Assembly: GCA_018175275.1 (NCBI GenBank)
Contig: GCA_018175275.1_4531.1
Source of the DNA: a phage
Direction: 5' to 3' (one strand)
DNA: 64,000 bases
The translations under genes were made by a program, and so were the position numbers. Below the pieces are notes generated by a model. That model was not told the origin of the DNA. It was given only the letters and a program-made list of their open reading frames with translations, and searched no databases. Of the stretch, positions 1-64,000 are shown one piece after another. Positions within the stretch are counted from its first letter, which is position 1, and each line of letters starts with the position of its first letter.

Positions 1-127
1 AGATCTGATTCAGGATGCCTTTTGTTTGTTAAAAAACCAGCTTCGATTTGAACTTGTTCAAGGTCCATCATCTTTTTGATAATGGTTTCCCAATCCGTAT
101 CATCACCTGGTAAGATCTCACTTTCCA

Positions 128-676
128 TTATTTGTCCCTACGATAAAAAGAAACAGGTCCGTAATTTCGCAAATAATTAACGTTGCGTGTATTACGATCA
201 ACACTTGCAACATTACCAAGACCATTTACAGAGTTAGGATCGCTGTTTACTCGATCAATCTCACGAGCATCAACACCACCAATAAGAACTTTACTGGTTG
301 CTCCTCGTCCTGCCGTGCACCCAGGAATAACCATAAGACCATTTAAATAGTTATGATAAATATCTTCCCACGGAGACTTATAAGTTACTTGACCGTTGTT
401 AAATTTAACTTCAACTTCGACTTCACCCATCTTTTCTCTGCGGGACATAGCTCCTCCTGTTTGAGTATTGTTATTAAGAACATCGTTGTTCCATAAATAC
501 TCTAAAACAGAAATCAAGCTGTTCCACAATACTGCACACTTATCCTTATCTTCATTCCCTATGATATCAATCCAAGTCTGGATGATCTGAATCAGCATTG
601 CATCTGGCAATACTTCTTGAGAAGGGTTATAAACAAGAATTCGGATCAGTGGTGCCAACTCTACCGCATTCAGCAT
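128..676 (-). CDS. hypothetical protein, head/packaging module
   Basis: 182-aa ORF, co-oriented and tightly packed after the capsid-like gene; no recognisable motif. Confidence 0.35.
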   Translation of the reverse strand: MLNAVELAPLIRILVYNPSQEVLPDAMLIQIIQTWIDIIGNEDKDKCAVLWNSLISVLEYLWNNDVLNNNTQTGGAMSRREKMGEVEVEVKFNNGQVTYKSPWEDIYHNYLNGLMVIPGCTAGRGATSKVLIGGVDAREIDRVNSDPNSVNGLGNVASVDRNTRNVNYLRNYGPVSFYRRDK

Positions 677-685
677 AAGCCCACC

Positions 686-1084
686 TTATTTTTTACGAAG
701 GGAACGTTTTTTAGCTGGAGTGTCTACCGCTTCTACTTTTAAAACTTCTTCTTTGATTTTTACAGGTGCATAATCTTCGTAACTTACAAGATAGTAACCC
801 ATGTGTTCTTCACTTGCAAAAGGATGCACAAGAATACCTGTTTCTTCTCTCAAACGTGTGAGGAAGTGAATGAAGTTTCCACCTAATGCAATACGACCAT
901 CTTTCAGATAGAAAGACATTGGTGGCGCAGATACTAATGTTTTATCAGCATCGATCAGTGGTGAAAGCGATTCGAAATCACGAATCATTTCGTGATAACT
1001 AAAGTAACGTTTCAATTCTGGGTTTGACATATCAATCTCCTCATTGTAAACTCTTGTTGTAAACAGAAAAGGCTCGCCCATCAC
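686..1084 (-). CDS. hypothetical protein, head/packaging module
   Basis: 132-aa ORF between capsid-like gene and the 182-aa ORF; position only. Confidence 0.35.
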   Translation of the reverse strand: MMGEPFLFTTRVYNEEIDMSNPELKRYFSYHEMIRDFESLSPLIDADKTLVSAPPMSFYLKDGRIALGGNFIHFLTRLREETGILVHPFASEEHMGYYLVSYEDYAPVKIKEEVLKVEAVDTPAKKRSLRKK

Positions 1085-1114
1085 GGACGAGCCTCTAATA
1101 TTAACAGAGTTCTG

Positions 1115-2116
1115 TTAAGCCGTAGTCAGTTTAACTACCAGTTCTGGACGAGTGTTAACTGCGAGCAGCGAGAATTCAGACTGAAGCTGAATGGTGCGGT
1201 GCTGGCTGATCATGAAGGTATACAGTTCACGAGCCTGGGTGTTAGCCAGTTCTGGAGTATCCGCAGGAGCGTAGTGCGCCTGGAACATACCTTCGATACC
1301 CATAGGCAGAACATATGCTTCACCAGCAGGGATGTTACCGTGGATATCTTCAATGTAAGTTACACCGTTCCATTCGAACACCTGAACATCCATGTTACCG
1401 CTAAGGCGGTCACGCAGAAGGTTAGGAGTTCCCTGGAAATACTGATACGCCTGGCGAACAAATGGAGAGTTAACCAGAGATGCGAAAAATTCACGAGAAC
1501 ACAGAGCTACGATACGAGTAGCGGTAGAGCCATCTTGTTTAGTATCGATGATGTAAGCACGAGCTTCTTGCTCGATAGTGGCTGCTGGAGAAACAGTGGT
1601 AGAAGCAAAGTCTACAGCAACAGATTTCTGGGTAGCACCCCATTCGGTATACCAGTTGTATGCAGAGTTAGCTGCACCACCTACGCCGTTATAGGCACGA
1701 CCCATAACTGCTTCTGCAAAGATTTTCTCTTTGGTTTTTGCTACGTCACGCAGAATCTGGGACATATAGCGGTTAACAACTTCAGCGTCTGTGCGCAGAG
1801 AGTCATTGATTCCTGCCATCGCAAAGCTACGGAAAGATTGAATATCTTGAGCTTTGATGTTTTTATCCAGAGGGAAGAACGGAATACGGAACGCTTTCAG
1901 TTCTGGATTTTTCATGGTCAGGAAGTTACGCTCACCACCACGCTCACGAGCGGAGATCAGAGCATCTTCAGCTTTTTCTTTACCGATTTCAATAGCGGTA
2001 GTTGAATGATAGTCAACGCTGAACAGATTCAGGCTGGCAATCAGTGTATCAGGGGAATCCTGAAGTTCGATCATAGGGCTGAAATCTACAACCTGATCTA
2101 AAATTACTGCTGGCAT
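1115..2116 (-). CDS. putative major capsid protein
   Basis: 333-aa ORF following the scaffold-like coiled-coil gene in the order terminase-portal-scaffold-capsid; call is positional, not motif-based. Confidence 0.4.
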   Translation of the reverse strand: MPAVILDQVVDFSPMIELQDSPDTLIASLNLFSVDYHSTTAIEIGKEKAEDALISARERGGERNFLTMKNPELKAFRIPFFPLDKNIKAQDIQSFRSFAMAGINDSLRTDAEVVNRYMSQILRDVAKTKEKIFAEAVMGRAYNGVGGAANSAYNWYTEWGATQKSVAVDFASTTVSPAATIEQEARAYIIDTKQDGSTATRIVALCSREFFASLVNSPFVRQAYQYFQGTPNLLRDRLSGNMDVQVFEWNGVTYIEDIHGNIPAGEAYVLPMGIEGMFQAHYAPADTPELANTQARELYTFMISQHRTIQLQSEFSLLAVNTRPELVVKLTTA

Positions 2117-2137
2117 TATATTAATCTCCTATTAAAA

Positions 2138-2536
2138 TTAAGAAGTGAAAACGACTTTTTCGGTCAGTTTCAGATCATGTGTTTCCAGTGCTGCTACGCC
2201 AGCGTCATCTACCAGGGAGCCATCTTTGTAGTATACTGCAAAGCGGTTCAGAGTAAGATCACGTACGCCAACAACTGCGGTGAAAGTGTCACCTACTGCT
2301 ACATCGTCAATACCGAACAGAGCATCAGTCCAAATCAGAACTTTAGCAGCATCGGCAGCTTCAGCTTTAGCAGCTTCAGTGTTGTCAGCTTTCAGGATAG
2401 AACCAATTTTCATGGTTGCTGTTTTAACCAGGTTAACTTCACGTACACAGTGTCCAAGGTCAGAGCTAAACACTCCACCCAGAACCAGGTGTCCGAATTC
2501 CTGGCGAGAGTTAGATAAAGTAATTCCTTTAGCCAT
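2138..2536 (-). CDS. hypothetical head-associated protein
   Basis: 132-aa ORF between scaffold-like and capsid-like genes. Confidence 0.3.
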   Translation of the reverse strand: MAKGITLSNSRQEFGHLVLGGVFSSDLGHCVREVNLVKTATMKIGSILKADNTEAAKAEAADAAKVLIWTDALFGIDDVAVGDTFTAVVGVRDLTLNRFAVYYKDGSLVDDAGVAALETHDLKLTEKVVFTS

Positions 2537-2555
2537 TTAATTTAATCTCCTAAGA

Positions 2556-3671
2556 TTATTGTTTCTGGGCTTTTTTAAGTTCAGCAGCTTTCTGACTAAT
2601 CAGTTCAGAAGAAGATTTAGCTACAGGTTGAGTATTGATCACATCAACACCACGTTCTGTTCCAAATTCTTTCTTAACTGCGTCCACTTCTGCACGTGCT
2701 TTTTCGAATGCTTTGACGATAGTTTCAGCGATATCTTTATTGTCTACCAGATATTTAACGAGAGCTTCAACTTTGTCTTCTTCTACGAAAGAATAGGATT
2801 TAACAACAGTTGTATATTCTTCTTCGATACGAGCTTGTTCAGCTTTACGAAGTTCTTCTGCTTCCTGTTCTGCCTTAGCAATTTTTTCCTGTGCTTCAAG
2901 TTCTGCGGCTGCACGTGCATCTGCGGCTGCTTTTTCTACAGCTTCAGCGATCTGTGCTTTCATCAGTTCTTGGAATTCAGCAGATTTCAGGAATTCTTCT
3001 TTGTTGATATTTTCCAAAGGGGTTTCTCCTTTATTGATTCCAGTTGTGTTTGCAGATTTATCACCTGCGGGGTTAGCCTCTGCATCCACAGAGTTTGTAT
3101 TAGCTTTAGCGTGAGCTTTCACTAAATAATCTTTAACTTGACTTTGTTTCAAGGAACTCTTAACGAGATTACTCAAAGCATCGTCTAAAACGTCCTCAAA
3201 GAAATCAATGGAGATCATTACATCACCATCAACAACTTGATAATCAGTAACACGAACAACAGGTTTAGCAACCTCTTCAACTTCAACATTCAGTCCGTCA
3301 ACTTTAAAGCCAACAGAGAACATGCCGTTATCTGAACAGAAAATTGCAACGTTCGCATCGAAGTCAGCATCAATAACGTAAACCCAATCCCAACCAGCTT
3401 CAAATTTTTCACGCACTTTTTCAGAGATGCGATCCATCACTTGTTGAATATAGCTTTTACGTAACTCTGTAACATCTTCTCCCATTTTAGTGAGAGCTTC
3501 TAACTTTTCAAAAGTTATGTCTGGAGATCCGTCTGACTTAAATAAAAGGGGGGTATTATAACCAGATGCTGCTCCACCTTGAAAATCGAAAGTGTAAGCA
3601 ATATGAGCACCTAGTGACTCTTCCGTAGCTTTTCCTGAAAAGTCTACGTTAGTTAAATATGTATTTGCCAC
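2556..3671 (-). CDS. putative scaffolding protein
   Basis: 371 aa; C-terminal Ala/Glu/Lys-rich coiled-coil segment (AAADARAAAELEAQEKIAKAEQEAEELRKAEQARIEEE); lies between portal-like and capsid-like genes. Confidence 0.4.
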   Translation of the reverse strand: MANTYLTNVDFSGKATEESLGAHIAYTFDFQGGAASGYNTPLLFKSDGSPDITFEKLEALTKMGEDVTELRKSYIQQVMDRISEKVREKFEAGWDWVYVIDADFDANVAIFCSDNGMFSVGFKVDGLNVEVEEVAKPVVRVTDYQVVDGDVMISIDFFEDVLDDALSNLVKSSLKQSQVKDYLVKAHAKANTNSVDAEANPAGDKSANTTGINKGETPLENINKEEFLKSAEFQELMKAQIAEAVEKAAADARAAAELEAQEKIAKAEQEAEELRKAEQARIEEEYTTVVKSYSFVEEDKVEALVKYLVDNKDIAETIVKAFEKARAEVDAVKKEFGTERGVDVINTQPVAKSSSELISQKAAELKKAQKQ

Positions 3672-3673
3672 GA

Positions 3674-4153
3674 TTAGTCCTTCTTGACTTTAACGCCCAT
3701 TGCGCCTATACTCAAACCTTTAAGAACGCCGTCTTTACGAGCTTGATATAATTCAGGGTCGTTGAATTGGATTTTAACGAGGGGAGTTCCTTCCACAACG
3801 AGTTCGTCACCAATGTAACAATCGACTTCATTTACCCAAGCTTTAATTGGAGAAAACTTATCGGTGTTCTTCATGTGACCAAGATTACCGCTAATGTTGG
3901 TAATATTCTCATTGAAGTTGTCAACCATCTTCCTGATTTCCAAATCAGACATGCGCTCTCCGTGGAGATCGTCTTCTTCAGGTGGACAATACAAGACCTC
4001 AATAACCTGCATCTTTTCTTCATCAAATTTATTTTGTTTGACTAAAGTTTCAGGTTTTTGAGATGGTATAGAATCTTGTTGGGATTCAGAATTCTCTTTA
4101 AAACCAGCGAAGGTTTTGAAGAGTTCCCACAGTGTATCTTTATTGAGTTCCAT
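3674..4153 (-). CDS. hypothetical protein, head morphogenesis region
   Basis: 159-aa ORF immediately downstream of the portal-like gene. Confidence 0.35.
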   Translation of the reverse strand: MELNKDTLWELFKTFAGFKENSESQQDSIPSQKPETLVKQNKFDEEKMQVIEVLYCPPEEDDLHGERMSDLEIRKMVDNFNENITNISGNLGHMKNTDKFSPIKAWVNEVDCYIGDELVVEGTPLVKIQFNDPELYQARKDGVLKGLSIGAMGVKVKKD

Positions 4154-4189
4154 TTGAAACCTCTTAAAAACAGATATCCCATAAATCTT

Positions 4190-4218
4190 AGTCTACAGGA
4201 TATTTGTTGTTTTGTCAA
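4190..4218 (-). promoter_or_regulatory. sigma70-like promoter (TTGACA-N17-TAGACT) upstream of the 159-aa head gene
   Basis: minus-strand TTGACA at 4213-4218 within the recurring CTATTGACA context; weak -10. Confidence 0.3.
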
Positions 4219-4246
4219 TAGAAAAATTAAAAAATATTAAATATTT

Positions 4247-5812
4247 TTAATTCGACAGGTTTTGTGCTGAAGGATCTAAAGCAGAAACAGTATCAGATGT
4301 TCCAGTACCTGCTGTAGCTAAACCATCTCCTGATCGTGAAGTTTTGTCAGGCATATAGTTATCCATGAATTCAAAGAATTTCTCTTTATTGGCAACAATA
4401 TCGTCAGGGATGCGATATTCGAAACCAATTTTTTCAAGGAACTCGTTAATAACTTCTGGGGTTAAAGGTATTGCACCAGAGGCTACCAACTGCTGAATAG
4501 CTTTAGCATTTACTTCAATATCAGGATCACCCATTTCACCACTGACAAACTTAGGCATATCTTCATCAGAAAGGAAGATATTGTTTAGTCGTAGTGTTTG
4601 AGGGATCAGTTGAGAGTTTATAGCTTCTACAACAATATCTACATCTCGCTCAATAAAATGAGACAATAGTGTTTGTTTGTTGTCAGAAAGCGCAAAACTT
4701 CCTGCATCACCATCACCCATAATCAACACACCCGCACCAAAGCGGTTATAAATATCCAGTTTGCGTTGTTTGATTAGTGCTTGAGTGTCAAACTGTTTAC
4801 CCGTGCCATCAACACCTTGGAATACAAGATCGTATTGACGCATCACTGTGCCTTCATAAACGTCCGAAGGCAATACCATGTAGGCTTGCTCACCAGAGTG
4901 CAGGTTAGCGATGTTGGCTTGGAGAACTCGAAGAGATTGTGCTTCATCCCCAGCAGGATCTAAAGACGCCCTGTTTAGAATGTCACTAGGAACCTTAAGA
5001 ACTGGCATACCGCCTAAATCTTTAGATACCCCAATAACCTCAAATTCCTGAATAAGAGATTTTTCACGCCAGCTACGATATACAGCTAAAAGCGGACTAA
5101 CTCCTAGTGGGTTATTCTCTGTAATGTTGCTACCAACAAATAAAACTTTACTGAAAGGAATTTCTTTAATACCAGTTTCTAAAGTTGTATTACCTGGGGC
5201 TAACATTGTATTGGTGATATTCTGGTTAACAGACAAGATAGAACGTCCGTCTGCCGAATATGTAAAAGGTTGAGCCATATGAAGAGTATCTTGTGGTCTA
5301 AAAGCCAGCTTAGTTAATCGCCAATACCCAAAGTAAGGACTCTTAGGATCTTCATCCAACTCATAAACTTTTTCTGCGAATGCAAACCCATATTGCTTAT
5401 ATGTCAAAAGTGATCTAACATATTGACGTAGAGGGGCTTGCATATTACGTAACATATAATCAATAAACTTAGCAGCTTTTCTTGACTTTGCTGAGCTTAC
5501 ATTGTATTTTATCTTAAAATCAAAGAATGCTCTATCTACAAAGATATACGTAGCATCAAGAGCAGTAGCTACATCAGGGTCTTCACCCATCTCTTTAAAA
5601 GTTCGAATACATTCTGGGAAACGAGTCTCATAAGGTTGCATGAAATTCGTAAATGCTTTGATTGAGTTTAATCCGATCGTTCCTATTTCAGGTGACAGGA
5701 GTAACGTTTTCTCTTTCTCTGCTTCTTTTGTTGGAGAGAGAGCAGCTTTATTTGCAGCACCTTTGTCCCAGTATTCTGACTTTTTAGTGTACGTTCTTTT
5801 TCCTGTTGACAC
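4247..5812 (-). CDS. putative portal protein
   Basis: 521-aa ORF directly downstream of the large terminase gene; size and position typical of portal. Confidence 0.45.
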   Translation of the reverse strand: MSTGKRTYTKKSEYWDKGAANKAALSPTKEAEKEKTLLLSPEIGTIGLNSIKAFTNFMQPYETRFPECIRTFKEMGEDPDVATALDATYIFVDRAFFDFKIKYNVSSAKSRKAAKFIDYMLRNMQAPLRQYVRSLLTYKQYGFAFAEKVYELDEDPKSPYFGYWRLTKLAFRPQDTLHMAQPFTYSADGRSILSVNQNITNTMLAPGNTTLETGIKEIPFSKVLFVGSNITENNPLGVSPLLAVYRSWREKSLIQEFEVIGVSKDLGGMPVLKVPSDILNRASLDPAGDEAQSLRVLQANIANLHSGEQAYMVLPSDVYEGTVMRQYDLVFQGVDGTGKQFDTQALIKQRKLDIYNRFGAGVLIMGDGDAGSFALSDNKQTLLSHFIERDVDIVVEAINSQLIPQTLRLNNIFLSDEDMPKFVSGEMGDPDIEVNAKAIQQLVASGAIPLTPEVINEFLEKIGFEYRIPDDIVANKEKFFEFMDNYMPDKTSRSGDGLATAGTGTSDTVSALDPSAQNLSN

Positions 5813-5881
5813 TTGTTCCTCCAGTCAGGTATAAAATCGTTAAGGCAAGGCTGTATTATATACAACCTCACCTATCTAGTT

Positions 5882-5910
5882 ATAATACACTTTAAAGTGA
5901 CTTTTGTCAA
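5882..5910 (-). promoter_or_regulatory. sigma70-like promoter (TTGACA-N17-TATTAT)
   Basis: minus-strand -35 TTGACA (plus 5905-5910) and -10 TATTAT (plus 5882-5887), between terminase and portal genes. Confidence 0.45.
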
Positions 5911-5913
5911 CAA

Positions 5914-7989
5914 TTATCTTTTACGGACACTATACGGTTGGTGAAATCCGCTGTTCATTCTACTGTATCCTGTAGGAGCATTTGTTGTTGCAGGGATAGC
6001 TACTGCCTTGAAAGTATTCTCTTTTGACAGAGTATTGAAACAAGAAGCAGCAGCATCGGGAATGTCATCTTTAATAGTGGCTGTAGATCTTTCACCATTG
6101 AAAGATTCCAATTCTTTATAAAAGTGGGTTAGAGTTTCCACATTAGGGAAAGAATCTTCAACAATATAAACAAAACCATTTTGACACGCACTACTAAAAG
6201 GCATAAAACGCTGAAGCTTTTTCTTGTTACCTGGCATAGCATCTGGTTTAACAACAAAACCTTCTAGAATAAGTTTCTTTGCAGACTCTGTATATTCTAT
6301 TGTCCCAGCGCCAGATGGGTCTTTAGGAAGCACTACTGTAACTTCTGGTCCATCAATCTTACATTGATTAAGAATCAGATTATCCCTTTCCCCAGGTAGT
6401 CTTCTAAACCTTCCGAAAATTTTACTTTTCTCATCCACAGCGTCATAGTCATAGTCACCAAAGATGTAGATATTACCATCTTGATCTTTACCCATTTTGA
6501 CAGACGTTGTATAGTCTGGATAACGATAAGTTTCTGTAGGAACTGAAACAGCTTTATCCCAGGCTCGCATTAGTTTAAGATTGTTAGGAACATCTTTATA
6601 AGATATTTTATGTAACCATTCACGTTGAAAGAAAGATTCTTTCTGAATACGTGCAAACCAACAACCATCCAGAAGCTGTGCTCTTTTAATTGCTGTTTGT
6701 GATTTAAGCTGTGCTAAGTAATTAGGGTTAAGCCTAATCAGTTCTGGGTTATCAAATATTGTCCCACCAATAAATACGAAAGTTTGTGGTTCAATAACAA
6801 CTGTCTCCCCTGTATTAGGGTTTTCCATGAAACAGTTTTCTGGATATTTTTCTTTCAGTTCTTCAGGTGTGTCAGCAAAAACAGGTTCATCGTTAACAAT
6901 GATGAAATATTTTTGTTTACCACACATATCTTCTCTAGGATAACCACCCTCATCAAGATAAGGTAACACCCAATTCAAAACCCAACTATCTGCATCGGGG
7001 TTACATGTGCACAACATGAAGCTTGTTTCTGATTCTGAACGCATACGTCCCAGAAGATAGAGCATTTCATATTGCGTGAAGTGGGTTAACTCGTCAAAAC
7101 CTACCATTGAATACTGTGTACCCTGATGGTTTGTTTCTGCTGTTACGTTATCATTTTCCAAATGGTCGAATTTGAGGGTTCCACCACCAGTGGCTTCAAA
7201 AATGATATCCATTGTACTTTCTTTTACGTGCGGTTGTAAAGGAAGATACAAACGTTTTGCTTCTGTAAACAGACCACCTGGTTTACGGTGAGCAGTGGTG
7301 TTCTTACGGAAAAGTATTCCACCAAACAAAGGATCTTTGTAGGCGTATTTTAAAGCTTTCAGCAATAGCAGACGAGACTTGCCGCTATTCCCAGTAACGA
7401 AGCAGTGATCGCCACGTCTAAAGACAATATAGCTGCTTGGAGTCTCAAAACAATATTTCTTATCATCTGTTGAAATAACCTCGTGTATTTTTAAGTAAGT
7501 GCTCTTTTTACCAGGTATGTTAAAAGGAACACGTTTACCGAATGGATTTTCTACATAACCTTGAAGGGGTTTTCCTATTTGCTGTAATGCAATAAGATCT
7601 CCTACAAGAATCTCAAAATGTTTCTTTGATTTCTTTTTCTTATAGAATACAAAACGGTGTTCCATACTAAGTTCTTGGAACAACCCTACACCATTTGTTA
7701 TTCTGTATAGGTTATCTCCATTTAAATCGTATTCTACAAAATAAGGTGTTACCAATTCTAAACGCTTATTCTTAGGGTTGTATTGGTAAATATCTTCTCC
7801 CGAATATTCACTAATCTGTCTCCAACCATCTTTTGTAAGATATTCCGTTTCAGCAGAAACACATCCAGCGGCACCACCATAAATCATAACTTCTGGCATT
7901 AAATCCATTGCAAGAGTCTGTTTACCTGGTTGAGCCTTTACTTCAATATCTACTCCAGCTAAACTACCTGCTGCCTTTTTCTTTGCCAC
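5914..7989 (-). CDS. terL: terminase large subunit, interrupted by a mini-intein
   Basis: 691 aa; Walker B-like VGFDELTHF and downstream LCTCNPDADSW; N-terminal GGAAG and GKSR halves of a P-loop separated by a 159-aa insert with intein block A/B signatures. Confidence 0.6.
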   Translation of the reverse strand: MAKKKAAGSLAGVDIEVKAQPGKQTLAMDLMPEVMIYGGAAGCVSAETEYLTKDGWRQISEYSGEDIYQYNPKNKRLELVTPYFVEYDLNGDNLYRITNGVGLFQELSMEHRFVFYKKKKSKKHFEILVGDLIALQQIGKPLQGYVENPFGKRVPFNIPGKKSTYLKIHEVISTDDKKYCFETPSSYIVFRRGDHCFVTGNSGKSRLLLLKALKYAYKDPLFGGILFRKNTTAHRKPGGLFTEAKRLYLPLQPHVKESTMDIIFEATGGGTLKFDHLENDNVTAETNHQGTQYSMVGFDELTHFTQYEMLYLLGRMRSESETSFMLCTCNPDADSWVLNWVLPYLDEGGYPREDMCGKQKYFIIVNDEPVFADTPEELKEKYPENCFMENPNTGETVVIEPQTFVFIGGTIFDNPELIRLNPNYLAQLKSQTAIKRAQLLDGCWFARIQKESFFQREWLHKISYKDVPNNLKLMRAWDKAVSVPTETYRYPDYTTSVKMGKDQDGNIYIFGDYDYDAVDEKSKIFGRFRRLPGERDNLILNQCKIDGPEVTVVLPKDPSGAGTIEYTESAKKLILEGFVVKPDAMPGNKKKLQRFMPFSSACQNGFVYIVEDSFPNVETLTHFYKELESFNGERSTATIKDDIPDAAASCFNTLSKENTFKAVAIPATTNAPTGYSRMNSGFHQPYSVRKR
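7387..7863 (-). other. candidate mini-intein (Hint domain) within terL
   Basis: insert begins Cys (CVSAETEYLTKDGWRQISEY, block A-like), contains LSMEHRFVF (block B-like S/T-x-x-H), ends ...VTGN followed by Ser; excision gives YGGAAG|SGKSRLL = GxxxxGKS. Confidence 0.5.
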
Positions 7990-7998
7990 ATTCCCTCC

Positions 7999-8343
7999 TT
8001 ATTCAGAAATAATACCTTTCTCTTGCAGTGTTTTAATATATGTTTGTAAACCTAAAACCTTTCGTCTATCTTGCTCCCAAAGAGCATTGTTTTGAGTTTG
8101 GTTGTTAACAACTTCAGATCTACTAACCCCTTTTGCAATTTGATTTTTAGTGTATGGCACAGGTGTCGATACTTTATCCATCAAATCAGAATCTGGACCT
8201 CTAACCTTTTCTATTGCTACGGCCTTACACTCATCAATAAGAACTGGGGAAACTTTTGTTGATGATGAACAACCCGTCATCATTAGGGGCAAAGCAAGAC
8301 ATACTGCCAGAATTAGTTTTTGCATAATTCGTTGTATCCTCAT
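7999..8343 (-). CDS. putative o-spanin (Rz1-like outer-membrane lipoprotein)
   Basis: 114 aa; signal peptide plus lipobox-like LMMTGC; overlaps the 3' part of the Rz-like gene in another frame. Confidence 0.5.
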   Translation of the reverse strand: MRIQRIMQKLILAVCLALPLMMTGCSSSTKVSPVLIDECKAVAIEKVRGPDSDLMDKVSTPVPYTKNQIAKGVSRSEVVNNQTQNNALWEQDRRKVLGLQTYIKTLQEKGIISE

Positions 8344-8626
8344 TGATCATTTGTTTCTTCTTCTCTAAATCTGCTTTTAATTGTGCATTGTTTTTAGACA
8401 AGCTATTTATTTGGGTATTTAATAATGCTCTTTCTTCATCTGCTCTTTTTTGAAGAACATTAAAATCCTGTTTTGCTTTTGCTTGGGCTGCTTGATATAA
8501 TTGTGTTTGATAGGCAACACCATCTTTGTAGCCAGACTCACGTATCTTGTTATAAGCAAACATTCCGGCAAAAATAAGAACAACAATTAAAACAAAACCT
8601 AACACAGTTTTAGTCTTTAGATTCAT
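8234..8626 (-). CDS. putative i-spanin (Rz-like)
   Basis: 130 aa; N-terminal transmembrane helix (VLGFVLIVVLIFAGMFAY) followed by Gln/Ala/Lys-rich coiled coil; overlaps the lipoprotein ORF. Confidence 0.5.
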   Translation of the reverse strand: MNLKTKTVLGFVLIVVLIFAGMFAYNKIRESGYKDGVAYQTQLYQAAQAKAKQDFNVLQKRADEERALLNTQINSLSKNNAQLKADLEKKKQMINEDTTNYAKTNSGSMSCFAPNDDGLFIINKSFPSSY

Positions 8627-8905
8627 TATCTTCTACTTCCTCGTAAAATTTTATTTTAGGAAGAGAAGGGGCATTATTAACTATCTTCTTCACTTCCATT
8701 GGTTGAGATTCCGCTAGGATCTCTTCCCACGTCTTCTCTATCATCATAGAGTTCTTCCTCCAAATTCCAAACACGTGTGTAATCATTCTTTTTATCTTTA
8801 TGATAAGAAGAGCGGTTAAAGTCATTTTTAACTACAAAATTGCGCATATTTTATCCTCCTCATATCTGATCTTATCATAAAATGATATACAATTGCAAGC
8901 ATTAA

Positions 8906-8940
8906 AAATAAAAAAGCCCCTAACCTTTCGGAGAGGGGTG
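8906..8940 (-). terminator. rho-independent terminator-like hairpin plus T-run (minus strand)
   Basis: CCCCT...AGGGG stem followed by T-run on the minus strand, after the 98-aa gene. Confidence 0.4.
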
Positions 8941-8984
8941 TTAAAAATAACAAGGAGGGGCAAAGCCCCAAGAGAGGAGAGGGA

Positions 8985-9281
8985 TTAGATTACGATCTTT
9001 TTAGGAACGTCATCTGTATTCTGCACGGCAGGGGTTTCTTCTTCCATAGCTTCATAATGTTCTTCTAACCATTCTTCTACTTGCTCTTTAATAGCTTTAG
9101 CTGCTTGGAAGCGGAGAGGTTTTGCTGCATCCTTATCATTAACAAGTTCAACAATATACCGCATAGCTTCTAAATAATGCTCTGCAAATAATTCTTTTAC
9201 ACTTGCTTGCGCCGCATCCATTGCGTAAATCTGTTGCATTTCGGCTGTTGGTCTTCCACGACCACGTTTTAGTTTAGGCAT
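8985..9281 (-). CDS. hypothetical small basic protein (possible DNA-binding)
   Basis: 98 aa; N-terminal KRGRGRP motif; AGGAGG RBS upstream. Confidence 0.4.
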   Translation of the reverse strand: MPKLKRGRGRPTAEMQQIYAMDAAQASVKELFAEHYLEAMRYIVELVNDKDAAKPLRFQAAKAIKEQVEEWLEEHYEAMEEETPAVQNTDDVPKKIVI

Positions 9282-9350
9282 AATAAAATCCTCCTAAACT
9301 TTATCTTAACATATAAAAAATAATAAGTCAAGTTTTATTCAATAGATAGC

Positions 9351-9372
9351 AAAAAGCCTCCAATAAGGAGGC
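9351..9372 (-). terminator. rho-independent terminator downstream of the tRNA cluster
   Basis: minus-strand hairpin GCCTCC-TTATT-GGAGGC followed by TTTTTG. Confidence 0.45.
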
Positions 9373-9488
9373 CAATAAATACTGTTAATTTGAAATGTTT
9401 TATTATGATTGTGCGTTAAGGAGTCGCACCCCTCCATCTTAGAAGGAACCAGGCAAGGTCTTCAAAGATACCGCTGGCAAGCGATATT

Positions 9489-9567
9489 TGGAGGCGGGAA
9501 TTGGATTTGAACCAATGATCTCCAGCATATGAAACTGGCGAGGACGACCAGACTCCTCTATCCCGCT
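9489..9567 (-). tRNA. tRNA-Met(CAT): tRNA-Met/Ile2 (CAT)
   Basis: acceptor AGCGGGA/TCCCGCC (1:72 mismatch), D-stem GAGG/CCTC, anticodon loop TT-CAT-AT, T-arm ATTGG-TTCAAAT-CCAAT, CCA encoded. Confidence 0.5.
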
Positions 9568-9645
9568 ATTATGTATCCCGTGCTGGATTCGAACCAGCGT
9601 CACAATAAATTGTGGATCTCTTATCCTGTAAGTCTAACGGGAAAC
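9568..9645 (-). tRNA. tRNA-like element, anticodon arm not resolvable (possible degenerate tRNA)
   Basis: canonical T-arm GCTGG-TTCGAAT-CCAGC and 6/7 acceptor complementarity, but no canonical 7-nt anticodon loop found by eye. Confidence 0.25.
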
Positions 9646-9719
9646 TGGTTGTTTCGACAAGAATCGAACTTGTATCTCACGATTATCAGTCGTGGGTTCT
9701 ACCATTGAACTACGAAACA
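9646..9719 (-). tRNA. tRNA-Ile(GAT): tRNA-Ile (GAT)
   Basis: acceptor TGTTTCG/CGAAACA, D-stem GTTC/GAAC, anticodon stem CACGA/TCGTG with loop CT-GAT-AA, T-arm ACAAG-TTCGATT-CTTGT, CCA encoded. Confidence 0.7.
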
Positions 9720-9782
9720 TTTAAAAGAATATCTCACGTCTGATACAGACTAACCTTTTGTCTGACGCATGAAATATTTAAT

Positions 9783-9859
9783 TGGTCGGAATTGCAGGAT
9801 TCGAACCTGCGACCCTACGCTCCCAAAGCGTATGCTCTACCAAACTGAGCTAAATTCCG
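9783..9859 (-). tRNA. tRNA-Pro(TGG): tRNA-Pro (TGG)
   Basis: acceptor CGGAATT/AATTCCG, D-stem GCTC/GAGC, anticodon stem TACGC/GCGTA with loop TT-TGG-GA, T-arm GCAGG-TTCGAAT-CCTGC; 5' end overlaps the stop of the HNH gene. Confidence 0.7.
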
Positions 9860-10368
9860 TTATTAATGTGCTTCCATGTGGTGTAAGTAACAATATCCTG
9901 TATTGTCCATCTTGAAACTTCATACTTTTTTGCCAATGCTCGTTGACTAATTTTAGTAGTCTCATACTCCATACGGATTTGAATAACATCTTTTTCTGAT
10001 AACTTGGCTTTATTATTTTCTTCCCCTTTAGGATTAACAAGTAATCCTGTGCTAACAGCGTGTGTCATATTCTCATGCTGTGTCGCCCACTCCACGTTAT
10101 CCTTGTGGTTGTTAAGCTTGTTACCATCTTTGTGATTAACAGATTTCTTGTTTTCAGGATTAGGATGAAAAGCTTTACAAACCAAACGGTGAATCTTAAA
10201 ACAAATACTTTTTCCTTTTCTACCGCCAATTTTTGTTGCGTGGGTATAGTAACCTGTTTTAGATATGGTTTGGGATAGTATCTTATTAGTTCTCTTACTT
10301 CTTAATCTTCCGAGGTCACTTATTTGGAAGTAATTCTCATAACCAGCTACATCACGCCATTCTTCCAT
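9850..10368 (-). CDS. HNH homing endonuclease (NUMOD4-like N-terminus) inside the tRNA cluster
   Basis: 172 aa; N-terminal EEWRDVAGYENYFQISDLGRLRS; HNH core HRLVCKAFHPNPENKKSVNHKDGNKLNNHKDNVEWATQHEN; AAGGAGG RBS. Confidence 0.6.
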   Translation of the reverse strand: MEEWRDVAGYENYFQISDLGRLRSKRTNKILSQTISKTGYYTHATKIGGRKGKSICFKIHRLVCKAFHPNPENKKSVNHKDGNKLNNHKDNVEWATQHENMTHAVSTGLLVNPKGEENNKAKLSEKDVIQIRMEYETTKISQRALAKKYEVSRWTIQDIVTYTTWKHINNGI

Positions 10369-10494
10369 TTATACCTCCTTATACCTGAATAAAACAATAA
10401 ACCATTTAATGAAGGGCAACCAGAAGAAGTGTGAGAGAAGGAGAAAACCATGAGTAAAAGAGAAAGTTTTCTGGCAACCCTTTATTAAATAATT

Positions 10495-10571
10495 TGGAGC
10501 GTTATATCGGATTCGAACCGATGCCACCGACTTGGAAGGACGGGATGCTGAACCGCTAACACTAATAACGC
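10495..10571 (-). tRNA. tRNA-Gly(TCC): tRNA-Gly (TCC)
   Basis: perfect acceptor GCGTTAT/ATAACGC, anticodon loop CT-TCC-AA, T-arm ATCGG-TTCGAAT-CCGAT, CCA encoded; D-arm slightly irregular. Confidence 0.6.
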
Positions 10572-10588
10572 TTTGTATATATATATTT

Positions 10589-10618
10589 ACTATACTACAT
10601 TTTACTATCGAATGTCAA
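10589..10618 (-). promoter_or_regulatory. sigma70-like promoter (TTGACA-N18-TATAGT) driving tRNA-Gly
   Basis: minus-strand TTGACA (plus 10613-10618) and TATAGT (plus 10589-10594), about 20 nt upstream of the tRNA 5' end. Confidence 0.5.
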
Positions 10619-10893
10619 TAGTTATTTAATAGGTGGGACAGTGACGAGTATCCCTTTGGGTGACTAGCCCTACGTTCGGTAAGCTAACTTAAAATAATAC
10701 AAAACCAAAGTCAAATATTATTCTTCGTTGCTGTCGATGGGAGAGCCGCTTCTCATTTTGCCCCATCCAACCCTACTCCGGTCAAGTTTCGGGTGACTCT
10801 TTTTGTGATCAACACAATACTAAGAACACTGTCTTTCGAGCAGACCTTGTGCACAGGATACGACGATCAATCACAGTGCTCTTAATGTTGTGT

Positions 10894-10968
10894 TGGTGCT
10901 CCCACACTGAATCGAACAGAGATCCACGGATTACAAAACCGTTGTAATAGCCATTATACTATAGGAGC
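10894..10968 (-). tRNA. tRNA-Thr(TGT): tRNA-Thr (TGT)
   Basis: acceptor GCTCCTA/TGGGAGC (one G-U), 3-bp D-stem, anticodon stem ACGG/CCGT with loop TT-TGT-AA, T-loop TTCGATT, CCA encoded. Confidence 0.5.
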
Positions 10969-10973
10969 AATGC

Positions 10974-11051
10974 TGGGACTCGGCAGGATTCGATACCTGC
11001 AATTCCAGAAGCCTATTGGCGACTGGGGGTTTACCTTAACTCTACAAGTCC
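10974..11051 (-). tRNA. tRNA-like element with 8-nt T-loop and non-canonical anticodon region
   Basis: T-arm GCAGG-TATCGAAT-CCTGC and acceptor complementarity GGACTTG/CGAGTCC; central region forms an extended hairpin instead of a standard anticodon arm. Confidence 0.25.
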
Positions 11052-11058
11052 ATAATTC

Positions 11059-11144
11059 TGGCGATGAGTATAGGATTCGAACCTATATTGTTCTTTCGAA
11101 CACGGATTAACAGTCCGCCGCTTAAACCATTCAGCCAACTCATC
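11059..11144 (-). tRNA. tRNA-Asn(GTT): tRNA-Asn (GTT) with unusually long variable region
   Basis: perfect acceptor GATGAGT/ACTCATC; anticodon arm GCGGA-CTGTTAA-TCCGT; about 14-nt variable hairpin GTTC-GAAA-GAAC; T-arm ATAGG-TTCGAAT-CCTAT. Confidence 0.5.
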
Positions 11145-11150
11145 TTAATT

Positions 11151-11238
11151 TGGTGGTGAGTGATGGAGTCGAACCACCCGAATCGCAATGATAACAGATT
11201 TACAGTCTGCCCCGCTACCCCTACGGAATTAACTCACC
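11151..11238 (-). tRNA. tRNA-Tyr(GTA): tRNA-Tyr (GTA), type II
   Basis: perfect acceptor GGTGAGT/ACTCACC, anticodon stem GCAGA/TCTGT with loop CT-GTA-AA, long variable arm, T-loop TTCGACT, CCA encoded. Confidence 0.6.
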
Positions 11239-11368
11239 TAAATACTAATATTTAAATTCTTTTTAAAATAGCCAGTGTTCACACCACTAACTATGAGTTA
11301 TCGGTAAAGTGGTTACCGCCACTTGCCGAAGATTTACTCTGCTAAAGTAAGCTACATTAAAAAGAACT

Positions 11369-11454
11369 TGGCGGTAGATGTAGGACTCGAACCTACACGC
11401 CGTTTCCGACTACAGTTTAGCAAACTGTCGTGGCTACCATTTCACCAATCTACC
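11369..11454 (-). tRNA. tRNA-Ser(GCT): tRNA-Ser (GCT), type II
   Basis: perfect acceptor GGTAGAT/ATCTACC, anticodon stem ACAGT/ACTGT with loop TT-GCT-AA, long variable arm, T-arm GTAGG-TTCGAGT-CCTAC, CCA encoded. Confidence 0.7.
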
Positions 11455-11459
11455 TAATC

Positions 11460-11550
11460 TGGCGGAAGGAGGGAGAGTCGAACTCCCAAGGCTCTTTCAA
11501 GCTCGGCGGTTTTCAAGACCGTTTTCGTCGCCACATCGATTTGCCCTTCC
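11460..11550 (-). tRNA. tRNA-Ser(TGA): tRNA-Ser (TGA), type II
   Basis: acceptor GGAAGGG/TCCTTCC, anticodon loop CT-TGA-AA, long variable arm GAGCTTGAAAGAGCCTT, T-arm GGGAG-TTCGACT-CTCCC, CCA encoded. Confidence 0.65.
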
Positions 11551-11559
11551 ATACTTATA

Positions 11560-11588
11560 ATCTAACATAAAATAATGTTTGTTGTCAA
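11560..11588 (-). promoter_or_regulatory. sigma70-like promoter (CTATTGACA -35, weak -10) upstream of tRNA-Ser
   Basis: minus-strand TTGACA (plus 11583-11588); -10 candidate TAGATT at 18-nt spacing. Confidence 0.35.
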
Positions 11589-11784
11589 TAGTTTTTTAAA
11601 ACATTTTACCATGAATGGTGACTCCACCAACCCCCGTTCTCCACGAACGGTGCTCTTCGAGCATTTATGTCTTCTAATATAACCGTGGCCTTTGTTTATA
11701 ATGTCTGACATACTTGCCTCATTCTCTGCCACCATGATCAGTAGTGGGTTCAAATCACTTGAGCTAATTCATGTTAAAATGTTC

Positions 11785-11859
11785 TGGTGTCTTTACAAGG
11801 AATCGAACCTTGACTAAGAGTTTAGAAGACTCCTGTGCTATCCATTACACCATAAAGAC
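11785..11859 (-). tRNA. tRNA-Arg(TCT): tRNA-Arg (TCT)
   Basis: perfect acceptor GTCTTTA/TAAAGAC, D-stem GTGT/GCAC, anticodon stem GGAGT/ACTCT with loop CT-TCT-AA, T-arm CAAGG-TTCGATT-CCTTG, CCA encoded. Confidence 0.7.
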
Positions 11860-11861
11860 TT

Positions 11862-11936
11862 TGGTGGCCCTGGCTGGTTTCGATCCAGCTACCTATCGGT
11901 TATGAGCCGACAGCTCTCCCATTGAGCTACAGGGCC
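11862..11936 (-). tRNA. tRNA-Met(CAT): tRNA-Met or Ile2 (CAT)
   Basis: perfect acceptor GGCCCTG/CAGGGCC, D-stem GCTC/GAGC, anticodon stem GTCGG/CCGAT with loop CT-CAT-AA, T-arm GCTGG-ATCGAAA-CCAGC, CCA encoded; acceptor resembles E. coli tRNA-Ile2. Confidence 0.65.
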
Positions 11937-12141
11937 ATAAATGTGGTAACAGAGACGCTGACGATTGTAGAGAACCGCTACATTCTCTAAGACCAAGCCC
12001 AACTTTCAGCGTAAAAGTTCTTGAGCCGAGACTGTTCCTTTTCCTCTTTGGTAGCTAACCTCTGAAGAAGTAGTCTCTAACACTATCCGCAGTGCAAGCC
12101 CCTCTTAACAAAAGTCAACGACCCTGTTACCACACTTGATG

Positions 12142-12176
12142 AACGTATCCTAACATATGAAGGATACGTTTGTCAA
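12142..12176 (-). promoter_or_regulatory. promoter -35 box plus 10-bp perfect palindrome (candidate operator) heading the tRNA cluster
   Basis: minus-strand CTATTGACA (plus 12171-12176) followed by AACGTATCCT-N9-AGGATACGTT inverted repeat (plus 12142-12170). Confidence 0.4.
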
Positions 12177-12183
12177 TAGTTAT

Positions 12184-12432
12184 TTAAGCATATTCTGCTA
12201 CTTCTTCACTATCTTTCTTTTCCAGAAGAGCAACAACCAAAGCTTCTGCGTTAAAAGTGTTAATTTCAAGATCCATCTCTCGCATCAGAGCCAAGAAATC
12301 AATAACTTTAACATCTTTAGTGATTACAATAGAAGTTGTACCATTGTTTTCAGATGTGTATTTTTCTGGATGGAAAAGAAAAACTGCATTGCCGTTACCA
12401 TCTTCAAACACGTGTTTTTCTAATAGAGACAT
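12184..12432 (-). CDS. hypothetical small protein
   Basis: ORF with AGGAGG RBS before ATG at 12432 (MSLLEKHVFEDGNG...); track ORF extends further upstream. Confidence 0.4.
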   Translation of the reverse strand: MSLLEKHVFEDGNGNAVFLFHPEKYTSENNGTTSIVITKDVKVIDFLALMREMDLEINTFNAEALVVALLEKKDSEEVAEYA

Positions 12433-12440
12433 TGTTCCTC

Positions 12441-12692
12441 CTAATCTGTTAGTTGTTCGTCCTCTACCAAGTTTGACACGAGAACGTCTGTTATACATTG
12501 ATGCTGATAAACCCTTTCGGGACTATCATCAAAAGCCAAACCTGTGCAAATAGAACAGAGGTCTGATTCCTTGATGACTCCATTTTTATCACGTCTGGAG
12601 TGGTTTGTCAAATGCCTATTACAAGCACGGCACCTAAAATAAAAACTATTTTGCATATATCCTTCGAACCCCAAATGGGGAGTGATCGGCAT
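12441..12692 (-). CDS. hypothetical Cys-rich small protein
   Basis: 83 aa with CRACNRH...CSIC cysteine pairs (possible zinc ribbon). Confidence 0.35.
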   Translation of the reverse strand: MPITPHLGFEGYMQNSFYFRCRACNRHLTNHSRRDKNGVIKESDLCSICTGLAFDDSPERVYQHQCITDVLVSNLVEDEQLTD

Positions 12693-12729
12693 CTCCTCAC
12701 TTCTAGTTTAGCACGAAGGATATCTTAAG

Positions 12730-12915
12730 TCAACTAGGAATAATTTTATCCTTTTTGGTTTCATAACCAGTCCAATCTAAATCCTCCCAGCCTTCATCAT
12801 CGTCTAACACATTGTCATCGTCATAAGATGCAATGTTATAAATAGAACGTGGATTACAAGACATACAATCTTTAATAGGCACATGATGCCATTTGCACGG
12901 ATTCTCACTAATCAT
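12730..12915 (-). CDS. hypothetical small protein
   Basis: 61-aa ORF, last gene of the minus-strand block before the strand switch. Confidence 0.3.
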   Translation of the reverse strand: MISENPCKWHHVPIKDCMSCNPRSIYNIASYDDDNVLDDDEGWEDLDWTGYETKKDKIIPS

Positions 12916-12942
12916 TGCACACCTCCATTCTTGTTAAGATGT

Positions 12943-13137
12943 TCCGTACTGTACTTCATACTAATCTATAGATCAAGTATTATTTATAATAATTTATTAT
13001 TTTATTTTTTAATTGATAGAAGTTGATCTGTACGTACCAGTTCTGATACACTGTACCTGTTTGTTAGATCTAATAATTATTTATTATTAATATTTAATAA
13101 TTATTAATCTAGTACGGAGTACAGTACTTGAGTACAG
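12943..13137. repeat. AT-rich strand-switch region flanked by inverted GTAC-rich repeats
   Basis: left CCGTACTGTACT (12943-12955) and right AGTACGGAGTACAGTACTTGAGTACAGAGTACT (13111-13143) are mutually inverted, enclosing about 140 bp of >85% A+T; genes diverge on both sides. Confidence 0.45.
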
Positions 13138-13397
13138 AGTACTACATCAACAACCTAAAACCTTAACTCGCTGCGCTCGTTAATAGATTTCTAGGGTAGC
13201 ATACTTCGAACACAAAAGTCAAGAGTTTTATTAAAATTATTTTCTGTGTGCAAAAAACCTTGCTTAAATAGGTAGCAATAGTATAGCCTATAACATAAGC
13301 TTCATAAGAGGCTCGTAGAGCAAGTTCACTTACTAGGTAAGGTGATTTATCATCTTATATATAAAAAGTGCGTCAGAGACGCGTTTAGGAGGCTAGA

Positions 13398-13721
13398 ATG
13401 AGATTTACAAGACAAGAGGTAGTTGTGCTGGACGAAGCAATGACAATGATCGTCTTTTACTACGAGGATATCTTCTGTGCAGCATATCATTTAAATGATA
13501 TTCAGATTGAATGGCAGCAGATAGCATTCCTGTTGGACAAGAGTAATCATTTGGATGGCTTTGAGTATTTGGAGTGGGATGGTGCAAAGGAAGTTAAAAT
13601 TGTAGGGTTAAATCACGATCAGATTGTTGACATGCAATGTAAGTTGTGTCATTATCAGTTCTCAAACAAAGTCAAACTCGAAAGGCAATTGGAGGTGGTT
13701 AAAGATGATAGCACTAATTAG
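13398..13721 (+). CDS. hypothetical protein (first gene of plus-strand block)
   Basis: 107-aa ORF with AGGAGG RBS. Confidence 0.45.
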   Translation: MRFTRQEVVVLDEAMTMIVFYYEDIFCAAYHLNDIQIEWQQIAFLLDKSNHLDGFEYLEWDGAKEVKIVGLNHDQIVDMQCKLCHYQFSNKVKLERQLEVVKDDSTN

Positions 13722-13817
13722 TGAGAACCCAATCCTGACAACAATTGTTCTGATTTTTGCCATGTGTGTGGTTCACGATGTTCTGGTAAGTTATTTTGAC
13801 AACAAAGGAGGTAAGAA

Positions 13818-14012
13818 ATGAAAGACGTTATTCAAATGGTATTCCGTGTCACCCTGGATGATATTCATGTTGTTAAAGGCACCCAGAACTACACAGAAGC
13901 GAAAGAACATTTCCTGGAATGGGTTGAGACGTTGAAGACACAAAACGTTTCCTACAACCGTGTGACGCTCACTGGCGACCATACCCCAATCATGGAGTAC
14001 GTAAAGAAATGA
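13818..14012 (+). CDS. hypothetical small protein
   Basis: 64-aa ORF, RBS AAAGGAGG, tightly packed. Confidence 0.4.
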   Translation: MKDVIQMVFRVTLDDIHVVKGTQNYTEAKEHFLEWVETLKTQNVSYNRVTLTGDHTPIMEYVKK

Positions 14013-14248
14013 GCAAATATCCAATTACAGGTGTAACCTATTCTTGTGTATCAAAAGGTGGCTTATATACGGTCGTGGAATTTCCAAAACCTGCCGGAAT
14101 ATCTAAAGTGTTTGATCCTGTTGTTATCTATGAAGATCTTAGAACAGGTCAACGTTATTGGAGATTTGTGAATGACTTTTTAGATCGTATGGAGGTAGTA
14201 AGTGGCGAAAACACCGAAGAAGTTATCAAAGCCAAAGAACGTTACTAA
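14009..14248 (+). CDS. hypothetical small protein
   Basis: 79-aa ORF, start overlaps previous stop. Confidence 0.4.
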   Translation: MSKYPITGVTYSCVSKGGLYTVVEFPKPAGISKVFDPVVIYEDLRTGQRYWRFVNDFLDRMEVVSGENTEEVIKAKERY

Positions 14249-14555
14249 GAAACCGAAAAACGAGGTTCTCAAAGTAGCCAAATCAGTTCCTAAGAAAGAT
14301 AAGTTTGATACGGAGGCATTCGTCTTTGACACACCAATCGAGAAGATTGAAGAAGCGTTGCAACGTCTTGAGGAGCAGGAGGCAGATCCAATGGCTGAAC
14401 CACTCACGGCAGACCAAATCTATTGGTGGGGAATATGGACTTTGCAACTGCCAGAAGCAAAAAGAAGAGGAATGACTTCAGTTCCTACTTGTGCAAAAGA
14501 AGCTGCTGTGTTAGGTTTGTATGAGAAATCTAAAAAGAGGAGCAAAAAGAAATGA
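14202..14555 (+). CDS. hypothetical lysine-rich protein (possible nucleic-acid binding)
   Basis: 117 aa; N-terminus KTPKKLSKPKNVTKKPKNEVLKVAKSVPKK; start uncertain (overlaps previous ORF). Confidence 0.35.
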   Translation: MAKTPKKLSKPKNVTKKPKNEVLKVAKSVPKKDKFDTEAFVFDTPIEKIEEALQRLEEQEADPMAEPLTADQIYWWGIWTLQLPEAKRRGMTSVPTCAKEAAVLGLYEKSKKRSKKK

Positions 14556-14833
14556 TCAAGACTTTCCTGAAGTGTGTAAAAGCAACAGATAGTGAGTGGT
14601 ACTCTGGATTATTCACTGTTGGCAAGAAATATGAGATCCTCAACGGGACAGGCAAGAAGTTTTCTCTCGTTGTAAACGATGAAGGCACGAAGCAAATGGT
14701 ATTTGCTGAAAGCTCTGTCTATGGTATCTTTGAAGTGGTGCAAGAAGGCTCTCCAATGATTCTGGAGTATCATGGCACTAATAAACCATATACTGCTATG
14801 GATGTTATCAACAACAAGAGGAATGCAAAATGA
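14552..14833 (+). CDS. hypothetical protein
   Basis: 93-aa ORF, overlapping-stop/start packing. Confidence 0.4.
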   Translation: MIKTFLKCVKATDSEWYSGLFTVGKKYEILNGTGKKFSLVVNDEGTKQMVFAESSVYGIFEVVQEGSPMILEYHGTNKPYTAMDVINNKRNAK

Positions 14834-15012
14834 TTTTGCTCTATTCCGGTAAGGCAAAATACATGCAAGGTGTTAAACGCGTAGAGGTTACTAGGACAGT
14901 AACAATAGGGAAATCTTTTATCGTTTATTGTTTCCTTGTTAATGGGAAGGAGTATGCTGTAGCAAAGACCTTGGTTGATAATGGTAAAACTTGGAAAGTG
15001 GAGGCACTATGA
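14830..15012 (+). CDS. hypothetical small protein
   Basis: 60-aa ORF in operon-like packing. Confidence 0.3.
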   Translation: MILLYSGKAKYMQGVKRVEVTRTVTIGKSFIVYCFLVNGKEYAVAKTLVDNGKTWKVEAL

Positions 15013-15206
15013 TCACTGTAGCTGGGTGGGTGGTATTGGCAACACTTAATGGGAATGTTACTGTGGAGACTAAAACCATCTTCAAAGCACCAGAAGATTG
15101 CTATAACTCCTTGGTAACTTGGCCTCGTGATGAGGATGATAAGGCAGAGTATCAGTGTTTTTACATTGAGGGTAAGCCTGTAGAATTTGAGGTGAGGGTG
15201 AAATGA
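14991..15206 (+). CDS. hypothetical small protein
   Basis: 71-aa ORF. Confidence 0.3.
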   Translation: MESGGTMITVAGWVVLATLNGNVTVETKTIFKAPEDCYNSLVTWPRDEDDKAEYQCFYIEGKPVEFEVRVK

Positions 15207-15688
15207 AAATAAAAATTACTAAAGCACATGTAGATAACCCACAATTCTTTTCTTTGAATACAAGCTACGATATTAAAAACGGAGATGAGTTTGATGTTGT
15301 TGATATTGTAACAGATTCCGATGGCGTGGATTTTGGATATATGATTGTTCCTCCTTGTGGCGGTAGTCCTATTGTTGTATTGCGTGACGAAGCTGTAGAA
15401 GTGAGTTATGATGAATCCCAATACGACAGTCCATATATGACAGAGTGGATCGTGGCTGTAGATGTTGGAGGTATGGTTTCTGTACTGAAAGCTCCAAATC
15501 TCCACCCTGGTTTTACAGAGAACGGTAAGACAGCTTTGGATTATGGGTTGCCAGAAGATGTTGAGAATACACCGCCAGGTATGTACCGTTGGATTTGCTC
15601 TTTCCATGAAGAGAAGGATTGGGAATCAGGGCTTGTGGAGGATTGGCATTTTGAAGTGGAGAGTTCTTTTTTAATCATGCCTGCTTAG
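15203..15688 (+). CDS. hypothetical protein
   Basis: 161-aa ORF. Confidence 0.4.
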   Translation: MKIKITKAHVDNPQFFSLNTSYDIKNGDEFDVVDIVTDSDGVDFGYMIVPPCGGSPIVVLRDEAVEVSYDESQYDSPYMTEWIVAVDVGGMVSVLKAPNLHPGFTENGKTALDYGLPEDVENTPPGMYRWICSFHEEKDWESGLVEDWHFEVESSFLIMPA

Positions 15689-15698
15689 AGGAGGTTAT

Positions 15699-16055
15699 AT
15701 GGGTACTATTATTTGGCTTGATGATTTACGTGATCCAAAAGATTATGGTTATCCAGATGCAATCTGGTTTAAAACATCACAGGAACTTCTTGCCTCTCGT
15801 TACATGAATGAGGTGCAGAAGGGTTATCGTTTTGTAGACGAGTGGCATTTTGACAACGATTTGGGTGAAGACTCTGATCGAGATGGGTATGATGTTTTCT
15901 TACATTTGGAAGAACTCCTGATGTTTGGTAAACCTTGTTTTGGTTCACCTACTATTTTCGTGCATACTTCTAATCCCTCCGCTGGGGATAAATTCATGCT
16001 TGCAAAAGAATCCATGCTGCGTTATGGTATTCAAATGAAGCGTGTTCACTATTAA
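15699..16055 (+). CDS. hypothetical protein
   Basis: 118-aa ORF with GAGGAGG RBS. Confidence 0.4.
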   Translation: MGTIIWLDDLRDPKDYGYPDAIWFKTSQELLASRYMNEVQKGYRFVDEWHFDNDLGEDSDRDGYDVFLHLEELLMFGKPCFGSPTIFVHTSNPSAGDKFMLAKESMLRYGIQMKRVHY

Positions 16056-16066
16056 GGAGAAACTTA

Positions 16067-16423
16067 ATGAGCAGTATTGATCAGAACATTTGTTACCAAC
16101 CTCTCGCTTGGATCGGTGAGGGGCATTATGCGCAACGTGTTATCGTCTGTGCTGCGAATAAGTATATTTTGAATAATGGTGAAGAATTAATTATTCCTTG
16201 CGTTAGACATGCAAATCCTGTATTATCTGCACAATTGAATGTATTGAAAGAAGCAGGTGTGCTTGATAAAGCGCATTGCCTTCCAAACAATCAAGGTTTT
16301 ATTGATCAATACTACAATTGGTGGAGTCGTGAAGATGCATACATCATTGCAAAACACGCAGACCAGATTGACTACGAACGTAATGGTCATGATCGTGACC
16401 TATTTAGCGAGGGATTATACTAA
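16067..16423 (+). CDS. hypothetical protein
   Basis: 118-aa ORF with AAGGAGA RBS, immediately upstream of the RNA-repair genes. Confidence 0.4.
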   Translation: MSSIDQNICYQPLAWIGEGHYAQRVIVCAANKYILNNGEELIIPCVRHANPVLSAQLNVLKEAGVLDKAHCLPNNQGFIDQYYNWWSREDAYIIAKHADQIDYERNGHDRDLFSEGLY

Positions 16424-16974
16424 TGTTTATTACAAGTGATTTGCATTTTATGCACAAACGTATACGAGAGTTTGCTCCTGAATATCGACCGTGGGAGGAT
16501 ATGGACCACATGACAGAAGCCTTGATCGAAGCATGGAACAAATGTGCTACTACTCCTGGTGTTAAGATGTGGCATTTGGGCGACTTCTGTTTCGGAACTG
16601 AAGAAGATACCCGTAAAATTGCTTCTCGTCTCCAAGGAGATATCACCTACTGTGTTGGGAACCATGACTACAGCAAACACCGAGAAGTGCTTGCAGAGTA
16701 TGGTGAAGTGGTGTATTATGACGAAGTGAAATATCAGAAGCTGTTCTTCGTCTTAAGTCATTACCCTATGGCCTCCTGGAACAAACAAGGTCGTGGATCA
16801 ATCATGCTACACGGGCATTCCCACGGATCTTTCCCTGATGAAGCTTATGGTAAAATGTTAGATGTGGGTTGGGATGCACACGGAAAAATCTTGCATTTTG
16901 ATGAGATAATTACTATGATGAGTAAACGAGATATCGTGACTGTAGACCATCACAAAATAATCAAAGGAGAGTAA
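16423..16974 (+). CDS. calcineurin-like metallophosphoesterase (candidate RNA end-healing phosphatase)
   Basis: 183 aa; motifs SDLHF, LGDFCFG, VGNHD, LHGHSHG; translationally coupled to the RNA ligase gene. Confidence 0.6.
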   Translation: MFITSDLHFMHKRIREFAPEYRPWEDMDHMTEALIEAWNKCATTPGVKMWHLGDFCFGTEEDTRKIASRLQGDITYCVGNHDYSKHREVLAEYGEVVYYDEVKYQKLFFVLSHYPMASWNKQGRGSIMLHGHSHGSFPDEAYGKMLDVGWDAHGKILHFDEIITMMSKRDIVTVDHHKIIKGE

Positions 16975-16975
16975 T

Positions 16976-17908
16976 GTGACTAAATTTAATTGCGACGATT
17001 TGGTTGAAAAAGGTTTAGTTCATAAGAAAACATATAAAGAAGGAGAGTATTCTGGTCTATCTGTTCTTAAGTATAAGAACAAAGTTTTCTGGGATAACCT
17101 GTGGAACATTGATTCTCGTCTTCTAGAATGTCGCGGAATCGTTGTTGACGCTGATGACAATGTTGTTATTTGGCCTTTCACTAAGATTTTTAATCGTTTT
17201 GAGAATGGCACAGATCTACCAGCGGATGAATTTGTAGATGTGGTTCGTAAAGTAAATGGTTTTATGGCCTCTGTAGGTGTATATAAAGGTCAACTTATTG
17301 TATCGACAACAGGAAGCCTTGAATCAGATTTTGCAAGTATTGCAAAGAATCATATTGTTTCAGAGTGTGATGACATAGAACATTTCATCAAATGGACAGA
17401 GAGTGCAAAAGCAACTTTCCTTTTTGAAATCTGTGATCCTTCTGATCCGCATATTGTCGAAGAAGAACCAGGTGCATACTTAATTGGTGCCAGAATTCAA
17501 AACCCTGATGGGACAAGTTTTATGTTACCTGAAGGTGCTCTTGATGGAATTGCTTCTGTCACCAAATTTAAGCGTCCTGAAGTTCATCCAATGGTTAAGT
17601 TTTCAGATGTTGTTGAAATGTCTAAACATTGTAAACACGAAGGGTTTGTAGTTCGTGAAACAAACTATCCGTTCAACTTACTTTTAAAAATTAAATCACC
17701 ACACTATCTTACTAAGAAGTTTCTTATGCGCGGTGGAGATAAAAAGTGGGATCTGATTTGGGATAATCCAAAAAATGCCAAACAAATGGTTGACGAAGAA
17801 TATTACGCTTTGTTAGAATGGATTCGAAATAATTTTACGAAGACTCAATGGGCTGCTTTAAATCAGCAAGAGCGACGTGAAAAAATCGAAAACTTTTTTG
17901 GAGGATAA
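16976..17908 (+). CDS. RNA ligase, T4 Rnl1-like
   Basis: 310 aa; LLECRGIVVDADDNV resembles T4 Rnl1 ALECRGIMFEMDGE; nucleotidyltransferase motifs KVNGF (I), EGFVVRE (IV), LLLKIKSP (V); GTG start with AAGGAGAG RBS. Confidence 0.6.
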   Translation: MTKFNCDDLVEKGLVHKKTYKEGEYSGLSVLKYKNKVFWDNLWNIDSRLLECRGIVVDADDNVVIWPFTKIFNRFENGTDLPADEFVDVVRKVNGFMASVGVYKGQLIVSTTGSLESDFASIAKNHIVSECDDIEHFIKWTESAKATFLFEICDPSDPHIVEEEPGAYLIGARIQNPDGTSFMLPEGALDGIASVTKFKRPEVHPMVKFSDVVEMSKHCKHEGFVVRETNYPFNLLLKIKSPHYLTKKFLMRGGDKKWDLIWDNPKNAKQMVDEEYYALLEWIRNNFTKTQWAALNQQERREKIENFFGG

Positions 17909-18313
17909 ATGAAACAACTTATCATTTTACGTGGCGTTTCAGGTGCTGGTAAATCTACAGTAGCAGAAATTATTTCTGAAGGTTATTGGCCTATCTGTGA
18001 GGCAGATCAATATCATTACACAGAGAGTGGTGTTTACGATTGGAAGCCAGAAAATGTAGGTAAAGCACACGCATGGTGTCAGGGTATTGTTCGTGATGCT
18101 ATGGCATCTAATCTTAACAAGATTATTGTTTCTAATACTTCAACCACAGAGAAAGAACTTAAACCTTATCTAGCTCTTGCTGAAGAGTTTGGTTATCAAG
18201 TTATCTCTTTAGTTGTTGAAAATAGGCACGGTAATGATTCAATTCACGAGGTTCCACAATATATCCGTGATCAGCAAGAGAAACGTCTTCGTGGTTCACT
18301 TAAACTTCAATAA
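17909..18313 (+). CDS. pnk: polynucleotide 5'-kinase (T4 Pnk kinase-domain-like P-loop kinase)
   Basis: 134 aa; MKQLIILRGVSGAGKSTVAEII resembles T4 Pnk [23 protein letters not shown]; Walker A GxxGxGKS. Confidence 0.55.
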   Translation: MKQLIILRGVSGAGKSTVAEIISEGYWPICEADQYHYTESGVYDWKPENVGKAHAWCQGIVRDAMASNLNKIIVSNTSTTEKELKPYLALAEEFGYQVISLVVENRHGNDSIHEVPQYIRDQQEKRLRGSLKLQ

Positions 18314-18322
18314 GGAGAAATA

Positions 18323-18649
18323 ATGCAGATTTATACAGATGATCGTAAATATGAGACAATTTTAGATGAAGATACTGGACGAATTACCGTTCTCCGTCAC
18401 GGTGAAGAGTGGCGTGATGAAACGGGAGACAATTATATCTTGTCTCTGATTCATCTTATTGAACAAATGCGTGATGATTACGCTGAACTGCATTATGAAA
18501 ATGAGGCTAATAAAGTAAAATTTGAAAATGAATTAGAAGAGAAAGAATCCGAAATGGTATATCTAAAAGAAGAGATCTCCCGTTTGGAGGAAGAGATTGA
18601 TGCTCTTCAAGAAGAGATTTACGAACTCAACAACGAACTGAACGCTTAA
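18323..18649 (+). CDS. hypothetical coiled-coil protein
   Basis: 108 aa; C-terminal heptad-like EEISRLEEEIDALQEEIYELNNEL. Confidence 0.4.
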   Translation: MQIYTDDRKYETILDEDTGRITVLRHGEEWRDETGDNYILSLIHLIEQMRDDYAELHYENEANKVKFENELEEKESEMVYLKEEISRLEEEIDALQEEIYELNNELNA

Positions 18650-18658
18650 GGAGGGATT

Positions 18659-18847
18659 ATGAAAAAAGATATCGTTGTTGGTTGGCTGACTTGCCCTTGT
18701 GGTAGTAATGACATAACTGTAAACACAGAGGGTGATAAAAATTATTTATTCTACGGGGATAAAATCACTTGCAATACCTGCGGACGTGTTGGTATTATAG
18801 AAACCGATGATTGTTGTGCTTTTGAATCTTGGGATGAAGAAGAATGA
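18659..18847 (+). CDS. hypothetical zinc-ribbon protein
   Basis: 62 aa; CPCG...CNTCG cysteine pairs. Confidence 0.4.
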   Translation: MKKDIVVGWLTCPCGSNDITVNTEGDKNYLFYGDKITCNTCGRVGIIETDDCCAFESWDEEE

Positions 18848-19065
18848 GTACTGCATTTTATGTTCGTAGCGGAGACGAGGATTTTCTGGCTACTTTTGAT
18901 GACGGTGATATTGAAGATATGTATGACGATATGCTTGACTATGCCAAAGGGCAAGGTTTCACAAGCATTGATTATATGTTGGCAACATCTACAACGTTAC
19001 TCGACGCAGATTTGGATGAAGTGTGTAACAGATTGAAAATTTCAGTTTTTAAATGGGAGGACTAA
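18844..19065 (+). CDS. hypothetical acidic small protein
   Basis: 73-aa ORF, Asp/Glu-rich. Confidence 0.35.
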   Translation: MSTAFYVRSGDEDFLATFDDGDIEDMYDDMLDYAKGQGFTSIDYMLATSTTLLDADLDEVCNRLKISVFKWED

Positions 19066-20180
19066 TGCAACAAACAAATCAAACGCTGTATGGTAAAGAT
19101 TCAAAAGGAAAACTTAAACAGTGGACAGTGTATACAGATGGTGCAGTTGTTACTGTAGCTCATGGAAGGGTAGGTGGAAAAATCACAGAAAAATCTTATA
19201 CAGCAGAAGCAAAAAACATCGGTCGTTCCAATGAAACAACACCGGAAGAACAAGCTGAACTTGAAGCTTTTGCCAAATGGACAAAACAGTTAAAGAATGG
19301 CTATTATAAAACAAAAGAAGAAGCTGAAAACCATGTTCCTTCTACACCAATGAAATGCCAGGATTATAAAGATTATCCTGAAAGGGTTGTGTTCCCTGGT
19401 TATGCACAATACAAACTGAACGGGTTACGTTCTATGATTAACATGAAAGGGGAGTGTTTATCAAAAGCTGGGGAAGTGTATAACCTGCCACCTCATTGGA
19501 AAGGTATTCCAAACTTTATTAGTGAAGTTGTTGGTCATCCTCTTGATGGTGAAGTGTTTGCTGGGTTAGGTGTCCTTAGTCTGCAACAAATTAATAGTGC
19601 CTGGAAGAAGCATAATGCAAATACACCTTTGCTGAATTATTACGTATATGATATTCCAGTTCCAGATCTACCGTTTGAAAAACGTGTTGATGTTCTTGCT
19701 GCTCTTAAGGCAGTAGTTGAAGATTATGGTCTTGATGAGCTTATTTGTGTAGTTCATACAGAGTATATTGAAAACCAAGAACAGTTTGATGCTTTCTATG
19801 AAAAAGCTTTACTTGAAAAGGCTGAAGGTGTAGTATATCGTAATGCTCGCGGAGTTTACGAATTTGATAAACGCTCTTATGACGTTATTAAACGTAAACC
19901 TCGTCATACTCTTGAAGTTAAAGTAACAAATTCAAAAAGTGATAAAAATGGTGATGGAGTGTTGACAGGCGAGATGGAAAATGGTAAAGTAGTCGAATTC
20001 TTAATGCGTAAAGATGCTCATGAGACTATCAATTATCGTAAAGCAGAGAATGCTTCTACCTTGATTAATCAGTTCGTTGAAATAGAATATGAAGAATTTT
20101 CAGATGAAGGTATTCCGACAAAACCTGTTGGTGTTCGTATTCGAGAAATGATCCCAGGCACTTGGGAACCAGCAGAGTAA
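19065..20180 (+). CDS. ATP-dependent nucleic-acid ligase (nucleotidyltransferase superfamily; DNA vs RNA ligase unresolved)
   Basis: motif I K-L-N-G-L-R (Asn where DNA ligases have Asp), motif IV EGVVYR, motif V VIKRK; ATG at 19065 with GGGAGGA RBS. Confidence 0.55.
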   Translation: MQQTNQTLYGKDSKGKLKQWTVYTDGAVVTVAHGRVGGKITEKSYTAEAKNIGRSNETTPEEQAELEAFAKWTKQLKNGYYKTKEEAENHVPSTPMKCQDYKDYPERVVFPGYAQYKLNGLRSMINMKGECLSKAGEVYNLPPHWKGIPNFISEVVGHPLDGEVFAGLGVLSLQQINSAWKKHNANTPLLNYYVYDIPVPDLPFEKRVDVLAALKAVVEDYGLDELICVVHTEYIENQEQFDAFYEKALLEKAEGVVYRNARGVYEFDKRSYDVIKRKPRHTLEVKVTNSKSDKNGDGVLTGEMENGKVVEFLMRKDAHETINYRKAENASTLINQFVEIEYEEFSDEGIPTKPVGVRIREMIPGTWEPAE

Positions 20181-20302
20181 GGAGGAAAAATGTTTTTAGC
20201 CATTCTAATCGTTTTCAGTGCGCTTTCTTTTTATTGTATGAATGCTTCGGAAAACTTTCCTAAGAATTCAAAGAAAAGAACCGTATGTGTTGCGATTGAT
20301 TC

Positions 20303-20563
20303 ATGTATGTCTGGAGTTGGGTATGCGGTAGTTTCTTGTTTCTTAGCTTATCATTGTGCAAAATACTTGGAGGCATTTTTATGATAATTTTAGCAACAAT
20401 TCTTATGATGTTGATAGCAATTGCTATTGTAATACTGGCATCTTTTCCAGCGGATAAATGGTATTTCAATATTCCACGTATGCTTGTTTTCGGTTTTGCA
20501 GGAATTTACATGGGTGAGTCTGTAGTAAATATTAGCAACTTTCTAGAAAGCTATTTTAAATAA
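20303..20563 (+). CDS. hypothetical small membrane protein
   Basis: hydrophobic stretch ILATILMMLIAIAIVILASF; start ambiguous (ATG near 20381 possible). Confidence 0.3.
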   Translation: MYVWSWVCGSFLFLSLSLCKILGGIFMIILATILMMLIAIAIVILASFPADKWYFNIPRMLVFGFAGIYMGESVVNISNFLESYFK

Positions 20564-20572
20564 GGAGTTATA

Positions 20573-21298
20573 ATGATCGAGAATTTTTTTAAAGATATTA
20601 AATTCGATACTGAATTTTTCAAAAATGCAGCAAAGCACGTGATTGATTGGAATGCTAAAGCGCGAGGTGGTGAACAACCTGAATTTACTCAAGAGCTATT
20701 TATGTCCCAAATCGGGTTCGTTCGTGAAGAACTTAAAGAGTATGAAACAGCCGCGAAAGTAAACGATCATGTAGAACTCTTGGACGCAGCAGCAGATATT
20801 TTTGTAGTATCCAGTTATCTGACTTACATGTTCTTTGGTGAAGAACATACGATGAATTTCTTGGACTATACTGTAGGTGATGTTTTTACTCCGACTGTGT
20901 ATACTGACTTTGATGCTTTGGAACAAACATTTACAGAGCCAGTTCAAATGGCACTAATGGCTGCTGGTATTATGCGTATGTCTCGTGACACTCTCATTCG
21001 TTCAAAATATCCAGAAAAGAAAATTATTAAAGAAGTATTGAAAAGTAACGATTCCAAGTATCCAACTAAACAACAGTTGCTGAAAACTTGGAAAACTTCA
21101 GATATCGATTCAGCCATTGCACAAGAATGCACTGCAATTGAAGAACGAAACGCCAATCGTCCAGAAGGAGCATACACGGGTGTTCATGCTGTTTATAATG
21201 AAAAACAGAAAGTGTATGTGTTCTTTGATGATAAAGGTAAGATCATGAAGTGGTCAGGTTTCATTAAACCCAACATTGCAGCTATTATCAAAAAATGA
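20573..21298 (+). CDS. putative MazG-like nucleotide pyrophosphohydrolase
   Basis: 241 aa; REELKEYETAAKVNDHVELLDAAADIFVV resembles the MazG EExxE...D helix pair; weak call. Confidence 0.35.
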   Translation: MIENFFKDIKFDTEFFKNAAKHVIDWNAKARGGEQPEFTQELFMSQIGFVREELKEYETAAKVNDHVELLDAAADIFVVSSYLTYMFFGEEHTMNFLDYTVGDVFTPTVYTDFDALEQTFTEPVQMALMAAGIMRMSRDTLIRSKYPEKKIIKEVLKSNDSKYPTKQQLLKTWKTSDIDSAIAQECTAIEERNANRPEGAYTGVHAVYNEKQKVYVFFDDKGKIMKWSGFIKPNIAAIIKK

Positions 21299-21936
21299 TA
21301 GGTTCAACAAAGGGAGATTTTAGAATCTCCCGTCTTTCTGAAACCAAGATTGACAATCAAACTACTTTTGTATGTTTATGCTTGGTATGCCAAAAAGAAA
21401 GTTTAAGAACATTGTCCAGTCTGAAAAGATCAAAGAGTCCGAAATGCATGTATTGTAGTAAGGGCGATGGCCTATCTAATAAGGAACGATATACTTACGA
21501 AAGTTATCGTAATATGCTACAAAGGTGTTATAATGAAAATTGTGAGCACTATGATAGATACGGTGGACGAGGAATTACTGTTTGTGATGATTGGAAGAAA
21601 TCATTTAACACTTTCTTGAAAGACATGGGTAAGCGACCTAAAAACCATAGTTTAGATCGTGTAAATGTTGATCTTGGTTACAGTAAAGAGAATTGCAGAT
21701 GGACAACACAAAGTGAACAGATTCGAAACAGAGGTAAAACAAAAAGCAAGTATTCAAATTTTAGGGGAGTCTCCTATGACAAAGCTAAAAATAAATGGCT
21801 GGCTTTTATTTGTTTCGATAAGAAAACAAAATATTTAGGAAGATATACTACAGAGTTGGAAGCGGCTGAAGCTTACAATCTCGAAGCATTAGAGTTAGGT
21901 ATGTCTAACTATTTTTTAAATACCCGTTTTAAATAG
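21295..21936 (+). CDS. HNH homing endonuclease with AP2-type DNA-binding domain
   Basis: 213 aa; DRVNVDLGYSKENCRWTTQSEQIRN (HNH-like) plus FRGVSYDKAKNKWLAFI...GRYTTELEAAEAYN (AP2-like). Confidence 0.55.
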   Translation: MIGSTKGDFRISRLSETKIDNQTTFVCLCLVCQKESLRTLSSLKRSKSPKCMYCSKGDGLSNKERYTYESYRNMLQRCYNENCEHYDRYGGRGITVCDDWKKSFNTFLKDMGKRPKNHSLDRVNVDLGYSKENCRWTTQSEQIRNRGKTKSKYSNFRGVSYDKAKNKWLAFICFDKKTKYLGRYTTELEAAEAYNLEALELGMSNYFLNTRFK

Positions 21937-21944
21937 GAGGAAAC

Positions 21945-22823
21945 ATGTTTGTAAAATCTTTTAAATCCGCTCTGCCTATGGTTGTTGGTGACAATGCTTC
22001 TGTAGCATCCCTTAACAGCATTACAGATATTCCTCTGGAATTTGTAACAGCAGAAGGCTCCCAGTCACACACTATCGGTCTTGTTCGTTTCGAAGATGAC
22101 TCTAAATTTGTAAAAGAGTTTTCAGATCTTGAACTGCTTAATGTAGGTCAATCTGTGAAGAAGGTAGATAAAAAGAAAGTTAAACGTATTCTGAATGAAC
22201 GTCTAGAAGAAATGCGTCAGGACATGGAGAGCGAAGGTAAAGAGTTTTATGTCGATAAAGAAGTAGTCAAAGCAATGAAAGAAGATATTGAATTTGCACT
22301 ATTGCCTGAAACAGAACCTGAAGATTTCTTTAACTATGTTGTCTTGGATAAAACTACGAATCTTCTTTATGTTCTTAATGGAAGTAAAAAGGTTGCAGAA
22401 GAGATTACTTCTTTCCTCCGTTCCGTTCTGGGGACTTTCCCTTCGGTAGGTTTTAGTGTGCACGAAGAAGCTATTGTAAAAGGTTTTGGTGAATTGCTGG
22501 AGAATCACGAAGCAGATCGTATTACTCTCGGAAATTATATCAAAATGGAGGATAGCGAGGGCGTTGTTGTTTGGAGTAAAGAATCCCTATACGAGTCTAA
22601 AGCTGTCGAACTAAAAGAAGATGGTAAAGATGTTGTTGCAATCGGTCTTGAATATGACGGTGTTGTAGATTTTGTAGTGGATAAAGAGTTTAAACTTTCT
22701 AAACTACGTTTTCCGAAATATTTTGCAGACGAAGAAGGTAGTATTGAAGCTTCAGTCCTTCTGTGCTTCAATGAGATTCGAGGTCTGATGGAAGATTTAA
22801 CCAAAGCAACAATCCTTAAATAA
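21945..22823 (+). CDS. putative RdgC-like recombination-associated protein
   Basis: 292 aa; GVVVWSKESLYESKAVELKEDGKDVVAIGLEYDGVVDFVVDKEFKLSKLRF aligns by eye with RdgC GGVIRAKKQDL...KVVTKLALDW...DGSLKRLKF. Confidence 0.4.
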   Translation: MFVKSFKSALPMVVGDNASVASLNSITDIPLEFVTAEGSQSHTIGLVRFEDDSKFVKEFSDLELLNVGQSVKKVDKKKVKRILNERLEEMRQDMESEGKEFYVDKEVVKAMKEDIEFALLPETEPEDFFNYVVLDKTTNLLYVLNGSKKVAEEITSFLRSVLGTFPSVGFSVHEEAIVKGFGELLENHEADRITLGNYIKMEDSEGVVVWSKESLYESKAVELKEDGKDVVAIGLEYDGVVDFVVDKEFKLSKLRFPKYFADEEGSIEASVLLCFNEIRGLMEDLTKATILK

Positions 22824-22827
22824 GTTC

Positions 22828-22856
22828 TTGACTTGCGGGATTAGTTATGATATTAT
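22828..22856 (+). promoter_or_regulatory. sigma70-like promoter (TTGACT-N17-TATTAT)
   Basis: -35 TTGACT 22828-22833, -10 TATTAT 22851-22856. Confidence 0.4.
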
Positions 22857-22889
22857 GCCTACCTACCTACTTAATGAGGTAGGCTTTTT
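22857..22889 (+). terminator. hairpin plus T-run (terminator or leader attenuator)
   Basis: stem GCCTACCT/AGGTAGGC with 12-nt loop followed by TTTTT; immediately after the promoter -10 and before the RBS of the next gene. Confidence 0.4.
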
Positions 22890-22899
22890 AGGAGGCGTT

Positions 22900-23109
22900 A
22901 TGAAAAAGATTCTGACAGTCGTTCTTTTAGCTTTTAGTTTCACAGTAGCAGCAGGTCAAATTACTTTAATCTTGTCTGATTCTGAAGTTAATGGCAACAC
23001 AAAATATTGCTACTATTCTAACGCTAACCAAGATGAAGTTATAGCAATCCCGAAAAGTCGTCAATGTCCGTATACTAAAACATTCTCAACAGAGGATGAC
23101 GATGAATAA
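22900..23109 (+). CDS. small secreted protein (signal peptide)
   Basis: about 69 aa from ATG 22900 with TAGGAGG RBS; MKKILTVVLLAFSFTVAAG signal-like N-terminus. Confidence 0.45.
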   Translation: MKKILTVVLLAFSFTVAAGQITLILSDSEVNGNTKYCYYSNANQDEVIAIPKSRQCPYTKTFSTEDDDE

Positions 23110-23121
23110 TTAGGGGGAAAT

Positions 23122-24240
23122 ATTAGCGGTTATATTTTAATTAAACCTGAAGATCTTCATTTATATGTCAACGAAGAAACAATAGCTGCAATTGATTATG
23201 ATCAGATCGCTTTCCAAGCAGCGTCTGCATTAGAGAAAAGAACAATCATTGCGAAGCACATCCCTTCAGGTGCTCAAAAGGAATTTAAAAATAAGACAGA
23301 GTTTTGGGGTAAAAGCAAGACTAAAATTGGAGGTTGGCTAGGAGACACAAATGCAGAAAGAGCCTCCAAAAACAAACGTCCCTTCACAAAGGAAGAGTTC
23401 GAAATTATTGATAAGCAATACCCGCCAGAAGATATCGGACACACCTTCCAAGCAGCTAAAACAAAAGTCTTAGGTATTCTAAAACATCTACGTTTAGAAA
23501 AATATTGCGGAGTTATTGGCGTAGGAAAAACTTTCAGACACGCCTTCAAAATGCCTGTAGAATATAAATCTGAACGATTAGATATCAAACCACTTCAGCT
23601 TTCAGAAACCAAAGATTATCTTGTGGAGTTTCACAATGGTGATGTTGTTACTGTAATAGAAGCTGATGATGAGTTAGAGAAGTATGGTTTCCAAGGTTAT
23701 AAAGATTATAAAAGGACGGGTAAATTTTCTTATATCGTAGTGTCTATAGATAAAGATAGTTTACATACTCCTAGTATCCTTTTTAATTTCTACAAAGAGG
23801 ATGGAGTATTTAAAAATCCAGATATAATTCTTATTGACGAGTCTATTGGCGATATATGGATCGTAGATAAAGGTAAAAAGAAAGAAGTTAAAGGTTGGGG
23901 CAGTTACTGGTTAGCATATCAGATGCTAATGGGAGATAAAACAGATAGTATCCGACCTTATCAAGATTTTGATATTAAGTTCGGAGATATTACTTGTTTT
24001 AATCTTCTTTCAGCTTGTAAAACTCAAGCAGAACTTTTCCAAACAGTTAAAGATACTTACTACTCATGGTTCCCAGATGGTGTTAATTTTACTTCTTGGG
24101 ATGGAGAAGAAGTCCATATGACAACAGATGAATGGATAGAAACAATTTTCCAGTTGGTATACATGAAACGCTGGGATAATGACGATACAACATTTGAGAG
24201 TATGCTTCAGTCATACATCTCGCAACAGGAGGCAGAGTGA
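23122..24240 (+). CDS. putative 5'-3' exonuclease / RNase H (T4 rnh-like), no canonical start codon
   Basis: frame open from 23110 with no in-frame ATG/GTG/TTG until 23551; region before 23551 encodes IAAIDYDQIAFQAASAL resembling T4 RNase H ICLIDFSQIALSTAL; AGGGGG at 23112-23117 precedes ATT 23122. Confidence 0.4.
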   Translation: MSGYILIKPEDLHLYVNEETIAAIDYDQIAFQAASALEKRTIIAKHIPSGAQKEFKNKTEFWGKSKTKIGGWLGDTNAERASKNKRPFTKEEFEIIDKQYPPEDIGHTFQAAKTKVLGILKHLRLEKYCGVIGVGKTFRHAFKMPVEYKSERLDIKPLQLSETKDYLVEFHNGDVVTVIEADDELEKYGFQGYKDYKRTGKFSYIVVSIDKDSLHTPSILFNFYKEDGVFKNPDIILIDESIGDIWIVDKGKKKEVKGWGSYWLAYQMLMGDKTDSIRPYQDFDIKFGDITCFNLLSACKTQAELFQTVKDTYYSWFPDGVNFTSWDGEEVHMTTDEWIETIFQLVYMKRWDNDDTTFESMLQSYISQQEAE

Positions 24241-25196
24241 GCAGATTAACAGAAGAGCAGAAAGCAGATATCCTTAGTATGAGTGCAGAGGGTATGTCTT
24301 CTCGCAATATTGCAGCAATTGTTTTAGGTAGTCCAACAAGAAAAAGCACAGTGAACGATTTCCTTGCACGATTCGGAGCAAGTAAACAAGAGCCAGTTAA
24401 AAAGAAACAACCAGTTATTAAAATTATTGATGTTGAAACTGCACCAGAGATTGCATATACTTTCCGTCGATTCAAAGCCTTCATTTCTCCAGATCAAGTA
24501 ATTCGTAGGGGTTATTTGTTATCTTACTCTTCTGCCGACCTGCATACTGGTGAAGTGGAAGGTAAGAATTTGTCTTCTTATCCTCTTTTTGATATTGATC
24601 ATACAGATGATTGGGAGCTTTGCCAAGATCTTTGGAACCTTCTGAATGAGGCAGATGTAGTTGTGGCACACAACGGGTATAAGTTTGACCGTGCATACAT
24701 TAACCAACGATTTGCATATCACGATATGGCTCCTCCTTCTAATTATGTAGTTGTTGATACATTGAAGGCAGCTAAGAAACAATTTGCACTTCCTTCCAAC
24801 TCCCTTAAAGAAATGGGAGCATATTTCGAAACAGAAAGTGAAAAACTGGATAACGAGGGGTTCCCTTTATGGAAAGCATGTTGTGAAGGTGATCGTGATG
24901 CTTTTGAACGTATGCAGATTTACAATGATGGTGATGTTGTTTCACTCCGTGATTTGTATATGAAAATCCTTCCGTGGATTCCACAGCATCCTAACTTATC
25001 CGCTTATTACCCAGATGAGAAGGTCCGTTGTTCTCGTTGTGGCAGTGATCACGTTCACGTTGTTACTGGTAAACAATACCACACTGCGGTAAGTTCTTTC
25101 GATATCATTCGTTGTGAATCTTGCGGCGGTTTGTCACGTAGTAGAGCAAACACCAGATCCAAGGATAAACGAGCAGCAACTATCATTGGAATCTAA
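24237..25196 (+). CDS. putative DnaQ-like 3'-5' exonuclease with N-terminal HTH and C-terminal zinc ribbon
   Basis: 319 aa; Exo I-like IIDVETAP, Exo II-like VVAHNGYKFDRAYI; N-terminal HTH-like segment; C-terminal CSRCGS...CESCGG. Confidence 0.4.
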   Translation: MSRLTEEQKADILSMSAEGMSSRNIAAIVLGSPTRKSTVNDFLARFGASKQEPVKKKQPVIKIIDVETAPEIAYTFRRFKAFISPDQVIRRGYLLSYSSADLHTGEVEGKNLSSYPLFDIDHTDDWELCQDLWNLLNEADVVVAHNGYKFDRAYINQRFAYHDMAPPSNYVVVDTLKAAKKQFALPSNSLKEMGAYFETESEKLDNEGFPLWKACCEGDRDAFERMQIYNDGDVVSLRDLYMKILPWIPQHPNLSAYYPDEKVRCSRCGSDHVHVVTGKQYHTAVSSFDIIRCESCGGLSRSRANTRSKDKRAATIIGI

Positions 25197-25202
25197 TAAT
25201 CA

Positions 25203-25226
25203 GGGAGCTTATTGCTCCCTTTTTTA
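25203..25226 (+). terminator. rho-independent terminator
   Basis: stem AGGGAGC/GCTCCCT with TTAT loop followed by TTTTTT. Confidence 0.55.
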
Positions 25227-25255
25227 TTGACAAAAATTTTATATTAGTGTATACT
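25227..25255 (+). promoter_or_regulatory. sigma70-like promoter (TTGACA-N17-TATACT)
   Basis: -35 25227-25232, -10 25250-25255, directly after the terminator. Confidence 0.5.
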
Positions 25256-25282
25256 CTGCTAACCACAATAAAAGGAGGAAAT

Positions 25283-25510
25283 ATGAGCATTACATTAACA
25301 GGTAACGAAATTTTCGAACTGTTTGAAATGTTAGGTTTGAACTATACCATCGAGAAAGACCCAGATTTACTTGATGTTGAAATAACAATTCAAGAAGATA
25401 CAGCAATCTACAATAATGATGGTGATGTTATCTATCAAGGTAGGGTAGCTTATTATACAGACTACCCAGAAGAAGGCGCAGTAGGAATTCAGGAGGAAAA
25501 TTATGTCTAA
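25283..25510 (+). CDS. hypothetical small protein
   Basis: ATG with AAGGAGGA RBS (MSITLTGNEIF...). Confidence 0.4.
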   Translation: MSITLTGNEIFELFEMLGLNYTIEKDPDLLDVEITIQEDTAIYNNDGDVIYQGRVAYYTDYPEEGAVGIQEENYV

Positions 25511-25904
25511 TGCTTTTGATAATCAGGTTGACGGTGATCACTACACAAAAATGGCAATGCAACCTATTGAACTAGCTTATTTGGTTGGTGGCACACCTTG
25601 TTTTTGCAAATTGGCAAAATATGCAACACGTATTAAAGGTGAACGTCAGATTAACCTAGATAAAGCTATTCATTGTATTGAACTAGAAAGAACCCTTATG
25701 CAAAATAACACGTATATGGTTCGTGAAAATTATCCATCTATGACAAATGCAGCTAAACATGATCAAGCTATGCTTCTTATTGATTTCTTCACAAAAGATC
25801 CTTTAATCCGAGTGGCACTGAAACACATGTATAACTCTTCTTATGTAGATGCAATCGAAGCTATTAAACAACTTAAGGAACGTATTAGTGGCGAGCAATA
25901 CTAA
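25503..25904 (+). CDS. hypothetical protein
   Basis: 133-aa ORF with GGAGGA RBS. Confidence 0.4.
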   Translation: MSNAFDNQVDGDHYTKMAMQPIELAYLVGGTPCFCKLAKYATRIKGERQINLDKAIHCIELERTLMQNNTYMVRENYPSMTNAAKHDQAMLLIDFFTKDPLIRVALKHMYNSSYVDAIEAIKQLKERISGEQY

Positions 25905-26071
25905 ACAATATGGAGCAGGAGAAGTTTATAAAATATTCAACCGAAAAGGTGATAAACTTTTACTAACTTTGACTATTCCAGAAACAATGTGCAAGGCGGG
26001 GTTAGACCGCCTTTTGTTTTTTAAACACAATATCCCACCAGGGGAATATACAGCTAAAAAGGTGAGCAATA

Positions 26072-26647
26072 TTGGCAGGTGAACCAAAAATAATGTGGGG
26101 TGAAGGAACACCCTGGAAAACACAAGCGGAATTTTATACTTATCTTAGAGGATGTTTTAGAAAAGCATGGATGAGACACCCTAATAAAATTAAGGTTATC
26201 AATGCAAGGCGTTTTAAAGTTGATCGCGTAGATAAAGACGGCAATGTGATGATAGACAAGAAAACTGGAAAACCAAAACAAGTTTGGAATTGTGAGTGCG
26301 AAATATGTGGACATAGAGGAGGAATGAAAGACTTCCAAGTGGATCATATTCACGCAGCAAAACAACTTCAATGTTTTGATGATATTCCTCTTTTTGTTTT
26401 CCGTTTAATCTATGTGAAAGAAGAAGATTTGCGAATGGTTTGTAAATTGTGCAACTCTATTCTTGCTTATGCAGACAAGCAAGGCATATCTTTTGAAGAA
26501 GCGAAAGCTGAAAAAGAAGCAATAGCTTTGTGTAGAGCTAAGAAAGATAAAGCTTGGTTGAAGAAGCGTAAAATAGAACCTGAAAGCACAGTAGCAAAAC
26601 GCCGTAAACAAATAGTCAAAATCCTATTGCAGGAAATTGAAAGTTAG
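26072..26647 (+). CDS. putative HNH endonuclease
   Basis: 191 aa; CECEICGHRGGMKDFQVDHIHA ... LCNSIL fits the His-Me finger pattern. Confidence 0.45.
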   Translation: MAGEPKIMWGEGTPWKTQAEFYTYLRGCFRKAWMRHPNKIKVINARRFKVDRVDKDGNVMIDKKTGKPKQVWNCECEICGHRGGMKDFQVDHIHAAKQLQCFDDIPLFVFRLIYVKEEDLRMVCKLCNSILAYADKQGISFEEAKAEKEAIALCRAKKDKAWLKKRKIEPESTVAKRRKQIVKILLQEIES

Positions 26648-26683
26648 TATAAGATAACTATACTGAAAGAGAGAGGAGGTTTT

Positions 26684-27292
26684 ATGCAGATAGTATGTGA
26701 TTGGGATTTAGTTGTGGCTCCATTAGATGTTGCTTGGTTAGAATGGTTGAATAAGATTAGTGGACTTGGTGTTAAGATAGACACATTCACAAAAAATGCA
26801 GACTATGATCTTACCAACTACTTTCCTGGTTTCAGGGAGGAGTTCAATATAGATCCTTACGGATTTCTGGATAATCCTCATCTCTATGATACAATGGGTT
26901 TTGTTCCAGGTATGCCAGATTTCTTAAAGTATGTTTCAAGGAAAGGTAGCAATCTTTTGATCGCAAGTGTGACAAAAGGTGGTCACTTAAGTTCTAAACA
27001 TAAGCATGTTTTAAGAACGTTAGATACGATTGATTTTAGCAAAGGATCTGGTAACGGCTTTTTTGCTACGAAAGAAAAATACTTATTGCCTTGTGATATA
27101 GCAATAGATGACAGGGCTGATAACCTACTATATTTTCCAGATGAAGTGGTTAAAATATATTTTAATACGCCTTATAAAGATAACCATCTAGAAGAACTAA
27201 AGAAAAAACCAAATGTTGTGATCACAGGTTTAGAAGATCAGTGGCTAACATGTTTGGATGTTTTTAACACTTTGAACAATTTTAAAAACTAA
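26684..27292 (+). CDS. hypothetical protein (weak HAD-like nucleotidase resemblance)
   Basis: 202 aa; N-terminal IVCDWDLVVAPLD and internal AIDDRAD loosely resemble HAD motifs; not convincing. Confidence 0.3.
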   Translation: MQIVCDWDLVVAPLDVAWLEWLNKISGLGVKIDTFTKNADYDLTNYFPGFREEFNIDPYGFLDNPHLYDTMGFVPGMPDFLKYVSRKGSNLLIASVTKGGHLSSKHKHVLRTLDTIDFSKGSGNGFFATKEKYLLPCDIAIDDRADNLLYFPDEVVKIYFNTPYKDNHLEELKKKPNVVITGLEDQWLTCLDVFNTLNNFKN

Positions 27293-27301
27293 GGAGAAAA
27301 A

Positions 27302-28300
27302 ATGACAAAACAGATTTCGGCTAGTATTATTGCGCATTCCATCACTGAAGACGGAAAAGAGATTGTAACTTTTGAACTGGAATATCCACGTATTATTCAT
27401 TCAGAACTGATGACTCACCGCCTGTTCAGTCGTAATGCTGCTTCTAGCCGTGCTATACCTGTTAAAACACTGATTGAAATGGTGCGAAATCAACCTGCTC
27501 GTCCTTATCGTTTTGGGGCTAACCAACCTGGTATGCAGGATAAAGGTGTTGATCATGACGCTCTTATTGATGCAGGTTATACTGCTCAAGAGTGGTGGGA
27601 TCTTGCCGCGCTTAGTGCAGCACGTTTTGCAGAAGAATTCTCTTTGGCAGGGTACCACAAACAAGTTGCAAACCGTCTTCTGGAACCTTTCCAACGAATT
27701 AAAACAGTTCTGACAGCAACAGAATATGAAAATTTCTGGTGGCTACGTGATGACAAAGAAGCCGATCCTACTATCGAAGCTTTGGCTAAAGAGATGCACA
27801 AAGAGTATGAAGAATCTACACCAGAAGTGCTGAAACCAGGGCAATGGCACACACCTTATGTAGACCATTTCTATGATAATATTGGCACAGAAGGTGACGA
27901 TCATTTTGTTTTTGGTGGATACTACGTTCAAGATGAATCTGGAGAAGTTGTTGTGCTTACTTTGGAAGAAGCCAAAGCTATTTCAGCTTCGTGTTGTGCA
28001 CAGGTTAGCTATCGTCGTTTAAATGCAACTAAAGATAAAGCTTTAGATATCTATGGTCGTTTGCTGACTGGGCGTAAGGTTCATGCTTCTCCGTTTGAAC
28101 ATCAAGCTACTCCAATGCAAGAAACATGCGAACAATACGGAGAGAACTGTTTTGAAGATTTGTTTATCAATGCTCCTTGGGATTTTAACTCTTGGGAACC
28201 AGGTATTACCCATGTAGATCGTAATGGTAAGTTTTGGTCTGGCAATTTCAAAGGTTGGATTCAACATCGTCAACTTTTAACAAATCATACTAAATGGTGA
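27302..28300 (+). CDS. thyX: flavin-dependent thymidylate synthase ThyX
   Basis: 332 aa; ThyX signature R-H-R-x7-S-x-R present as MTHRLFSRNAASSRAIP. Confidence 0.65.
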   Translation: MTKQISASIIAHSITEDGKEIVTFELEYPRIIHSELMTHRLFSRNAASSRAIPVKTLIEMVRNQPARPYRFGANQPGMQDKGVDHDALIDAGYTAQEWWDLAALSAARFAEEFSLAGYHKQVANRLLEPFQRIKTVLTATEYENFWWLRDDKEADPTIEALAKEMHKEYEESTPEVLKPGQWHTPYVDHFYDNIGTEGDDHFVFGGYYVQDESGEVVVLTLEEAKAISASCCAQVSYRRLNATKDKALDIYGRLLTGRKVHASPFEHQATPMQETCEQYGENCFEDLFINAPWDFNSWEPGITHVDRNGKFWSGNFKGWIQHRQLLTNHTKW

Positions 28301-28316
28301 TCTGTTTAAATAGTTA

Positions 28317-28344
28317 TTGACTTTAGTATTAGTTTTAGTATAAT
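28317..28344 (+). promoter_or_regulatory. sigma70-like promoter (TTGACT-N16-TATAAT)
   Basis: -35 28317-28322, -10 TATAAT 28339-28344; followed by a GGGAGGA...TCCTCCC hairpin in the leader. Confidence 0.5.
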
Positions 28345-28398
28345 ATAGCACAATACTGGGAGGAGGTGAGTCCTCCCATTCAAAACGAAGGAGAAAAT

Positions 28399-28809
28399 AT
28401 GTCATTAGTAAATACTACAACTTGGGCTACCGTAAGCATGTCTACTGTAATGTCTACCCCTATCTGGAAACTAGAATCAAATAAACACAATGGCAATATC
28501 CCACACGAGAAACAAAATGCTGTTATTAGAGCGTCGCTTGTAATGCTGGGTATGGCTGAAGATTCACACTATTCTGTTGAGCGTAATGTGAATATCCGAA
28601 GCAATAACGATAAGCGAGTAGTGTTTGCAAATACAACGCTTTTCACTTTCCCTGTTTCACCTAATTGTGGTTTTAAACGAATCTATCAAGAAAATGATAT
28701 TTTTCATTTTGGTGATGAAGAATTTACAGGTTGGGGTGCGTCACATATTAAGATGGATGATTTCGGTAACTCTTATGATCCTGCGAAAGCAGATGATACT
28801 AATCAATGA
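28399..28809 (+). CDS. hypothetical protein
   Basis: ATG 28399 with GAAGGAGAAAAT RBS (MSLVNTTTW...). Confidence 0.4.
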   Translation: MSLVNTTTWATVSMSTVMSTPIWKLESNKHNGNIPHEKQNAVIRASLVMLGMAEDSHYSVERNVNIRSNNDKRVVFANTTLFTFPVSPNCGFKRIYQENDIFHFGDEEFTGWGASHIKMDDFGNSYDPAKADDTNQ

Positions 28810-29060
28810 GAGGGACAATGACTGATAATAAATATGAAGGCTGTGAAATCGAAGTCTATTTTGATGAAACTATTGGTTGTAATGTAACTGTAATTCTAGA
28901 CACTTCAAAACGTTTATCTCCTAAAAGACAAGAAGCAGATCGTCGAGCAAAAGCAAAAGGGTTTGATGACATAACTCATTTTGAAGGTTTTCTATATGCT
29001 AATGGACTTTTTAATGAAATGAAGTTCGGTTATGATGTAGATGTTTTGAATATGCATTAA
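28806..29060 (+). CDS. hypothetical small protein
   Basis: 84-aa ORF immediately upstream of nrdA. Confidence 0.35.
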   Translation: MRGTMTDNKYEGCEIEVYFDETIGCNVTVILDTSKRLSPKRQEADRRAKAKGFDDITHFEGFLYANGLFNEMKFGYDVDVLNMH

Positions 29061-29076
29061 TAATAGGGAGGAGAAG

Positions 29077-31320
29077 TTGATTCGTTTTGTAACTAAATCT
29101 AATGGTAAGACAGAGGAGTTTAACCCAGAAAAACTTCGCAAGTGGTCTGAATTTGCAGCAGGTAAACTAAACTGGTCTGAAATTGAATTAGAAGCTGTGA
29201 AGCGGTGTTATGACGGTGTGTCTACACGTGATCTGCATAAAGCAATGATTGCAGCGTGTATTGACAAGAAAACACAAGCTTACAGTGATATGGCAGGAAG
29301 ACTTCTTCTGGGTATGATTTACAAACAGGCTCATGGGGGATACCACAGTATCCCTTCACTGAATACCTTTTATCATGATATGGTAGAACGTGGTCATTGG
29401 GCTAAAATGGATTATACTGATGAAGAGATCAAAGAAATCGGTAAGATTGTAAAGCATAATAAAAATCTAACTTATGGTTATTCTGTTTTACGTCAAATGG
29501 TGGATAAATATCTTATTCGAGATGCAGTAAACGATGTGGTGCATGAGTCTCCACAGTTCCTTTTCATTGGTATCGCAATGAAGGTTATGGAGATCCAACC
29601 AAAAGAACGCCGTATAGAAGATATTAAAAAACTTTATACTTATGTCAGCGATCTTAAGATTAATCTGCCATCGCCATATCTGACAACTCTACGAACTCCA
29701 ATCAAAGGAAGTGCGTCTTGTTGTTTATTCCGTGCAGACGATACGGCAGAGTCTTTAGCCATTGCTAATTACTTAGCTCATGAGTATACGTTGAATAACG
29801 CAGGTATTGGTGTTAATCTTCAAACTCGTGCCACAGGTCAAGGTGTTAAGAATAATCGTATTATTCACGGTGGTCTTCTTCCGTATCTGAAATGGATGGA
29901 AGATAGTGTTGGAGCTTCAAAGCAAGCAAGCCGTGGAGGTAGTGCTACAGTTACCTTTACCATACTTGAACCAGACTTCGACGATCTGATTCGACTGAAG
30001 AATCCAACAACACCTATAGATAAACGAGTGGATAAACTAGATTATTCTATTGTTGTTAACCGTTCGTTCTTGCGTCGAGCAGCAAAAAACGAAGACTGGA
30101 TGTTAGTTAGTTGTGATGATGCTCCTGAACTTTATGAAGCTTTATATAAAAGTGAAGAAGAGTTTGATGCAGTTTATGACAAAGTAAGTCGTCGTCGCAT
30201 TAAGAAAAAATTTGTTAAGGCTCGTGATCTTCTGACAGAGATTATTGTTCAACGTGCAGAAACAGGACGTATTTACATGTTCTTTGCTGACAACGTTAAC
30301 AACCATACACCTTTCTTGGATACGGTGTATCAATCAAACCTGTGTCAAGAGATCTTCTTACCAACTAAAGCTTTTCACAGTATGCCGGATCTCTTTACTG
30401 GTGAAAATACAGAAGATCAAGAATTGGCTTTATGTTTCTTATCTTCTATTGTTGCTGGTCGTGTATTACCTGAAGAATATGAGGATGTTGCATACTACAC
30501 TGTATTGACAATTGACAACGTTATTGAAACAATGGATTATCCATTTAAACATAACGAAATAACTGCTAAAGCACGTAGATCTATTGGTGTAGGCATTACA
30601 AACTTAGCACATTACTTGGCAAGTAATTTTGTAAATTATTCAGATGATTATGCTAAAAAATTAATGCATGAACTTGCAGAACGTCATTACTTTTGGTTGG
30701 CAAAAGCCTCTTTGCGTCTGGCTAAGGAAAAAGGTAATGCAGAATGGATCGATAAGACCAAATGGCCTCAAGGTTGGCTACCGATTGACACCTATGCTAA
30801 AGCAGTAGATAGTGTCGGTAACTTTGATCTTAAAATGGACTGGGAAGGTTTACGTGCTGAAATCATTGAACAAGGTGGTATCCGTAATAGTGTCTTGGCT
30901 GCTATTGCACCTAATGAGTCCAGCAGTTTGGTAAGCAATACTACTAACTCTCTGTACCCTGTTCGTGATACTATTATGTATAAACAAAGTCAGAAAGGTA
31001 GTGTATTATTTATTGTTCCAGACTACGAAAAACTGAAAATGTTCTACCAATCCGCCTGGGATACTCCGGCTAAAGACCTTGCAGAAATGTATGGTATCTT
31101 TACCAAGTTTACAGACCAAGGAATTTCTTGTGATTCTTGGCTAGATTATTCTAAATTGGTAGGTGGACGTTTATCAGTGAAAGCCGAGATGCAGTTTATT
31201 CTGAATTTTGCTAGATTGGGTGGCAAGTCGTTGTATTATCTTAACAGTAGAACAAAATCAGCAGATTCTTTAGCACAAGAAGATTCTGAAGACGAAGGGT
31301 GTAGTGCCTGTAAAATGTAG
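29077..31320 (+). CDS. nrdA: ribonucleotide reductase class Ia large subunit NrdA
   Basis: 747 aa; N-terminal ATP-cone-like segment, active-site N-L-C-Q-E motif, C-terminal Cys pair EGCSACKM; TTG start with GGGAGGAG RBS. Confidence 0.7.
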   Translation: MIRFVTKSNGKTEEFNPEKLRKWSEFAAGKLNWSEIELEAVKRCYDGVSTRDLHKAMIAACIDKKTQAYSDMAGRLLLGMIYKQAHGGYHSIPSLNTFYHDMVERGHWAKMDYTDEEIKEIGKIVKHNKNLTYGYSVLRQMVDKYLIRDAVNDVVHESPQFLFIGIAMKVMEIQPKERRIEDIKKLYTYVSDLKINLPSPYLTTLRTPIKGSASCCLFRADDTAESLAIANYLAHEYTLNNAGIGVNLQTRATGQGVKNNRIIHGGLLPYLKWMEDSVGASKQASRGGSATVTFTILEPDFDDLIRLKNPTTPIDKRVDKLDYSIVVNRSFLRRAAKNEDWMLVSCDDAPELYEALYKSEEEFDAVYDKVSRRRIKKKFVKARDLLTEIIVQRAETGRIYMFFADNVNNHTPFLDTVYQSNLCQEIFLPTKAFHSMPDLFTGENTEDQELALCFLSSIVAGRVLPEEYEDVAYYTVLTIDNVIETMDYPFKHNEITAKARRSIGVGITNLAHYLASNFVNYSDDYAKKLMHELAERHYFWLAKASLRLAKEKGNAEWIDKTKWPQGWLPIDTYAKAVDSVGNFDLKMDWEGLRAEIIEQGGIRNSVLAAIAPNESSSLVSNTTNSLYPVRDTIMYKQSQKGSVLFIVPDYEKLKMFYQSAWDTPAKDLAEMYGIFTKFTDQGISCDSWLDYSKLVGGRLSVKAEMQFILNFARLGGKSLYYLNSRTKSADSLAQEDSEDEGCSACKM

Positions 31321-31389
31321 TAGGAGAACAGATGAAGAAGGGTAAACGTAAAGTTACCGTTCTCACAGAGAGGGGAGAAATCCCCTTGA

Positions 31390-31989
31390 TTGTGGATGTT
31401 GAACGTAGATTGTGGGAAGGTGGTGTTATCAATGGAAAAAAGGGTTAATACATTCATAGATCCTTCCTATGCAGCTTGGAAAGGCATGTTTAATCGCGCA
31501 TATCGTATGGAAAACATTAGACCAGGTTATAAAGATGTTACCGTGTGTGATGCTTGGTTCACCTTTTCAAACTTTGATAACTGGTATCAAGAACATAACG
31601 TGGAAGGCTTTGTTTTAGATAAAGATCTTGTTCTTGAAGGAAATACTGTTTACTGTCCTGAATATTGTAGGTTTGTTCCTCCTTACATAAATACACTCTT
31701 AAGTTATGCTAAGAGGTATGAAAGAAAATACTTACTAGGAGCACATGTTAGGAAAGATGGTAAGATTTATGCCAAAGCTTCTGGGAGCAAAGGTAAGCAT
31801 TTAGGTTACTTCGCTACAGAGGAAGAGGCACACTTCGCTTGGCTAAAGGATAAAGCTAAGTCAATCAGGGAAACAGCGGATCGTTACAAAGAGGAAGAAC
31901 ATTTTTATCAAGAGGTGTACAACACTCTTGTAAACAAGGCGGATTTCTATTGGCATCTGGCTGAAACAAAAACAGTGTTTCGAGGCTAA
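31390..31989 (+). CDS. HNH-AP2 homing endonuclease between nrdA and nrdB
   Basis: VTVCDAWFTFSNFDNW and HLGYFATEEEAHFAW are paralogous to the HNH-AP2 protein at 21295-21936; start may be ATG 31432. Confidence 0.5.
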   Translation: MWMLNVDCGKVVLSMEKRVNTFIDPSYAAWKGMFNRAYRMENIRPGYKDVTVCDAWFTFSNFDNWYQEHNVEGFVLDKDLVLEGNTVYCPEYCRFVPPYINTLLSYAKRYERKYLLGAHVRKDGKIYAKASGSKGKHLGYFATEEEAHFAWLKDKAKSIRETADRYKEEEHFYQEVYNTLVNKADFYWHLAETKTVFRG

Positions 31990-31995
31990 ATATAA

Positions 31996-32016
31996 AGGGG
32001 CTTCGGCCCCCTTTTT
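31996..32016 (+). terminator. GGGGC-TTCG-GCCCC hairpin terminator
   Basis: tetraloop hairpin followed by TTTTT. Confidence 0.5.
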
Positions 32017-32033
32017 ATCGAGGAGAATTTTAA

Positions 32034-33122
32034 ATGGCAGCAATTAATTTACACAATGAAGTTTACAAAACAGGAAAATATCCAGTATTTTTAGGGGAAC
32101 AATTAGGGATCTTTGATTCTGTTAACGTGACTTATCCAGAAATGCACAAACTCTACAAACTTCAAAAAGCACAAGATTGGGATGAAAACGAAGTTAACTT
32201 GGATCAGACACGTAAAGATTTCGTAGCTTGTTCTAAAAACAACTATGATGTTATGATTAAAAACTTATCGTTCCAATGGGAAAATGATTCTCTTGCAAAA
32301 TCAATCATCACTTTGTTCTCTCCATTCTTGAGTAACAATGAAGCCTGTGCTATGATGATGAAGCAGAGTGAAATGGAAGTTCTCCATGCGTTAACGTATT
32401 CTGAAATAATCCGTCAATGTACTCCAGATCCAATCGAAGTCATCAATCAGATTATGATTAATGATAAAATTTTCAATCGTATGGGTATCATTGCTGATAT
32501 CATGGGTCAGTTGGAAGAAGCTGGTCATAAGTATGCTCTAGGATTGATTGAAGCTAACGATGAACTTCGACTGCTGATTCTTAAAGGGATGGTAGCCCTG
32601 ATTGGGTTAGAAGGTATTCAGTTTATATCTTCCTTCTCTGCTACTTTTGCTATGGCAGAACAACAACTGTTTGTTGGAGCTTGTAAACTGATCCAGAAAA
32701 TTATGCTAGATGAAATCTTGCATGTTAAGATGGATTATGCTGTAATTGATGCATTGATGCATGACCCAATTTGGCGTAAAATTTACGAAGACAATATCGA
32801 AGAGTTGACTTTGATTCTCGACACTGTTGTTGAACAAGAGGAACAGTGGTGTGACTACCTGTTTAGTGAAGGGCGTTTTATTGTAGGTCTTAACGCCGAA
32901 TTGTCTAAACAATGGGTTTATTTCAATGCTGCTCCTATTTATCGTCGATTGAAAATGAAAGCCAAGTTTAAAGCACCTAAACATAGTCCTTTAGCTTGGA
33001 TGGAAAAATGGTTGAATCCTGATTTGATTCAGTCAGCAGCCCAAGAGATTCAGTTAACTAACTACAAATTAAATTCAGCTAACAAAGATCTCTCTGATGA
33101 TGAGGAGCTTGACTTCGAATGA
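32034..33122 (+). CDS. nrdB: ribonucleotide reductase class Ia small subunit NrdB
   Basis: 362 aa, size and position after nrdA; ferritin-like helical protein with Glu/His-rich segments. Confidence 0.6.
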   Translation: MAAINLHNEVYKTGKYPVFLGEQLGIFDSVNVTYPEMHKLYKLQKAQDWDENEVNLDQTRKDFVACSKNNYDVMIKNLSFQWENDSLAKSIITLFSPFLSNNEACAMMMKQSEMEVLHALTYSEIIRQCTPDPIEVINQIMINDKIFNRMGIIADIMGQLEEAGHKYALGLIEANDELRLLILKGMVALIGLEGIQFISSFSATFAMAEQQLFVGACKLIQKIMLDEILHVKMDYAVIDALMHDPIWRKIYEDNIEELTLILDTVVEQEEQWCDYLFSEGRFIVGLNAELSKQWVYFNAAPIYRRLKMKAKFKAPKHSPLAWMEKWLNPDLIQSAAQEIQLTNYKLNSANKDLSDDEELDFE

Positions 33123-33328
33123 TTTTGAAATGTGTTGGTATAATCGACACATTCAAAGACGTTTTTGATAAAGGGGCTTCTTATGAAGCCTCTGAAATGA
33201 AGAATGGTTTTTGTGATGTATTCGGTAAACGCCTGAAGAAAAACGGCGATCCTTGGCTAGGAGTTATGTCTTGTGGTCATATTATTGTAAATGGTGTTGC
33301 CAAGTTTGAAATAATTAAGGAGGAATAA
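33119..33328 (+). CDS. hypothetical small protein
   Basis: 69-aa ORF. Confidence 0.3.
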   Translation: MILKCVGIIDTFKDVFDKGASYEASEMKNGFCDVFGKRLKKNGDPWLGVMSCGHIIVNGVAKFEIIKEE

Positions 33329-33481
33329 TGGCTGAAAAACTTATTTTTTGTCCTGTGTGTGGTGGGACTGGACAAATGGAAGTGGAAATTATGGTAACAT
33401 TTCCTTGCCTGAATTGTCATGGTGAGGGGCGAGTAGTAGTCTTTGAAAAAGAAGGGTTGGAGGTAGAAGATGGAGAGTGAA
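33329..33481 (+). CDS. hypothetical DnaJ-type zinc-finger mini-protein (not in ORF track)
   Basis: 50 aa; MAEKLIFCPVCGGTGQ...CLNCHGEGRVV, two CxxCxGxG repeats; AAGGAGGA RBS. Confidence 0.35.
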
Positions 33482-33623
33482 AAAGAGTATGTCCGCATTC
33501 CACGAGAATTAACAGATCACATTGCAGAAGCAATAGCTTTCGAAGCTAGATGTTGTGGAGGTATTGCTTACGATATTTATGAAGCAATTATTAAAGCTGC
33601 TCAAGAAGAGGAGGAGATGAATA

Positions 33624-33950
33624 ATGGGTATTGATATCGAATGGCGTATGTTACAGGGTGCACCATATGATAAATGGAAAGAAATATTTGGAGACGACCC
33701 ACAAGTTGAAGACCAGTTCGATGGGGACTTTAATTGGTTTCTCTGCGAAGGTTTGGGCTTGGAAAACATTTCCCCGTGGTACGATGCAGATCCTGAAGAT
33801 TGTGTCTTCGGTGTCAAGCTGTGTAGCGGCTGTGGTGCTTGTGCCATAGACCTCACAAGCTTAAATAAAAAAGCGAATGAGATCTATTTTGAACTGCTTA
33901 ATAAGTATAATATTGAAACTGAAACATTAGTATCACAAAACGTCTGGTAA
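33624..33950 (+). CDS. hypothetical protein
   Basis: 108-aa ORF with GAGGAGGAG RBS. Confidence 0.4.
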   Translation: MGIDIEWRMLQGAPYDKWKEIFGDDPQVEDQFDGDFNWFLCEGLGLENISPWYDADPEDCVFGVKLCSGCGACAIDLTSLNKKANEIYFELLNKYNIETETLVSQNVW

Positions 33951-33959
33951 GGAGAACTG

Positions 33960-34952
33960 ATGCGCTATCTGGTAACAGGTGGTCTTGGTTTTATTGGGAG
34001 TGCCGTGGTGCGCTCTCTTTGTCAAGATCCTAATAACGAAGTTTTTGTCGTTGATAAGATGAGCTATGCAGCAGATATTGAGAATGTAGGCGATATCACT
34101 CACGTTAAACTAAGCATGACAGATTTGGCAAACGAAGCCCAAGTAAAAAGTTTAGTAGTAGAGTGCAATCCCGATTTCATCATTCACTTAGCGGCAGAGA
34201 GTCATGTGGATAATTCTATCAAGAATCCACGAGTTTTCATCGACTCCAATATTATTGGTACATACAATTTATTGGAAGCTGCAAGGCTCCTCCCAAAGAA
34301 TAAACTGAAGATGTTCGTACACGTCTCCACAGACGAAGTGTACGGCGATATGGCAGACTCTGGCGTTCCCTTTACCGAAGAGACAGCTTATGCCCCTTCA
34401 AGCCCATACAGTGCGTCTAAGGCAGCATCTGACCATCTTGTGAAAGCTTGGCACCGTACCTACGATTTGCCTGTTGTGATAACCAACTGCTCCAATAACT
34501 TTGGACCCTATCAACATCCAGAAAAGCTGATCCCAAAAATCATCACAAGTATCTTGACGAATAAAGAGATTCCGGTGTATGGTAAAGGCGATCAGGTGCG
34601 AGACTGGCTTTTTGTTGAGGATCATGCGCGAGCTATTCTTCAAGTGGCAACAGGTGGAGAACCAGGTAAAACGTATAATGTGGGAACACGTAATCCCAAA
34701 ACCAATATGGAGATCATCTATATGGTTTGTGACTACATGGATGCTGTACATCCAGAAGCAGGAACCTACCCTTCTTCCAACTTGATAACTTTTGTTGAAG
34801 ATCGTAAAGGGCATGACTTGCGTTATGAAATCAATCCTTCTAAGATAGAGTCTGAACTGGGTTGGAGTGCAAACTCTACATTTGAACAAGATCTCTACTC
34901 AACGATTGAATGGTACTTAAACAACCCTCAATGGTGGAGTGGGAAGATTTAA
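33960..34952 (+). CDS. rmlB: dTDP-glucose 4,6-dehydratase (RmlB/RfbB)
   Basis: 330 aa; N-terminal TGGLGFIGS Rossmann motif, catalytic YSASKAA (YxxxK). Confidence 0.7.
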
Positions 34953-34960
34953 GGAGGGCT

Positions 34961-35839
34961 ATGAAAGGTATTATTTTGGCGGGAGGAAGTGGAACCCGCC
35001 TTCATCCGGTAACACGCAGTGTGAGCAAGCAATTGCTCCCTGTGTATGACAAACCCATGATCTACTACCCTTTATCGGTATTGATGTTGGCTGACATTAA
35101 GGATATCTTAATCATCACCACACCAGGCGATCAGGAAGACTTTGAGTATCTTCTCGGAGATGGGTCTATGTTTGGGATAAAACTCACTTACGCAATCCAA
35201 TCCGAGCCGCGAGGTCTTGCGGACGCTTTCATCATCGGTAAAGATTTTATCGGAGAAGACTCTGTTGCTCTTATTTTAGGTGACAACCTATTCTTCGGAC
35301 AAAGCTTTGGTAAACTACTGATTAACGCCAGTGAGATGGTAGATGTTTGTGGCGGAGCTTGTATCTTCGGGTATTTGGTGAAAGATCCTGAACGATTCGG
35401 TGTGGTTGAATTTGGGAGTAATCGTCAAGCTATTTCTATTGAAGAGAAACCTGAAAATCCTAAATCAGATTATGCTGTCACAGGTTTGTATTTCTATGAT
35501 AACTCTGTTGTTCAACGTGCATTAGAAGTAACCCCTTCCGCGCGTGGAGAACTGGAGATCACAGATATCAATCGCAGCTACCTCGAAGACAGGAAGTTAC
35601 AAGTGGAAGTTCTCGGACGAGGATTTACTTGGCTTGACACAGGAACACACGCCAGTCTGATGGAAGCTGGTCAATTCGTGCAGACTATTGAGAACCGTCA
35701 AGGGTTGAAGATTGCGTGCCTGGAAGAAATTGCTTTCAAAAAAGGGTGGATTTCTTTAGAGACTTTGGTATATCATGGAAACTCACTGAAGAAAACAGAG
35801 TACGGGCAATACCTACTCAAATTAGCGGAGAGAAAATGA
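34961..35839 (+). CDS. rmlA: glucose-1-phosphate thymidylyltransferase (RmlA/RfbA)
   Basis: [18 protein letters not shown] signature; start taken at ATG 34961 after AAGGAGGG (track ORF begins 34910). Confidence 0.7.
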
Positions 35840-36402
35840 AAGTAGAAAAAACAAAAATTGAAGGTGCGGTAATTATCAAACCAGACGTTTATAAAGATGA
35901 TCGTGGTTTCTTTTTAGAAACATATAATGAACAAAAATACGAAGATATCATCGGTAGACAAACTTTCGTTCAAGATAACATGTCTAAATCAAACTTCGGT
36001 GTTTTGCGAGGAATGCACTTTCAAACAAATAATCCGCAAGGTAAGCTTGTTCGTTGTGTAAGTGGGGAAGTATTGGATTTCGCTGTAGACCTACGTAAAG
36101 ATAGTCCTACTTACGGTGCTTGGGACGGTGTTGTTCTTCGTGCACGACACCATACACAGTTCTGGCTTCCACCTGGTTTGGCGCATGGTTTTATAGTGTT
36201 GAGTATGGATGCTATCTTCGAATACAAATGCACAACTCCATACGACCCTTCCAGCGAACAAAGTTTACGTTGGGATGATCCTGATATAGGGATTGATTGG
36301 GGCTTCGATATGATTTTTGACGAAGATTTTAAACCTATCTTATCAACAAAAGATGCAATGGCTAAGTCTTTTCAACAGCTACGTAGCGAGGGTGTATGCT
36401 AA
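35836..36402 (+). CDS. rmlC: dTDP-4-dehydrorhamnose 3,5-epimerase (RmlC/RfbC)
   Basis: 188 aa from ATG 35836 overlapping the rmlA stop (ATGA); cupin-type epimerase motifs; gene order B-A-C-D. Confidence 0.6.
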
Positions 36403-37238
36403 CATATCTGGTATTGGGTGGTAATGGACAACTGGGACAAGCTTTACGTAAAGTGGCTCCTTCAAATGTGTCTTTAATTTATCCTAAAGAACGTGTAGAT
36501 ATTACAAATTTTGAAGCTGTGCGAAACGCTATTGTTGAAGATTATGTAGATGGTGTTATTAATTGCGCTGCTTATACGGCTGTAGATAAAGCAGAACAGG
36601 ATTTTGCTACTGCTTTGGCTGTTAATGCCTATGGCCCTGCAAATATTGCGGCAGTGTGCAGCAAACTTAAAATTGATTTTGTGCATATTTCTACAGACTA
36701 TATTTTTAATTATTCTCATCCTATTTTTGAAGACACTACACCTAACCCGATAAACAATTATGGGTATACGAAAGAACTCGGTGAAAAAATGGTGCGAGGA
36801 GTTAACCCAAACGCATATATTATTCGAACAGCGTCTGTATATAGTGAATTTGGAAATAACTTTCTAAAAACCATGTTGTCTCGCTATAATGATGGACAAC
36901 GTGATTTTATTATTGTTGCTGATCAGTTCTCTTGTCCAACATATGCCCCAGATTTAGCAGAAGCTATTTTTGAAGTATTAAAAACAGGTTGGTCAAGATC
37001 TGTAAAGACTTACCATTTTGCAGGAAGCCATCTTATTTCTTGGGCGGAGTTTGCGGAAAAGATCTTGACACAGATGCCAGAACCTGTTAAGATATCGGCG
37101 GTATCAGCTTCAACCTATAATGCTCCAGCAGCACGTCCGGTGAAGTCACAATTAGTAACCAGTCACTATCTTACAAAATCAGATTTAAATAAAGGTATTG
37201 AACGGTCTTTAGCAGTATTACTTAATAAGGAGAGGTAA
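36396..37238 (+). CDS. rmlD: dTDP-4-dehydrorhamnose reductase (RmlD/RfbD)
   Basis: 280 aa; N-terminal LVLGGNGQLGQAL Rossmann motif; last gene of rml set. Confidence 0.6.
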   Translation: MLTYLVLGGNGQLGQALRKVAPSNVSLIYPKERVDITNFEAVRNAIVEDYVDGVINCAAYTAVDKAEQDFATALAVNAYGPANIAAVCSKLKIDFVHISTDYIFNYSHPIFEDTTPNPINNYGYTKELGEKMVRGVNPNAYIIRTASVYSEFGNNFLKTMLSRYNDGQRDFIIVADQFSCPTYAPDLAEAIFEVLKTGWSRSVKTYHFAGSHLISWAEFAEKILTQMPEPVKISAVSASTYNAPAARPVKSQLVTSHYLTKSDLNKGIERSLAVLLNKER

Positions 37239-37498
37239 TGGAATTTGTAATTTTTGGTAAACCTAACTGTCAATTTTGCGAAATGTCAAAACAACTATTA
37301 ACCATGCGCAATAAACAGTTTGAATATTTAAGTCTTGACCAAGACTACGATTTAGAATCAATGACTAAAACAGTTGTTGATCTTACCGGAGTTCCTCCAC
37401 GCACATTTCCACAAATTCTGTCTGAAGTGAACGGGGAGGTAACATACGTAGGCGGTTTTACCGAACTGCGTGATCTCATGGCTCAAATTGCGGAGTAA
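37238..37498 (+). CDS. glutaredoxin-like protein (NrdC/NrdH-type)
   Basis: 86 aa; CxxC active site in GKPNCQFCEM; thioredoxin-fold size. Confidence 0.55.
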   Translation: MEFVIFGKPNCQFCEMSKQLLTMRNKQFEYLSLDQDYDLESMTKTVVDLTGVPPRTFPQILSEVNGEVTYVGGFTELRDLMAQIAE

Positions 37499-37660
37499 CA
37501 ATTATGAAAAGTAAACAGAAACGTAAGATCTTTTCTCGTGCTTTGGCAAATGAGCTGAAGTCCAACATAAAGAAAACGAAACCAAAACGTGAAACTTCTC
37601 CAGAACACCTGTTGTTTAACGAGTTGGATCACGGAGTAGGAGATGACGAATAGGAAGTAA

Positions 37661-38161
37661 ATGGCTAAAGTAGTAGATGAGTTTGATATGCTACGAGTCG
37701 ATGAAGGACTGAAGCTTACTGTTTATCAAGACCATCTTGGTTATTGGACAGTCGGCATAGGACACCTTCTGACTAAAATAAAAGATAAAGCAAAGGCTAT
37801 TCAAATCTTAGATAATCTCCTTGGTCGTAAGACCAATGGAGTTATCACAGAAAAAGAAGCCCGTCAAATCTTTGCTGACGATGTTGCAAAAGTGAAGAGA
37901 GACATAAAAAACAGTGCTATCTTATCACCAATCTATGATAAGGTGAGTGATACTCGTAAATTGGGAATAATCAACATGGTTTTCCAGTTGGGGTTAAAAG
38001 GTGCTGAAGGGTTTAAAAATAGCTTGACTTTAATCAGCAATGCATATTATACTCAAGCAGGTAAAAACATGCGTAAAAGCCGATGGTATAGCCAGACGCC
38101 AAACCGTGCTGAACGAGTAATTAAAGTTCTGACTTCTGGAACTTTAGATGCTTACAACTAA
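37661..38161 (+). CDS. endolysin, T4-type lysozyme (GH24)
   Basis: 166 aa, near full-length similarity by eye to T4 lysozyme: LRVDEGLKLTVYQDHLGYWTVGIGHLLTK, KTNGVITEKEA, INMVFQLG, SRWYSQTPNRAERVI. Confidence 0.8.
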   Translation: MAKVVDEFDMLRVDEGLKLTVYQDHLGYWTVGIGHLLTKIKDKAKAIQILDNLLGRKTNGVITEKEARQIFADDVAKVKRDIKNSAILSPIYDKVSDTRKLGIINMVFQLGLKGAEGFKNSLTLISNAYYTQAGKNMRKSRWYSQTPNRAERVIKVLTSGTLDAYN

Positions 38162-38163
38162 TA

Positions 38164-38180
38164 AAGGGGCTTCGGCCCCT
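38164..38180 (+). terminator. GGGGC-TTCG-GCCCC hairpin (weak T-run)
   Basis: second copy of the tetraloop hairpin, directly after the lysozyme stop. Confidence 0.35.
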
Positions 38181-38197
38181 TCTAAAAGGAGTGCTAC

Positions 38198-38957
38198 TAT
38201 GGGAAATAAAACCGCAGCTAAAACACAACGGCAGAAACTGGCTAATTCAGCAAAGATTGAAAGCCGTTATGCAGCAAAAGCGGTAGGTAATGACGATTAC
38301 CGTTTAGATGAATTTATGCCTGAAGGGGACCAAAATAAGATTGTTCAAAGCATGATTTGGAATGATCTGACTGTTGTAAATGCTCCGGCAGGGACTGGTA
38401 AAACCTCTGTTGCTTTATGGAAAGCTTTGCAGATGCTTCGTTCAGGAGACTTCCGTAAACTACTTTTTATCAAGAACCCTACTGAAGTCGGAGATGACCA
38501 GATTGGTTTCTTGTCTGGGGATAAAACAGATAAACTAGCAGCACACTACGAATCTACAAAACGTATTTTCCAGCAATTCATGACAGCCAATAAATTGGAA
38601 AATGATATTGGATCAGGTAAGATCGAATTGAATATTCCTAACTATTTGTTGGGAGCTACCCTGGATAATACAATTGTCATTATTGACGAAGCACAACTTA
38701 TGTCAACAGAAACACTTAAACTTCTTATTGAACGTGCAGGTATTAATACGCATGTTATTGTATTAGGCGATGTTCGCCAGACATATGCAATTAAAAAACG
38801 TAGCAATGGTCTGCATCAAATTTTGGAACTTTTATATCCAGAAAATGAAGAAGGTGTTCGTGAGCCAATTGTAGATTTTATTGGATATGTTGAACTGACA
38901 ACGGACGATAATAAACGTGGACGTTTGTCTAAACTGATTACTGAAGTGTTTATTTAA
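38198..38957 (+). CDS. phoH: PhoH-like ATPase
   Basis: Walker A NAPAGTGKTSVAL, Walker B-like IVIIDEAQ; ATG 38198 with AAAAGGAG RBS (track ORF starts 38148). Confidence 0.65.
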
Positions 38958-38989
38958 TAACGTGGCAGGGAAGCCATTTATAAGGAGGA

Positions 38990-39493
38990 TTGATGGGTGT
39001 AGCAACAATAGCTATCGGAAGAAGTGGTATAGATGAGTGCTATCAAACGGGACTCGTAAAACCTAACGAATTTCGTCAAATTTGTGTAAACCATATTGAA
39101 AAAGAGATTGCTCTTACTTTAGAGAATATGACCCTCCGAGATAAACTGGAAATGTTTAAATGTTGGTGTCTAGGAGAAGATTGGCTTTTAAACCATTTTC
39201 AAGAACTTTCTGATAGTAAAGAAAGCTTGTTTGATTGTATAATAGGAATAGCTGGCTCCGATCCTAGCCTTCTGCACATAACAGAAGAAGAGGCGAAGTT
39301 ACTGTTCTTAAGTAATTTGTTTAATAAGAAAGCACTGCTTGTTCGTGATTGCAGTGATCTTCTTAATAACCCGCTCGCAACGTCTGATCAAATTTTTGTT
39401 GACAAAGAGACACTACGTGCGATAGAATACATCTGCAAATATGTGAATGGCGGGAAAGCGGTTCTTAAAACATTAACAGAGGAGGAAGAATAG
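38990..39493 (+). CDS. hypothetical protein
   Basis: 167-aa ORF with AAGGAGGA RBS. Confidence 0.4.
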   Translation: MMGVATIAIGRSGIDECYQTGLVKPNEFRQICVNHIEKEIALTLENMTLRDKLEMFKCWCLGEDWLLNHFQELSDSKESLFDCIIGIAGSDPSLLHITEEEAKLLFLSNLFNKKALLVRDCSDLLNNPLATSDQIFVDKETLRAIEYICKYVNGGKAVLKTLTEEEE

Positions 39494-40185
39494 TGACGAC
39501 AATTATTGCAACCAAGAATAAGATTTTGAGTGATGGTAAGGTAACTTTTGGCGGACGTGTAGATTCTATTAATTTCAAAAAGGTCCGAAAAATTGGAGAT
39601 TACCTTGTAGGTGGTGCTGGTCGTCTGACCTCCGTGCTTTCTTTCTTTCAATGGTTTGAACAAAACCTACAGTGCGAAGCAGCACGTGATGCTGTCCCTG
39701 GTTTGATGATTCATTCTGATCCAGATAAAGAAGATGAAGAGTTTATTGCGCTTGTTGTTCATCCAGACGGACGTATTTTCCTGCACGAAGGTAACAATCC
39801 AACACGTGCATATCCGATTGATGAAGAATATTATGCAGTAGGAAGTGGGTCAGACTTTGCTTTAGCTGCTCTTGATGCAGGGGCAACACCAGAACAAGCT
39901 ATGGAAGTAGCTAAAAAGCGAGATGCTTTTTCTGGTGGTGAAACATTTATTGAAGAACAAGACGAGATTATTGAATTAACAGACGATGATTTAGAAAACT
40001 TCTCCAAAGAAGAATTAATCAATCTTTTGAAATTCGGTAATCCCTACGGTGAAGAAGAACCTCGTAACGTGGCAGGTAACGAGGCGGACACTGAAGAAAA
40101 ATCTGTTGCAGAAAACAACTTGACTTCTAAATCTGAAAATATTAATCTCGTAAATGTGGCGGATTTCGAAGGAACCGCTATTTAA
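39493..40185 (+). CDS. HslV-like N-terminal-nucleophile peptidase with acidic C-terminal extension
   Basis: 230 aa; N-terminus M-TTIIA (Thr at 2), VGGAG, YAVGSGSDFALAALDAG parallel HslV TTIVSV/GFAGG/IAIGSGGPYAQAAARA; about 70-aa acidic tail. Confidence 0.5.
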   Translation: MTTIIATKNKILSDGKVTFGGRVDSINFKKVRKIGDYLVGGAGRLTSVLSFFQWFEQNLQCEAARDAVPGLMIHSDPDKEDEEFIALVVHPDGRIFLHEGNNPTRAYPIDEEYYAVGSGSDFALAALDAGATPEQAMEVAKKRDAFSGGETFIEEQDEIIELTDDDLENFSKEELINLLKFGNPYGEEEPRNVAGNEADTEEKSVAENNLTSKSENINLVNVADFEGTAI

Positions 40186-40190
40186 CAAAC

Positions 40191-40212
40191 TGCCCCTTCG
40201 GGGGCATTTCTT
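40191..40212 (+). terminator. rho-independent terminator
   Basis: stem TGCCCC/GGGGCA with TTCG loop followed by TTTCTT. Confidence 0.45.
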
Positions 40213-40230
40213 AAACATAGGAGATTAATA

Positions 40231-40665
40231 ATGTTACAAGTTCCTGCTAAGTTTGTTGAAGGCGCTATCCACTCTTACCGTCAAACATGTAAGAGGGCAA
40301 GAAACTGTTTAGATGGTCTGGTGGCAAAAACCTATACTGTTGAAAAGAAGAAACGTTGGTTTGGCAAAGATGTTTACGAAGTTAATATTTTTGGTGAACA
40401 TAAACTAAACCACGATACTCCTGAAAACATGTTAGAAATATTTCTAAGAGATGACAAAATATCTCCTATGGATTACCAACTTTTAAAATTTTATGATTCT
40501 TCTTTGGCTATTGATAAGTTTGTTGAGGATATTTTGTCTAGAAAAACAGATAAAAACACTTATCCTCTAGAGGCTGATCAAATAGGATTATTAAACGAGA
40601 TTTCATCTTTTAAAGAGTTGGATAATATTACAAAAGAGGAGATTTTAGATGGCATTAGATTATGA
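40231..40665 (+). CDS. hypothetical protein
   Basis: 144-aa ORF with AGGAGA RBS. Confidence 0.4.
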   Translation: MLQVPAKFVEGAIHSYRQTCKRARNCLDGLVAKTYTVEKKKRWFGKDVYEVNIFGEHKLNHDTPENMLEIFLRDDKISPMDYQLLKFYDSSLAIDKFVEDILSRKTDKNTYPLEADQIGLLNEISSFKELDNITKEEILDGIRL

Positions 40666-41158
40666 TCGCCCAACGAGCGATTATTATCCTACACCGCAAA
40701 AAGCAATCAATAGTTTGTTTAGTGTTATAGATTTCAAAAATCTAAAGGAAGAAGGTTGGGTTTTTGCAGAACCTTGCAGAGGTGAAGCTGAAGCGATTTA
40801 TCGCCATTTTCCTGAAGGTTCAGAATATTGTGAACTTGAAGAAGGTAAGGATTATTTTAGTCACGAGTGGGAAAATCGTCCCGACATTATAATCACAAAC
40901 CCTCCATTTAAGTTAGCAATGGAGTTCTTGGAAAAGAGCTTAAAAGAGGCGGATGTTTGTATTTATCTTCTTCGGTTGGGCTTCTTGGAGTCAAAGAAAC
41001 GACGAGAGTTCCATCAAAAGAATCCACCGACAAACCTTATAGTTCTTTCAGAACGGCCTTCGTTTGTTGCAGGTGGAACAGATAAGACAGCATACGCTTG
41101 GTATGTATACGACCCAAAGAATCGTTTGGGCCTCTCTCAACCATTTTATTTTGTTTAA
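40649..41158 (+). CDS. putative methyltransferase-like protein (NPPF motif)
   Basis: 169 aa; IIITNPPFKLAMEF resembles N6-adenine/N4-cytosine methyltransferase motif IV; too short for a complete enzyme. Confidence 0.35.
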   Translation: MALDYDRPTSDYYPTPQKAINSLFSVIDFKNLKEEGWVFAEPCRGEAEAIYRHFPEGSEYCELEEGKDYFSHEWENRPDIIITNPPFKLAMEFLEKSLKEADVCIYLLRLGFLESKKRREFHQKNPPTNLIVLSERPSFVAGGTDKTAYAWYVYDPKNRLGLSQPFYFV

Positions 41159-41170
41159 GGAGTGTGAACT

Positions 41171-41407
41171 ATGGGTAAACTAATTATGACAGTGGCTATT
41201 GATTTTGATGAAGTAGATGAAAGCCTCAACCTTTCACTTTCTACTGATGTAGAGGGTGAAATGGATAATATTGAAGCAGCTACTGCTCTTTTCTTCAAAA
41301 AAGCTATTGAAGTTTATGCCGAACATGCTGCAAACCAAGCAGTAGACTATGGCGGCATCGTGCGAGCTTTGGTTCACTCTACCGAGAACAATGACTGGGA
41401 AGACTAA
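41171..41407 (+). CDS. hypothetical small protein
   Basis: 78-aa ORF. Confidence 0.35.
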   Translation: MGKLIMTVAIDFDEVDESLNLSLSTDVEGEMDNIEAATALFFKKAIEVYAEHAANQAVDYGGIVRALVHSTENNDWED

Positions 41408-41610
41408 TGGCTTACAATTATTACTGCATTTATGCACATGAAAAGAAAAAAGGTGACACTGGGACTAACGTTTATGCGGAGTCTGAATCTCATGCAAAAG
41501 AGATTGGTGCTATCCTTCTATCACGCTGGACTGGAAATAATTACAGTGCAGAAGATATGTTTGCAGAAGTGGATTCTGGTATCCAAGAAGACAACATAAC
41601 AACTACGTGA
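41407..41610 (+). CDS. hypothetical small protein
   Basis: 67-aa ORF. Confidence 0.35.
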   Translation: MAYNYYCIYAHEKKKGDTGTNVYAESESHAKEIGAILLSRWTGNNYSAEDMFAEVDSGIQEDNITTT

Positions 41611-41618
41611 TATACTTA

Positions 41619-41645
41619 TACTCCCTTCTCGGAGGGAGTATTTTT
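41619..41645 (+). terminator. rho-independent terminator
   Basis: stem TACTCCC/GGGAGTA followed by TTTTT. Confidence 0.5.
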
Positions 41646-41656
41646 AAGGAGGGATT

Positions 41657-41851
41657 ATGCAGAGCGGAGAAGAACTTTTAGAGAAACAATTCTCAACGCG
41701 TCAACAAGCTTTAAGTTATATGGTTTTTCTAAGTAATCTTGATGTGAATGAGATACTTTTACGGCGCGAAGGTAATTTCTGGAGCGTTAAATATCATGCA
41801 ACAAGGTCTGTAATCTACCTGGAAGAGGCGGAATTCTCTTTGGTAGAATGA
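41657..41851 (+). CDS. hypothetical small protein
   Basis: 64-aa ORF with AAGGAGGGA RBS. Confidence 0.35.
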   Translation: MQSGEELLEKQFSTRQQALSYMVFLSNLDVNEILLRREGNFWSVKYHATRSVIYLEEAEFSLVE

Positions 41852-42438
41852 TCCGAGGAGTAGTTATGCGTTCAACTTTCACTGGCAAAATAAACGCTGG
41901 TTTGATTTTTACCGCAGTAAGCATTCTTAGCAAAAAGTTTAAAGTTGTTAACTTACCTGTGTGTGTCGATTTCGATCATGTTTTTGATCCTTCGAACCCC
42001 ACTCGTTGCATAGTAAGGAGTAATGTTGAAAACCCAACAGAAAATCTTTTTTATGTAACAAAACCATCTCAAAGCATACTTAACCAGGTTGAGGCGAAAT
42101 TGATACCTAACGGTAAATATTACTCCTTTTTACCTTGTAAGTCGGTTGAAGTAGAGAATAGCAGTACTTTCGCTAACAACTTGTCTGTATTCGTTTTCTT
42201 TGTTTCGCACGAAGATGAAACAGATGAAATGGTAGCAACAGTGAGATCACTTTATGACTCTTTAGGGGTTGTTTATAGACAACAAGTGTGCGAAAATAAT
42301 AAAGCCTGTGTAGATTTCATTATCAACGGTATTTGTGTTTGTAGAGTAGAATCTTTTTGGCTGCACGATACATATGTGACTGTAGCAGAGGTTATATCTG
42401 AACCAAAATTTAGTCATGCGGTTTCGTTAATAATTTGA
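41848..42438 (+). CDS. hypothetical protein
   Basis: 196-aa ORF. Confidence 0.4.
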   Translation: MIRGVVMRSTFTGKINAGLIFTAVSILSKKFKVVNLPVCVDFDHVFDPSNPTRCIVRSNVENPTENLFYVTKPSQSILNQVEAKLIPNGKYYSFLPCKSVEVENSSTFANNLSVFVFFVSHEDETDEMVATVRSLYDSLGVVYRQQVCENNKACVDFIINGICVCRVESFWLHDTYVTVAEVISEPKFSHAVSLII

Positions 42439-42448
42439 GGAGGAAGGA

Positions 42449-42778
42449 ATGGAAATTACTACAGAACAAGCCCTTATCGACGAGGGTCGTAAAATCTTAG
42501 AAAAGCATTTAGGGGAGATTCATAAAACTCCTGGCTATTTGGGTTGGAGAATTGTTGAAGCTGTAGATTTCCTTCCTCGTAACAGTAAAAGCGTCGAAAT
42601 GCGATCTCTTTTCTTATTAGTAAAGGTGGATGGGGATACACCTTTTAAAGATGCCGCAGAGCATATTGAAAAAGTTGAAGAGAAAGCTTATGCAGAATTT
42701 GCCGATCTTGTTTTAGAACAAAAGATTGAAGGAAAGGTGAATATTTTTATTTTCTTAGATTTTGAGGAGGATAAGTGA
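42449..42778 (+). CDS. hypothetical protein
   Basis: 109-aa ORF with GAGGAGGAAGG RBS. Confidence 0.4.
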   Translation: MEITTEQALIDEGRKILEKHLGEIHKTPGYLGWRIVEAVDFLPRNSKSVEMRSLFLLVKVDGDTPFKDAAEHIEKVEEKAYAEFADLVLEQKIEGKVNIFIFLDFEEDK

Positions 42779-43518
42779 TCATACATAGAGAAATTACTGT
42801 TAAAAGCGATCAAGATCTTTTTATAATTGGAGATCTACACGGTTGTTATAATTTGTATGAAAAAGGAAAGGCAAAGTTAGGTATCCGAGATACAGATGTA
42901 GTTGTATCTTTAGGAGATCTTACTGACCGTGGAAAGCAAAACTTTCGTTGTGTTTTAGAATTTACTCGTAAACACAACCGCTACGCTATTCGTGGAAATC
43001 ATGAAGACATGATGATTAAAGGTATGCTGGAAGGAGATCGTAGCTACTTCGAGTGTTGGTATCAAAATGGAGGATATACAGTCCTTGAAGAATGTGGTGA
43101 AGAAGGAGCTACAGCCTTAGCAATGATGACAGAAGATTTACCTGTTGTTCTCATTGTTAACTACAGAGGCATGAAACTTGCGTTTATTCATGGTGGGTAT
43201 CCATCTTCTTTGGAATATCTCCCTGTAACAGATATTCCAGAATACACTTTGAAGATGACAAAAACACAGGAAAACCGTTTTGCTGAAGCACTTATGTGGG
43301 ACAGAGATATGGTGGACTGTGCTAAAGAGGGAATGAAACTTCCTGTTGTGATGGGTGTGGACTATGTGTTTCATGGACACTCTTATGTAAAAACACCTAT
43401 TATCAATGCGAATCGTGTTTATATGGATACTGGATCTGTGTTCAATAATAACTTAACATTTGCTTATTTCGATATGGACGGTGGTCTTCAATTTTATTCA
43501 ACTCTTGAGGAGGATTAA
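42775..43518 (+). CDS. Ser/Thr protein phosphatase (PPP-family metallophosphatase)
   Basis: 247 aa; GDLHG, GDLTDRG, RGNHE motifs in canonical order. Confidence 0.65.
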   Translation: MIIHREITVKSDQDLFIIGDLHGCYNLYEKGKAKLGIRDTDVVVSLGDLTDRGKQNFRCVLEFTRKHNRYAIRGNHEDMMIKGMLEGDRSYFECWYQNGGYTVLEECGEEGATALAMMTEDLPVVLIVNYRGMKLAFIHGGYPSSLEYLPVTDIPEYTLKMTKTQENRFAEALMWDRDMVDCAKEGMKLPVVMGVDYVFHGHSYVKTPIINANRVYMDTGSVFNNNLTFAYFDMDGGLQFYSTLEED

Positions 43519-43829
43519 TGTATAAGATTACAATTATTCAAAGTGTAGGTAATATCCGTAAAGAAGTTATCTTAGAAACAGAAGATGTTAATCTTGTTCG
43601 TGAGATTGTTTTTAAGGAAGATGACCTGCAAGCTGTAGAATCGGATGCACCGAATCTTATGGTGGATCAAGAATATTCTGAACTTCGTCGTATTTTTGAA
43701 GAGATTCAGAAGAAAGAAACACAACCTACCATAAAACCTTTTGGTCCTTATGATCCGAGCAATCCTAGCAGTCCTTGGATCATGAGAAATACGGAACCCT
43801 ATTATGCACCTTTTGAAATTACTTGCTGA
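43518..43829 (+). CDS. hypothetical protein
   Basis: 103-aa ORF, translationally coupled to the phosphatase. Confidence 0.4.
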   Translation: MYKITIIQSVGNIRKEVILETEDVNLVREIVFKEDDLQAVESDAPNLMVDQEYSELRRIFEEIQKKETQPTIKPFGPYDPSNPSSPWIMRNTEPYYAPFEITC

Positions 43830-43836
43830 GGTGTTT

Positions 43837-44418
43837 ATGGCAGAATTGTTTTATACGGGAGTTGGAAGTAGAGACATCTCCAAAGAAGAGTGGGCTTTGA
43901 TGGTAGGCATAGGGAAATGGCTTTCCAACCTTGGATTTAAATTAAGGTCTGGGAAGGCAGAGGGTAGTGATTCTGCTTTTGAAACAGGTGTCCAAGAGTC
44001 TGAAAATCCTAGCAACAAGGAGATTTATGTACCTTGGGAAAATTTCAAAGGTAATCAGATTCCAGGTGATGTTATTGTTCTTGCAAAACCAGATACAATG
44101 AACTATGCTATCTCTGTGCAATGGATCAAAGATGTTCACCCAGCTTATGAAAAGCTTAAGCAGGGCGCTAGAAAATTGCACCAACGTAATGTGCATCAGG
44201 TGTTAGGTAAAGATTTGGAGAATCCTGCTCCATCATGTTTCTTGTTGGCTTGTGCCGATACTGATAAACATGGAGATGCAAAAGGTGGAACAGCTACGGC
44301 TTGGAAGATAGCTAAAGCCAATAATGTTCCTTGTTTAAACATTCGTGGGAAAACAAAACAAGAGATTTACGATTTTCTACGACCTTTGGTAATGAGGGCA
44401 ATAACAAGTGATTCCTAA
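43837..44418 (+). CDS. hypothetical Rossmann-like protein (DprA/SLOG-type motif)
   Basis: GVGSRDIS ... LRSGKAEGSDSAFETG resembles the GxGxR...SGxAxGxD pattern of DprA/LOG-like folds; start set at ATG 43837. Confidence 0.3.
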   Translation: MAELFYTGVGSRDISKEEWALMVGIGKWLSNLGFKLRSGKAEGSDSAFETGVQESENPSNKEIYVPWENFKGNQIPGDVIVLAKPDTMNYAISVQWIKDVHPAYEKLKQGARKLHQRNVHQVLGKDLENPAPSCFLLACADTDKHGDAKGGTATAWKIAKANNVPCLNIRGKTKQEIYDFLRPLVMRAITSDS

Positions 44419-44920
44419 ACGTAAACGTGGTGAACAAAGAACAAACTTGGCAGAAATCTTAGATTACAACATGGTTAATGATGTGACAAAAGAAATTCTG
44501 CCTGTTGTAGAAGATATTCTTCAAAGAGGGTTACGATTCTGCTCGGATCGGGTGCATTTCATGTGGACACATAAAAGTGACTCCGCTTTGAATTTCTATC
44601 CTTTGGACTATACTCTGAACAATACGGAGATGAAAGATATCAACAAATACTTAATGGGATATAAAGATATAACAGAAACTGTTCTTGGAGAATTGGCAGA
44701 AATCTTGGCTAACGATATCCTTAGAAATATTAATAAGGCTCTTGACAGAAGCCCAGCAGGAGTAGTAGTATCTTTTGCTGTGCCAGATATGGTTAAATAT
44801 GAGTCTACAATACCTAATAAAGCTTATGCCTTTCTTCGGAGAGACGTTCGTGGAAATGTGTTGGAGATGGAGTCAAACTACAAGATTGAGGAGGTTTTAT
44901 GGCAGAGTTCGGATCAGTAA
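44408..44920 (+). CDS. hypothetical protein
   Basis: 170-aa ORF. Confidence 0.4.
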   Translation: MIPKRKRGEQRTNLAEILDYNMVNDVTKEILPVVEDILQRGLRFCSDRVHFMWTHKSDSALNFYPLDYTLNNTEMKDINKYLMGYKDITETVLGELAEILANDILRNINKALDRSPAGVVVSFAVPDMVKYESTIPNKAYAFLRRDVRGNVLEMESNYKIEEVLWQSSDQ

Positions 44921-45189
44921 CAAGTTTTGAAAGTAACTTCGTTACCGCTTGGGAAGCTTGGGATGAAATGGGTGTTGGGGAACTTTATTTTTACAATGTA
45001 ACACTACGTCCAGAGTATGCTTACCTGGTACCAGAAGGAACAGTTCAAATTGGCATGTATTTGTCTTCTCAAGACGGTGTTGTTCAATTTGAGTTTTATT
45101 CTAACACAACGGACAACGAATTTACATACCGCGCATTTCATGTCAACATGTCTTTAGGAGAGGAGAAATTTTATGACGACCAAGTTTAA
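44899..45189 (+). CDS. hypothetical protein
   Basis: 96-aa ORF. Confidence 0.35.
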   Translation: MAEFGSVTSFESNFVTAWEAWDEMGVGELYFYNVTLRPEYAYLVPEGTVQIGMYLSSQDGVVQFEFYSNTTDNEFTYRAFHVNMSLGEEKFYDDQV

Positions 45190-45370
45190 AACAGTAGAAG
45201 AAGCCGTAAAAGCAGCTTATGATGCTTTAGCGGAAGCAGAGCAGTTAGCAGACGAGACTGGAGAAGGTTTCCATTTCTCCCCTGAATATGGGATGGGTGG
45301 TTATTATGATCCAGAAGATGAAAATGAGAATACTGGGACAAATTGGCATCCATCTTCTTTAAGTTGTTAA
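45173..45370 (+). CDS. small acidic protein with C-terminal W-H-P-S-S-L-S-C tail (family member 1)
   Basis: 65 aa, AGGAGAGGAG RBS; C-terminus NWHPSSLSC. Confidence 0.5.
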   Translation: MTTKFKTVEEAVKAAYDALAEAEQLADETGEGFHFSPEYGMGGYYDPEDENENTGTNWHPSSLSC

Positions 45371-45381
45371 TAGGAGGTAAA

Positions 45382-45657
45382 GTGGGAATCGAAGATATCA
45401 AAGGTTATAAGGCGCATACTGACGATAAGATTGGCAAGGTTAACGCTATTAAAGATGCAGAAGAGCGTTTAGGTTTAATCTTCAAAGCTTTAGAGGAAGA
45501 GTATTGTGAAGCATATCATGGGTCTTTTGACGGCACAGAAAAAGAATTAGATGTTGCATACGAGCGTATTGATCAAATCCGTTGTGCTATTAAACATTTA
45601 AAAGAAGCTAGTATGTGGGCTTGTCGTTCAGTTTTCCAACCGGAGGAGAAATACTAA
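45382..45657 (+). CDS. hypothetical protein between tail-motif family members
   Basis: GTG 45382 after TAGGAGGTAAA; about 92 aa. Confidence 0.35.
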   Translation: MGIEDIKGYKAHTDDKIGKVNAIKDAEERLGLIFKALEEEYCEAYHGSFDGTEKELDVAYERIDQIRCAIKHLKEASMWACRSVFQPEEKY

Positions 45658-45875
45658 TGAGTGATCGTAATGTTGAAGAATTAACTGAAAAAGCCCAAGC
45701 TATTATGGCTTTAGTGGACGAACTTACAAAAGAAGCTGAAGATGCTGGTTTTGGTCTTAGTTTAGAAGATAACGCAATCTGTTTTGAAGATTGGCAATCC
45801 TCTTCTTGTTATGGTGAAGGTGATGATGGTTTTGTCGTTAATTCTCAAGGTGTTTGGCATAGTAGTAGCTGTTAA
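45656..45875 (+). CDS. small acidic protein with internal DWQSSSC and C-terminal VWHSSSC (family member 2)
   Basis: 73 aa from ATG 45656 with GGAGGAGAAA RBS. Confidence 0.5.
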
Positions 45876-45884
45876 GGAGAGATT

Positions 45885-46157
45885 GTGGAGTCTGAAGGCG
45901 AACTGCTGATAAAAAAGAAAGTTAAAGAGATGGAACAAGCACAGAGAAAGTTTCGTAAGGAAATTGAAGAACTTTGTGAACAGTTTCAGGAACAAGCTTG
46001 GATAGGTGACTACGGCAACGGAGAAACTTATTACCCTACAGGAACGCCAGCCGCAGATCACTATATTGATTTCATTTGTGAAGATTATGGTGTAGAGTTG
46101 GATGAAAATGGTTTAACCACAAGAGGTGTTTGGATCTCTTCTTCCTCAATGTGTTAG
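45885..46157 (+). CDS. small acidic protein with C-terminal VWISSSSMC tail (family member 3)
   Basis: 90 aa, GTG start with AAGGAGAG RBS; followed by terminator. Confidence 0.5.
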   Translation: MESEGELLIKKKVKEMEQAQRKFRKEIEELCEQFQEQAWIGDYGNGETYYPTGTPAADHYIDFICEDYGVELDENGLTTRGVWISSSSMC

Positions 46158-46165
46158 TAAATAAT

Positions 46166-46187
46166 AACCCGCTTCGGCGGGTTTTTT
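46166..46187 (+). terminator. rho-independent terminator
   Basis: stem CCCGC/GCGGG with TTCG loop followed by TTTTTT. Confidence 0.55.
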
Positions 46188-46188
46188 A

Positions 46189-46217
46189 TTGACAGGAATC
46201 TGGAAGCTTGATAAACT
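46189..46217 (+). promoter_or_regulatory. sigma70-like promoter (TTGACA-N17-TAAACT)
   Basis: -35 46189-46194, -10 46212-46217, directly after the terminator. Confidence 0.45.
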
Positions 46218-46247
46218 TAACCTATCAACCAATAGAGGAGAAATATT

Positions 46248-47189
46248 ATGGTGTTAATTGGTAGCCGTGCATTACAAATTCATGCTATGGACATGGGAAA
46301 AGACTTGTATCGCCCTTGTGTAGATTTAGATTATCTCTGTACAGAACAAGAGTGGGAAGAATTATCAAAAATGTTCTCTCAAGACGAGTTTGTTGAACTT
46401 GTAGAACGTAAAGGGAACAAAGGCCATGTCAAAATGATAGCTGGTGCACATTTGGAATACGATATTGCTTCTCAAGGAGATAGCACAGAAGCTTTGATTA
46501 GTTATTGTGAAGATTCTGATGATGTTCGTCGAACTTACGCTGGACATGTTGTTGCTCCTTTAGATGTGCTCTACCTTCTTAAAATGAGTCATCGTTTTAA
46601 AAAGGATAGTCCTCACTTCTTTAAAACTATGAAAGATATTCATTTCATGCGGTCACTGGGCGCAAAGATCCCAGAAAATCTTAAGAGTATTTATGAGTTG
46701 CGTGAGAAAGAAACATACACTTACTCTCATCCGAACTTAAACGTAAAAAGTAAAGAGTTCTTTAAAGGTGACGAGGTTCCGTATGTTTATGATCATGATT
46801 CTATCCATGAAGCAATCGCGTTAATGGATGCTCCAGCATATAAATCTTATATGAAAGATGGAAGTGAAGTTATGACCAGCAAAGAAAAGTTTTTTGCTCA
46901 ACCAAAACATGTGCGGCTGTTAGGTGTTTATGAAGAAGCGTGTGTTTTGGCTTTGGAACGTTCACAAATTCCTTTCGGTGAAGAGATCGGAGGTCCAACC
47001 CCTAAGCAAAGTTTTATAATGGCTTTATCTAAAGTCTGCACATCCATCACTAGTGGTTGGTTTAGGGAATATGCTTGGGAAAACTTTTATGTTGTTATTA
47101 AGCTATATGAAAACATGGGCGAAAACGACTATGTTGAACGTTTTAAAGCTAATCAACATGTAGTAAAGCCTTTTGAAGGAGGTTATTAA
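46248..47189 (+). CDS. hypothetical protein (possible nucleotidyltransferase fold)
   Basis: 313 aa; N-terminal LIGSRALQIH...CVDLDYL loosely fits the GS...DxD pattern of pol-beta-type nucleotidyltransferases; unverified. Confidence 0.3.
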   Translation: MVLIGSRALQIHAMDMGKDLYRPCVDLDYLCTEQEWEELSKMFSQDEFVELVERKGNKGHVKMIAGAHLEYDIASQGDSTEALISYCEDSDDVRRTYAGHVVAPLDVLYLLKMSHRFKKDSPHFFKTMKDIHFMRSLGAKIPENLKSIYELREKETYTYSHPNLNVKSKEFFKGDEVPYVYDHDSIHEAIALMDAPAYKSYMKDGSEVMTSKEKFFAQPKHVRLLGVYEEACVLALERSQIPFGEEIGGPTPKQSFIMALSKVCTSITSGWFREYAWENFYVVIKLYENMGENDYVERFKANQHVVKPFEGGY

Positions 47190-47586
47190 TATGTGTGGAT
47201 ATCTTTCAGAAAGTTATTTCAAAGTGACGCATGAGGATTTAGAAAAAGCACGATTGAAACTGACAGCTATTATTGAATACTCTAATACTGTTGAACACAG
47301 ATTAAAGACTACTAAAGTATCTGTTCCTTGTTGGTTAGGTTTACGGCATAAAATAATGTCTCAACATGACCATGTTGTTCGAGAGATGCATGGTTGGTGT
47401 TGGTTTCACGATGTGGCTCTGCATTTTGGTTATATTACAGAAGAAGAGCATAGATTCTGTGAACTAACATATCGTATTCCAACCCTTCACGATTTAGATT
47501 TGTGGAAGAAAGCAAACGAGATTTTTCTTACAGAAAGTGATTGGCGTAAAGTTATGGCTTGTCTTGAATGGAGGGGTAATGAGTAA
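47173..47586 (+). CDS. hypothetical protein
   Basis: 137-aa ORF. Confidence 0.4.
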   Translation: MKEVINMCGYLSESYFKVTHEDLEKARLKLTAIIEYSNTVEHRLKTTKVSVPCWLGLRHKIMSQHDHVVREMHGWCWFHDVALHFGYITEEEHRFCELTYRIPTLHDLDLWKKANEIFLTESDWRKVMACLEWRGNE

Positions 47587-48262
47587 AACAGTTTTGTCTA
47601 TGTTTGACGGATCTGGGATCATGGTGTTACGTTATGCCGAAGCAGGTCACAAGTGTTTTTGTGTAAACGCTGATGAAGGGGATCACGGTAAATACGAGGT
47701 TAGGATGGAGCACCCAAACATAACCTATGTGAATGCTTGGATAGATTCTACATTCAACCCTGAAGATCATGGGATACCTAAACCCGATATTATTTTTGGA
47801 TTTCCACCTTGCACTATGTTAGCAGGTAGTGGTAGCAAACACGAACGCAGCACAGAGGAATTGGATGAAGCTTTAGCTAATATTCGTGTAGTGGAAGCTT
47901 TGGGTAACAAATATAATGTTCCTTGGATGATTGAGAACCCAGTAGGTAAACTTTCAACCTTATGGCGTAAACCCGATTTTTACTTTGATCCTTATGAGTA
48001 TGGTGGGTATTTGTTTGAAGAGGAAGGAAGCTTTCATCCTAAAATGCCTACCCGTGATGGGTATACAAAGAAAACTTGTATTTGGCACGGCAATGGTTTT
48101 GTTCAACCAGTGAAGAAACCAGTAGATCATATAGGCTGCTTCTGGGGTTGGAAAAGCTTAGGTGGAGCTAGTGCAAAAACAAAACAACTTAGATCCCTAA
48201 CCGCACGTGGTTTTGCTCGTGCCGTGTTTTTGTCTAACAATCTTCTAGATAAGGAGAAATAA
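47579..48262 (+). CDS. C5-cytosine-methyltransferase-like small protein
   Basis: motif I LSMFDGSG, Pro-Cys motif GFPPCT, ENV-like MIENPVG; about 227 aa, no obvious target-recognition domain; start set at ATG 47579. Confidence 0.4.
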   Translation: MSKTVLSMFDGSGIMVLRYAEAGHKCFCVNADEGDHGKYEVRMEHPNITYVNAWIDSTFNPEDHGIPKPDIIFGFPPCTMLAGSGSKHERSTEELDEALANIRVVEALGNKYNVPWMIENPVGKLSTLWRKPDFYFDPYEYGGYLFEEEGSFHPKMPTRDGYTKKTCIWHGNGFVQPVKKPVDHIGCFWGWKSLGGASAKTKQLRSLTARGFARAVFLSNNLLDKEK

Positions 48263-48912
48263 TGTCAAATTCAAAACCAGTAGTTGCTTATCAAGTAGAT
48301 CGTAATGATGGTGAAGGAAGTGTTGTTATTTTCAGTACACACGGTCTTGAGGCTCGTCGAAAAGGTGCATATCGTTTAGAATGTGAGTTTGAAGACTGCA
48401 CAAGCCACCGTGTCAAACAATTCGATCAATATGCTGATAAAGGCTTCGTCCCTATCAAAGCCTTACTGGAAGATGGTTGGTGGGTATATTCTGCTTTTGA
48501 TGGTGTTAGACTCGACGAACCTGTAGGAGGTCTTGAGGCAGATTTTGACGAATGCGAAGATGGCTTGTATATTGAAGAGGATCTTGTATTTTCCCTTGAC
48601 GAGAAAAGCGTGTGGAAGAACTGGGAAGAAATGGAACGTCACGCGCATTTTATCAACAATGCTTTGATTCGTAAAGCTTGGTTTATGGAGGCGGTGAAGG
48701 TAGCGTATCCGCAGTTCACCTTTACAGAGGTTTGGGGCGGTCCACACCACATCACCCATACAGCATTTTTCGACTTCCCTGGTTCACGTTACAAAGGTAA
48801 TATAATGTGGGACTGGGATGAGAATAAACAACCTTCGGCTCAAGACTTCCGTTGTTATGTTTGCCAAGGCGATCAAGAAGCCCTTGACAAATACCTACAA
48901 AGTCTGGTATAG
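48262..48912 (+). CDS. hypothetical protein
   Basis: 216-aa ORF. Confidence 0.4.
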   Translation: MSNSKPVVAYQVDRNDGEGSVVIFSTHGLEARRKGAYRLECEFEDCTSHRVKQFDQYADKGFVPIKALLEDGWWVYSAFDGVRLDEPVGGLEADFDECEDGLYIEEDLVFSLDEKSVWKNWEEMERHAHFINNALIRKAWFMEAVKVAYPQFTFTEVWGGPHHITHTAFFDFPGSRYKGNIMWDWDENKQPSAQDFRCYVCQGDQEALDKYLQSLV

Positions 48913-48970
48913 TGCCAGCATCTGAACAAAGCCTCCTGTTTCAGGGGGCTTTTCTTTTATGGGAGGAAAT

Positions 48971-49462
48971 ATGTTTCAAGTAGAAATTCATGTGCACAAC
49001 AGTTGTTCAAATTGCGAAACTTGTGGTTACAATAGTTCAACCATGATCACTATTAGCGGAGACTTAGGAGATGCCAAGTTTGGCGAAGTTGCAAGCTGCT
49101 TCAGCGGAGAGGATGCAGATTGGCATGATATTGCACACTGGTTGGTGAGCAAACTAAAAGAAAAAGAGAAACCATTTCCTGCTCTGCTTGATCGTTCTCT
49201 TGTGGAAGATGCAGGTAAAGCATATGCAGACTATGCATATGCAGACGGGAAATATTTGGAAGATGATAAGGCTAACCATTTGCTTTATGTTTACTATGAA
49301 GCTGAATCTGCCTACGATAATTATTACAGCATGTCCAACATTCTACGTTTGTTTGCGGAGTTTGATATTTACTTTGAAGTGAGTTATTCTCAAGACGAAG
49401 TGCACGATTTGGATGACGAAGATTATGATGATTATGAGGAGGAAGAATGCCAAGACGATTAA
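48971..49462 (+). CDS. hypothetical highly acidic protein
   Basis: C-terminus DEVHDLDDEDYDDYEEEECQDD; ATG 48971 with GGGAGGAAAT RBS. Confidence 0.4.
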   Translation: MFQVEIHVHNSCSNCETCGYNSSTMITISGDLGDAKFGEVASCFSGEDADWHDIAHWLVSKLKEKEKPFPALLDRSLVEDAGKAYADYAYADGKYLEDDKANHLLYVYYEAESAYDNYYSMSNILRLFAEFDIYFEVSYSQDEVHDLDDEDYDDYEEEECQDD

Positions 49463-50247
49463 TAGTGATCAGCGGCGCTGGCTTAAGCGCCGATAGCGGT
49501 GTTCGTACTTTCCGCACTGACACAGAAAGTGGCAAAGCTTTGTGGGATGAATACGACCTTTCTGAAGTGTGCGACATTTTCAACTTCCGTGCTGGATACC
49601 AACAAGAACAGTGTGTTCCTGGGGCTGTTGGCGGATTAGATGCAGAGGGATACAACCTCTACCGTAAAACTCATGACTTCTACAATAAACGTCGCGTAGA
49701 GATGGATAGTGTAACTCCTAACGCTGCGCATTACCAGATCGCGGAATGGTTTCAAGAGTACGGCTGTGATCGTGTTATCAACATCACGACAAACGTAGAT
49801 GATCTTCTGGAACAAGCGGGTGTTGTTCATGAAGATGTTCTACATGTTCACGGCTTCCTGCCTGAAGTGATCGTAGACAATAGAATCATCAAAGATGTTG
49901 GCTATGCTGCTATCGATGTGGATGATTACAAGTATGTGAAGCCCAATGTAGTGTTCTTTGGGGAGACTGCCCCATTGTATAACGATATGTACCACATCTT
50001 AGACGGCTTGACGGCTCAAGATATGGTGATTGTAGTGGGTTGCTCTAATCAAGTTATCAATTTTAACTGGGAGCTTTTTCCTGCTCTTAATAGCGGGACA
50101 AAAATGGTTGTAGTTAACCCTGGAGTTAATTACGAAGAAACACTTCTCTATGAAGATCGTGGAGTTTTTGTTTACCGAGAAAAAGCTGCAACAGCCTTCA
50201 GCAATGAAGGTTTCATTAAAATGGTCGAAGACCACTTAAACAAATAA
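49447..50247 (+). CDS. Sir2-family (sirtuin-like) NAD-binding protein
   Basis: 266 aa; GAGLSADSGVRTFR, ITTNVDDL, HVHG, VVFFGE motifs; no CxxC...CxxC zinc ribbon. Confidence 0.6.
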   Translation: MPRRLIVISGAGLSADSGVRTFRTDTESGKALWDEYDLSEVCDIFNFRAGYQQEQCVPGAVGGLDAEGYNLYRKTHDFYNKRRVEMDSVTPNAAHYQIAEWFQEYGCDRVINITTNVDDLLEQAGVVHEDVLHVHGFLPEVIVDNRIIKDVGYAAIDVDDYKYVKPNVVFFGETAPLYNDMYHILDGLTAQDMVIVVGCSNQVINFNWELFPALNSGTKMVVVNPGVNYEETLLYEDRGVFVYREKAATAFSNEGFIKMVEDHLNK

Positions 50248-50256
50248 ACCACTCAA

Positions 50257-50276
50257 GGGGCTTCGGCCCCTTTCTT
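50257..50276 (+). terminator. GGGGC-TTCG-GCCCC hairpin terminator
   Basis: third copy of the tetraloop hairpin followed by TTTCTT. Confidence 0.45.
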
Positions 50277-50290
50277 ATTAGGAGAATAAA

Positions 50291-50563
50291 ATGACTGAAG
50301 AAATCCGTGATTACTACCTTGCACATTACGTTTACTACTTTGCTAATGCTACACAAAAAGGGGAAGGTAATCTTTACTTGGCAACAGGACATGGAACAGG
50401 CGTTAGGAAATCAAATATTGATAATGCCTTGGCTCAAGTGGCTGCGGGGCTAGAAGATAAACTTCAAACACCTGTAGTTGTAGTGATGCAAAATATAAGT
50501 TACCTAGCAAGTTGTACTGAAACCGAATTTAACGCGTCTGAGACGCAATCTAACGAAGAATAA
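50291..50563 (+). CDS. hypothetical protein (last plus-strand gene)
   Basis: 90-aa ORF with AGGAGAA RBS. Confidence 0.4.
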   Translation: MTEEIRDYYLAHYVYYFANATQKGEGNLYLATGHGTGVRKSNIDNALAQVAAGLEDKLQTPVVVVMQNISYLASCTETEFNASETQSNEE

Positions 50564-50567
50564 AACA

Positions 50568-50597
50568 AAGGCACCCAAGTGGGTGCCTTTTCTATTT
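50568..50597. terminator. bidirectional terminator at the convergence of plus and minus blocks
   Basis: stem GGCACCC/GGGTGCC (AAGT loop) flanked by A-run upstream and TTTTCTATTTT downstream. Confidence 0.55.
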
Positions 50598-50632
50598 TAG
50601 AGCGTCTCTGTTCGATTTAGGTGGGTTCTAGC

Positions 50633-50863
50633 TTACTTGTGCAGTGCTCTCTCGTATAACTCGATGATCAATTCATCCTCTACTGTAATACGCGCCATTT
50701 GATCCGTCTTGAGTATTGTTGGTTGGTAGTGGTGCATTTCACTATTGATACTACAATCCCATTCGTCATAACCTAAATACTCTCCTACATGGACCTTAAC
50801 CATAAAGGGAAACGGGTTATCTACCAAAAATGCCATACAACCTTCTTCGATTTTATTTAACAC
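50633..50863 (-). CDS. hypothetical small protein
   Basis: 76-aa ORF. Confidence 0.35.
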   Translation of the reverse strand: MLNKIEEGCMAFLVDNPFPFMVKVHVGEYLGYDEWDCSINSEMHHYQPTILKTDQMARITVEDELIIELYERALHK

Positions 50864-50888
50864 ACGACCTCCTATTGCTACAGATATG

Positions 50889-50908
50889 AAAAAACCCGCC
50901 GAAGCGGG
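50889..50908 (-). terminator. rho-independent terminator (minus strand)
   Basis: minus-strand stem CCCGC/GCGGG with TTCG loop followed by T-run. Confidence 0.45.
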
Positions 50909-50954
50909 TTCTATTGCTACGATAGGATCACTATCCTATAGTATTGTTTCTGTG

Positions 50955-51236
50955 TCAAGCCTTAGCGTAGAAAAACTTCTCATATTCAGATTTTGTTACG
51001 ATTGTGGGGCAACCTTTTGTTCCATCCTCGATAACAGGGGCTTCTACCATTCTGGTGTTGAATAAGCAATAAGTTCCACGCATGTAAATACCCAGTTTTG
51101 TTTCTACGATGTGCTCTTTACTTACGCTTGAAAACTTAATCTCACCATCGGAGTCTCTTATAGCAATAAGCGCATGTTCGGGCCAATCTTTTCCTTTTGC
51201 TCCTAAAGCATTATACAATTCTTGAACGAGTTCCAT
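50955..51236 (-). CDS. hypothetical protein
   Basis: 93-aa ORF. Confidence 0.4.
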   Translation of the reverse strand: MELVQELYNALGAKGKDWPEHALIAIRDSDGEIKFSSVSKEHIVETKLGIYMRGTYCLFNTRMVEAPVIEDGTKGCPTIVTKSEYEKFFYAKA

Positions 51237-51248
51237 ATGACCTCCTTA

Positions 51249-51449
51249 TTAAATAACAAATTTTTCTTCTTCTGGCTTATCGTAATCTGGAGAATAAACA
51301 TGTGCGGGATTAAAACCTTTAAAATTTCCGCGACCTTTACGTGGACAGTTGAATGTGCGAGCTTGATGATCCCCAAAAGATTTCCCACAATGCATACATT
51401 TAAAATCAGTGCGTTTAGTCATGCCATATCTCCTTTTAAAAGGCTGCAC
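51249..51449 (-). CDS. hypothetical zinc-finger small protein
   Basis: 66 aa; CMHCG...NCPRKG cysteine/histidine pattern. Confidence 0.35.
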   Translation of the reverse strand: MQPFKRRYGMTKRTDFKCMHCGKSFGDHQARTFNCPRKGRGNFKGFNPAHVYSPDYDKPEEEKFVI

Positions 51450-51585
51450 CTATTGAAGATGCAGCTTTGATAGATTATTTAGATGAGTCTAAAATGTCTT
51501 TTACTTTTGCCGTGATAACGTCTTGATATTTGTTAATAAGATAGCCTACAACTACACCTACGATAAATGAAACCATTATTTCTCC

Positions 51586-52194
51586 TTATTTAAGTGGTGA
51601 GAGAACAATCTCTCGGTTTTTTAAGAACCAAAGCATGTCATCTTGATCATAGTCTGATCCCTCTGTAGTAGAATTTTTGATAGAATCAAAAAACCAACGA
51701 GGTATACCAAAACAACTTCCAGATGACTGCATGTCTTTCTGCGACATTTTAAATGTGATTGGAAAATCACAATTATCAATCTCTCGTATATCTGCTGAAG
51801 ATAAGATTGTAACTTCAACCAGTTCGTCGTTAGATGTAGTATCGTTGTCTTCCTGAATAATGTCAAATGCTTTTTGCACATCTTTTGCATCTAATGTTAA
51901 ACCTGTGGCTTTCTGAAAAGCCGAAACAAAAATTAGAGCTTCTTCAGAGCAAGGGGCTTCCAGCAAATGAGCCATAATAGGTGACAAGCAAATGTTAAGA
52001 TCTTTGTCATACCAACGAACAATCCACACAGGCGTTGCTCCGTTTTGTTTGTCACGAGCCAAAATTGTAACGTGCTGACCTTCTTCTGGTATATGATACA
52101 AACCAGAAAAACCAGGGCCTGTAGTAGATTTTTTGACACGTGCTACGTGTCCAACTTCTAAAGGATCTTTACCATCCCAAATCTTCTCTTCCAT
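51586..52194 (-). CDS. hypothetical protein
   Basis: 202-aa ORF. Confidence 0.4.
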   Translation of the reverse strand: MEEKIWDGKDPLEVGHVARVKKSTTGPGFSGLYHIPEEGQHVTILARDKQNGATPVWIVRWYDKDLNICLSPIMAHLLEAPCSEEALIFVSAFQKATGLTLDAKDVQKAFDIIQEDNDTTSNDELVEVTILSSADIREIDNCDFPITFKMSQKDMQSSGSCFGIPRWFFDSIKNSTTEGSDYDQDDMLWFLKNREIVLSPLK

Positions 52195-52202
52195 ATAACC
52201 TC

Positions 52203-52466
52203 CTAAATAACATCTTTGAAATAGTGAATCACTTCAATATTATGGTACAAAGTGCTTCGCTCTTTTGTGTACTCTGTTTTAGTAACAAACACTTTTGCAA
52301 TACCGTACTTATGTGCTGGTAGGTTTGGATTGGTTTGCATAATTTCTTTCACTACACTTATAGTTTCGTGCTCGGATTCCCAATAAGTGAAGTAACCCTC
52401 ACTATCAACGATTAAAGACTCGTTTTCAAGATCTACAAAACAGAAAAATATTGACGGATGGCTCAT
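52203..52466 (-). CDS. hypothetical protein
   Basis: 87-aa ORF. Confidence 0.35.
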   Translation of the reverse strand: MSHPSIFFCFVDLENESLIVDSEGYFTYWESEHETISVVKEIMQTNPNLPAHKYGIAKVFVTKTEYTKERSTLYHNIEVIHYFKDVI

Positions 52467-52626
52467 TCTTTTTCTTCAACCTTCTTCAAAGCTTTTTGAT
52501 CGAATATAGCGTGTTGCAACTCCCCGTTTTCATCAAACCAAGTTACTTTACAAGATTCACCATAACTTTCTATTACTGTCATTTGTTTGTTTGCACCTTT
52601 AAGACAAACCACATCACCTACTTGCA

Positions 52627-53076
52627 TCATGATTGAGTTCCTTTTTGTTTTTCAATAGCTGCACGAATTTCTGCTAAAGGCTCTGCTACCAGATCTTCAA
52701 CTTCTTGGATTTGTTCATTCATTACGTCACGAACCATTTGAATCCGCTCTTCAAGGGAAACAGCAAGTTCATCTGCATAAGCCATATTAAGAACGTGGTA
52801 GAAATTTTCTTGTGCACTTAAAGCACCAGATAACAAATAATCCTGATCTTCCTCTGGTAAAAGCATGTGTTGCTCATATTCAGCAAAAGTGTTTTTGTTA
52901 ATCTCAAGCAAAGCACCCATCATAACATCATACTGATAATCTTTATGACCAGGATTGTTTAAAATAACATCTTCAAAGATATTAAGAAGAATCTTAGTAA
53001 CAAAAGCATTGTTTTCGGCACCTTCCATCTGACGGATTACTGTGATTACTTCTTTTTCTTTAGCGTTTTGGCTCAT
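52627..53076 (-). CDS. hypothetical protein
   Basis: 149-aa ORF. Confidence 0.4.
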   Translation of the reverse strand: MSQNAKEKEVITVIRQMEGAENNAFVTKILLNIFEDVILNNPGHKDYQYDVMMGALLEINKNTFAEYEQHMLLPEEDQDYLLSGALSAQENFYHVLNMAYADELAVSLEERIQMVRDVMNEQIQEVEDLVAEPLAEIRAAIEKQKGTQS

Positions 53077-53266
53077 AGTGTTTCTCCTCTGATTCTATTT
53101 GGATATAACCTGTGGTTTTGCACGGGTTACACTCGTAAATTTGACCTACATCCGCCATAACATATCCTGCACCACCACAATAGGGGCAAGGCATAGGAGG
53201 ACAAGGTATGGACGTAGTGATTGTTACGACATTATCAATTTTCAACATTTTCGCCATTATTACCAT
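53060..53266 (-). CDS. hypothetical zinc-ribbon small protein
   Basis: 68 aa; CPPMPCPYCGGAG ... CNPCKTTG. Confidence 0.35.
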   Translation of the reverse strand: MVIMAKMLKIDNVVTITTSIPCPPMPCPYCGGAGYVMADVGQIYECNPCKTTGYIQIESEEKHYEPKR

Positions 53267-53305
53267 TCCGCTATTAACGTCAAACCAAGTGCATCGTTAA
53301 AACGC

Positions 53306-53509
53306 TCAACATTTGAGTATAGGTATGGAGGGGGTTATTTGCTCTAAAATTTGTGCTGCTTCCACTTGGTGCTCTATGTTTTGAGAAGTTCGGGCATAAA
53401 CTAAGACACCCATTTTATTCAAAATAAAAACAGAATCAGACCCATCCAGCTTATCAACGGCTGCATACATTTTAGTCATATCTTCTCCTGGATTACCACT
53501 CAGCAACAA
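53306..53509 (-). CDS. hypothetical small protein
   Basis: 67-aa ORF. Confidence 0.3.
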   Translation of the reverse strand: MLLSGNPGEDMTKMYAAVDKLDGSDSVFILNKMGVLVYARTSQNIEHQVEAAQILEQITPSIPILKC

Positions 53510-53708
53510 GACTAGGATTCATAGCAAAAGCTTTGAAAGTTGTTATATCATGACTAACATTAAAACTAACACCTTTTACTTTCTCTAGTATTTGAACTTT
53601 CGTCTCTCCGTCCCACGGTAGGATGATAACACCATCTGCTGTGATCAACCACCAATGGTTCTCTCCATCTCGTGAATCTTTTGCTTTGTATAGAAAATTG
53701 GAACTCAT
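53493..53708 (-). CDS. hypothetical small protein
   Basis: 71-aa ORF; first gene downstream of the 360-bp non-coding region. Confidence 0.35.
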   Translation of the reverse strand: MSSNFLYKAKDSRDGENHWWLITADGVIILPWDGETKVQILEKVKGVSFNVSHDITTFKAFAMNPSLVAEW

Positions 53709-54068
53709 TCTTCCTCCTGTTCGGTATTATTCACTTGTGAGACACAATGTAACATAAGCTTTGTGAGTTTGTCAAGGATCTAATTACATTCTACAGAAGA
53801 AGAGGGTTAATAACTATAGGAATAGTCTTACTATAGGTGCAATACTAGTTAAGAGTTAGATTGATAGGTAAGACTTATCTTAAACAGATAATTGATAGGT
53901 GAATCAGCATTGACTTTTTCAAAAAAATATGGTACCCTAAACATATGTTTACGAGCGATAGCGAGTAGTAGATTTCTATATAATAATGTTTCATGTTACT
54001 CACGATAGTGAGGTATGAAACGTAAGTGAAGGTAGATAAACTATGATCATCTATCTACCATCTATTAA

Positions 54069-54278
54069 TCAATATAGATCTAATGTTAGACTAACAGTTA
54101 TCCAACAAACAATAGCAGTCCATATAACAAGTAATGATCTACAAACTACATCCCATTCAAATACATTGTATGTTAACCATTCTCCCATCACAACAGAAGA
54201 ACCCAACCAACATCCAACAACAACTATAATCCAATAAAAGAATCCTACAGTAGAGTATACAGCAAAAGCTTTTAACAT
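54069..54278 (-). CDS. hypothetical small hydrophobic membrane protein
   Basis: 69 aa, largely hydrophobic (FFYWIIVVVGCWLG...); GGAGGAAA RBS before ATG 54278. Confidence 0.4.
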   Translation of the reverse strand: MLKAFAVYSTVGFFYWIIVVVGCWLGSSVVMGEWLTYNVFEWDVVCRSLLVIWTAIVCWITVSLTLDLY

Positions 54279-54691
54279 CTTTCCTCCAGAAGTTGTTCAA
54301 CAGTTTGACGAGTATGATTGTCCCAGTAAACCTTAGTGAAGTCAAGAGTTCCTTGTTCGTTTCTCTTAGTTTCGAAGAAGTATCCGCCTTCTCTTTCTAC
54401 TCTGTCTCTAATGTGCTCTATGAGGTGCTTTTTACAAGATGCTGATAAACAATAGTCATACTCCCCACGAAGCAATGCTATAGCTGCAAGTCTGTTATCA
54501 CCAACTTGAGATATTGTCCAAGAAAGCATACTACCTTTTATACCTAAAGGTGTTTGTCGAATGGAATATCCACCATGCCGACTGATAGAAATTATGGCAA
54601 GTGGTTCTCCTGTTAGAGATCTTCCTAATGCACCTTCTGTTGGACTTCCTTCGATAATACGTTTGAAAAAGGCTTTGATCTTACCTAACAT
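54272..54691 (-). CDS. hypothetical protein
   Basis: 139-aa ORF. Confidence 0.4.
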   Translation of the reverse strand: MLGKIKAFFKRIIEGSPTEGALGRSLTGEPLAIISISRHGGYSIRQTPLGIKGSMLSWTISQVGDNRLAAIALLRGEYDYCLSASCKKHLIEHIRDRVEREGGYFFETKRNEQGTLDFTKVYWDNHTRQTVEQLLEERC

Positions 54692-54835
54692 AAGTCCCCC
54701 TTAAAAATTTACTTGTTTAAAGTATCTCTTACTTGTTCTGCTTGACGTTTAGTAATAAAAGTCCCAACCGAAACGTTAAACTCATTGACTACAGAGAACG
54801 ATCCATCACGGTTCTCACGAATATTAAACAATTTC

Positions 54836-55039
54836 TTACTCATTTCTACCTCCTTCAATGCTTTGTGCCGTACCATCCCAAGCCATTAGAATGTTTTCCA
54901 ATAGTTCACGAGGATCTTTAAACCAAACTTCCATTTCATCAAGGATCTCGTCCGTGTCGTAAGTATAACCTGGAACACCAAGTTCACATTTCTTAAGATA
55001 GCTTTCTAACCAGCGGTGATAATTCTTAACCCCATTCAT
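54836..55039 (-). CDS. hypothetical small protein
   Basis: 67-aa ORF. Confidence 0.3.
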   Translation of the reverse strand: MNGVKNYHRWLESYLKKCELGVPGYTYDTDEILDEMEVWFKDPRELLENILMAWDGTAQSIEGGRNE

Positions 55040-55412
55040 ACTGTGCTACCTTTTCTTTTACCCAATCTACACGATCTTTATCATAATGTTGAGTGCCAAG
55101 GAAAAGACCATTGTGGAAACTTTCCTCACCGAAAGGATAAATTGGATCTAAACCATCTTCTTCAAATAACATTTTTAATCTGTTTGATGTAGATTTCTTA
55201 GTTTCTGAATTGTAGTTTGTGGTTATAAGCCAATCTTCCAAACAACGACACAAACCTTGACGAGAATCCCAAGGAAAAACACAATCTCCGACAGGAGCTT
55301 GTTCCGCCCATTTCAACCAGCCTTTAAAAAAGTTATACAGTATGTAGTCTTCAGTGTAATACATTATCTCCTCCTTTACGTATACAATAACACCCCGAAG
55401 AACGGGGTGCAA
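55026..55412 (-). CDS. paralog-family protein A (W-L ... G-L-C ... Y-P-F ... R-V-x-W-V-K/R)
   Basis: shares the conserved motif series with ORFs at 56304-56702, 59739-60065 and 62971-63285; likely start ATG 55364 after AGGAGG. Confidence 0.45.
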   Translation of the reverse strand: MHPVLRGVIVYVKEEIMYYTEDYILYNFFKGWLKWAEQAPVGDCVFPWDSRQGLCRCLEDWLITTNYNSETKKSTSNRLKMLFEEDGLDPIYPFGEESFHNGLFLGTQHYDKDRVDWVKEKVAQYEWG

Positions 55413-55415
55413 CTG

Positions 55416-56027
55416 TTATTTAATCTGTTTGAAAATTTCGTTTGGAACGGTACCGTTTAAAATACCTTCTACGATCTCTTGTGCAGATGTGTAAGAGAGT
55501 CCAAAAGAAGCTACGCCTAAAATTGCCTCCTTCAAAGGATCTGGCAGGGGTTCAAAATTACCTGCAACAAAGCCACCTGCACAAGCAGCGCCTTCATCAT
55601 CCCAGAAAACAACTGCTACATCGTTACCATGCGAAGTTGTGCGATGTGCAATAACTTCAACTTCGGTGCCTTCTTTAGGAACAGAATAAGAACTGTCCCA
55701 AGAATATCTTTCTAAATCAGGAACAAAGATAACCTTTTCACCTACTGGCGGCAGTTCACAACGATAATACCAAGAATTTTTTTCGTTCATTGCTCTATTT
55801 TCCTCCACGTCTTCAAAAGTAACGATCCAATCGTAGCCGTAAGAAAACGGATATTTTAGATCTAAAGAATAAGTTTGACCTAGATCGTCCTCAACAAGAA
55901 CCATCTTGTCAAAGTTTGCGATGTTAGGATTATGTTTAATGACAGGGTATGTTTCCCCTACAGTAAATTGTCCTAAATGGTAAAGTTCATCTCTCCAAGT
56001 AATTTGGATATGAGTGCATTGAATCAT
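55416..56027 (-). CDS. hypothetical protein
   Basis: 203-aa ORF. Confidence 0.4.
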   Translation of the reverse strand: MIQCTHIQITWRDELYHLGQFTVGETYPVIKHNPNIANFDKMVLVEDDLGQTYSLDLKYPFSYGYDWIVTFEDVEENRAMNEKNSWYYRCELPPVGEKVIFVPDLERYSWDSSYSVPKEGTEVEVIAHRTTSHGNDVAVVFWDDEGAACAGGFVAGNFEPLPDPLKEAILGVASFGLSYTSAQEIVEGILNGTVPNEIFKQIK

Positions 56028-56031
56028 AAAA

Positions 56032-56304
56032 TCACCCCCAAGAAATATTTATATATCTTACAATGTTTGCACTGTCTAAAGCCATGTTTGCACCACACCC
56101 ACGCTCGCGCCAGTAACTAACAATACCTTCACAGATACTCTCTTGTATCTTCTTATCACTTGGCATTTCTAGTATAAGACTTGGGTTGTGGATGTTTATG
56201 TTATAATACCCTTCCTCTGCTGCTTGAGCTACCAATTTACTTACTTTTTCAAAGTACGGGGAATTAGTGGCATCTGCCATTGTTTTTAAGGTTTGTCTAT
56301 CCAT
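56032..56304 (-). CDS. hypothetical protein
   Basis: 90-aa ORF. Confidence 0.35.
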   Translation of the reverse strand: MDRQTLKTMADATNSPYFEKVSKLVAQAAEEGYYNINIHNPSLILEMPSDKKIQESICEGIVSYWRERGCGANMALDSANIVRYINISWG

Positions 56305-56702
56305 TATTCTGCCTCATCATAGAAGAAATCCAACTCTTGTTCCAGTTGTTTAACTTGATCCTTAACCCACTGTACACGTTTTTCATTAAACATGCAACGT
56401 TTTTCCTTACACTCTTGCTCAAAAGATTTTGCTGTGTTAAACGGGAAAGTTGTATCTAAACCAGCATTTTCAAAACTGGCTAATTGCATACCATAAACAG
56501 AATATGCTAAAGAATGATCGGCTCGAAATTCATCACTTATATACATACGTAGACCTCGGCATAAGCCAACATCAGCGTAACCACTTTCTCGTGGAAAGAG
56601 ACGGAGGTGTTCTAACCAATTATTATAGAAATCTAAAAGAATCCTCTTACACTTCAAATCAATTGTCATAAAAAGTTTCTCCTTCATCGAACAAGTTGGC
56701 AA
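56304..56702 (-). CDS. paralog-family protein D
   Basis: FYNNWLEH...VGLCRGL...TFPFN...KRVQWVKDQV matches the family pattern; start probably ATG 56669. Confidence 0.45.
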   Translation of the reverse strand: MPTCSMKEKLFMTIDLKCKRILLDFYNNWLEHLRLFPRESGYADVGLCRGLRMYISDEFRADHSLAYSVYGMQLASFENAGLDTTFPFNTAKSFEQECKEKRCMFNEKRVQWVKDQVKQLEQELDFFYDEAE

Positions 56703-57069
56703 GATTGTTCACCGCAATTTGGGTGGAAAGAAGACAACTGTTTGCAGACACATAAGCACGAGCTATTTTGTAAACATAGGCTTTCGTATTACAATTATCT
56801 AGGATCGGAAGACTTTCGTCGATAGCATCTATAACACTAAACATCACATCTAAAACTTTAATGGTGAGTGTTGTATTTGTATCTTCGTAACCTTTTTCAA
56901 TCCGACCTGAATAGAAAGCATAGTCCTCAACAGTTCGTCGTTTAAACTGGCGCATAAAATCGGAACCATCTGTAGCAGAATTGAACAAATTTTCAAAAAA
57001 TACGTCCCATCCGGCAAAAAGGGCTGACAGCATGATTAAGTGATCTATAGATTCATTTTCTTGTTTCAT
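56659..57069 (-). CDS. hypothetical protein
   Basis: 136-aa ORF. Confidence 0.4.
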   Translation of the reverse strand: MKQENESIDHLIMLSALFAGWDVFFENLFNSATDGSDFMRQFKRRTVEDYAFYSGRIEKGYEDTNTTLTIKVLDVMFSVIDAIDESLPILDNCNTKAYVYKIARAYVSANSCLLSTQIAVNNLANLFDEGETFYDN

Positions 57070-57077
57070 ATCCTCTC

Positions 57078-57755
57078 CTATTTAATGTTCAGTCTGGCAC
57101 ACAAACGAGAAACAGTTTTAGCATCCCATTTACCACCACGTGCTGTTGCTATTTTCTTACTATTGAATTTTTCAGCAATAGTTTTGTAAGGTGTATTTAA
57201 ATCTCTAAGGATCTCCAAGCGTTCACGGAATGTCTCTGCAAAAGCGTCTGCTTTAACAGAGTTGTATTCCATTTTTCCTTTTCTACGTGCAGCGGCAGTT
57301 TTAGGATTAGCACTGCCTAATAAAACACCTTTGCTTTTTGCTACAGCAAGCCCCTTTTTAATACGATCAGCAATACCTCTAACTTCTTGTTCAGCCAGAA
57401 CAGACAGAAGCTGTATAACCATTTTATCTGCGTCTGGCATGATGGCTATCTTAACATCAATCATTTCTAGAAGAGTTGCTACGGAGGCGTTGTTACGACC
57501 CAAGCGGTCAACTTTAGCTACCAATAAAGTTGCTCCGGTAGCTTTACACATTTCAACCGCTTTAACCAGTTCCTTACGTTGCTTCCAATCGCCCTTACCC
57601 GAATAGTATTCAGAAAATTGACCAATAACTTCCGCATCAGGCACAGAGTCTAAGAAGTAACGGATATCATTCTCTTGGCTCTCCATACCATATTGTGCCT
57701 CACCTTTTTTCTGTTTAGAAAGACGACTGTAAACAACAAACTTTTTCATAACCAC
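57078..57755 (-). CDS. serine recombinase (resolvase/invertase family)
   Basis: 225 aa; N-terminal VVYSRLSKQ (catalytic Ser context), VAKVDRLGRN motif, C-terminal HTH-like segment. Confidence 0.55.
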   Translation of the reverse strand: MVMKKFVVYSRLSKQKKGEAQYGMESQENDIRYFLDSVPDAEVIGQFSEYYSGKGDWKQRKELVKAVEMCKATGATLLVAKVDRLGRNNASVATLLEMIDVKIAIMPDADKMVIQLLSVLAEQEVRGIADRIKKGLAVAKSKGVLLGSANPKTAAARRKGKMEYNSVKADAFAETFRERLEILRDLNTPYKTIAEKFNSKKIATARGGKWDAKTVSRLCARLNIK

Positions 57756-57819
57756 TCCTAAACCATTGCTGTATTCTCACTTTACAAAACGAATAAACAC
57801 TTGTCAAGGTATTTATTAT

Positions 57820-58032
57820 TTACAGCCATTCTACTCTTAAGCAGTATTCCTCGACATGTTGTTTACGCTTGTTTTTGTCTATGTAAGTGTATTCAACAAA
57901 TGTCCCAAGATAGTCCTTGTCTACATTGTGTGGGCTATTGATTGGACATTTAGTACGACAAACCCGTTGCCACTGACGAAGAATTACGGCTTTGTTTTTA
58001 GGATCAAAGGGATGAGGGTAATGTACCTTCAT
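57820..58032 (-). CDS. hypothetical small protein
   Basis: 70-aa ORF. Confidence 0.3.
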   Translation of the reverse strand: MKVHYPHPFDPKNKAVILRQWQRVCRTKCPINSPHNVDKDYLGTFVEYTYIDKNKRKQHVEEYCLRVEWL

Positions 58033-58356
58033 TCACGCCTCCTGTTTTAGTCGAAAAATATTTTGAATAACTAGAGATGTATAGTTATCACTTAGTCCCA
58101 TAAGTTCTACTTCCAAGTTTCGAATATCTTCCACCGTAGGAGGATATGTTGGTAAAAATGCTTGAGCATTGCCAGATCCAACCTCATTGCTGTAAGCAGT
58201 TGTAAAATTGTAAGATACAAAACATGAAACACCTTTTTGTCGGTACCCGATTAATCGACGAATACACCAGATAAGAGCCAAACCTATGAGAACACCTCCT
58301 AAACCAGCTAACAAGAAGGATAAGTTCATAATAGCTTCGTTAACAACTGCTTGCAT
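58033..58356 (-). CDS. hypothetical membrane protein
   Basis: 107 aa; hydrophobic segment LSFLLAGLGGVLIGLALIWCI. Confidence 0.4.
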   Translation of the reverse strand: MQAVVNEAIMNLSFLLAGLGGVLIGLALIWCIRRLIGYRQKGVSCFVSYNFTTAYSNEVGSGNAQAFLPTYPPTVEDIRNLEVELMGLSDNYTSLVIQNIFRLKQEA

Positions 58357-58366
58357 TCTTTTCTCC

Positions 58367-58714
58367 TTAGTTGTGTAAACCCAAATGTGCTACAACTTCT
58401 CTACGATAAGATAACTGCATAGCGATTTTATAGCCAGGATGAAAACCATTTACATCAATGTCATCAAACCAAACCTCAAATGAACCGTGTTTAAGAGTCA
58501 TTAAGTTAATATACCATTCAATAGTATAATGATCGTTAGCAATACCTTCGATGTAAAATTCTCGACAACAGTGAGATAAATCTTCACTTGTTTCACGTTT
58601 CCAGTCTTTGATAGCACCCTTCTCTTTGGCTTTATTCAGAATGTGGATCAGGTCTTCAACTTGCATATTCTCTCCTTTAGTTCCAACTAATAATAATGTG
58701 TTTGATAATCCCAA
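58367..58714 (-). CDS. hypothetical protein
   Basis: 115-aa ORF. Confidence 0.4.
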   Translation of the reverse strand: MGLSNTLLLVGTKGENMQVEDLIHILNKAKEKGAIKDWKRETSEDLSHCCREFYIEGIANDHYTIEWYINLMTLKHGSFEVWFDDIDVNGFHPGYKIAMQLSYRREVVAHLGLHN

Positions 58715-59231
58715 AAATACTGTGCTCTGCGGTTGCCAATGTTACATCCAAACCTTTTGCACGTAGCATTGTAGCTACAACATTTGCCCCTCTTTTCTGT
58801 TCACTTATCTGTTCATAAGAAGAAGGGTTATTGCACAAACCAAAACTGGAAGGTTCAAAGTATTTTTCAAACTTCCCTTGTTCCGCACAATCTTCAATCT
58901 CTAATAGAACGGCGTCTACCATTTCAGTAAAATGGGAATTTGCTTGCAGTGCTTTATTACGCAGTTTATCACGTAAACTTCCCGTAGATTCTTCCTGCTC
59001 TTCTGTCTGTCCATCTTCACAGAAAGGATGAAGTTCAGCCCAGTCCCAAGCATCTCCTTCTAAAGCAAATGGAGTGTTGTAATTGAAGAAAGTGCAGCGC
59101 GGATATTCCCCGTTGAAAGAATCTTTCAGCAGAATATATTTCTTACCGTTTGCATGGAAGAGTTCTCCTTTGATAACCTTACCTACAAGGATATCACTGT
59201 TAGTGGAACGGGTGCAAATAAATTTTTTCAT
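58677..59231 (-). CDS. hypothetical protein
   Basis: 184-aa ORF. Confidence 0.4.
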   Translation of the reverse strand: MKKFICTRSTNSDILVGKVIKGELFHANGKKYILLKDSFNGEYPRCTFFNYNTPFALEGDAWDWAELHPFCEDGQTEEQEESTGSLRDKLRNKALQANSHFTEMVDAVLLEIEDCAEQGKFEKYFEPSSFGLCNNPSSYEQISEQKRGANVVATMLRAKGLDVTLATAEHSIFGIIKHIIISWN

Positions 59232-59293
59232 GATTTTCTCCTCTTTGTTTCGATGAGATGATTATGACAAAGACAGATCCTTCTGTCAACTAT

Positions 59294-59515
59294 TTATTTC
59301 CATTCCCCTTGGTGTTCTTTGATCTCATAAGAGTAGTATTCGAACATGCTCATACAAACCACACCAGACATTTCTAAACAAAGAGGTTTACTATTATAAA
59401 AGGCACTTATCATTCTTCCAGCTTTATCTGCTGACTCTTTAGTATCACATCCACAAACTGTTCTCACCCAAGGATCAGGGCCATCATATTTAAGACGCAC
59501 AATCCACATGATCAT
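59294..59515 (-). CDS. hypothetical small protein
   Basis: 73-aa ORF. Confidence 0.3.
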   Translation of the reverse strand: MIMWIVRLKYDGPDPWVRTVCGCDTKESADKAGRMISAFYNSKPLCLEMSGVVCMSMFEYYSYEIKEHQGEWK

Positions 59516-59739
59516 TCTTCCATCTCAAACCATTCAGGGAACACTTTGCGGAAGACCCGCGTGTTTTCTAAGAGAAATTCCAACTCTTTTTCCAAATCTG
59601 CGTTCCAACCGTTTATTTTAACACGGATTGCCAATGCACTTGCACGGCGACTCAATTCTTGACAGATTGGATCACGCAGAACTATTGAGTCATAAAACTG
59701 ACAAACAGCCTCAAGTTCATACCAGTTATAATCCGACAT
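59512..59739 (-). CDS. hypothetical small protein
   Basis: 75-aa ORF. Confidence 0.3.
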   Translation of the reverse strand: MSDYNWYELEAVCQFYDSIVLRDPICQELSRRASALAIRVKINGWNADLEKELEFLLENTRVFRKVFPEWFEMEE

Positions 59740-60065
59740 TATTCATCCTCCTCTGCAATACGATCTCTTACCCAATTAATCCTGTCCACGTTCAGGTGAC
59801 ATACCTCTGCATCTGATTCTAAGACATATGCATCGTAGTTCTCATTGAAAGGGAGTGCTTGACTCAACCCTTTGTGGTAAAACTGTGCGTGCATTTCATC
59901 TGACAAGGTTGTTATAAGGGGATTGTAATTACCTCTGTGCACATAATCGAACAAGTTGGCACACAAACCACAATCCCGCCGAAAAGGTTTACCATCAGGA
60001 GCACCAACATCAATCCATGCTAGATAAATTTTATAAAACTCCATCAACCTTGTGCTTGTTTTCAT
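59739..60065 (-). CDS. paralog-family protein B
   Basis: FYKIYLAWIDVGAPDG...CGLCANL...ALPFNENYD...DRINWVRDRI matches the family pattern. Confidence 0.45.
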   Translation of the reverse strand: MKTSTRLMEFYKIYLAWIDVGAPDGKPFRRDCGLCANLFDYVHRGNYNPLITTLSDEMHAQFYHKGLSQALPFNENYDAYVLESDAEVCHLNVDRINWVRDRIAEEDE

Positions 60066-60303
60066 TTAGCCACCTCGTTAGTTTTTCTTGCTCTTTGTTT
60101 GCGCGTTCTAAGCTTCTGAACTTTAAACAGAGGGAACGAGAATCCCTACCCATGCACAAGCTTTCATCTAAGCTGTGCTCCCCAACCAACCAAAGAGAGT
60201 ATGTTTGAACATCTAACCCATAGTTTCTGTCTTTCCATAATCTCACCCCAAGAACATCAAAAGGAGCTTCCGCGACTAAAGAAAGAAACCGATCTTTATT
60301 CAT
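60031..60303 (-). CDS. hypothetical protein
   Basis: 90-aa ORF. Confidence 0.35.
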   Translation of the reverse strand: MNKDRFLSLVAEAPFDVLGVRLWKDRNYGLDVQTYSLWLVGEHSLDESLCMGRDSRSLCLKFRSLERANKEQEKLTRWLNENKHKVDGVL

Positions 60304-60365
60304 ATTACACCACCTTGCTCACGTTGATAATGTATGTATACCATACATAAAATAAATGTCAAGGC

Positions 60366-60566
60366 TTATCGACACAGATAGTTGTAACGATCTGCTTTAT
60401 CCTCGGCTTCAGCAAAGTCAGCAATCAAGGAAGTTTTGAGTTCTTCCAACTCTTTCACCCAAGAGTCGTAATCGTTCTGTGTTTCTCCAATAGTTTGGAG
60501 AAAACAATCGTCGTAGCCAATAGACATGGCTAACTCGATAATACGTTCCAGTTTTTCTTCCATCAC
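60366..60566 (-). CDS. hypothetical small protein
   Basis: 66-aa ORF. Confidence 0.3.
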   Translation of the reverse strand: MMEEKLERIIELAMSIGYDDCFLQTIGETQNDYDSWVKELEELKTSLIADFAEAEDKADRYNYLCR

Positions 60567-61057
60567 TTCTCTCCTTCTACAGACTTCTGTTTAACATAAA
60601 AGTAAGCACCACGAGCAAGATACAAATCATGTTCAATATCGCTCACAGGAAAACCATCTGGATTTTTAAAACCGTCTTCTACAGCCAAAATGAGAGATCG
60701 TAAACTGATAGCTAACAACTCCATTTGATCTTGTAGTTTTCTATTTTCTGCATAAAGGTTTTTGCATTTTTGTTCTGCATTTTTCCATTGTTCTAATGCA
60801 TGATCATAGTTTCGCATAAGGATAGCTTTTTCTTGTTCACGTTTAAAAGTTTCTTCACAAATGAAACCCGTGCCTAAACCAGTTTCTTCATCTTTGACAA
60901 ACACTTCAACAAAATCTTTAGACATATTATCTCCTATTTGCTTTTGGATACTCCCAACCCTCTGGGAGATCTTCTTTACACATCCACTCAAAAGGCCAGC
61001 GACAATAACTGTGCCACTTTCCATCGAGATACAAGCAATCTTCATCCACTGGTCCAC
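60563..61057 (-). CDS. hypothetical protein
   Basis: 164-aa ORF. Confidence 0.4.
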   Translation of the reverse strand: MDQWMKIACISMESGTVIVAGLLSGCVKKISQRVGSIQKQIGDNMSKDFVEVFVKDEETGLGTGFICEETFKREQEKAILMRNYDHALEQWKNAEQKCKNLYAENRKLQDQMELLAISLRSLILAVEDGFKNPDGFPVSDIEHDLYLARGAYFYVKQKSVEGEK

Positions 61058-61194
61058 AAGGGTTGATAACTACAACACACCCTTTTGCTCGCCAATATTG
61101 AACTATTTCAGGGTAAAAACAAGAAACGTCGGTCCACTCCCAAATACGTTCATCATTCAAACGGTATGCTGCTGGCAATGTCTCTTTCATATTA

Positions 61195-61641
61195 TTAAAC
61201 CTCTGTCAAAGAGAAACGCCAATCCTTACTACTACCTACACCAAGGAAGATATAGTCTCCGGTACTAACGGAATATCTCCAAGCGGGAATCCAATCAGGA
61301 ATCTCTGGCTTATGGCTGTAGCCATAACGCTCGCCACTCGAATCTGTTGCAATATAATTAACAAATTCAGGAACCTCTAAAGTTTCACCTTGATACTCTA
61401 CACGCTTGAAGCCATCTTCCACTTCTTTCTCACCTTCTACCAGAAGGGCAAGAAGTTTGATGTGAGGGCAAGTGAAATCTTGTCCTGGATAACGTGAACG
61501 GATATCTGTTAACAATGCGACTACAGCATCCGATAACTCTTTATAATCCTCATATCTTACAAATGTGCCTTCTGTCGGATCATCAGGACACAAACGCCAA
61601 ACATCGTTGCAGTTTACAGCGTAATGTCTCATTTTAGTCAT
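61195..61641 (-). CDS. hypothetical protein
   Basis: 148-aa ORF. Confidence 0.4.
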   Translation of the reverse strand: MTKMRHYAVNCNDVWRLCPDDPTEGTFVRYEDYKELSDAVVALLTDIRSRYPGQDFTCPHIKLLALLVEGEKEVEDGFKRVEYQGETLEVPEFVNYIATDSSGERYGYSHKPEIPDWIPAWRYSVSTGDYIFLGVGSSKDWRFSLTEV

Positions 61642-61650
61642 AAATCCCCC

Positions 61651-62049
61651 TTATCGTTGCGTACAATCAGCTTCTAGAGTAAGAACATTCGTTATTGTTT
61701 TATCATTTTTTAGAAATGCAAACCAAGCCAAAGTGTCTCGATACTCTGTGCGCATCATTACTACTTCAGTAGTGCCAATAAATTGTTGTGAACCGTACAT
61801 AGCACTACCATCTTTACTTTTTTCTCCTGTGTATTGCAGAATGCCACTCATCAAAGCACCACCTGAATTTTTAAGGATAAAGGAGTTATCTTTATTAATG
61901 ACAACAGAAGCCATTTTCTTAGGACCAGAAATCACTTCACCTTTCAGATTTTTAACAACCACATCTGACACACACTCATAAACTTGAGACGCATTTGCTG
62001 TTCCAAGTGATGCAACGAGTAGCAATAAACCTACAATGATCTTTTTCAT
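61651..62049 (-). CDS. hypothetical secreted protein (signal peptide)
   Basis: 132 aa; MKKIIVGLLLLVASLGTANA signal-like N-terminus; AGGAGAG RBS. Confidence 0.45.
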   Translation of the reverse strand: MKKIIVGLLLLVASLGTANASQVYECVSDVVVKNLKGEVISGPKKMASVVINKDNSFILKNSGGALMSGILQYTGEKSKDGSAMYGSQQFIGTTEVVMMRTEYRDTLAWFAFLKNDKTITNVLTLEADCTQR

Positions 62050-62144
62050 ATAAACTCTCCTCTTTATTTACCCGACGCGCCCCTGTTGGGCAGAAAGGGT
62101 TGTACGCAAAATTTTTAGCTCCAATCGTCGGGTGTCCCGACTCC

Positions 62145-62351
62145 TTACGCTTTTAATGTTTTAATAGAATGACAAGCTTTGCAAACCATAACCGGAACAA
62201 GTTCGTCTCCACTATCCGCATAAATCACTGTTTTCTTCATCCTGCCACCACATGAACAATACTCCGTATGATCTGCTGGAATATTAAATATTCCGTAATC
62301 ACTTTCATACTGTTTCTTACATATGGACACTGCTTTTGTAAAACAAGACAT
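62145..62351 (-). CDS. hypothetical zinc-ribbon small protein
   Basis: 68 aa; CSCGG ... CKACH. Confidence 0.35.
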   Translation of the reverse strand: MSCFTKAVSICKKQYESDYGIFNIPADHTEYCSCGGRMKKTVIYADSGDELVPVMVCKACHSIKTLKA

Positions 62352-62353
62352 AC

Positions 62354-62575
62354 CTACTCCGAAAGAACATTCACTTCATCAGAGAAAAATACGTAATCAC
62401 AACCTTCCCAAACATCTTCTTCAAACCACTCCCATCCCTCAACTTTGGACATTTCTTCTATCGTAACAAAGAATGTTGTCATGTCATCGCTAACAAGATG
62501 TGCTTCAACAACAAAAGGAATCTGAACATTCTCAAAACCAACATAACCCAATACATCACAAACTCTAATTTTCAT
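62354..62575 (-). CDS. hypothetical small protein
   Basis: 73-aa ORF. Confidence 0.3.
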   Translation of the reverse strand: MKIRVCDVLGYVGFENVQIPFVVEAHLVSDDMTTFFVTIEEMSKVEGWEWFEEDVWEGCDYVFFSDEVNVLSE

Positions 62576-62576
62576 A

Positions 62577-62777
62577 TTATGCTCCTTTGTAGATTATGTT
62601 GGTGCGTTCACACTCTGCCACCAGCAAGCGATTAGCGATGTTGTCCATAGGAACATCAATCTCTACGCTCCAGGCATTGATATACACTTCTTCAATCTTT
62701 GCTCCAAGCGTTTGTGCGATCAGGGCAACAGCCCCAGCATATTCAAGTTTAATCTCTATTACCATTTTGCACCTCAA
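62577..62777 (-). CDS. hypothetical small protein
   Basis: 66-aa ORF. Confidence 0.3.
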   Translation of the reverse strand: MRCKMVIEIKLEYAGAVALIAQTLGAKIEEVYINAWSVEIDVPMDNIANRLLVAECERTNIIYKGA

Positions 62778-62779
62778 GG

Positions 62780-63016
62780 TTATTTATCTTGCTTGTATCT
62801 TACAAGGCGATCACACTCCAGGTCAAGAAATTTCTCCGCATTTCGTTCATGTTTGAGCACAATACATTGTTCTTTCCAGTCTGTAGCTCTTTGCTGCGCT
62901 GCTCCTGGGTCAAAATCCCAAAGCCATGCCGCGAAAAGAACAACCATAACAATTACCAAGAAACTAAACACTATTGGCATTGCACATCCTCCTGTGTAGC
63001 ATGATCTTTTACCCAT
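62780..63016 (-). CDS. hypothetical small membrane protein
   Basis: 78 aa; hydrophobic segment PIVFSFLVIVMVVLFAAWLW. Confidence 0.35.
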   Translation of the reverse strand: MGKRSCYTGGCAMPIVFSFLVIVMVVLFAAWLWDFDPGAAQQRATDWKEQCIVLKHERNAEKFLDLECDRLVRYKQDK

Positions 63017-63285
63017 TTTATACGGGCAGCATTCAAATGTAGCAGCCCGTTTCTTTGTGCAAAATCATATTTAAACCAATCCCCATCATCAAACGGGTAT
63101 TCTTCAGACAAACCTGCTTCGCGGAATTGCATTTGCATTTCATAATTTAGGTCATCATAACCACCAGACCAAAGATAGAGGCAACTACATAATCCTTTAT
63201 CATGCCAGAAAGGATTATTATCTGGAGCACCAGCTAACAGCCAGTTATGATATGCCTGATAAAATTCTTTAAGTTCCTCTGACAT
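62971..63285 (-). CDS. paralog-family protein C
   Basis: FYQAYHNWLLAGAPDN...KGLCSCL...EYPFDDGD...ARIKWVKDHA matches the family pattern. Confidence 0.45.
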   Translation of the reverse strand: MSEELKEFYQAYHNWLLAGAPDNNPFWHDKGLCSCLYLWSGGYDDLNYEMQMQFREAGLSEEYPFDDGDWFKYDFAQRNGLLHLNAARIKWVKDHATQEDVQCQ

Positions 63286-63498
63286 TTAACCTCCTGTATA
63301 CAGTGTTGAAAGATACGCAGCAAAAGCATTCTCGGCTGTTTTCACCTCCTCTTCAAGATCTTCACGCTCTGCTGGCGTTAATGCATTCCGCACAGCAGCG
63401 TCTGCTTCTCGGATTTTTCTTACTAAACGTGAAACATCTTTCAGTTGTTGAAAAGTAGCCATAATCTTTCTCCTAGAATCTTTGTGATTTCACTTTTT

Positions 63499-63717
63499 TC
63501 AATTAGTCTGATTTTCATATCGTACTTCCTTCAATGCGAGTAATGCATTCACCAGATTATCAACACCTTGATCATCCAGTGCAATAACATCAAAGTTAAA
63601 CCCTGTATCAGTTGGGACTTTACGTTTTATGGTGTAATAGTCTCCTTCATGACGTTCAACATACGCGTATGGGTAACTGCTGTTTGGATCATGTTTCACG
63701 CGAATAGATGTTTTCAT
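63499..63717 (-). CDS. hypothetical small protein
   Basis: 72-aa ORF. Confidence 0.3.
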   Translation of the reverse strand: MKTSIRVKHDPNSSYPYAYVERHEGDYYTIKRKVPTDTGFNFDVIALDDQGVDNLVNALLALKEVRYENQTN

Positions 63718-63732
63718 GTTTTGTTCTCCTCT

Positions 63733-63984
63733 TTAGTCAAACCAGTCGTATTCAGAAGGGTAACGAGCGTAGTTTGGCTTGTACCCCAGCCTTTCCATCT
63801 TAACAGACATACGAGTGAAGCCAAAGGTTGTTTTGCCCTTAGACATAAACTTCTTCCCACTCTTCATTGGCTTCTTAGGGTCTTTGATCGTCTGGTGTAA
63901 CGCTCGCGCAAGCCACAAAGTGTATGCGCTCGGCACTTGATTAACTTTCATCTTGTTACCTTTCATCATTTCACCTCGGACCAA
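63733..63984 (-). CDS. hypothetical basic small protein
   Basis: 83-aa ORF, Lys/Arg-rich. Confidence 0.3.
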   Translation of the reverse strand: MVRGEMMKGNKMKVNQVPSAYTLWLARALHQTIKDPKKPMKSGKKFMSKGKTTFGFTRMSVKMERLGYKPNYARYPSEYDWFD

Positions 63985-64000
63985 TCAATAGTGATCCACT

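Follow-up and report, generated by a model that had tools for sequence, protein, structure and literature searches.

The stretch of DNA analysed here (64,000 nucleotides, hereafter the window) belongs to a Phapecoctavirus, a phAPEC8-like E. coli phage, and shows 99% identity to phage KKP 3954 and 97-99% nucleotide identity to dozens of Phapecoctavirus records. It carries four contiguous genes in the order rmlB, rmlA, rmlC and rmlD, flanked, as the initial annotation had it, by nrdA and nrdB on the left and by a T4-type lysozyme gene on the right, with a glutaredoxin-like gene directly behind rmlD (Table 1).

Table 1. Features of the rml region and its flanks (positions in the window).
Feature	Position	Strand	Basis
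nrdA, class Ia ribonucleotide reductase large subunit (left flank)	29077..31320	+	NrdA in KKP 3954, phAPEC8, phi92
nrdB, ribonucleotide reductase small subunit	32034..33122	+	84% aa identity to phi92 NrdB
small ORF, 69 aa	33119..33328	+	ORF map
small ORF, 50 aa, zinc ribbon	33328..33480	+	ORF map
small ORF, 54 aa	33470..33634	+	ORF map
small ORF, 108 aa	33624..33950	+	ORF map
rmlB, dTDP-glucose 4,6-dehydratase, 330 aa	33960..34952	+	TIGR01181, motifs
rmlA, glucose-1-phosphate thymidylyltransferase, 292 aa	34961..35839	+	TIGR01207, 4ho0, motifs
rmlC, dTDP-4-dehydrorhamnose 3,5-epimerase, 188 aa	35836..36402	+	TIGR01221, motifs
rmlD, dTDP-4-dehydrorhamnose reductase, 280 aa	36396..37238	+	TIGR01214, motifs
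glutaredoxin-like protein, 86 aa, CQFC	37238..37498	+	PF00462; nrdB-adjacent homologue in relatives
T4-type lysozyme (right flank)	37661..38161	+	lysozyme in phAPEC8, ESCO37, phi92

Enzymes were assigned to families when their score against an NCBIfam equivalog HMM exceeded the curated cut-off. All four do so: RmlB with 431.2 bits (cut-off 365.1; residues 2-327 aligned), RmlA with 468.6 (360.65), RmlC with 225.4 (155.75) and RmlD with 238 (224.05), the narrowest margin among them. The best solved relative of RmlA, 4ho0, aligns over its full length (423 bits). Catalytic motifs agree with these assignments and include those on which the initial annotation had based the same identities. RmlB has the NAD-binding GxxGxxG of extended SDR proteins (GGLGFIG at residue 7), the T-D-E active-site triplet (TDEVYG at 124) and the catalytic YxxxK (YSASK at 150). 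RmlA has GGSGTRL, GDN, EKP and WLDTGT, and the length of a short-form RmlA. The catalytic His and Lys of RmlC lie in RGMHFQ (residue 58) and KLVR (70), and RmlD shows GxxGxxG (GGNGQLG) and the T...YxxxK triad (TDY, YGYTK). The ATG at 34910 is the start of the mechanical ORF only; both the family model and the phAPEC8 annotation begin rmlA at MKGIIL (34961). The rmlB stop is then separated from the rmlA ATG by an 8-nt spacer containing AGGAGG, rmlA and rmlC overlap by ATGA, rmlC and rmlD by 7 nt, and rmlD and grx by TAATG. As these junctions overlap or are closely spaced, the earlier description of the genes as translationally coupled is reasonable. All steps of the pathway are encoded, as had been claimed: RmlA would convert glucose-1-phosphate and dTTP to dTDP-glucose, RmlB would turn this into dTDP-4-keto-6-deoxyglucose, RmlC would epimerise the latter at C3 and C5, and RmlD would reduce the product to dTDP-L-rhamnose.

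Neither the cassette nor the idea of DNA glycosylation is new. The rml genes appear in annotations of this phage group from 2012 on, and Olsen et al. (2020, PMC7552041), who termed the cassette "peculiar" and already proposed a T4-like DNA glycosylation, precede both the observation and the proposal. Published Stephanstirmvirinae cassettes (phAPEC8, phi92, the wastewater phages of Olsen et al. 2020, and Bas60-62 of the BASEL collection) do not differ materially from that of the window, which has in addition a 199-aa ORF in the gap between nrdA and nrdB; rmlB is intact in the window but split in KKP 3954. Our contribution consists of the assignment of the glutaredoxin to the Nrd module, the link to glycosyltransferases (GTs), the mobility of the GT cassette and the pattern of rmlB/A loss.

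The rml genes had been described as embedded, together with a glutaredoxin, in a nucleotide-metabolism block. This is correct as to location. The glutaredoxin is present (38.1 bits against Pfam PF00462, gathering score 22.9; CQFC at residue 11), and none of the specific NCBIfam glutaredoxin equivalogs searched (GrxA, Grx3, NrdH) was reached (best 33 bits, cut-off 90); it is a divergent phage glutaredoxin. In the Vequintavirus DrSchubert, a grx homologue directly follows nrdB with no rml genes in between, and in many other phages the features annotated under the glutaredoxin matches are Nrd subunits. The protein belongs functionally to the Nrd module rather than to the sugar pathway, and the cassette is an insertion of about 4 kb that separates nrdB from grx. 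Because nrdB and grx were split by an insertion, the position of the rml genes is a weak guide to what they do. The phi92 cassette has the same order and position, and the insertion would have taken place in the ancestor of the Stephanstirmvirinae. The segment 33119-33950, previously taken for a single ORF, consists of four overlapping ones, with counterparts of the same positions and sizes in phAPEC8, phi92 and ESCO37; they are part of the insertion and are not glycosyltransferases, and no membrane segment was found in them.

We then have to ask whether the cassette is a phage trait at all, or passenger DNA, i.e. host O-antigen genes captured recently and without function. The slightly raised GC content of rmlB/A (0.43-0.44, GC3 0.41-0.42, against a phage background of 0.39 and 0.29) and the absence of these two genes from part of the genus are what such a capture might leave behind. 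However, across 5426 E. coli genomes, rfb genes show only ~64% nucleotide identity to the cassette over at most 45% of the query, and the host order is B-D-A-C instead of B-A-C-D. Relative synonymous codon usage correlates at 0.86 with the phage background versus 0.68 with host rfb. The cassette is kept in two genera and in Klebsiella relatives, motifs are intact, internal stops are absent and pooled pN/pS within the genus is 0.07 (rmlB 0.10 versus phAPEC8, rmlC 0.012-0.025); between genera, pS is saturated (0.63-0.81) and pN is 0.21-0.30. Recent host capture is thereby refuted, and a functionless passenger is exceedingly improbable. The initial annotation had named recent host origin, host-like codon usage and lack of conservation in phage context among the things that would overturn its reading; as the genes show the opposite on every count, we regard them as a genuine, conserved phage trait.

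The four genes are not retained equally across the genus. Within Phapecoctavirus, rmlC-D occur in 65 records and rmlB-A in 47: about 28% of the records lack rmlB/A, and loss of rmlC/D was never seen. In ESCO37, rmlB/A have been removed by a clean SD-to-SD deletion that leaves rmlD intact, rmlC/D show a pN/pS of 0.025-0.05 relative to the window, and the GT-B genes described below are retained (H114: 98.7% identity, two places). The enterobacterial common antigen (ECA) pathway provides the first two steps through RffH and RffG. All 5426 E. coli genomes searched have an rfbA/rffH-like gene, whereas only 2674 of them (49%) have rfbC. This would explain why rmlC/D are always kept by the phage and rmlB/A are dispensable, the latter being boosters of steps that the host supplies anyway.

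The initial annotation deduced correctly that a lytic phage with such a sugar pathway needs a transferase and an acceptor; it saw no glycosyltransferase nearby and proposed 33119-33950 and 38990-39493 as candidates. The absence holds within the window and not genome-wide, and the candidates are not supported: neither has a Pfam or NCBIfam match (the 69-aa and 108-aa ORFs were searched for the former, itself four tiny ORFs), and their PHROGs are of unknown function. Searching the rest of the genome, by way of phAPEC8, we found four adjacent GT genes, gp071-074, outside the window and some 35-38 kb to the left of its first position. Two of the products are GT-A-like and two are GT4-like GT-B paralogues, as supported by PHROG and Pfam matches, by conserved DxD and E-D motifs and by confident GT-A and GT-B models; the best TM-scores to known structures are 0.4-0.65, fold-level matches that do not give donor specificity. 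In phAPEC8, both the rml and the GT module are surrounded by genes for replication and nucleotide metabolism rather than by structural genes, which counts against the phage-protein acceptor proposed below. GT and rmlC genes co-occur almost one-to-one, with 65 records each at 95% identity or more and, in the next identity band, 65 for RmlC (60-80%) and 66 for GT-B (60-90%), Klebsiella relatives included, although within one subfamily shared ancestry alone can explain this.

The GT module is a mobile phage cassette. The GT-A plus GT-B pair occurs in at least six phage lineages, four temperate-type phages having it immediately upstream of their terminase, portal and capsid genes. In L014, an unrelated lambdoid-type phage contig, the cassette follows the Q antiterminator and endolysin genes, i.e. 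it lies in late-operon territory, and an RmlB-like 4,6-dehydratase sits inside a gp071-like/gp072-like/gp073-like cassette. The family profile of gp072 also matches 327 Mycobacterium phage records, among them a 478-aa GT of the Cheoctovirus phage Mozy (gp105, E = 5e-24). One GT has been shown to be essential in Che8; PMC12363180 names Che8 gp110, and Mozy gp108, the probable counterpart of gp110, shows no similarity to gp071 or gp072.

Our leading explanation is that the cassette is a functional, phage-adapted dTDP-L-rhamnose pathway that supplies the phage GTs, and that these act on a phage protein, not on DNA; we give this explanation as a whole a probability of about 0.45. Of the acceptors considered, a phage protein has the best support, albeit short of proof. 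It is favoured because the GT pair lies beside terminase, portal and capsid genes in temperate-type phages, and because the gp072 family is homologous to a GT of the cluster F1 group, which includes Che8, whose capsid and tail tube are glycosylated by phage GTs (Freeman et al. 2023, as reported in PMC11256854 and PMC12363180). The predicted solubility of the GTs and of the neighbours scanned points the same way. The acceptor would most likely be a virion component by analogy with the glycosylated mycobacteriophages, and this is the weakest, inferred step; the C-termini of the major capsid and decoration proteins of the window, which we inspected, have no obvious Ser/Thr-rich tail. Freeman et al. 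are also said to have seen little evidence of glycosylation outside actinophages.

The proposal of Olsen et al. and of the initial annotation, namely that a modified base of phage DNA receives rhamnose, as hmC receives glucose in T4, to evade restriction, finds support in the place of the rml genes in a nucleotide-metabolism block, which we read as an insertion scar between nrdB and grx, and on the GT cluster, which adjoins primase/helicase, DNA methyltransferase and DNA polymerase genes. On a 184-kb contig too, the GT pair has replication-type neighbours (topoisomerase II and ThyX). Similarity to DNA-acting GTs is weak and short: gp072 scores 19.5 bits against the TET-associated glycosyltransferase family (cut-off 27.5; Pfam E 1e-3) and matches the PHROG of T-even beta-glucosyl-HMC alpha-glucosyltransferases (phrog_842, E 7.6e-6) over residues 32-70 only. 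In the list of viral folds, TAGT proteins come up only at low ranks, and no entry among the top 50 structural matches of GT-B is described as a T4 DNA glucosyltransferase. As in T-even phages, a lytic myovirus would here combine early/middle GTs with a sugar-nucleotide supply near replication genes, but the analogy fails at the substrate. Neither the window ORFs scanned (20 further ORFs) nor the phAPEC8 annotation yielded a dCMP/dUMP hydroxymethylase, a TET/JBP protein, another enzyme of base modification or a dCTPase-type pathway, while ThyX (35 bits, cut-off 24.8), an NT5C-type nucleotidase and a MazG-like enzyme are signs of ordinary thymidine DNA. The donor would be a dTDP-6-deoxyhexose instead of UDP-glucose, the GTs are not close to the T4 enzymes, and temperate phages with the same GT cassette have no base-modification gene nearby. 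Moreover, PMC8594841 reports the phi92-like phages, which share the rml cassette, to be "exceptionally susceptible" to restriction-modification, and the phage carries several DNA methyltransferases instead. DNA glycosylation is therefore disfavoured, and we hold it to be quite unlikely.

Phage GTs might instead alter the host envelope during infection (LPS core or O-antigen, ECA, NGR or capsule), which could block superinfection or prevent progeny from sticking to cell debris. Rhamnose is a sugar typical of envelopes, surface glycans recognised by these phages are ECA/NGR and the LPS core (PMC8594841, PMC11990801), enzymes that build envelope glycans typically have GT4-like and GT-A folds, and the structural neighbours of the GTs include TarP, TarM, PglA and the Listeria rhamnosyltransferase RmlT; their PHROG category ("moron, auxiliary metabolic gene and host takeover") fits as well. 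Nevertheless, a single lytic cycle would have to suffice for a new glycan to be exported and displayed, and no membrane segment was detected in the GTs or the neighbouring small proteins scanned (positive controls were detected), nor is a flippase, polymerase or Gtr-type partner annotated in phAPEC8; a serotype-conversion module with GtrA/GtrB/GtrC-type membrane proteins was likewise sought and not found. The cassette of the temperate phages lies in the late region by the terminase, not at the position of a lysogen-expressed moron. Vequintavirus phages share the dependence on wecB and LPS core (PMC8594841), yet lack both modules (as seen at nrdB-grx of DrSchubert and from the absence of any Vequintavirus among the GT-B or RmlC matches listed). 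We therefore think envelope remodelling unlikely, if still worth considering. Less likely again, taken jointly, are a host cytoplasmic protein or small molecule as acceptor, in takeover or anti-defence, and a mere diversion of dTTP and glucose-1-phosphate that drains the ECA and O-antigen precursor dTDP-4-keto-6-deoxyglucose with no dedicated acceptor. Among the GT4-like neighbours there are indeed GTs for small molecules (MshA, BshA) and for proteins (SdgB, GtfC), the rml genes resemble early/middle genes in placement and packing, without a strong terminator inside the unit, and the intermediate used by RmlC/D is also that of the ECA branch, with which they would compete. However, a pure metabolic sink leaves unexplained both the strict co-inheritance with four GT genes and the dehydratase-plus-GT cassette by the terminase in L014. 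We know of no defence or takeover system that uses dTDP-rhamnose, and literature searches gave no pointer to one.

Compared with the RmlABCD/RfbBDAC systems of E. coli and Salmonella O-antigen clusters, the phage has the same four enzyme families with conserved catalytic motifs (33-62% amino acid identity to the E. coli enzymes), but on a strictly lytic genome and without an adjacent O-antigen flippase, polymerase or transferase. Giant viruses of the Mimivirus type likewise combine a deoxy-sugar nucleotide pathway with GTs of their own on one genome, and decorate their particles independently of the host; they differ in their eukaryotic hosts, their UDP-based rhamnose synthesis and their much larger gene sets. 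Mycobacteriophages Che8, Corndog and Myrna, as portrayed in the two papers that report the work of Freeman et al., also have soluble GTs outside the structural operon, and in the related temperate phages of our comparison the GT cassette adjoins morphogenesis genes. Unlike them, Stephanstirmvirinae have a Gram-negative host, a donor-sugar pathway of their own and a GT4-like GT-B partner, and virion glycosylation is a prediction in their case. Under the phage-protein explanation, the cassette would be expressed within a long early/middle rightward transcription unit, the phage GTs would transfer rhamnose onto one of the phage's proteins, with a virion component as the likeliest acceptor, and the rml genes would guarantee the donor sugar for the GT cassette in a host of any serotype.

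The window comes from a phAPEC8-like Escherichia myovirus of the genus Phapecoctavirus (subfamily Stephanstirmvirinae); over nucleotides 33000-38200, identity is 99.0% with phage KKP 3954 and 97-99% with dozens of further records. All four rml genes score above their NCBIfam equivalog cut-offs with intact motifs, and RmlA can be aligned with solved RmlA structures over its whole length, which bears out the complete pathway recognized in the initial annotation. The pathway very probably yields dTDP-L-rhamnose. Successive junctions consist of an 8-nt spacer (rmlB/rmlA), an ATGA overlap (rmlA/rmlC), a 7-nt overlap (rmlC/rmlD), and a TAATG overlap (rmlD/grx, the glutaredoxin-like gene), with Shine-Dalgarno sites. 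No convincing terminator was found inside the rml unit, and strong terminator-like hairpins lie on the + strand at 31997, 40191, and 46166. Such a cassette is not new: according to record notes, rml genes have been annotated ever since the phAPEC8 genome publication, and Olsen et al. (PMC7552041) found it "peculiar" that they lie in the DNA-metabolism region, and suggested a T4-like glycosylation of hydroxymethylated nucleotides. Literature searches found no functional study. The cassette is real, functional-looking, and conserved, but ordinary and already described.

Coordinates, strand, and supporting evidence for the rml cassette and other features of the window
Feature	Position	Strand	Evidence
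Mobile-element-type ORF	9850-10368	-	HNH/NUMOD-like endonuclease, judged from sequence
Mobile-element-type ORF	21295-21936	+	AP2-domain, Pfam 30.3 bits, below cut-off
199-aa ORF between nrdA and nrdB	31390-31989	+	AP2-like C-terminal sequence; no Pfam match
50-aa ORF	33328-33480	+	Two CxxC pairs (zinc-ribbon-like)
rmlB	33960-34952	+	NCBIfam equivalog 431 bits (cut-off 365); catalytic motifs present
rmlA	34961-35839	+	NCBIfam equivalog 469 bits (cut-off 361); catalytic motifs present
rmlC	35836-36402	+	NCBIfam equivalog 225 bits (cut-off 156); catalytic motifs present
rmlD	36396-37238	+	NCBIfam equivalog 238 bits (cut-off 224); catalytic motifs present
Glutaredoxin-like gene (grx)	37238-37498	+	Directly after rmlD
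Mobile-element-type gene	57078-57755	-	Resolvase/invertase, Pfam 65.9 bits

At the scale of the window, structural genes run leftward, followed by a long rightward early/middle block which includes the cassette, then by leftward genes again; the sign of the GC skew flips at ~13 kb and ~50 kb, matching these coding-strand switches. In KKP 3954, rmlB (L001:20961-21955, in the locus of that phage) is annotated as two CDS of 486 and 513 bp, through a frameshift or a sequencing error, while rmlB is intact in the window.

The rml cassette genuinely belongs to the phage and has done so for a long time. Among 5426 complete E. coli genomes, the best match shows only ~64% nucleotide identity and covers at most 45% of the cassette, host genes are ordered rfbB-D-A-C instead of B-A-C-D, and, at the amino acid level, the E. 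coli enzymes are 53% (RmlB), 62% (RmlA), 49% (RmlC), and 33% (RmlD) identical to those of the phage. Codon usage is closer to the phage background (r = 0.86) than to host rfb genes (r = 0.68), rmlB/A being less codon-adapted than rmlC/D (GC3 of ~0.41 versus 0.30 and 0.24, for a phage background of 0.29). Compared with phAPEC8, the four genes exhibit 64 synonymous and 16 non-synonymous differences (pN/pS 0.07). Phage phi92 carries the same cassette at the same place, with saturated pS (0.63-0.81) and pN of 0.21-0.30. The initial annotation had considered that the genes might be recently acquired host DNA, with host-like codons and no conserved phage context; such a recent capture is ruled out by the low identity to rfb genes, the different gene order, purifying selection, and phage-like codons.

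A divergent rmlC allele (64-66% amino acid identity) is found in phages phiWec186, phiWec190, and PsgM04F (records LC739535, LC739539, and OR584014). In phiWec190, however, rmlA is 96.6% identical, an allele mix that indicates mosaic recombination inside the cassette; Grx of phiWec190 is divergent too (75.6%). Records MG0656xx, OR584014, and MW175890 are labelled as Campylobacter, Pseudomonas, and 'Dompiswa' phages, and are 81-97% identical to E. coli Phapecoctavirus/Justusliebigvirus in these genes. The Campylobacter-labelled records are also listed beside Vequintavirus phages, and all these host labels look doubtful.

Relatives provide us with a view of the locus devoid of rml genes. In the Vequintavirus relative DrSchubert, gene order is thyX ... 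nrdA-nrdB-grx, with grx beginning 4 bases past nrdB, and Grx homologues adjoin Nrd subunits in many other phages too. Grx is thus part of the Nrd module, and we rejected it as a member of the sugar pathway. Four small ORFs and rmlBACD (~4.1 kb) are an insertion that split nrdB from grx in the ancestor of the Stephanstirmvirinae. Because the cassette is inserted between these two genes, its location says little in favour of a DNA-related role. The region 33119-33950, initially taken as one ORF and proposed along with 38990-39493 as a candidate transferase, consists of four tiny ORFs of 69, 50, 54, and 108 aa. Neither candidate stands: Pfam and NCBIfam give no match for the 69-aa ORF, the 108-aa ORF, or 38990-39493, all of which belong to PHROGs of unknown function. 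The 50-aa ORF is part of the rml-bearing insertion, and the phi92 ORF at the matching position (gp070) is annotated 'putative DnaJ chaperone'. Upstream, the nrdA-nrdB gap looks like a variable homing-endonuclease slot: the 199-aa ORF, just followed by a strong terminator-like hairpin (31997-32010), is missing from the 99%-identical KKP 3954, phAPEC8 has a different small ORF, and phi92 has an annotated HNH endonuclease.

Not all pathway steps are equally retained. Within the genus, rmlC-D are found at ≥80% coverage in 65 records and rmlB-A in 47, and ~18 of the ~65 Phapecoctavirus records are missing rmlB-rmlA while keeping rmlC-rmlD. For example, phage ESCO37, reported to be devoid of rmlA and rmlB (PMC10269720), exhibits a clean deletion (L005:7661-8563 in its own locus; 33935-33975 and 35810-35850 in the window), which joins two Shine-Dalgarno regions at a GGAGA microhomology. 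As both deletion ends fall in the GGAGA common to the two regions, ESCO37 rmlC retains a ribosome-binding site. Its rmlC and rmlD are intact (pN/pS 0.025-0.05 compared with the window), and glycosyltransferase (GT) genes of the GT-B type are also kept. As for the hosts, all 5426 complete E. coli genomes carry an rfbA/rffH-type gene, and 2674 of them carry rfbC (49%, a lower bound given blastn sensitivity). In every E. coli, RffH and RffG of the ECA pathway supply dTDP-4-keto-6-deoxyglucose. Since this intermediate is made in every host and rfbC is carried by about half of them, the phage needs its own RmlC/D for serotype independence. Phage RmlC/D would yield dTDP-L-rhamnose whatever the host serotype, RmlA/B acting as flux boosters only. 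Retention of rmlC/D fits a specific supply of dTDP-L-rhamnose, and the loss of rmlB/A alongside it is a tidy case of a phage keeping only the steps that its hosts cannot reliably provide.

The initial annotation rightly asked which transferase and acceptor would use the deoxy-sugar of a lytic phage, and recognized no GT nearby. This is correct within the window but not for the genome: searching beyond the window, we found four adjacent GT genes in the phAPEC8 RefSeq annotation (gp071-gp074; 109,618-112,765, i.e., L004:9618-12765), between primase/helicase and the endolysin region. They are located ~35-38 kb past the left edge of the window and ~69 kb from the rml genes, and KKP 3954, the closest relative of the window, also carries the cluster (98.4% identity). 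The paralogous gp073 and gp074 share 41% identity, and their family model (pLDDT 94.6) adopts a predicted GT4-like GT-B fold, with Foldseek neighbours including sucrose-phosphate synthase, PglA, MshA, BshA, SdgB, GtfC/Gtf3, and TarM. In gp072, an F-D-D-D (DxD) and a Y-G-x-E-D motif are invariant in 19 homologues, and the model (pLDDT 88.9) displays a GT-A fold whose best solved match in Foldseek is the STIV viral GT A197. The third, smaller GT-family protein, gp071, is recognized by PHROG only. All four are predicted to be soluble by a membrane-segment scan. Comparing gp071, gp072, gp073, and family profiles with all PDB chains yielded no meaningful sequence match, and Foldseek on the GT-A and GT-B models returned no close characterized relative, so that donor and acceptor specificity are not readable from the folds.

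Are the two modules linked? Using tblastn, GT-B is detected in 65 records at ≥95% identity and 66 at 60-90%, and RmlC in 65 at ≥95% and 65 at 60-80%. Among the matches listed, both are carried by nearly the same organisms (Phapecoctavirus, phi92-like phages, and Klebsiella relatives such as KP2025), and none is a Vequintavirus; such co-occurrence in one clade could be shared ancestry. Distant homologues are thus of interest. Chromosomal "bacterial" GT-B homologues are prophage genes: Serratia sp. M24T3 carries gp071-like, gp072-like, and GT-B genes (41, 36, and 52% identity), followed by HNH, terminase, and capsid genes, and Pseudomonas silvicola carries gp072-like and GT-B genes, then terminase, portal, and capsid genes. 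Similarly, one contig (L015) has GT-B and a gp072-like gene just upstream of terminase, and on a 184-kb contig with replication-type neighbours (L013) the GT pair adjoins topoisomerase II and ThyX. The most telling of these contigs is the lambdoid-type L014, with Q antiterminator, endolysin, gp071-like, SDR enzyme, gp072-like, GT-B, HNH, and terminase genes in that order. The best family of its SDR enzyme (8354-9376) is dTDP-glucose 4,6-dehydratase (TIGR01181; 180 bits, below cut-off), and it is 29% identical to phage RmlB. Across these loci (L006, L008, and L013-L015; Serratia and Pseudomonas prophages and metagenomic phage contigs), the module is usually located immediately upstream of terminase. 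The GT-A and GT-B pair is thus a mobile, phage-specific module of at least six lineages, which outside this clade travels with a 6-deoxyhexose-type nucleotide-sugar enzyme. On balance, we consider it likely that the rml pathway feeds gp071-gp074.

Several acceptors may be envisaged. A virion protein is our tentative choice, as in temperate phages the GT cassette sits in a late-operon position beside terminase and the gp072 family is homologous to a GT of cluster F1 mycobacteriophages. The homology (E = 5e-24) is to the large GT of these Cheoctovirus phages, which is not necessarily the experimentally essential GT of Che8. In the passages of PMC11256854, PMC12363180, and PMC12619734 that cite Freeman 2023, phage GTs are described as glycosylating the capsid and tail-tube proteins of Che8 virions. 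The C-termini of the capsid and decoration proteins of the window exhibit no obvious Ser/Thr-rich acceptor tail, which is uninformative either way. Glycosylation of phage DNA, put forward by analogy with T4 in the initial annotation, is disfavoured. The likeness of gp072 to DNA glycosyltransferase families is below threshold and does not extend beyond the DxD region. A search for a hydroxymethylase, TET/JBP, or similar enzyme found none among 20 additional window ORFs or in the annotation of phAPEC8, and the presence of ThyX, an NT5C-type nucleotidase, and a MazG-like protein points to ordinary thymidine metabolism. Furthermore, cassette-bearing phi92-like relatives are restriction-sensitive (PMC8594841), and temperate phages carry the same GT cassette with no base-modification genes close to it.

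Remodelling of the host envelope by phage rhamnose and GTs is possible, but no membrane component was found among the GTs and their neighbours, and a late-operon GT position beside terminase fits it poorly. For the phi92-like BASEL phages, PMC11990801 now names the NGR glycan as primary receptor, where the 2021 paper had ECA, so that arguments based on ECA as a receptor need a caveat. The initial interpretation is partly supported: it is right as to the genes and the question they raise, but neither the DNA analogy nor the candidate ORFs hold up. The main gain is a sharpened hypothesis, in which phage-made dTDP-rhamnose would supply a mobile GT cassette of the phage, with a virion protein as the probable acceptor. 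We give a probability of roughly 0.3 to the full reading, namely that coliphages of the Stephanstirmvirinae (Phapecoctavirus and phi92-like) attach a rhamnose-containing glycan to their own virion proteins, via a mobile GT-A and GT-B cassette fed by their own pathway.

These phages maintain ~3.3 kb of sugar-nucleotide genes and ~3.1 kb of GT genes, on which purifying selection is strong, and they are widely used in therapeutic E. coli phage cocktails. With DNA or the host envelope as acceptor, the system would represent a new hypermodification or a new host-takeover mechanism of lytic phages. If the acceptor is instead a virion protein, virion glycosylation would extend beyond actinophages, with a first such system in phages of Gram-negative bacteria, and would bear on the immunogenicity and pharmacokinetics of common cocktail phages. 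As many temperate phages carry the same cassette upstream of terminase, virion glycosylation would then be far commoner than thought.

Follow-up and report, generated by a model that had tools for sequence, protein, structure and literature searches.

A predicted proteasome-family threonine peptidase with an acidic C-terminal extension in a phAPEC8-type coliphage

The stretch of DNA analyzed here (the window, 64,000 nucleotides) is that of a Phapecoctavirus, a phAPEC8-type coliphage, and contains on its plus strand a gene of 230 codons plus stop (39493..40185) whose product is a putative proteasome-family N-terminal-threonine peptidase, orthologous to phAPEC8 gp175 and apparently of the phage type named PPH (see below) with a C-terminal extension. 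GTG is the sole start of this reading frame, an in-frame stop lies nine codons upstream, and a Shine-Dalgarno sequence, GAGGAGG, read directly from the sequence (39479..39485, plus strand) ends 7 nt before the start; AGGAG or GGAGG sites are likewise present ahead of the orthologues in phi92, ALITA and Tr1. The gene immediately upstream is the orthologue of gp174 (phrog_14834, 167 aa; 38990..39493, plus strand), and its stop codon overlaps the peptidase start, an arrangement found in four lineages (the window, phi92, ALITA and Tr1). This is preceded by a gene for a PhoH-like P-loop ATPase (38148..38957, plus strand; Pfam PF02562, E=1.2e-36). A candidate sigma-70 promoter of the peptidase gene's own, TTGACA-18-TAGAAT at 39399-39428 (matching at 11 of 12 positions), was rejected, since it falls inside the coding region of gp174 and neither phi92 nor ALITA conserves it. 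Immediately 3' of the peptidase stop codon there is a GC-rich stem-loop, TGCCCCTTCGGGGGCA (40191..40206, plus strand), with a predicted energy of -12.8 kcal/mol (z = -2.7) and followed by a weak T-run, which could act as a terminator-like or mRNA-stabilizing hairpin. Hairpins with other stem sequences occur at the equivalent position in phi92, ALITA, Tr1 and the metagenomic locus L009; these were folded one sequence at a time, the stems being out of register in the MAFFT alignment used for RNAalifold.

The assignment of this gene by homology is not new and rediscovers an existing annotation, in that numerous genome records already label the same gene 'peptidase HslV family' (RefSeq, PHROGs) or 'putative 20S proteasome'. 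Homologues are present in 234 phage records, among whose hosts are Escherichia, Vibrio, Caulobacter, Aeromonas, Klebsiella and Rhizobium. Our searches of the literature for experimental work on phage HslV or proteasome homologues returned only genome descriptions and a 2021 bioinformatic survey by Fuchs, Alva and Lupas (PMC8665760), which describes the phage proteasome homologues and names them PPH. Phage-encoded proteasome-like threonine peptidases are thus a recognized family and, as the product of a genome scan, the gene is ordinary; the question is what a stand-alone homologue does in a virus annotated without a recognizable unfoldase.

Proteases encoded by phages are most often head-maturation enzymes, and this general expectation is what recommends a role as a prohead protease. 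However, the peptidase gene sits in a nucleotide-metabolism and replication block some 35 kb from the head module and on the opposite strand, and an XkdF-like S78 protease (window 3677-4153) is already encoded within the head module, adjoining the portal gene. Moreover, the catalytic half of the peptidase is missing from VEcB, an E. coli phage from sewage whose genome was deposited as complete. A role in capsid maturation is effectively refuted by these observations. In VEcB a single deletion, for which an assembly or laboratory artefact is possible, affects PhoH, gp174 and the peptidase together and leaves an in-frame fusion of PhoH residues 1-133 to the peptidase from residue 63 to its end, with Thr1 gone. 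From this natural loss the peptidase would seem to be an accessory gene that the phage can do without.

Several comparisons place the protein in the proteasome family. It matches the Pfam Proteasome model PF00227 with 25.6 bits (gathering score 22.4, E=1.1e-5) and phrog_1040 with E=1.6e-63, and its best sequence match in the PDB is HslV. Fold prediction and superposition on HslV had been proposed as a check in the original prediction, and both support it: the AF2 model (pLDDT 85 overall and above 90 in the core) adopts the alpha-beta-beta-alpha Ntn fold, its core superposes on HslV and on proteasome beta subunits, and the top Foldseek ranks go to HslV, BPH and proteasome beta. The model divides the protein into a core of 155 aa, with the last strand at 151-155, and an extension of 75 aa.

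The residues expected of a catalytic site are conserved throughout. In an alignment of 50 relatives, with identities down to 26%, M1, T2, T3, I4, D14, K30 and G117-S118-G119 are invariant, the N-terminal pattern being M-T-T-[IV], and Thr2 (39496..39498, plus strand) aligns with HslV Thr1, as anticipated by the original prediction that a threonine would be exposed upon removal of the initiator methionine. Thr2 is therefore the predicted nucleophile. Thr-Thr immediately follows the start codon in all of the distant phage homologues checked (six other loci, including Vibrio, Caulobacter, Rhizobium and Rhodobacter phages), and a threonine directly after the initiator codon leaves no room for a propeptide. 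The stretch from Asp14 (39532-39534) to Lys30 (39580-39582; together 39532..39582, plus strand) is bounded by two residues that correspond to Asp17 and Lys33 in HslV and the proteasome. GGAG at residues 40-43 (39610..39621, plus strand), in which G40, G41, A42 and G43 are nearly invariant, corresponds to the oxyanion-hole glycine region (GFAGG in HslV), and Gly117-Ser118-Gly119 (39841..39849, plus strand) to the G-S124-G active-site motif, so that the HslV-like order of segments noticed at the outset is borne out. The gene is thus predicted, from conservation and the model, to code for an N-terminal-threonine peptidase of the proteasome/HslV fold with the full conserved catalytic set.

We know of no demonstration of proteolytic activity for the related BPH, and catalytic residues alone are consequently no proof of protein turnover by the phage enzyme. 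That precedent, together with metabolic or modification enzymes among the neighboring genes, would suit an Ntn enzyme that is not a protease, such as a connectase-like transpeptidase or ligase with sequence specificity, or an amidase whose substrate is a small molecule or a modified protein. We regard this as very unlikely, given that the two-helix insertion over the active site of connectase is absent, that the fold is nearest to those of HslV and active beta subunits, and that Thr/Asp/Lys/Gly-Ser-Gly are conserved in the arrangement found in proteolytic members.

The acidic tail noted originally as foreign to HslV is present as a 75-residue extension with a net charge of -15, and it has two parts. 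The first is a helical hairpin at residues 163-186, TDDDLENFSKEELINLLKFGNPYG (39979..40050, plus strand), modeled as helices 164-169 and 172-181 with pLDDT around 90, which has a mean conservation of 0.72 among 59 relatives and is retained both in a Vibrio-phage homologue (37.6% identity) and in 97 of 121 extended relatives. The second, residues 187-230 (40051..40182, plus strand), is a fast-evolving acidic tail predicted to be disordered (pLDDT <55; conservation 0.23 with 47% gaps), whose C-terminal residues show no conservation at all in the same 59 relatives; extensions longer than 40 aa are nevertheless net negative in 96-100% of cases across relatives. The conserved hairpin and the acidic composition maintained in a variable tail suggest that the extension is under selection.

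Host proteases are often neutralized by phages, and the original prediction had raised the possibility that the protein inhibits host HslUV. It would then be a decoy that titrates HslU or poisons HslV rings, its own proteolysis being irrelevant, and the extension does contain an internal D-D-D-L-E-N-F faintly like the HslU tail ...D-E-D-L-S-R-F-I-L. We also considered the extension as a mimic of the C-terminal activating peptide of HslU and rejected this candidate, since DDDLENF is internal, and so without a free carboxylate, lacks the essential terminal I-L and is not retained in distant relatives. The unconserved C-terminus of the peptidase and the existence of short family members without any extension weigh further against a decoy. 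More importantly, the catalytic set is fully invariant down to 26% identity, which a pure decoy or inhibitor would not need, and we consider such a role highly improbable.

The peptidase is not an HslV orthologue, as judged from profile scores and the model. It shares only 27% identity with E. coli HslV and scores 32.2 bits with the NCBIfam HslV equivalog NF003964 (cut-off 137) and 31.4 bits with TIGR03692 (cut-off 157.75). In the AF2 model one long helix, H1 (45-67), is followed by coil at 68-84 and there is no H2; this reading is that of a single AlphaFold model, in which the 71-80 block has a pLDDT of 79. Where HslV has helix H2 and the pore loop, the peptidase is predicted to have an acidic, proline-containing loop at residues 68-84, VPGLMIHSDPDKEDEEF (39694..39744, plus strand), with a net charge of -5 and a conservation of 0.85, compared with 0.86 for the core. 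In HslV, H1 and H2 are a pair of apical helices that make up the side facing HslU, and residues 79/80 within H2 line the pocket for the HslU tail (PMC6429459). The H1 hydrophobics F57 and F60 of HslV, which also line this pocket, correspond to F52 and F55 of the peptidase, and with these retained a remodeled HslU docking site is possible.

An HslU-like ATPase had been reported as lacking nearby, and we agree: no HslU/ClpX-like ATPase or other AAA+ unfoldase was found among the open reading frames of the 64 kb window, and no HslU/ClpX/Lon-type unfoldase is listed in the phAPEC8 reference annotation. The sole AAA protein of phAPEC8, gp014 (PF00004), which is encoded outside the window, was rejected as a dedicated unfoldase, its phyletic spread being unrelated to that of the peptidase; gp014 homologues, some annotated as clamp-loader-like, are found in Enterococcus, Bacillus, Staphylococcus and Lactococcus phage records that are absent from the peptidase tblastn list.

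A phage without its own unfoldase could instead supply a chamber to that of its host, with the peptidase docking on the host HslU hexamer (or ClpX) in place of host HslV and redirecting the unfoldase to the phage enzyme. HslV is the closest solved relative in both sequence and fold, and the H1 hydrophobics just described are kept. Proteobacteria typically possess HslU, and a host range within this group is compatible with use of the host protein; all known hosts of the family are indeed Proteobacteria, as also given in the survey (PMC8665760). However, it is H2, with its pocket-lining residues, that the model lacks, a conserved acidic loop standing in its place, the identity to E. coli HslV is low, and the equivalog cut-offs are missed by more than 100 bits. 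Furthermore, the short members of the family are lone genes in very different phages without a conserved partner, and Fuchs et al. assign no unfoldase partner to the PPH group in the sections available (PMC8665760). We therefore judge docking on host HslU to be unlikely. The original prediction is thus supported as to the fold, the catalytic set and an acidic extension foreign to HslV, but not as to the proposed partnership with, or inhibition of, host HslU, against which stand the deficit under the equivalog models, the lack of H2 in the model and the short, PPH-fitting phage proteins that are its closest relatives.

An ATPase could also come from the neighborhood itself. The order lysozyme, PhoH, one to six small genes and peptidase is found at all of the extended-type loci that we inspected, namely those of the window, phi92, ALITA, Tr1, two contigs from metagenomes, and phages of Vibrio and Aeromonas at 35-38% identity, placing PhoH one to six genes upstream of each homologue. 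With the gp174 overlap in four lineages and the loss of all three genes by VEcB in one deletion, this would be consistent with a two-component ATP-dependent degradation module of the peptidase and PhoH, in which gp174 is possibly an adaptor. Yet common descent of one gene block may explain the synteny, there is no PhoH near the short members in Caulobacter, Rhizobium, Rhodobacter and N4-like Vibrio phages, and no gp174 homologue is detectable in the metagenomic locus L008 or the Vibrio phage. PhoH-like proteins are connected with RNA metabolism and not with the unfolding of proteins; they are also present in very many phages without the peptidase. We accordingly attach very little probability to such a module. 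As a possible partner gp174 was uninformative and was set aside: its AF2 model is all-alpha with a pLDDT of 92, but Foldseek found nothing in the PDB better than E=0.18, there were no Pfam or NCBIfam matches, and its homologues offered no functional clue.

Outside its own clade, the nearest relatives of the peptidase appear to be phage and metagenome proteins of 137-156 aa that fit the PPH group; these score 104-127 bits with the family profile, whereas HslV chains score 47-59 bits. A look-up of cluster members for ten short relatives returned metagenomic entries only, some named 'HslV' by JGI. PPH proteins, with WP_042125023.1 as published representative, are described in the survey (PMC8665760) as having about 140 residues, as lacking C-terminal elements and the S12/H5 elements and, together with RPC, as lacking the second helix, H2. 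We propose assignment of the peptidase to PPH by these features and the profile scores of its short relatives. Family-profile matches at E<=1e-30 form 61 clusters at 50% identity, nearly all of 183-350 aa and aligned into the extension, which, with its own length of 230 aa, suggests that the peptidase is a PPH variant with an added module. In the longer relatives (246-379 aa), the C-terminal domains gave no Pfam matches beyond the proteasome core.

Taken together, these data make it reasonably likely, in our view, that the gene encodes a catalytically competent T1-type threonine peptidase (MEROPS; Ntn-hydrolase fold) of the PPH lineage with a clade-specific extension, acting as an accessory enzyme that is most probably independent of HslU. 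The last point is suggested by the replacement of H2 with a conserved acidic loop and by the lack of an unfoldase in the window or the phAPEC8 annotation. The formyl-methionine would be removed by host deformylase and methionine aminopeptidase, as for E. coli HslV (MTTIV...), and the exposed threonine would provide both the nucleophile and the free alpha-amine, making autoprocessing unnecessary. The subunits probably form stacked rings that enclose the active sites, as in all solved relatives (HslV, BPH, 20S). Substrates may be peptides or unfolded or disordered, perhaps basic, polypeptides, most likely handled without HslU, and the extension, presumably facing outward, is probably a site for assembly, gating, or recruitment of partners or substrates.

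A bolder version, which we think is quite unlikely, is that of a self-contained, unfoldase-independent machine in which the acidic entrance loop and acidic tails capture basic host proteins (nucleoid-associated or nucleic-acid-binding) or defense proteins for the threonine sites, with PhoH and gp174 as possible cofactors. If true, it would be the first functional viral proteasome-like protease for host takeover or counter-defense. The version of the gene described here occurs in an easily grown group of E. coli phages (phAPEC8 and phi92 relatives), which makes its role directly testable, and the analysis provides sharper experimental targets: a T2A substitution, the acidic loop in place of H2, the helical hairpin, the acidic tail, the PhoH-gp174-peptidase block and the VEcB deletion.

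Among characterized systems, HslV (ClpQ), the peptidase component of bacterial HslUV and a dodecamer of two hexameric rings that HslU activates with ATP, shares with the phage peptidase the N-terminal MTTI, the equivalents of D17, K33 and GSG, and probably maturation through methionine removal alone. It differs in that Thr1 and the GSG serine are seven residues closer together in the phage protein, which falls well below the HslV equivalog cut-off (32 as against 137 bits), has an acidic loop in the model where HslV has H2, is not accompanied by an hslU gene, and alone carries the 75-aa acidic extension. BPH, the beta-proteobacterial proteasome homologue (PDB 5ovs/5ovu), similarly belongs to group I of the proteasome homologues and is not known to have an unfoldase partner, and its long, highly acidic pore loop, which is tied to the absence of an unfoldase in section 3.3 of the survey (PMC8665760), occupies a place corresponding to the conserved acidic loop of the peptidase. 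However, sequence similarity between the two is marginal (E about 1), and BPH is chromosomal rather than phage-borne, retains H2 and has no acidic C-terminal extension.

The closest correspondence is with PPH as described in the survey (PMC8665760). Both are encoded by tailed phages of Proteobacteria, both begin with methionine then threonine without a propeptide, both have the Thr/Asp/Lys triad and a glycine motif, and both lack H2 (in the model, for the peptidase, whose core stops after the 151-155 strand). They differ in that PPH proteins are of about 140 residues without an extension, whereas the peptidase, at 230 residues, adds a conserved helical hairpin and then an acidic tail predicted to be disordered. 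RPC is presented there as a more divergent cluster, reported only from proteobacterial genomes and not from phages. Like the peptidase, this relative of PPH lacks H2 and has additional C-terminal sequence, but in RPC the latter is a folded C-terminal domain, in contrast to the short helical hairpin and disordered tail predicted for the phage protein.

The peptidase gene (39493..40185, + strand) is a genuine open reading frame of 230 residues that starts at a GTG codon, with GAGGAGG located 7 nt upstream. An in-frame TAA lies nine codons 5' of the GTG with no start codon in between, so the product has the N-terminus fMet-Thr-Thr-Ile-Ile and a propeptide is impossible. The three segments on which the original prediction relied, MTTII, GGAG (within VGGAGR, aa 39-44) and AVGSGSDFALAALDAG (aa 115-130), are all present and in the HslV order, and the acidic C-terminal tail that it described is likewise evident, aa 156-230 containing 20 Asp/Glu and five Lys/Arg for a net charge of -15. 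An internal ATG at 39706 corresponds to Met72, and certain GenBank records begin the gene there (for example vB_EcoM-Ro121c4YLVW, P0023, 159 aa), which would delete the nucleophile; because the MTT start is family-wide, these records are misannotated. The stop codon is followed by a 6-8-bp GC-rich hairpin (40191-40206, + strand), which has counterparts at the same place in phi92, ALITA and Tr1 (L014, L015 and L016) and in the metagenomic locus L009. In all five lineages it is present, mostly with a tetraloop and a weak T-run 3' of it, and the stems differ (GCCCC/GGGGC, ACCCCC/GGGGGT, AGCCC/GGGCT, GCTCCC/GGGAGC); the hairpin may act as a leaky terminator or stabilise the mRNA at its 3' end.

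Over 8 kb the region shares 99.7% identity with genomes of Phapecoctavirus, the phAPEC8-like myoviruses of ~150 kb in the subfamily Stephanstirmvirinae, and genes at least 99% identical to the peptidase at the protein level occur in 64 phage records. RefSeq labels phAPEC8 gp175 'peptidase HslV family', other depositors use 'ATP-dependent protease subunit', 'putative proteasome component' or 'putative 20S proteasome' (e.g. phi92 gp058), and PHROGs places the protein in phrog_1040, 'peptidase HslV family' (E=1.6e-63). The homology originally predicted is thus a rediscovery of existing annotation.

Several comparisons indicate that the protein is a proteasome/HslV-type enzyme, as judged from sequence and model. 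Its match to Pfam PF00227 exceeds the gathering score, and its top PDB sequence matches are HslV chains aligned from Thr1 (E=4.9e-9 with the single sequence, 6e-15 with a 50-sequence profile). The fold prediction and structure comparison that had been proposed as a check agree: an AlphaFold2 model built from the 50-sequence alignment has a mean pLDDT of 85 (>90 in the core, aa 1-155), and Foldseek ranks HslV, the beta-proteobacterial proteasome homologue (BPH) and proteasome beta subunits as closest to it. Among 50 relatives, down to 26% identity, there is no variation at M1, T2, T3, I4, D14, K30 or G117-S118-G119 and almost none at G40-G41-A42-G43; the counterparts in HslV and the proteasome are Thr1, Asp17, Lys33, the oxyanion glycine region and the Gly-Ser-Gly motif. 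Thr-Thr directly follows the start codon (ATG or TTG) in homologues from Vibrio, Caulobacter, Rhizobium and Rhodobacter phages and in two metagenomic ones. Because the entire catalytic apparatus is conserved, these alignments argue for an active enzyme and not a scaffold or decoy. Non-proteolytic Ntn chemistry of the connectase type is possible in principle, but the nearest folds are proteolytic members and we consider it improbable.

The protein is not an HslV orthologue. With NCBI's pair of HslV equivalog models it reaches 32 and 31 bits, where the cut-offs are 137 and 158, and it is 27% identical to E. coli HslV. Its model has a single long apical helix H1 (aa 45-67), followed at the HslV H2 position by a predicted 17-residue coil, VPGLMIHSDPDKEDEEF, with a net charge of -5 and a conservation of 0.85 versus 0.86 for the core (mean frequency of the commonest residue, 59 relatives). 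A family profile searched against 1.84 billion representative proteins recovers 61 clusters with E<=1e-30. Almost all of these are 183-350 aa long, and their matches reach well beyond the core; lower-scoring hits form an unbroken series of 137-156-aa proteins (104-127 bits). Solved HslV chains score no more than 47-59 bits with this profile. By its features and profile scores, the protein fits the phage proteasome-homologue (PPH) group (Fuchs et al. 2021, PMC8665760), to which it adds a C-terminal module. We consider it very likely that this is an active peptidase of the proteasome family that belongs to the PPH lineage and is no orthologue of HslV.

The extension beyond the core has two parts. 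A predicted helical hairpin, TDDDLENFSKEELINLLKFGNPYG (aa 163-186; two short helices, pLDDT ~90), has a conservation of 0.72 across 59 relatives, is present in 97 of 121 extended proteins and recurs at 35-50% identity, including in Vibrio phage 1.193.O as EELTEEDIRAMSHEDLLKLVLGG. The tail (aa 187-230) is predicted to be disordered, with a conservation of 0.23 and 47% gaps in the same 59 relatives, among which no conserved C-terminal residue was found; the further domains that replace it in some relatives have no Pfam match. The acidic composition is nonetheless conserved despite the variable tail sequence: of the 117 extensions that exceed 40 residues, 96-100% have a net negative charge, roughly -0.15 to -0.19 per residue. 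Within TDDDLENFS (aa 163-171, 39979-40005), D-D-D-L-E-N-F bears a faint similarity to the C-terminal sequence with which E. coli HslU activates HslV (...D-E-D-L-S-R-F-I-L). This is probably a chance likeness, being internal, missing the essential last residues and lost in distant relatives. The proposal that the protein inhibits host HslUV could draw on this resemblance, but the motif lacks the essential free C-terminus and the invariant catalytic residues contradict a pure inhibitor, which we regard as very improbable.

Of the window's ORFs with 100 aa or more, only the PhoH-like ATPase (38148..38957, + strand) and two small ones carry a Walker A motif, in keeping with the prediction that no HslU-like ATPase lies nearby, and neither HslU nor ClpX nor Lon appears in the complete annotation of phAPEC8. 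The sole AAA protein there is gp014 (PF00004), outside the window; homologues occur in Enterococcus, Bacillus, Staphylococcus and Lactococcus phage records, which are absent among the peptidase tblastn matches, and several are annotated as clamp-loader-like. In phAPEC8 139005-141404 (L007 39005-41404), gp014, a classic AAA ATPase, is followed by a protein annotated 'endonuclease' that contains four CapR-homology domains plus a treble-clef zinc finger, and the distribution of this pair does not track the peptidase.

The peptidase lies in a nucleotide-metabolism, replication and accessory block (RNR, glutaredoxin, dTDP-sugar enzymes, lysozyme, PhoH, methyltransferases, Ser/Thr phosphatase, Sir2), ~35 kb from the head genes. 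Also in the window (41848-42438, + strand) is a 196-aa protein of phrog_4806, 'histidyl tRNA synthetase', with a second such copy in phAPEC8, gp042; it has no Pfam match and is far too short for HisRS, making the label doubtful. Adjoining the portal gene, the counterpart of RefSeq phAPEC8 gp117 'DNA methyltransferase' (3677-4153, - strand) matches Pfam Peptidase_S78_2 (XkdF-like serine protease, E=1.4e-11) and is probably a mislabelled prohead protease. Since the head module thus has its own protease, a prohead role for the peptidase is effectively refuted.

Every extended-type locus examined has the order lysozyme, PhoH, one to six small genes, peptidase. Short versions (Caulobacter, Rhizobium, Rhodobacter and N4-like Vibrio phages) stand alone, amid small hypotheticals or beside RNA-repair/NAD-salvage genes, with no PhoH nearby, and the linkage may be simple shared ancestry. 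In Rhodobacter phage RcXuper (L005, 791-8723) the short homologue sits between an RNA ligase with two polynucleotide kinases and an NMNAT/ADP-ribose pyrophosphatase with a nicotinamide phosphoribosyltransferase, a neighbourhood typical of counter-defence functions. The gene immediately upstream of the peptidase, a gp174 orthologue (phrog_14834, 38990-39493, + strand), overlaps the peptidase GTG by one base with its stop codon, and stop and start overlap in four lineages (window, phi92, ALITA, Tr1). Its homologues lie on the same contigs as the peptidase; L008 and the Vibrio phage yielded none. The very confident all-alpha AlphaFold model of gp174 (pLDDT 92) has no significant PDB structural match, the protein belongs to no Pfam or NCBIfam family, and it may represent a new fold. 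A module coupling the peptidase to PhoH or gp174, for which synteny is the sole basis, seems very unlikely. In VEcB (L010, NC_052663.1) the counterpart of 38148-40185 is one in-frame fusion, PhoH(1-133)::peptidase(63-end), at 2665-3468: a natural deletion of ~1.2 kb has taken out gp174 entirely, along with the PhoH C-terminal half and the N-terminal, catalytic half of the peptidase, yet the RefSeq label of the fusion remains 'peptidase HslV family'. Propagation thus seems not to require the block, as would be expected of accessory genes.

Public databases already annotate the gene and its homology, and the phage proteasome-homologue family has a published bioinformatic description; literature searches on phage HslV/proteasome homologues found no experimental study of any member. 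Added here are the placement with PPH instead of HslV, the conserved acidic loop replacing H2, the two-part extension with acidity kept as composition, the conserved block from PhoH to peptidase and the VEcB deletion. As a discovery this is ordinary, and it leads to a tractable question, the role of a stand-alone viral proteasome homologue.

The fMet of E. coli HslV is removed by deformylase and methionine aminopeptidase, and by analogy the host enzymes would expose the phage threonine as nucleophile, with subunits forming stacked rings as in HslV, BPH and the 20S core; the extension probably serves assembly, gating or recruitment. Use of host HslU or ClpX would suit a protein whose closest solved relative is HslV, which retains part of H1 and whose hosts typically carry HslU, but it is unlikely given the distance from HslV and the missing H2. 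In HslV, H2 contributes residues 79/80 to the lining of the pocket for the HslU C-terminal tail (PMC6429459). Because H2 is missing from the model, the peptidase probably acts without HslU, on peptides or on unfolded or disordered polypeptides; we lean slightly towards such independence, and the full reading, an active PPH-lineage peptidase that is neither an HslV orthologue nor HslU-dependent, is reasonably probable. Where HslV has a second apical helix, the phage enzyme is predicted to carry a conserved acidic coil instead.

Follow-up and report, generated by a model that had tools for sequence, protein, structure and literature searches.

Tandem small phage proteins with a conserved Trp-Ser-Ser-Cys tail encoded beside a MenT/AbiEii-like nucleotidyltransferase gene

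The phage contig GCA_018175275.1_4531.1 was analysed over a stretch of 64,000 nucleotides (the window), one part of which carries three genes for small acidic proteins that end in a tryptophan, a run of serines and a last cysteine, and that are here called tail-Cys proteins (Table 1). The three open reading frames are present with the tails WHPSSLSC, WHSSSC and WISSSSMC given in a first-pass annotation made from the sequence alone, and the low isoelectric points bear out the acidity it ascribed to them; its coordinates stand for the outer two genes, and the middle one starts at 45657, not 45656. As it also had it, each gene has its own AGGAG-type ribosome-binding site 6-9 nt upstream, found by reading the sequence, and a hairpin followed by a T-run closes the array, in the same place as a terminator annotated in phage Moon. 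Where that annotation has to be revised is in taking the three genes to be adjacent and in seeing no large modifying enzyme next to them. A fourth gene, for an Acb2/Tad1-hairpin protein that is not a member of the tail-Cys family, fills the gap between the first and second, and its stop codon is overlapped by the ATG of the middle gene (TAATG); in T4-like relatives this gene is found outside the tail-gene array, ~6 kb away from the enzyme gene. The enzyme, a 313-aa protein of nucleotidyltransferase fold, is encoded on the same strand and its gene starts 91 nt past the end of the array. Besides these two, the neighbours scanned comprise a metallophosphoesterase and unknowns.

Table 1. Genes and other features at the tail-Cys locus of the window
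Feature	Coordinates	Strand	Description
Tail-Cys protein, 'c' subtype	45173..45370	+	65 aa, pI 4.10; YGMGG inside; C-terminus NWHPSSLSC; phrog_899 E 3.4e-13
Acb2/Tad1-hairpin protein	45382..45657	+	91 aa, GTG start; Pfam PF24729 E 1.3e-16, 60.9 bits (cut-off 27); phrog_717
Tail-Cys protein, 'b' subtype	45657..45875	+	72 aa, pI 4.05; phrog_899 E 9.5e-6
Tail-Cys protein, 'a' subtype	45885..46157	+	90 aa, GTG start, pI 4.40; phrog_899 E 5.1e-14
Intrinsic-terminator-like hairpin	46166..46183	+	stem of 7 bp with 5 GC pairs, loop of 4, then TTTTTATT; ends the tail-gene array
Sigma-70-like promoter	46189..46217	+	TTGACA, 17 nt, TAAACT, extended TG; ahead of the enzyme gene; consensus match only
Nucleotidyltransferase partner	46248..47189	+	313 aa, DUF7277 + DUF7275, MenT/AbiEii-like Pol-beta fold

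The only cysteine of the 'c' protein is the terminal one, the 'a' protein contains GDYGNGETYYPTGT and ends GVWISSSSMC, and the 'b' protein has the motif twice, as VWHSSSC at its C-terminus and internally as DWQSSSC-YGEG, with the DWQSSSC copy that had been remarked on earlier at 45789-45809. Doubled-motif orthologs of 'b' are found in Moon, JS98, Aeromonas phage 31 and locus L003. The six-frame open reading frames of the window contain the pattern W-x(1-2)-S-S-x(0-3)-C five times, three of them at the end of a frame, and in 100 shuffles the means were 0.7 occurrences and 0.03 at a frame end; since three terminal motifs were seen where 0.03 are expected, they are not due to chance. A 170-aa protein (44408-44920) with the C-terminus VLWQSSDQ was considered as a degenerate member, and as its ending is not kept in homologs the likeness is put down to chance.

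The profile search that the annotation had called for was run, and all three proteins match PHROG 899, a phage family of unknown function, each at profile positions 148-221. In hhalign comparisons the probability is 99.3% for the a-c pair (E 1e-20), 95.7% for a-b and 91.8% for b-c, and because of the shared phrog_899 region and these probabilities of 92-99% the three are, on profile evidence, true paralogs. PHROG and hhalign profiles were needed for this since pairwise BLASTP is nearly blind to the relationship (E 0.04, 0.013 and none). That the annotation could match the trio to no family known to it agrees with the finding of no characterised match in Pfam, NCBIfam, PADLOC or PDB.

The tail was also proposed to be a conserved signature, and this holds, the motif being near-invariant in ~210 relatives; neither loss of conservation nor a characterised family with variable tails was encountered. 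Among full-length homologs of the 90-aa 'a' protein 46 of 47 end W-[VI]-S-S-S-x-M-C, and T48, Y49, P51, G53, G81, W83, S86, S87 and C90 are invariant in 40 homologs. An exhaustive HMM search yielded 80 representatives (clusters at 50% identity), nearly all of 48-139 aa and nearly all with the terminal motif. In 210 unique members the tryptophan and the serine at W+3 are invariant, cysteine is the last residue in ~95%, and 83 have the terminal cysteine as their only one. The serine spacing is set from the tryptophan and not from the cysteine, which stands at W+5 or W+7, and this speaks against a lanthionine Ser-x-x-Cys ring. Conservation spans the entire domain, beyond the tail (hhalign), and the a, b and c subtypes are kept across distant phages. 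Membership is defined here by an N-terminal helix with A-D-E-x-G-x-x-F, a Y-G-x-G hairpin, W-x-S-S-(S)-x(0-2)-Cys with the cysteine as last residue, and a gene that precedes, by at most 4 kb and in the same orientation, one for a DUF7277/DUF7275 nucleotidyltransferase, and all three window proteins have every one of these features, position included. The NHL-repeat proteins P0086 and P0106, which the family HMM also matches, share only the blade motif Y-G-S-G-x-G-Q-F-Y-Y-P-x-G and are treated as non-homologous.

Among the structure predictions suggested at the outset, that of the 90-aa 'a' protein on its own was made with AlphaFold, and its pLDDT is 93.4 overall. The tail forms a strand (82-85, VWIS) and a helical turn (86-89) inside the folded domain, for which fold searches gave no solved relative and no resemblance to MenA1. 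Each small protein is one compact domain. It begins with a ~30-residue helix closing in A-E-x-[IL]-A-D-E-x-G-x-x-F, continues through a Y-G-x-G-x-x-Y-x-P hairpin and a variable insert, and ends with the final strand and turn G-x-W-x-S-S-S-x-x-Cys-COOH. As the tail lies inside a confidently predicted fold (pLDDT 93), the model makes a classical RiPP precursor unlikely. The original suggestion of a C-terminally processed or modified peptide is thereby halved: chemistry or recognition at the C-terminus is viable, but the RiPP-precursor part does not go with a folded tail and a domain conserved as a whole.

The enzyme has invariant G5, S6, D26, D28 and E70, and with hG[GS], DxD and a third acidic residue it has the characters of a Pol-beta nucleotidyltransferase, its catalytic motif being intact as judged from the sequence. 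As in MenT, the enzyme retains the phospho-acceptor position G-[ST] and the acidic triad. Pfam gives significant matches for the enzyme to DUF7275 and DUF7277 alone; the Pfam DUF1814/AbiEii model does not match it, and neither do the PADLOC models, AbiE included. Its nearest relatives by structure have tRNA or small molecules as substrates, and not proteins. Since it is not basic overall (pI 5.6), there is no simple argument from charge complementarity with the acidic small proteins, and that idea was dropped. Cys264 (KVC-TSITSGWF) is invariant in all 87 enzymes whose locus has a strict or degenerate tail gene, and is replaced by Val or Ile in four distant homologs without tail partners; the correlation is counted in favour of the interpretation preferred below, with just these four negative cases, which are related to each other, to rest on.

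The tail genes and the enzyme gene travel together. Starting from the enzyme, between 1 and 6 tail ORFs precede it on its own strand, at a distance of no more than 4 kb, in 71 of 80 IMG/VR loci (14 of the 80 carry a single member), and elsewhere in 1.29 Mb the tail motif is matched only six times. Counted by enzyme lineage, tail genes are upstream in 33 of 38 with the strict motif and in 36 of 38 with a relaxed one. Starting from the tail genes, the enzyme is within 2 kb downstream in 45 of 48 loci, and of the three exceptions two are contigs that are cut short, which makes 45 of 46 informative loci. Enzymes without an adjacent tail gene are those of L017-19, L026 and L070, and the tail gene of L139 has no enzyme within 7 kb. 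Whichever of the two one starts from, the linkage is near-obligate, and it spans more than 30 phage lineages. No other neighbouring family is common to more than five lineages, and the genes flanking the module vary (nrdD, thyX, a helicase). In T4-like phages the module has its place between e.6 and nudE, in a region made up largely of small hypothetical genes, where the number of genes in the array varies by phage. An apparent fusion of tail domain and enzyme in L122 and L123 proved to be an artefact of the reading frame, and no tail domain is present in the long enzyme homologs P0240, P0244 and P0249.

Only four loci, all on MAG contigs and all four with tail genes, were found among 100,044 species genomes, and the module is therefore phage-restricted. 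The enzyme is present in 735 GenBank phage records and 2,211 protein clusters, with JS98, RB69-like phages, phAPEC8, Aeromonas 31 and phiPsa374 among its carriers, and the phages carrying the module are virulent. Both halves are annotated solely as hypothetical proteins or DUFs, and a literature search on the small proteins, the DUF7277/DUF7275 enzyme and phage MenT/AbiEii homologs found no mention of the module.

The explanation we prefer, tentatively and with somewhat less than even confidence, is that the trio is the small-protein half of an undescribed phage two-part module with the MenT/AbiEii-like nucleotidyltransferase, its members being active-site-directed partners, either MenA1-like regulators or Ser/Cys acceptors. 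The small proteins would bind the enzyme and the Ser/Cys tail would engage its active-site region. As pseudo-substrates in the manner of MenA1 they would either block the enzyme or trigger auto-phosphorylation of the G-S serine and so turn it off; as true acceptors they would have their tail serines phosphorylated or nucleotidylated. Between the two we lean slightly to regulators. Conservation of the a, b and c subtypes points to non-redundant roles or to a hetero-oligomer, and early expression together with the embedded Acb2 gene suggests a part for the module in host takeover or counter-defence, probably by a route through tRNA or RNA 3′ ends, for which the analogy to MenT toxins is the one ground.

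Several observations sit uneasily with active-site-directed partners. A terminator and a promoter-like site part the array from the enzyme gene, here and in phage Moon, unlike in a classical toxin-antitoxin operon. One inhibitor would be enough, yet phages have 1-6 paralogs of conserved subtypes, and there are the enzymes without an adjacent tail gene and the tail gene without an enzyme. The small-protein fold is unlike MenA1 or any solved structure, and the enzyme misses the DUF1814/AbiEii Pfam model.

If the small proteins are true post-translational substrates, the enzyme would phosphorylate or nucleotidylate the tail serines, with elimination and addition of the cysteine possibly following, and the paralogs would become active effectors, much as one RiPP enzyme serves tandem precursors. 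Pol-beta enzymes that modify protein hydroxyls are known, GlnD, GlnE and MNT being examples. Invariant reactive Ser, Ser and Cys at the extreme C-terminus of very divergent paralogs fit such a role well, as do the variable number of precursor-like genes upstream of one enzyme and the intact catalytic residues of the latter. MenT-family enzymes, moreover, can move phosphate onto an active-site Ser or Thr (PMC11375011). The reading is nonetheless an unlikely one: the enzyme's closest structural relatives use tRNA or small molecules, the tail is predicted to be folded and not a free peptide, serines fixed relative to Trp fit poorly to a fixed Ser-x-x-Cys ring, and the match to a lanthipeptide model (SflA) is insignificant at 12.4 bits for a cut-off of 25. 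Its fuller form, in which a phage protein-tail modification system acts on the Ser/Cys C-termini, maybe with the help of Cys264, and each paralog becomes an effector of its own that targets host translation or immunity, is possible but doubtful to the same degree. It would amount to a new enzyme-plus-multi-substrate module, a folded-protein analogue of RiPP logic, present in hundreds of T4-like, phAPEC8-like, Pseudomonas, Acinetobacter and Aeromonas phages.

Ranked next, and likewise improbable on balance, is that the two halves act in the same host process without direct contact, the small proteins forming a homo- or hetero-oligomeric effector in which terminal cysteines are pooled as a metal or redox site and the tail has a structural or metal-binding role instead of being offered to the enzyme. 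The place of the tail within a confidently folded domain is consistent with this, many members have a single cysteine and could build a site only by oligomerising, the subtypes are conserved in distant phages as subunits would be, and the terminator and promoter-like site separate transcription. However, the alignments of 40 and 210 members reveal no second conserved metal ligand in the domain, 14 of 80 loci have a single member, and a linkage of about 95% both ways is more usual for direct partners. That the genes encode independent anti-defence proteins, mimics of DNA, RNA or protein gathered in an accessory-gene hot spot beside the enzyme as Acb2 is here, has very little probability: strong acidity (pI ~4.1-4.4), the embedded Acb2 and, in T4-like phages, the e.6-nudE region of small hypothetical genes with its variable array count speak for it, but the linkage holds both ways in more than 30 lineages with otherwise unrelated flanks, and Acb2 has no such linkage to the enzyme. 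Classical RiPP precursors, with a C-terminal core cleaved off, modified and released, can be virtually discounted, for despite the tandem small genes with a common Ser/Cys-rich C-terminus the protein is a folded domain conserved along its whole length and has, in the AlphaFold model, no unstructured core, the scanned neighbours include no YcaO, LanB/M/KC or radical-SAM enzyme, protease or transporter, and the carriers are virulent phages.

A phage-exclusive branch of MenT/AbiEii enzymes with its own obligate small partners suggests that phages took over such chemistry or control logic so as to subdue the host or to counter its defences. The tail motif plus the enzyme is a simple rule that places hundreds of orphan phage genes in one functional unit, and the invariant terminal cysteine and serine run offer a precise handle for point mutants and a single C-terminal peptide for mass spectrometry.

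Among known systems, the phage nucleotide sponges Acb2, Tad1, Tad2 and Acb4 use positively charged inter-subunit pockets (bioRxiv 10.1101/2025.07.12.664507). They are likewise small early accessory phage proteins, and one of them, Acb2, is embedded in the array, but the tail-Cys proteins have no Pfam, common HMM or fold match to them and a pI of 4.05-4.40. In pearlin pathways, chemistry takes place on a C-terminal cysteine carried by a scaffold peptide, and multi-precursor RiPP and pearlin loci share with the present one several tandem small genes, a conserved reactive C-terminus and one enzyme alongside; here, though, the gene itself encodes the cysteine, the protein is folded, the enzyme has another fold, and in the phage locus no genes for a downstream tailoring enzyme, a protease or an exporter were seen. 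With GlnD and PII, GlnE and GS, and MNT and HEPN, the modifying enzyme has the Pol-beta fold and its target is a hydroxyl of a small partner protein, which makes these pairs the model for reading the small proteins as acceptors, yet none is among the enzyme's top structural matches, and their acceptors are tyrosines in loops as against a C-terminal Ser/Cys tail.

MenT and AbiEii enzymes are bacterial toxins and abortive-infection effectors. AbiEii is placed in the DUF1814 nucleotidyltransferase superfamily, as are the MenT toxins. Its partner AbiEi, which PMC10435456 describes as a two-domain antitoxin of COG5340 type, is encoded upstream, as the phage partners are. These, however, are acidic proteins of 65-90 aa, and AbiE is a bacterial defence whereas the phage module, unmatched by PADLOC models, is in virulent phages. 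MenA1 of M. tuberculosis, 68 aa, is encoded upstream of MenT1; its N-terminal helix blocks the MenT1 active site, and it induces auto-phosphorylation of the active-site Thr (PMC10435456, PMC11375011). The small proteins do not resemble MenA1 in sequence or fold, their invariant W-x-S-S-S-x-x-Cys C-terminus belonging to a fold unrelated to anything solved, and the phage module differs further in being phage-only, in having 1-6 paralogous partners where MenA1 is single, in an enzyme that has 313 aa, a large additional domain of helices (DUF7275) and no Pfam DUF1814 match, and in the terminator between its halves. What the two have in common is a small protein with an N-terminal helix, functional in MenA1, encoded directly upstream of a MenT-fold nucleotidyltransferase.

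The window comes from a phAPEC8-like E. coli myovirus (Phapecoctavirus), and its region 44400-47200 is matched at 98-99% identity by 65 GenBank phage records, in which the array genes are all labelled 'hypothetical'. The three acidic ORFs with the endings described in a first-pass annotation are borne out by sequence and computed pI, as are an AGGAG-type ribosome-binding site ahead of each and the terminator closing the array, while the start of the middle gene moves by one base from 45656. The ORF-terminal motif occurs three times against 0.03 expected from 100 shuffles, and so is not a chance feature. The statement that no large modifying enzyme is adjacent does not hold, as a protein with a Pol-beta nucleotidyltransferase signature begins 91 nt past the array and is preceded by a sigma-70-like promoter (TTGACA-17-TAAACT). 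What had been taken for a gap between the first two genes is an overlooked gene whose product, by its PF24729 domain, is homologous to the anti-CBASS sponge Acb2; the stop codon of this gene overlaps the 'b' gene's ATG (TAATG). In T4-like relatives Acb2 lies outside the array, downstream of the nucleotidyltransferase gene by about 6 kb, and this varying placement contrasts with that of the tail genes. Neither of the two genes 3′ of the enzyme gene matches Pfam or NCBIfam; the second carries an FPPC motif and is kept downstream of the enzyme in relatives at loci L017 and L026. The tail-like but Cys-less ending of the phrog_8569 protein is due to chance, as it is not retained in the homologs from related phages.

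Features of the array, its surroundings and related loci (window coordinates unless a locus is named)
Feature	Position	Strand	Details
tRNA gene cluster	9489-11936	-	nine genes: Met x2, Ile, Pro, Gly, Thr, Asn, Ser, Arg
phrog_15301 gene	43518-43829	+	103 aa
phrog_8569 gene	44408-44920	+	170 aa, ends VLWQSSDQ
'c' subtype gene	45173-45370	+	65 aa, ATG start, ends NWHPSSLSC, pI 4.10
Acb2/Tad1 hairpin-domain gene	45382-45657	+	91 aa, GTG start, PF24729 E 1.3e-16
'b' subtype gene	45657-45875	+	72 aa, ATG start, ends VWHSSSC, internal DWQSSSC, pI 4.05
'a' subtype gene	45885-46157	+	90 aa, GTG start, ends VWISSSSMC, pI 4.40
GC hairpin and T-run	46166-46183	+	end of array
Enzyme gene	46248-47189	+	313 aa, DUF7277 E 7.6e-14, DUF7275 E 1.2e-75
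Enzyme Cys264 codon	about 47037-47039		
Gene 3′ of enzyme	47173-47586	+	137 aa
FPPC-motif gene	47537-48262	+	about 207-241 aa
'c'-type member, locus L139	7001-7294		305-kb jumbo-phage contig
Degenerate tail, locus L079	5771-7336		
Degenerate tail, locus L078	7519-7980		
Degenerate tail, locus L085	7244-7477		
Degenerate tails, loci L083, L087, L075	about 1.2-1.5 kb after enzyme start		

Pairwise BLASTP between the trio members is nearly blind, yet all three match the same profile region of PHROG 899 (function unknown), and profile-profile comparison of subtype alignments drawn from related loci gives probabilities of 99.3% for a-c (E 1e-20, full length), 95.7% for a-b and 91.8% for b-c. At the level of sequence profiles the three are thus paralogs of a single domain family. 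In their common architecture, a helix of ~30 residues with a terminal A-E-x-[IL]-A-D-E-x-G-x-x-F leads into a Y-G-x-G-x-x-Y-x-P hairpin, followed by a variable insert and finally by G-x-W-x-S-S-S-x-x-C; subtype 'a' has GDYGNGETYYP ... WISSSxMC, 'b' the doubled motif DWxSSSC-YGEG ... WxSSSC, and 'c' YGMGG. Relatives of the 90-aa protein in metagenomes and in T4-like phages of Enterobacter, Edwardsiella, Klebsiella and Pectobacterium end in W-[VI]-S-S-S-x-M-C in all but one truncated sequence, and T48, Y49, P51, G53, G81, W83, S86, S87 and C90 are invariant in a 40-sequence alignment. When 1.84 billion representatives were searched exhaustively with an HMM, 80 proteins scored E <= 1e-3, nearly all 48-139 aa and motif-terminated and many with additional internal [DE]-W-x-S-S repeats. 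The 210 unique members gathered from about 90 related loci (median 81 aa, median pI 4.35) have an invariant W and Ser at W+3; the tail is W-x-S-S-S-x-x-C in 157 and W-x-[SP]-S-S-C in 45, the terminal residue is Cys in ~95%, and in 83 the motif Cys is the sole Cys. The tail is thus a conserved signature as proposed, and the family matches no characterized one in searches of Pfam, NCBIfam, PADLOC and PDB sequences, in keeping with the earlier failure to match a known family. Degenerate tails (GWQPSAG[IT]C, EGWQHSQVC, GWAPSNVCW, AWTPSGCSY) also occur, in a few cases directly past the enzyme instead of ahead of it; counts based on the strict motif are therefore too low for the family. The family HMM also weakly matches the NHL-repeat beta-propeller proteins P0086 and P0106 via Y-G-S-G-x-G-Q-F-Y-Y-P-x-G; the resemblance of the hairpin (Y-G-x-G-x-T-Y-Y-P-x-G) to one NHL blade motif is probably convergence.

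In every lineage inspected first, tail-Cys genes are directly upstream of the enzyme: three in the window and in Citrobacter phage Moon, five in JS98 and the metagenomic relative L003, four in Pseudomonas phage PE09, two in Acinetobacter phage Lazarus and Aeromonas phage 31, and 1-2 in Acidovorax phage ACP17. Of 80 enzyme-centred IMG/VR loci, 71 carry 1-6 ORFs with the strict motif on the same strand <=4 kb upstream, with only 6 matches elsewhere in the 1.29 Mb of six-frame sequence; by simple gene calls, family members are 188 of 835 upstream genes versus 0 of 1,367 downstream. In three of the exceptions a degenerate tail (..GWAPSNVCW, ..AWTPSGCSY) lies immediately upstream, and one group has its tail member 6 kb off on the opposite strand. 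When enzymes are collapsed to 38 lineages (below 70% identity), a tail gene is upstream in 33 by the strict motif and 36 by the relaxed one, and no other neighbouring gene family is common to >5. From the tail side, 'a'-type loci are on enzyme-bearing contigs in 16/16 cases and 'c'-type loci have the enzyme <=2 kb downstream in 45/48, two of the remaining three being truncated contigs. The genuine one, a member with three motif copies (..QWVSSDCEGEDGWSDSGCSDGDYDGGWSASSQSC) on the jumbo-phage contig L139, has no enzyme within 7 kb and is the sole clear tail-side exception. Only four loci were found among 100,044 bacterial and archaeal species (one genome each), all on MAG contigs and all with tail genes upstream; the module is restricted to phages. 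Linkage near 95% in both directions, in genomic contexts that are otherwise unrelated, is the pattern of direct partners, be they a toxin with its antitoxin, an enzyme with its substrate or the subunits of a complex; genes sharing a hot spot behave otherwise.

Homologs of the enzyme form 2,211 clusters, and in the 48 aligned G5, S6, D26, D28 and E70 are invariant, which is the hG[GS] / DxD / third-acid signature of Pol-beta nucleotidyltransferases. The AlphaFold2 model (pLDDT 92.2) matches the MenT1 toxin (11.5), TglT/MenT3 (10.1), ANT(2'') (9.7), Megavirus poly(A) polymerase (9.5), MenT4 (9.0), and JHP933-like and LnuA proteins (8.7 each); its sequence has no DUF1814/AbiEii or PADLOC model match. 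Cys264 lies within the most conserved motif, KVC-TSITSGWFREYAWENY (KVC-TSITSGWF), and is itself invariant in 87/87 enzymes with a strict or degenerate tail gene at the locus. DUF7275 homologs at 27-36% identity in Streptomyces phage Wakanda (L009), Gordonia phage Abscondus (L010), Vibrio phage K406 (L011) and Alteromonas phage PT11-V22 (L012) have Val or Ile at the aligned position, and tail-Cys genes are absent at these loci. That Cys264 tracks with the tail genes is suggestive at the sequence level, keeping in mind that the negative cases are four and related. Downstream of the enzyme these four instead keep a different conserved partner, whose sequence of about 100-120 aa finishes in ..EV.P.EK.ITVYE; in PT11-V22 the two are fused. 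The homolog's gene is between those for polynucleotide kinase and RNA ligase in Wakanda and adjoins a tRNA cluster in Abscondus, two settings that hint at chemistry on RNA or tRNA ends.

A second small acidic family, phrog_15301, has an invariant terminal Cys in a P-F-x-[IV]-T-C tail (NPFEITC, PFTVTC, PFTITC, PMTITC) and is also present at L003, L013-L018, L020, L024 and L026; at L017, L018 and L026 its gene adjoins a displaced tail-Cys gene away from the enzyme. Having a hydroxyl residue just before a terminal Cys may be a broader trend in the region.

On the near-95% linkage, the three small proteins are read as the cognate partners of a MenT-like nucleotidyltransferase specific to phages, with the tail perhaps engaging the active-site region. 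MenT toxins act on tRNA 3′ ends, to which they add nucleotides, and MenA1 (68 aa, encoded upstream of MenT1) blocks MenT1, its N-terminal helix also triggering auto-phosphorylation of the active-site Thr (PMC10435456, PMC11375011). The window's own tRNA cluster is relevant background if the phage enzyme acts likewise on tRNA 3′ ends. The small proteins may be MenA1-like regulators or pseudo-substrates, a view favoured by their N-terminal helix, their size, the gene order and the closest relatives of the enzyme. They may instead be true acceptors modified on the tail, for which the invariant reactive Ser/Ser/Cys at the extreme C-terminus, the varying tandem gene number per enzyme and the intact catalytic site speak. 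A classical toxin-antitoxin pair fits less well with several conserved subtypes, a terminator and promoter-like site separating the partners, and virulent phages. The RiPP-precursor reading offered earlier loses ground, as no RiPP machinery is encoded among the neighbours scanned, Ser spacing is set by Trp rather than Cys, and the domain is predicted to be folded: in the AlphaFold2 model of the 90-aa protein (pLDDT 93.4, from the 40-sequence alignment), helix 4-34, short strands 38-40 and 47-50 and helix 62-67 precede a tail of strand 82-85 (VWIS) and helical turn 86-89 (SSSM), which would make it part of the domain and not a free peptide. A nucleotide-sponge role is unlikely because of the pI near 4.

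No literature was found on DUF7275, DUF7277 or PHROG 899, on a phage MenT/AbiEii branch or on C-terminal-Cys phage proteins of this kind. The partner family, as modelled, is new in fold and has an invariant tail. With cognate partners as the preferred reading, the system is best filed as a previously undescribed, phage-borne version of the pairing of a MenT-type nucleotidyltransferase with a small partner protein; should the tail prove to be a modification site, it would be categorically new.
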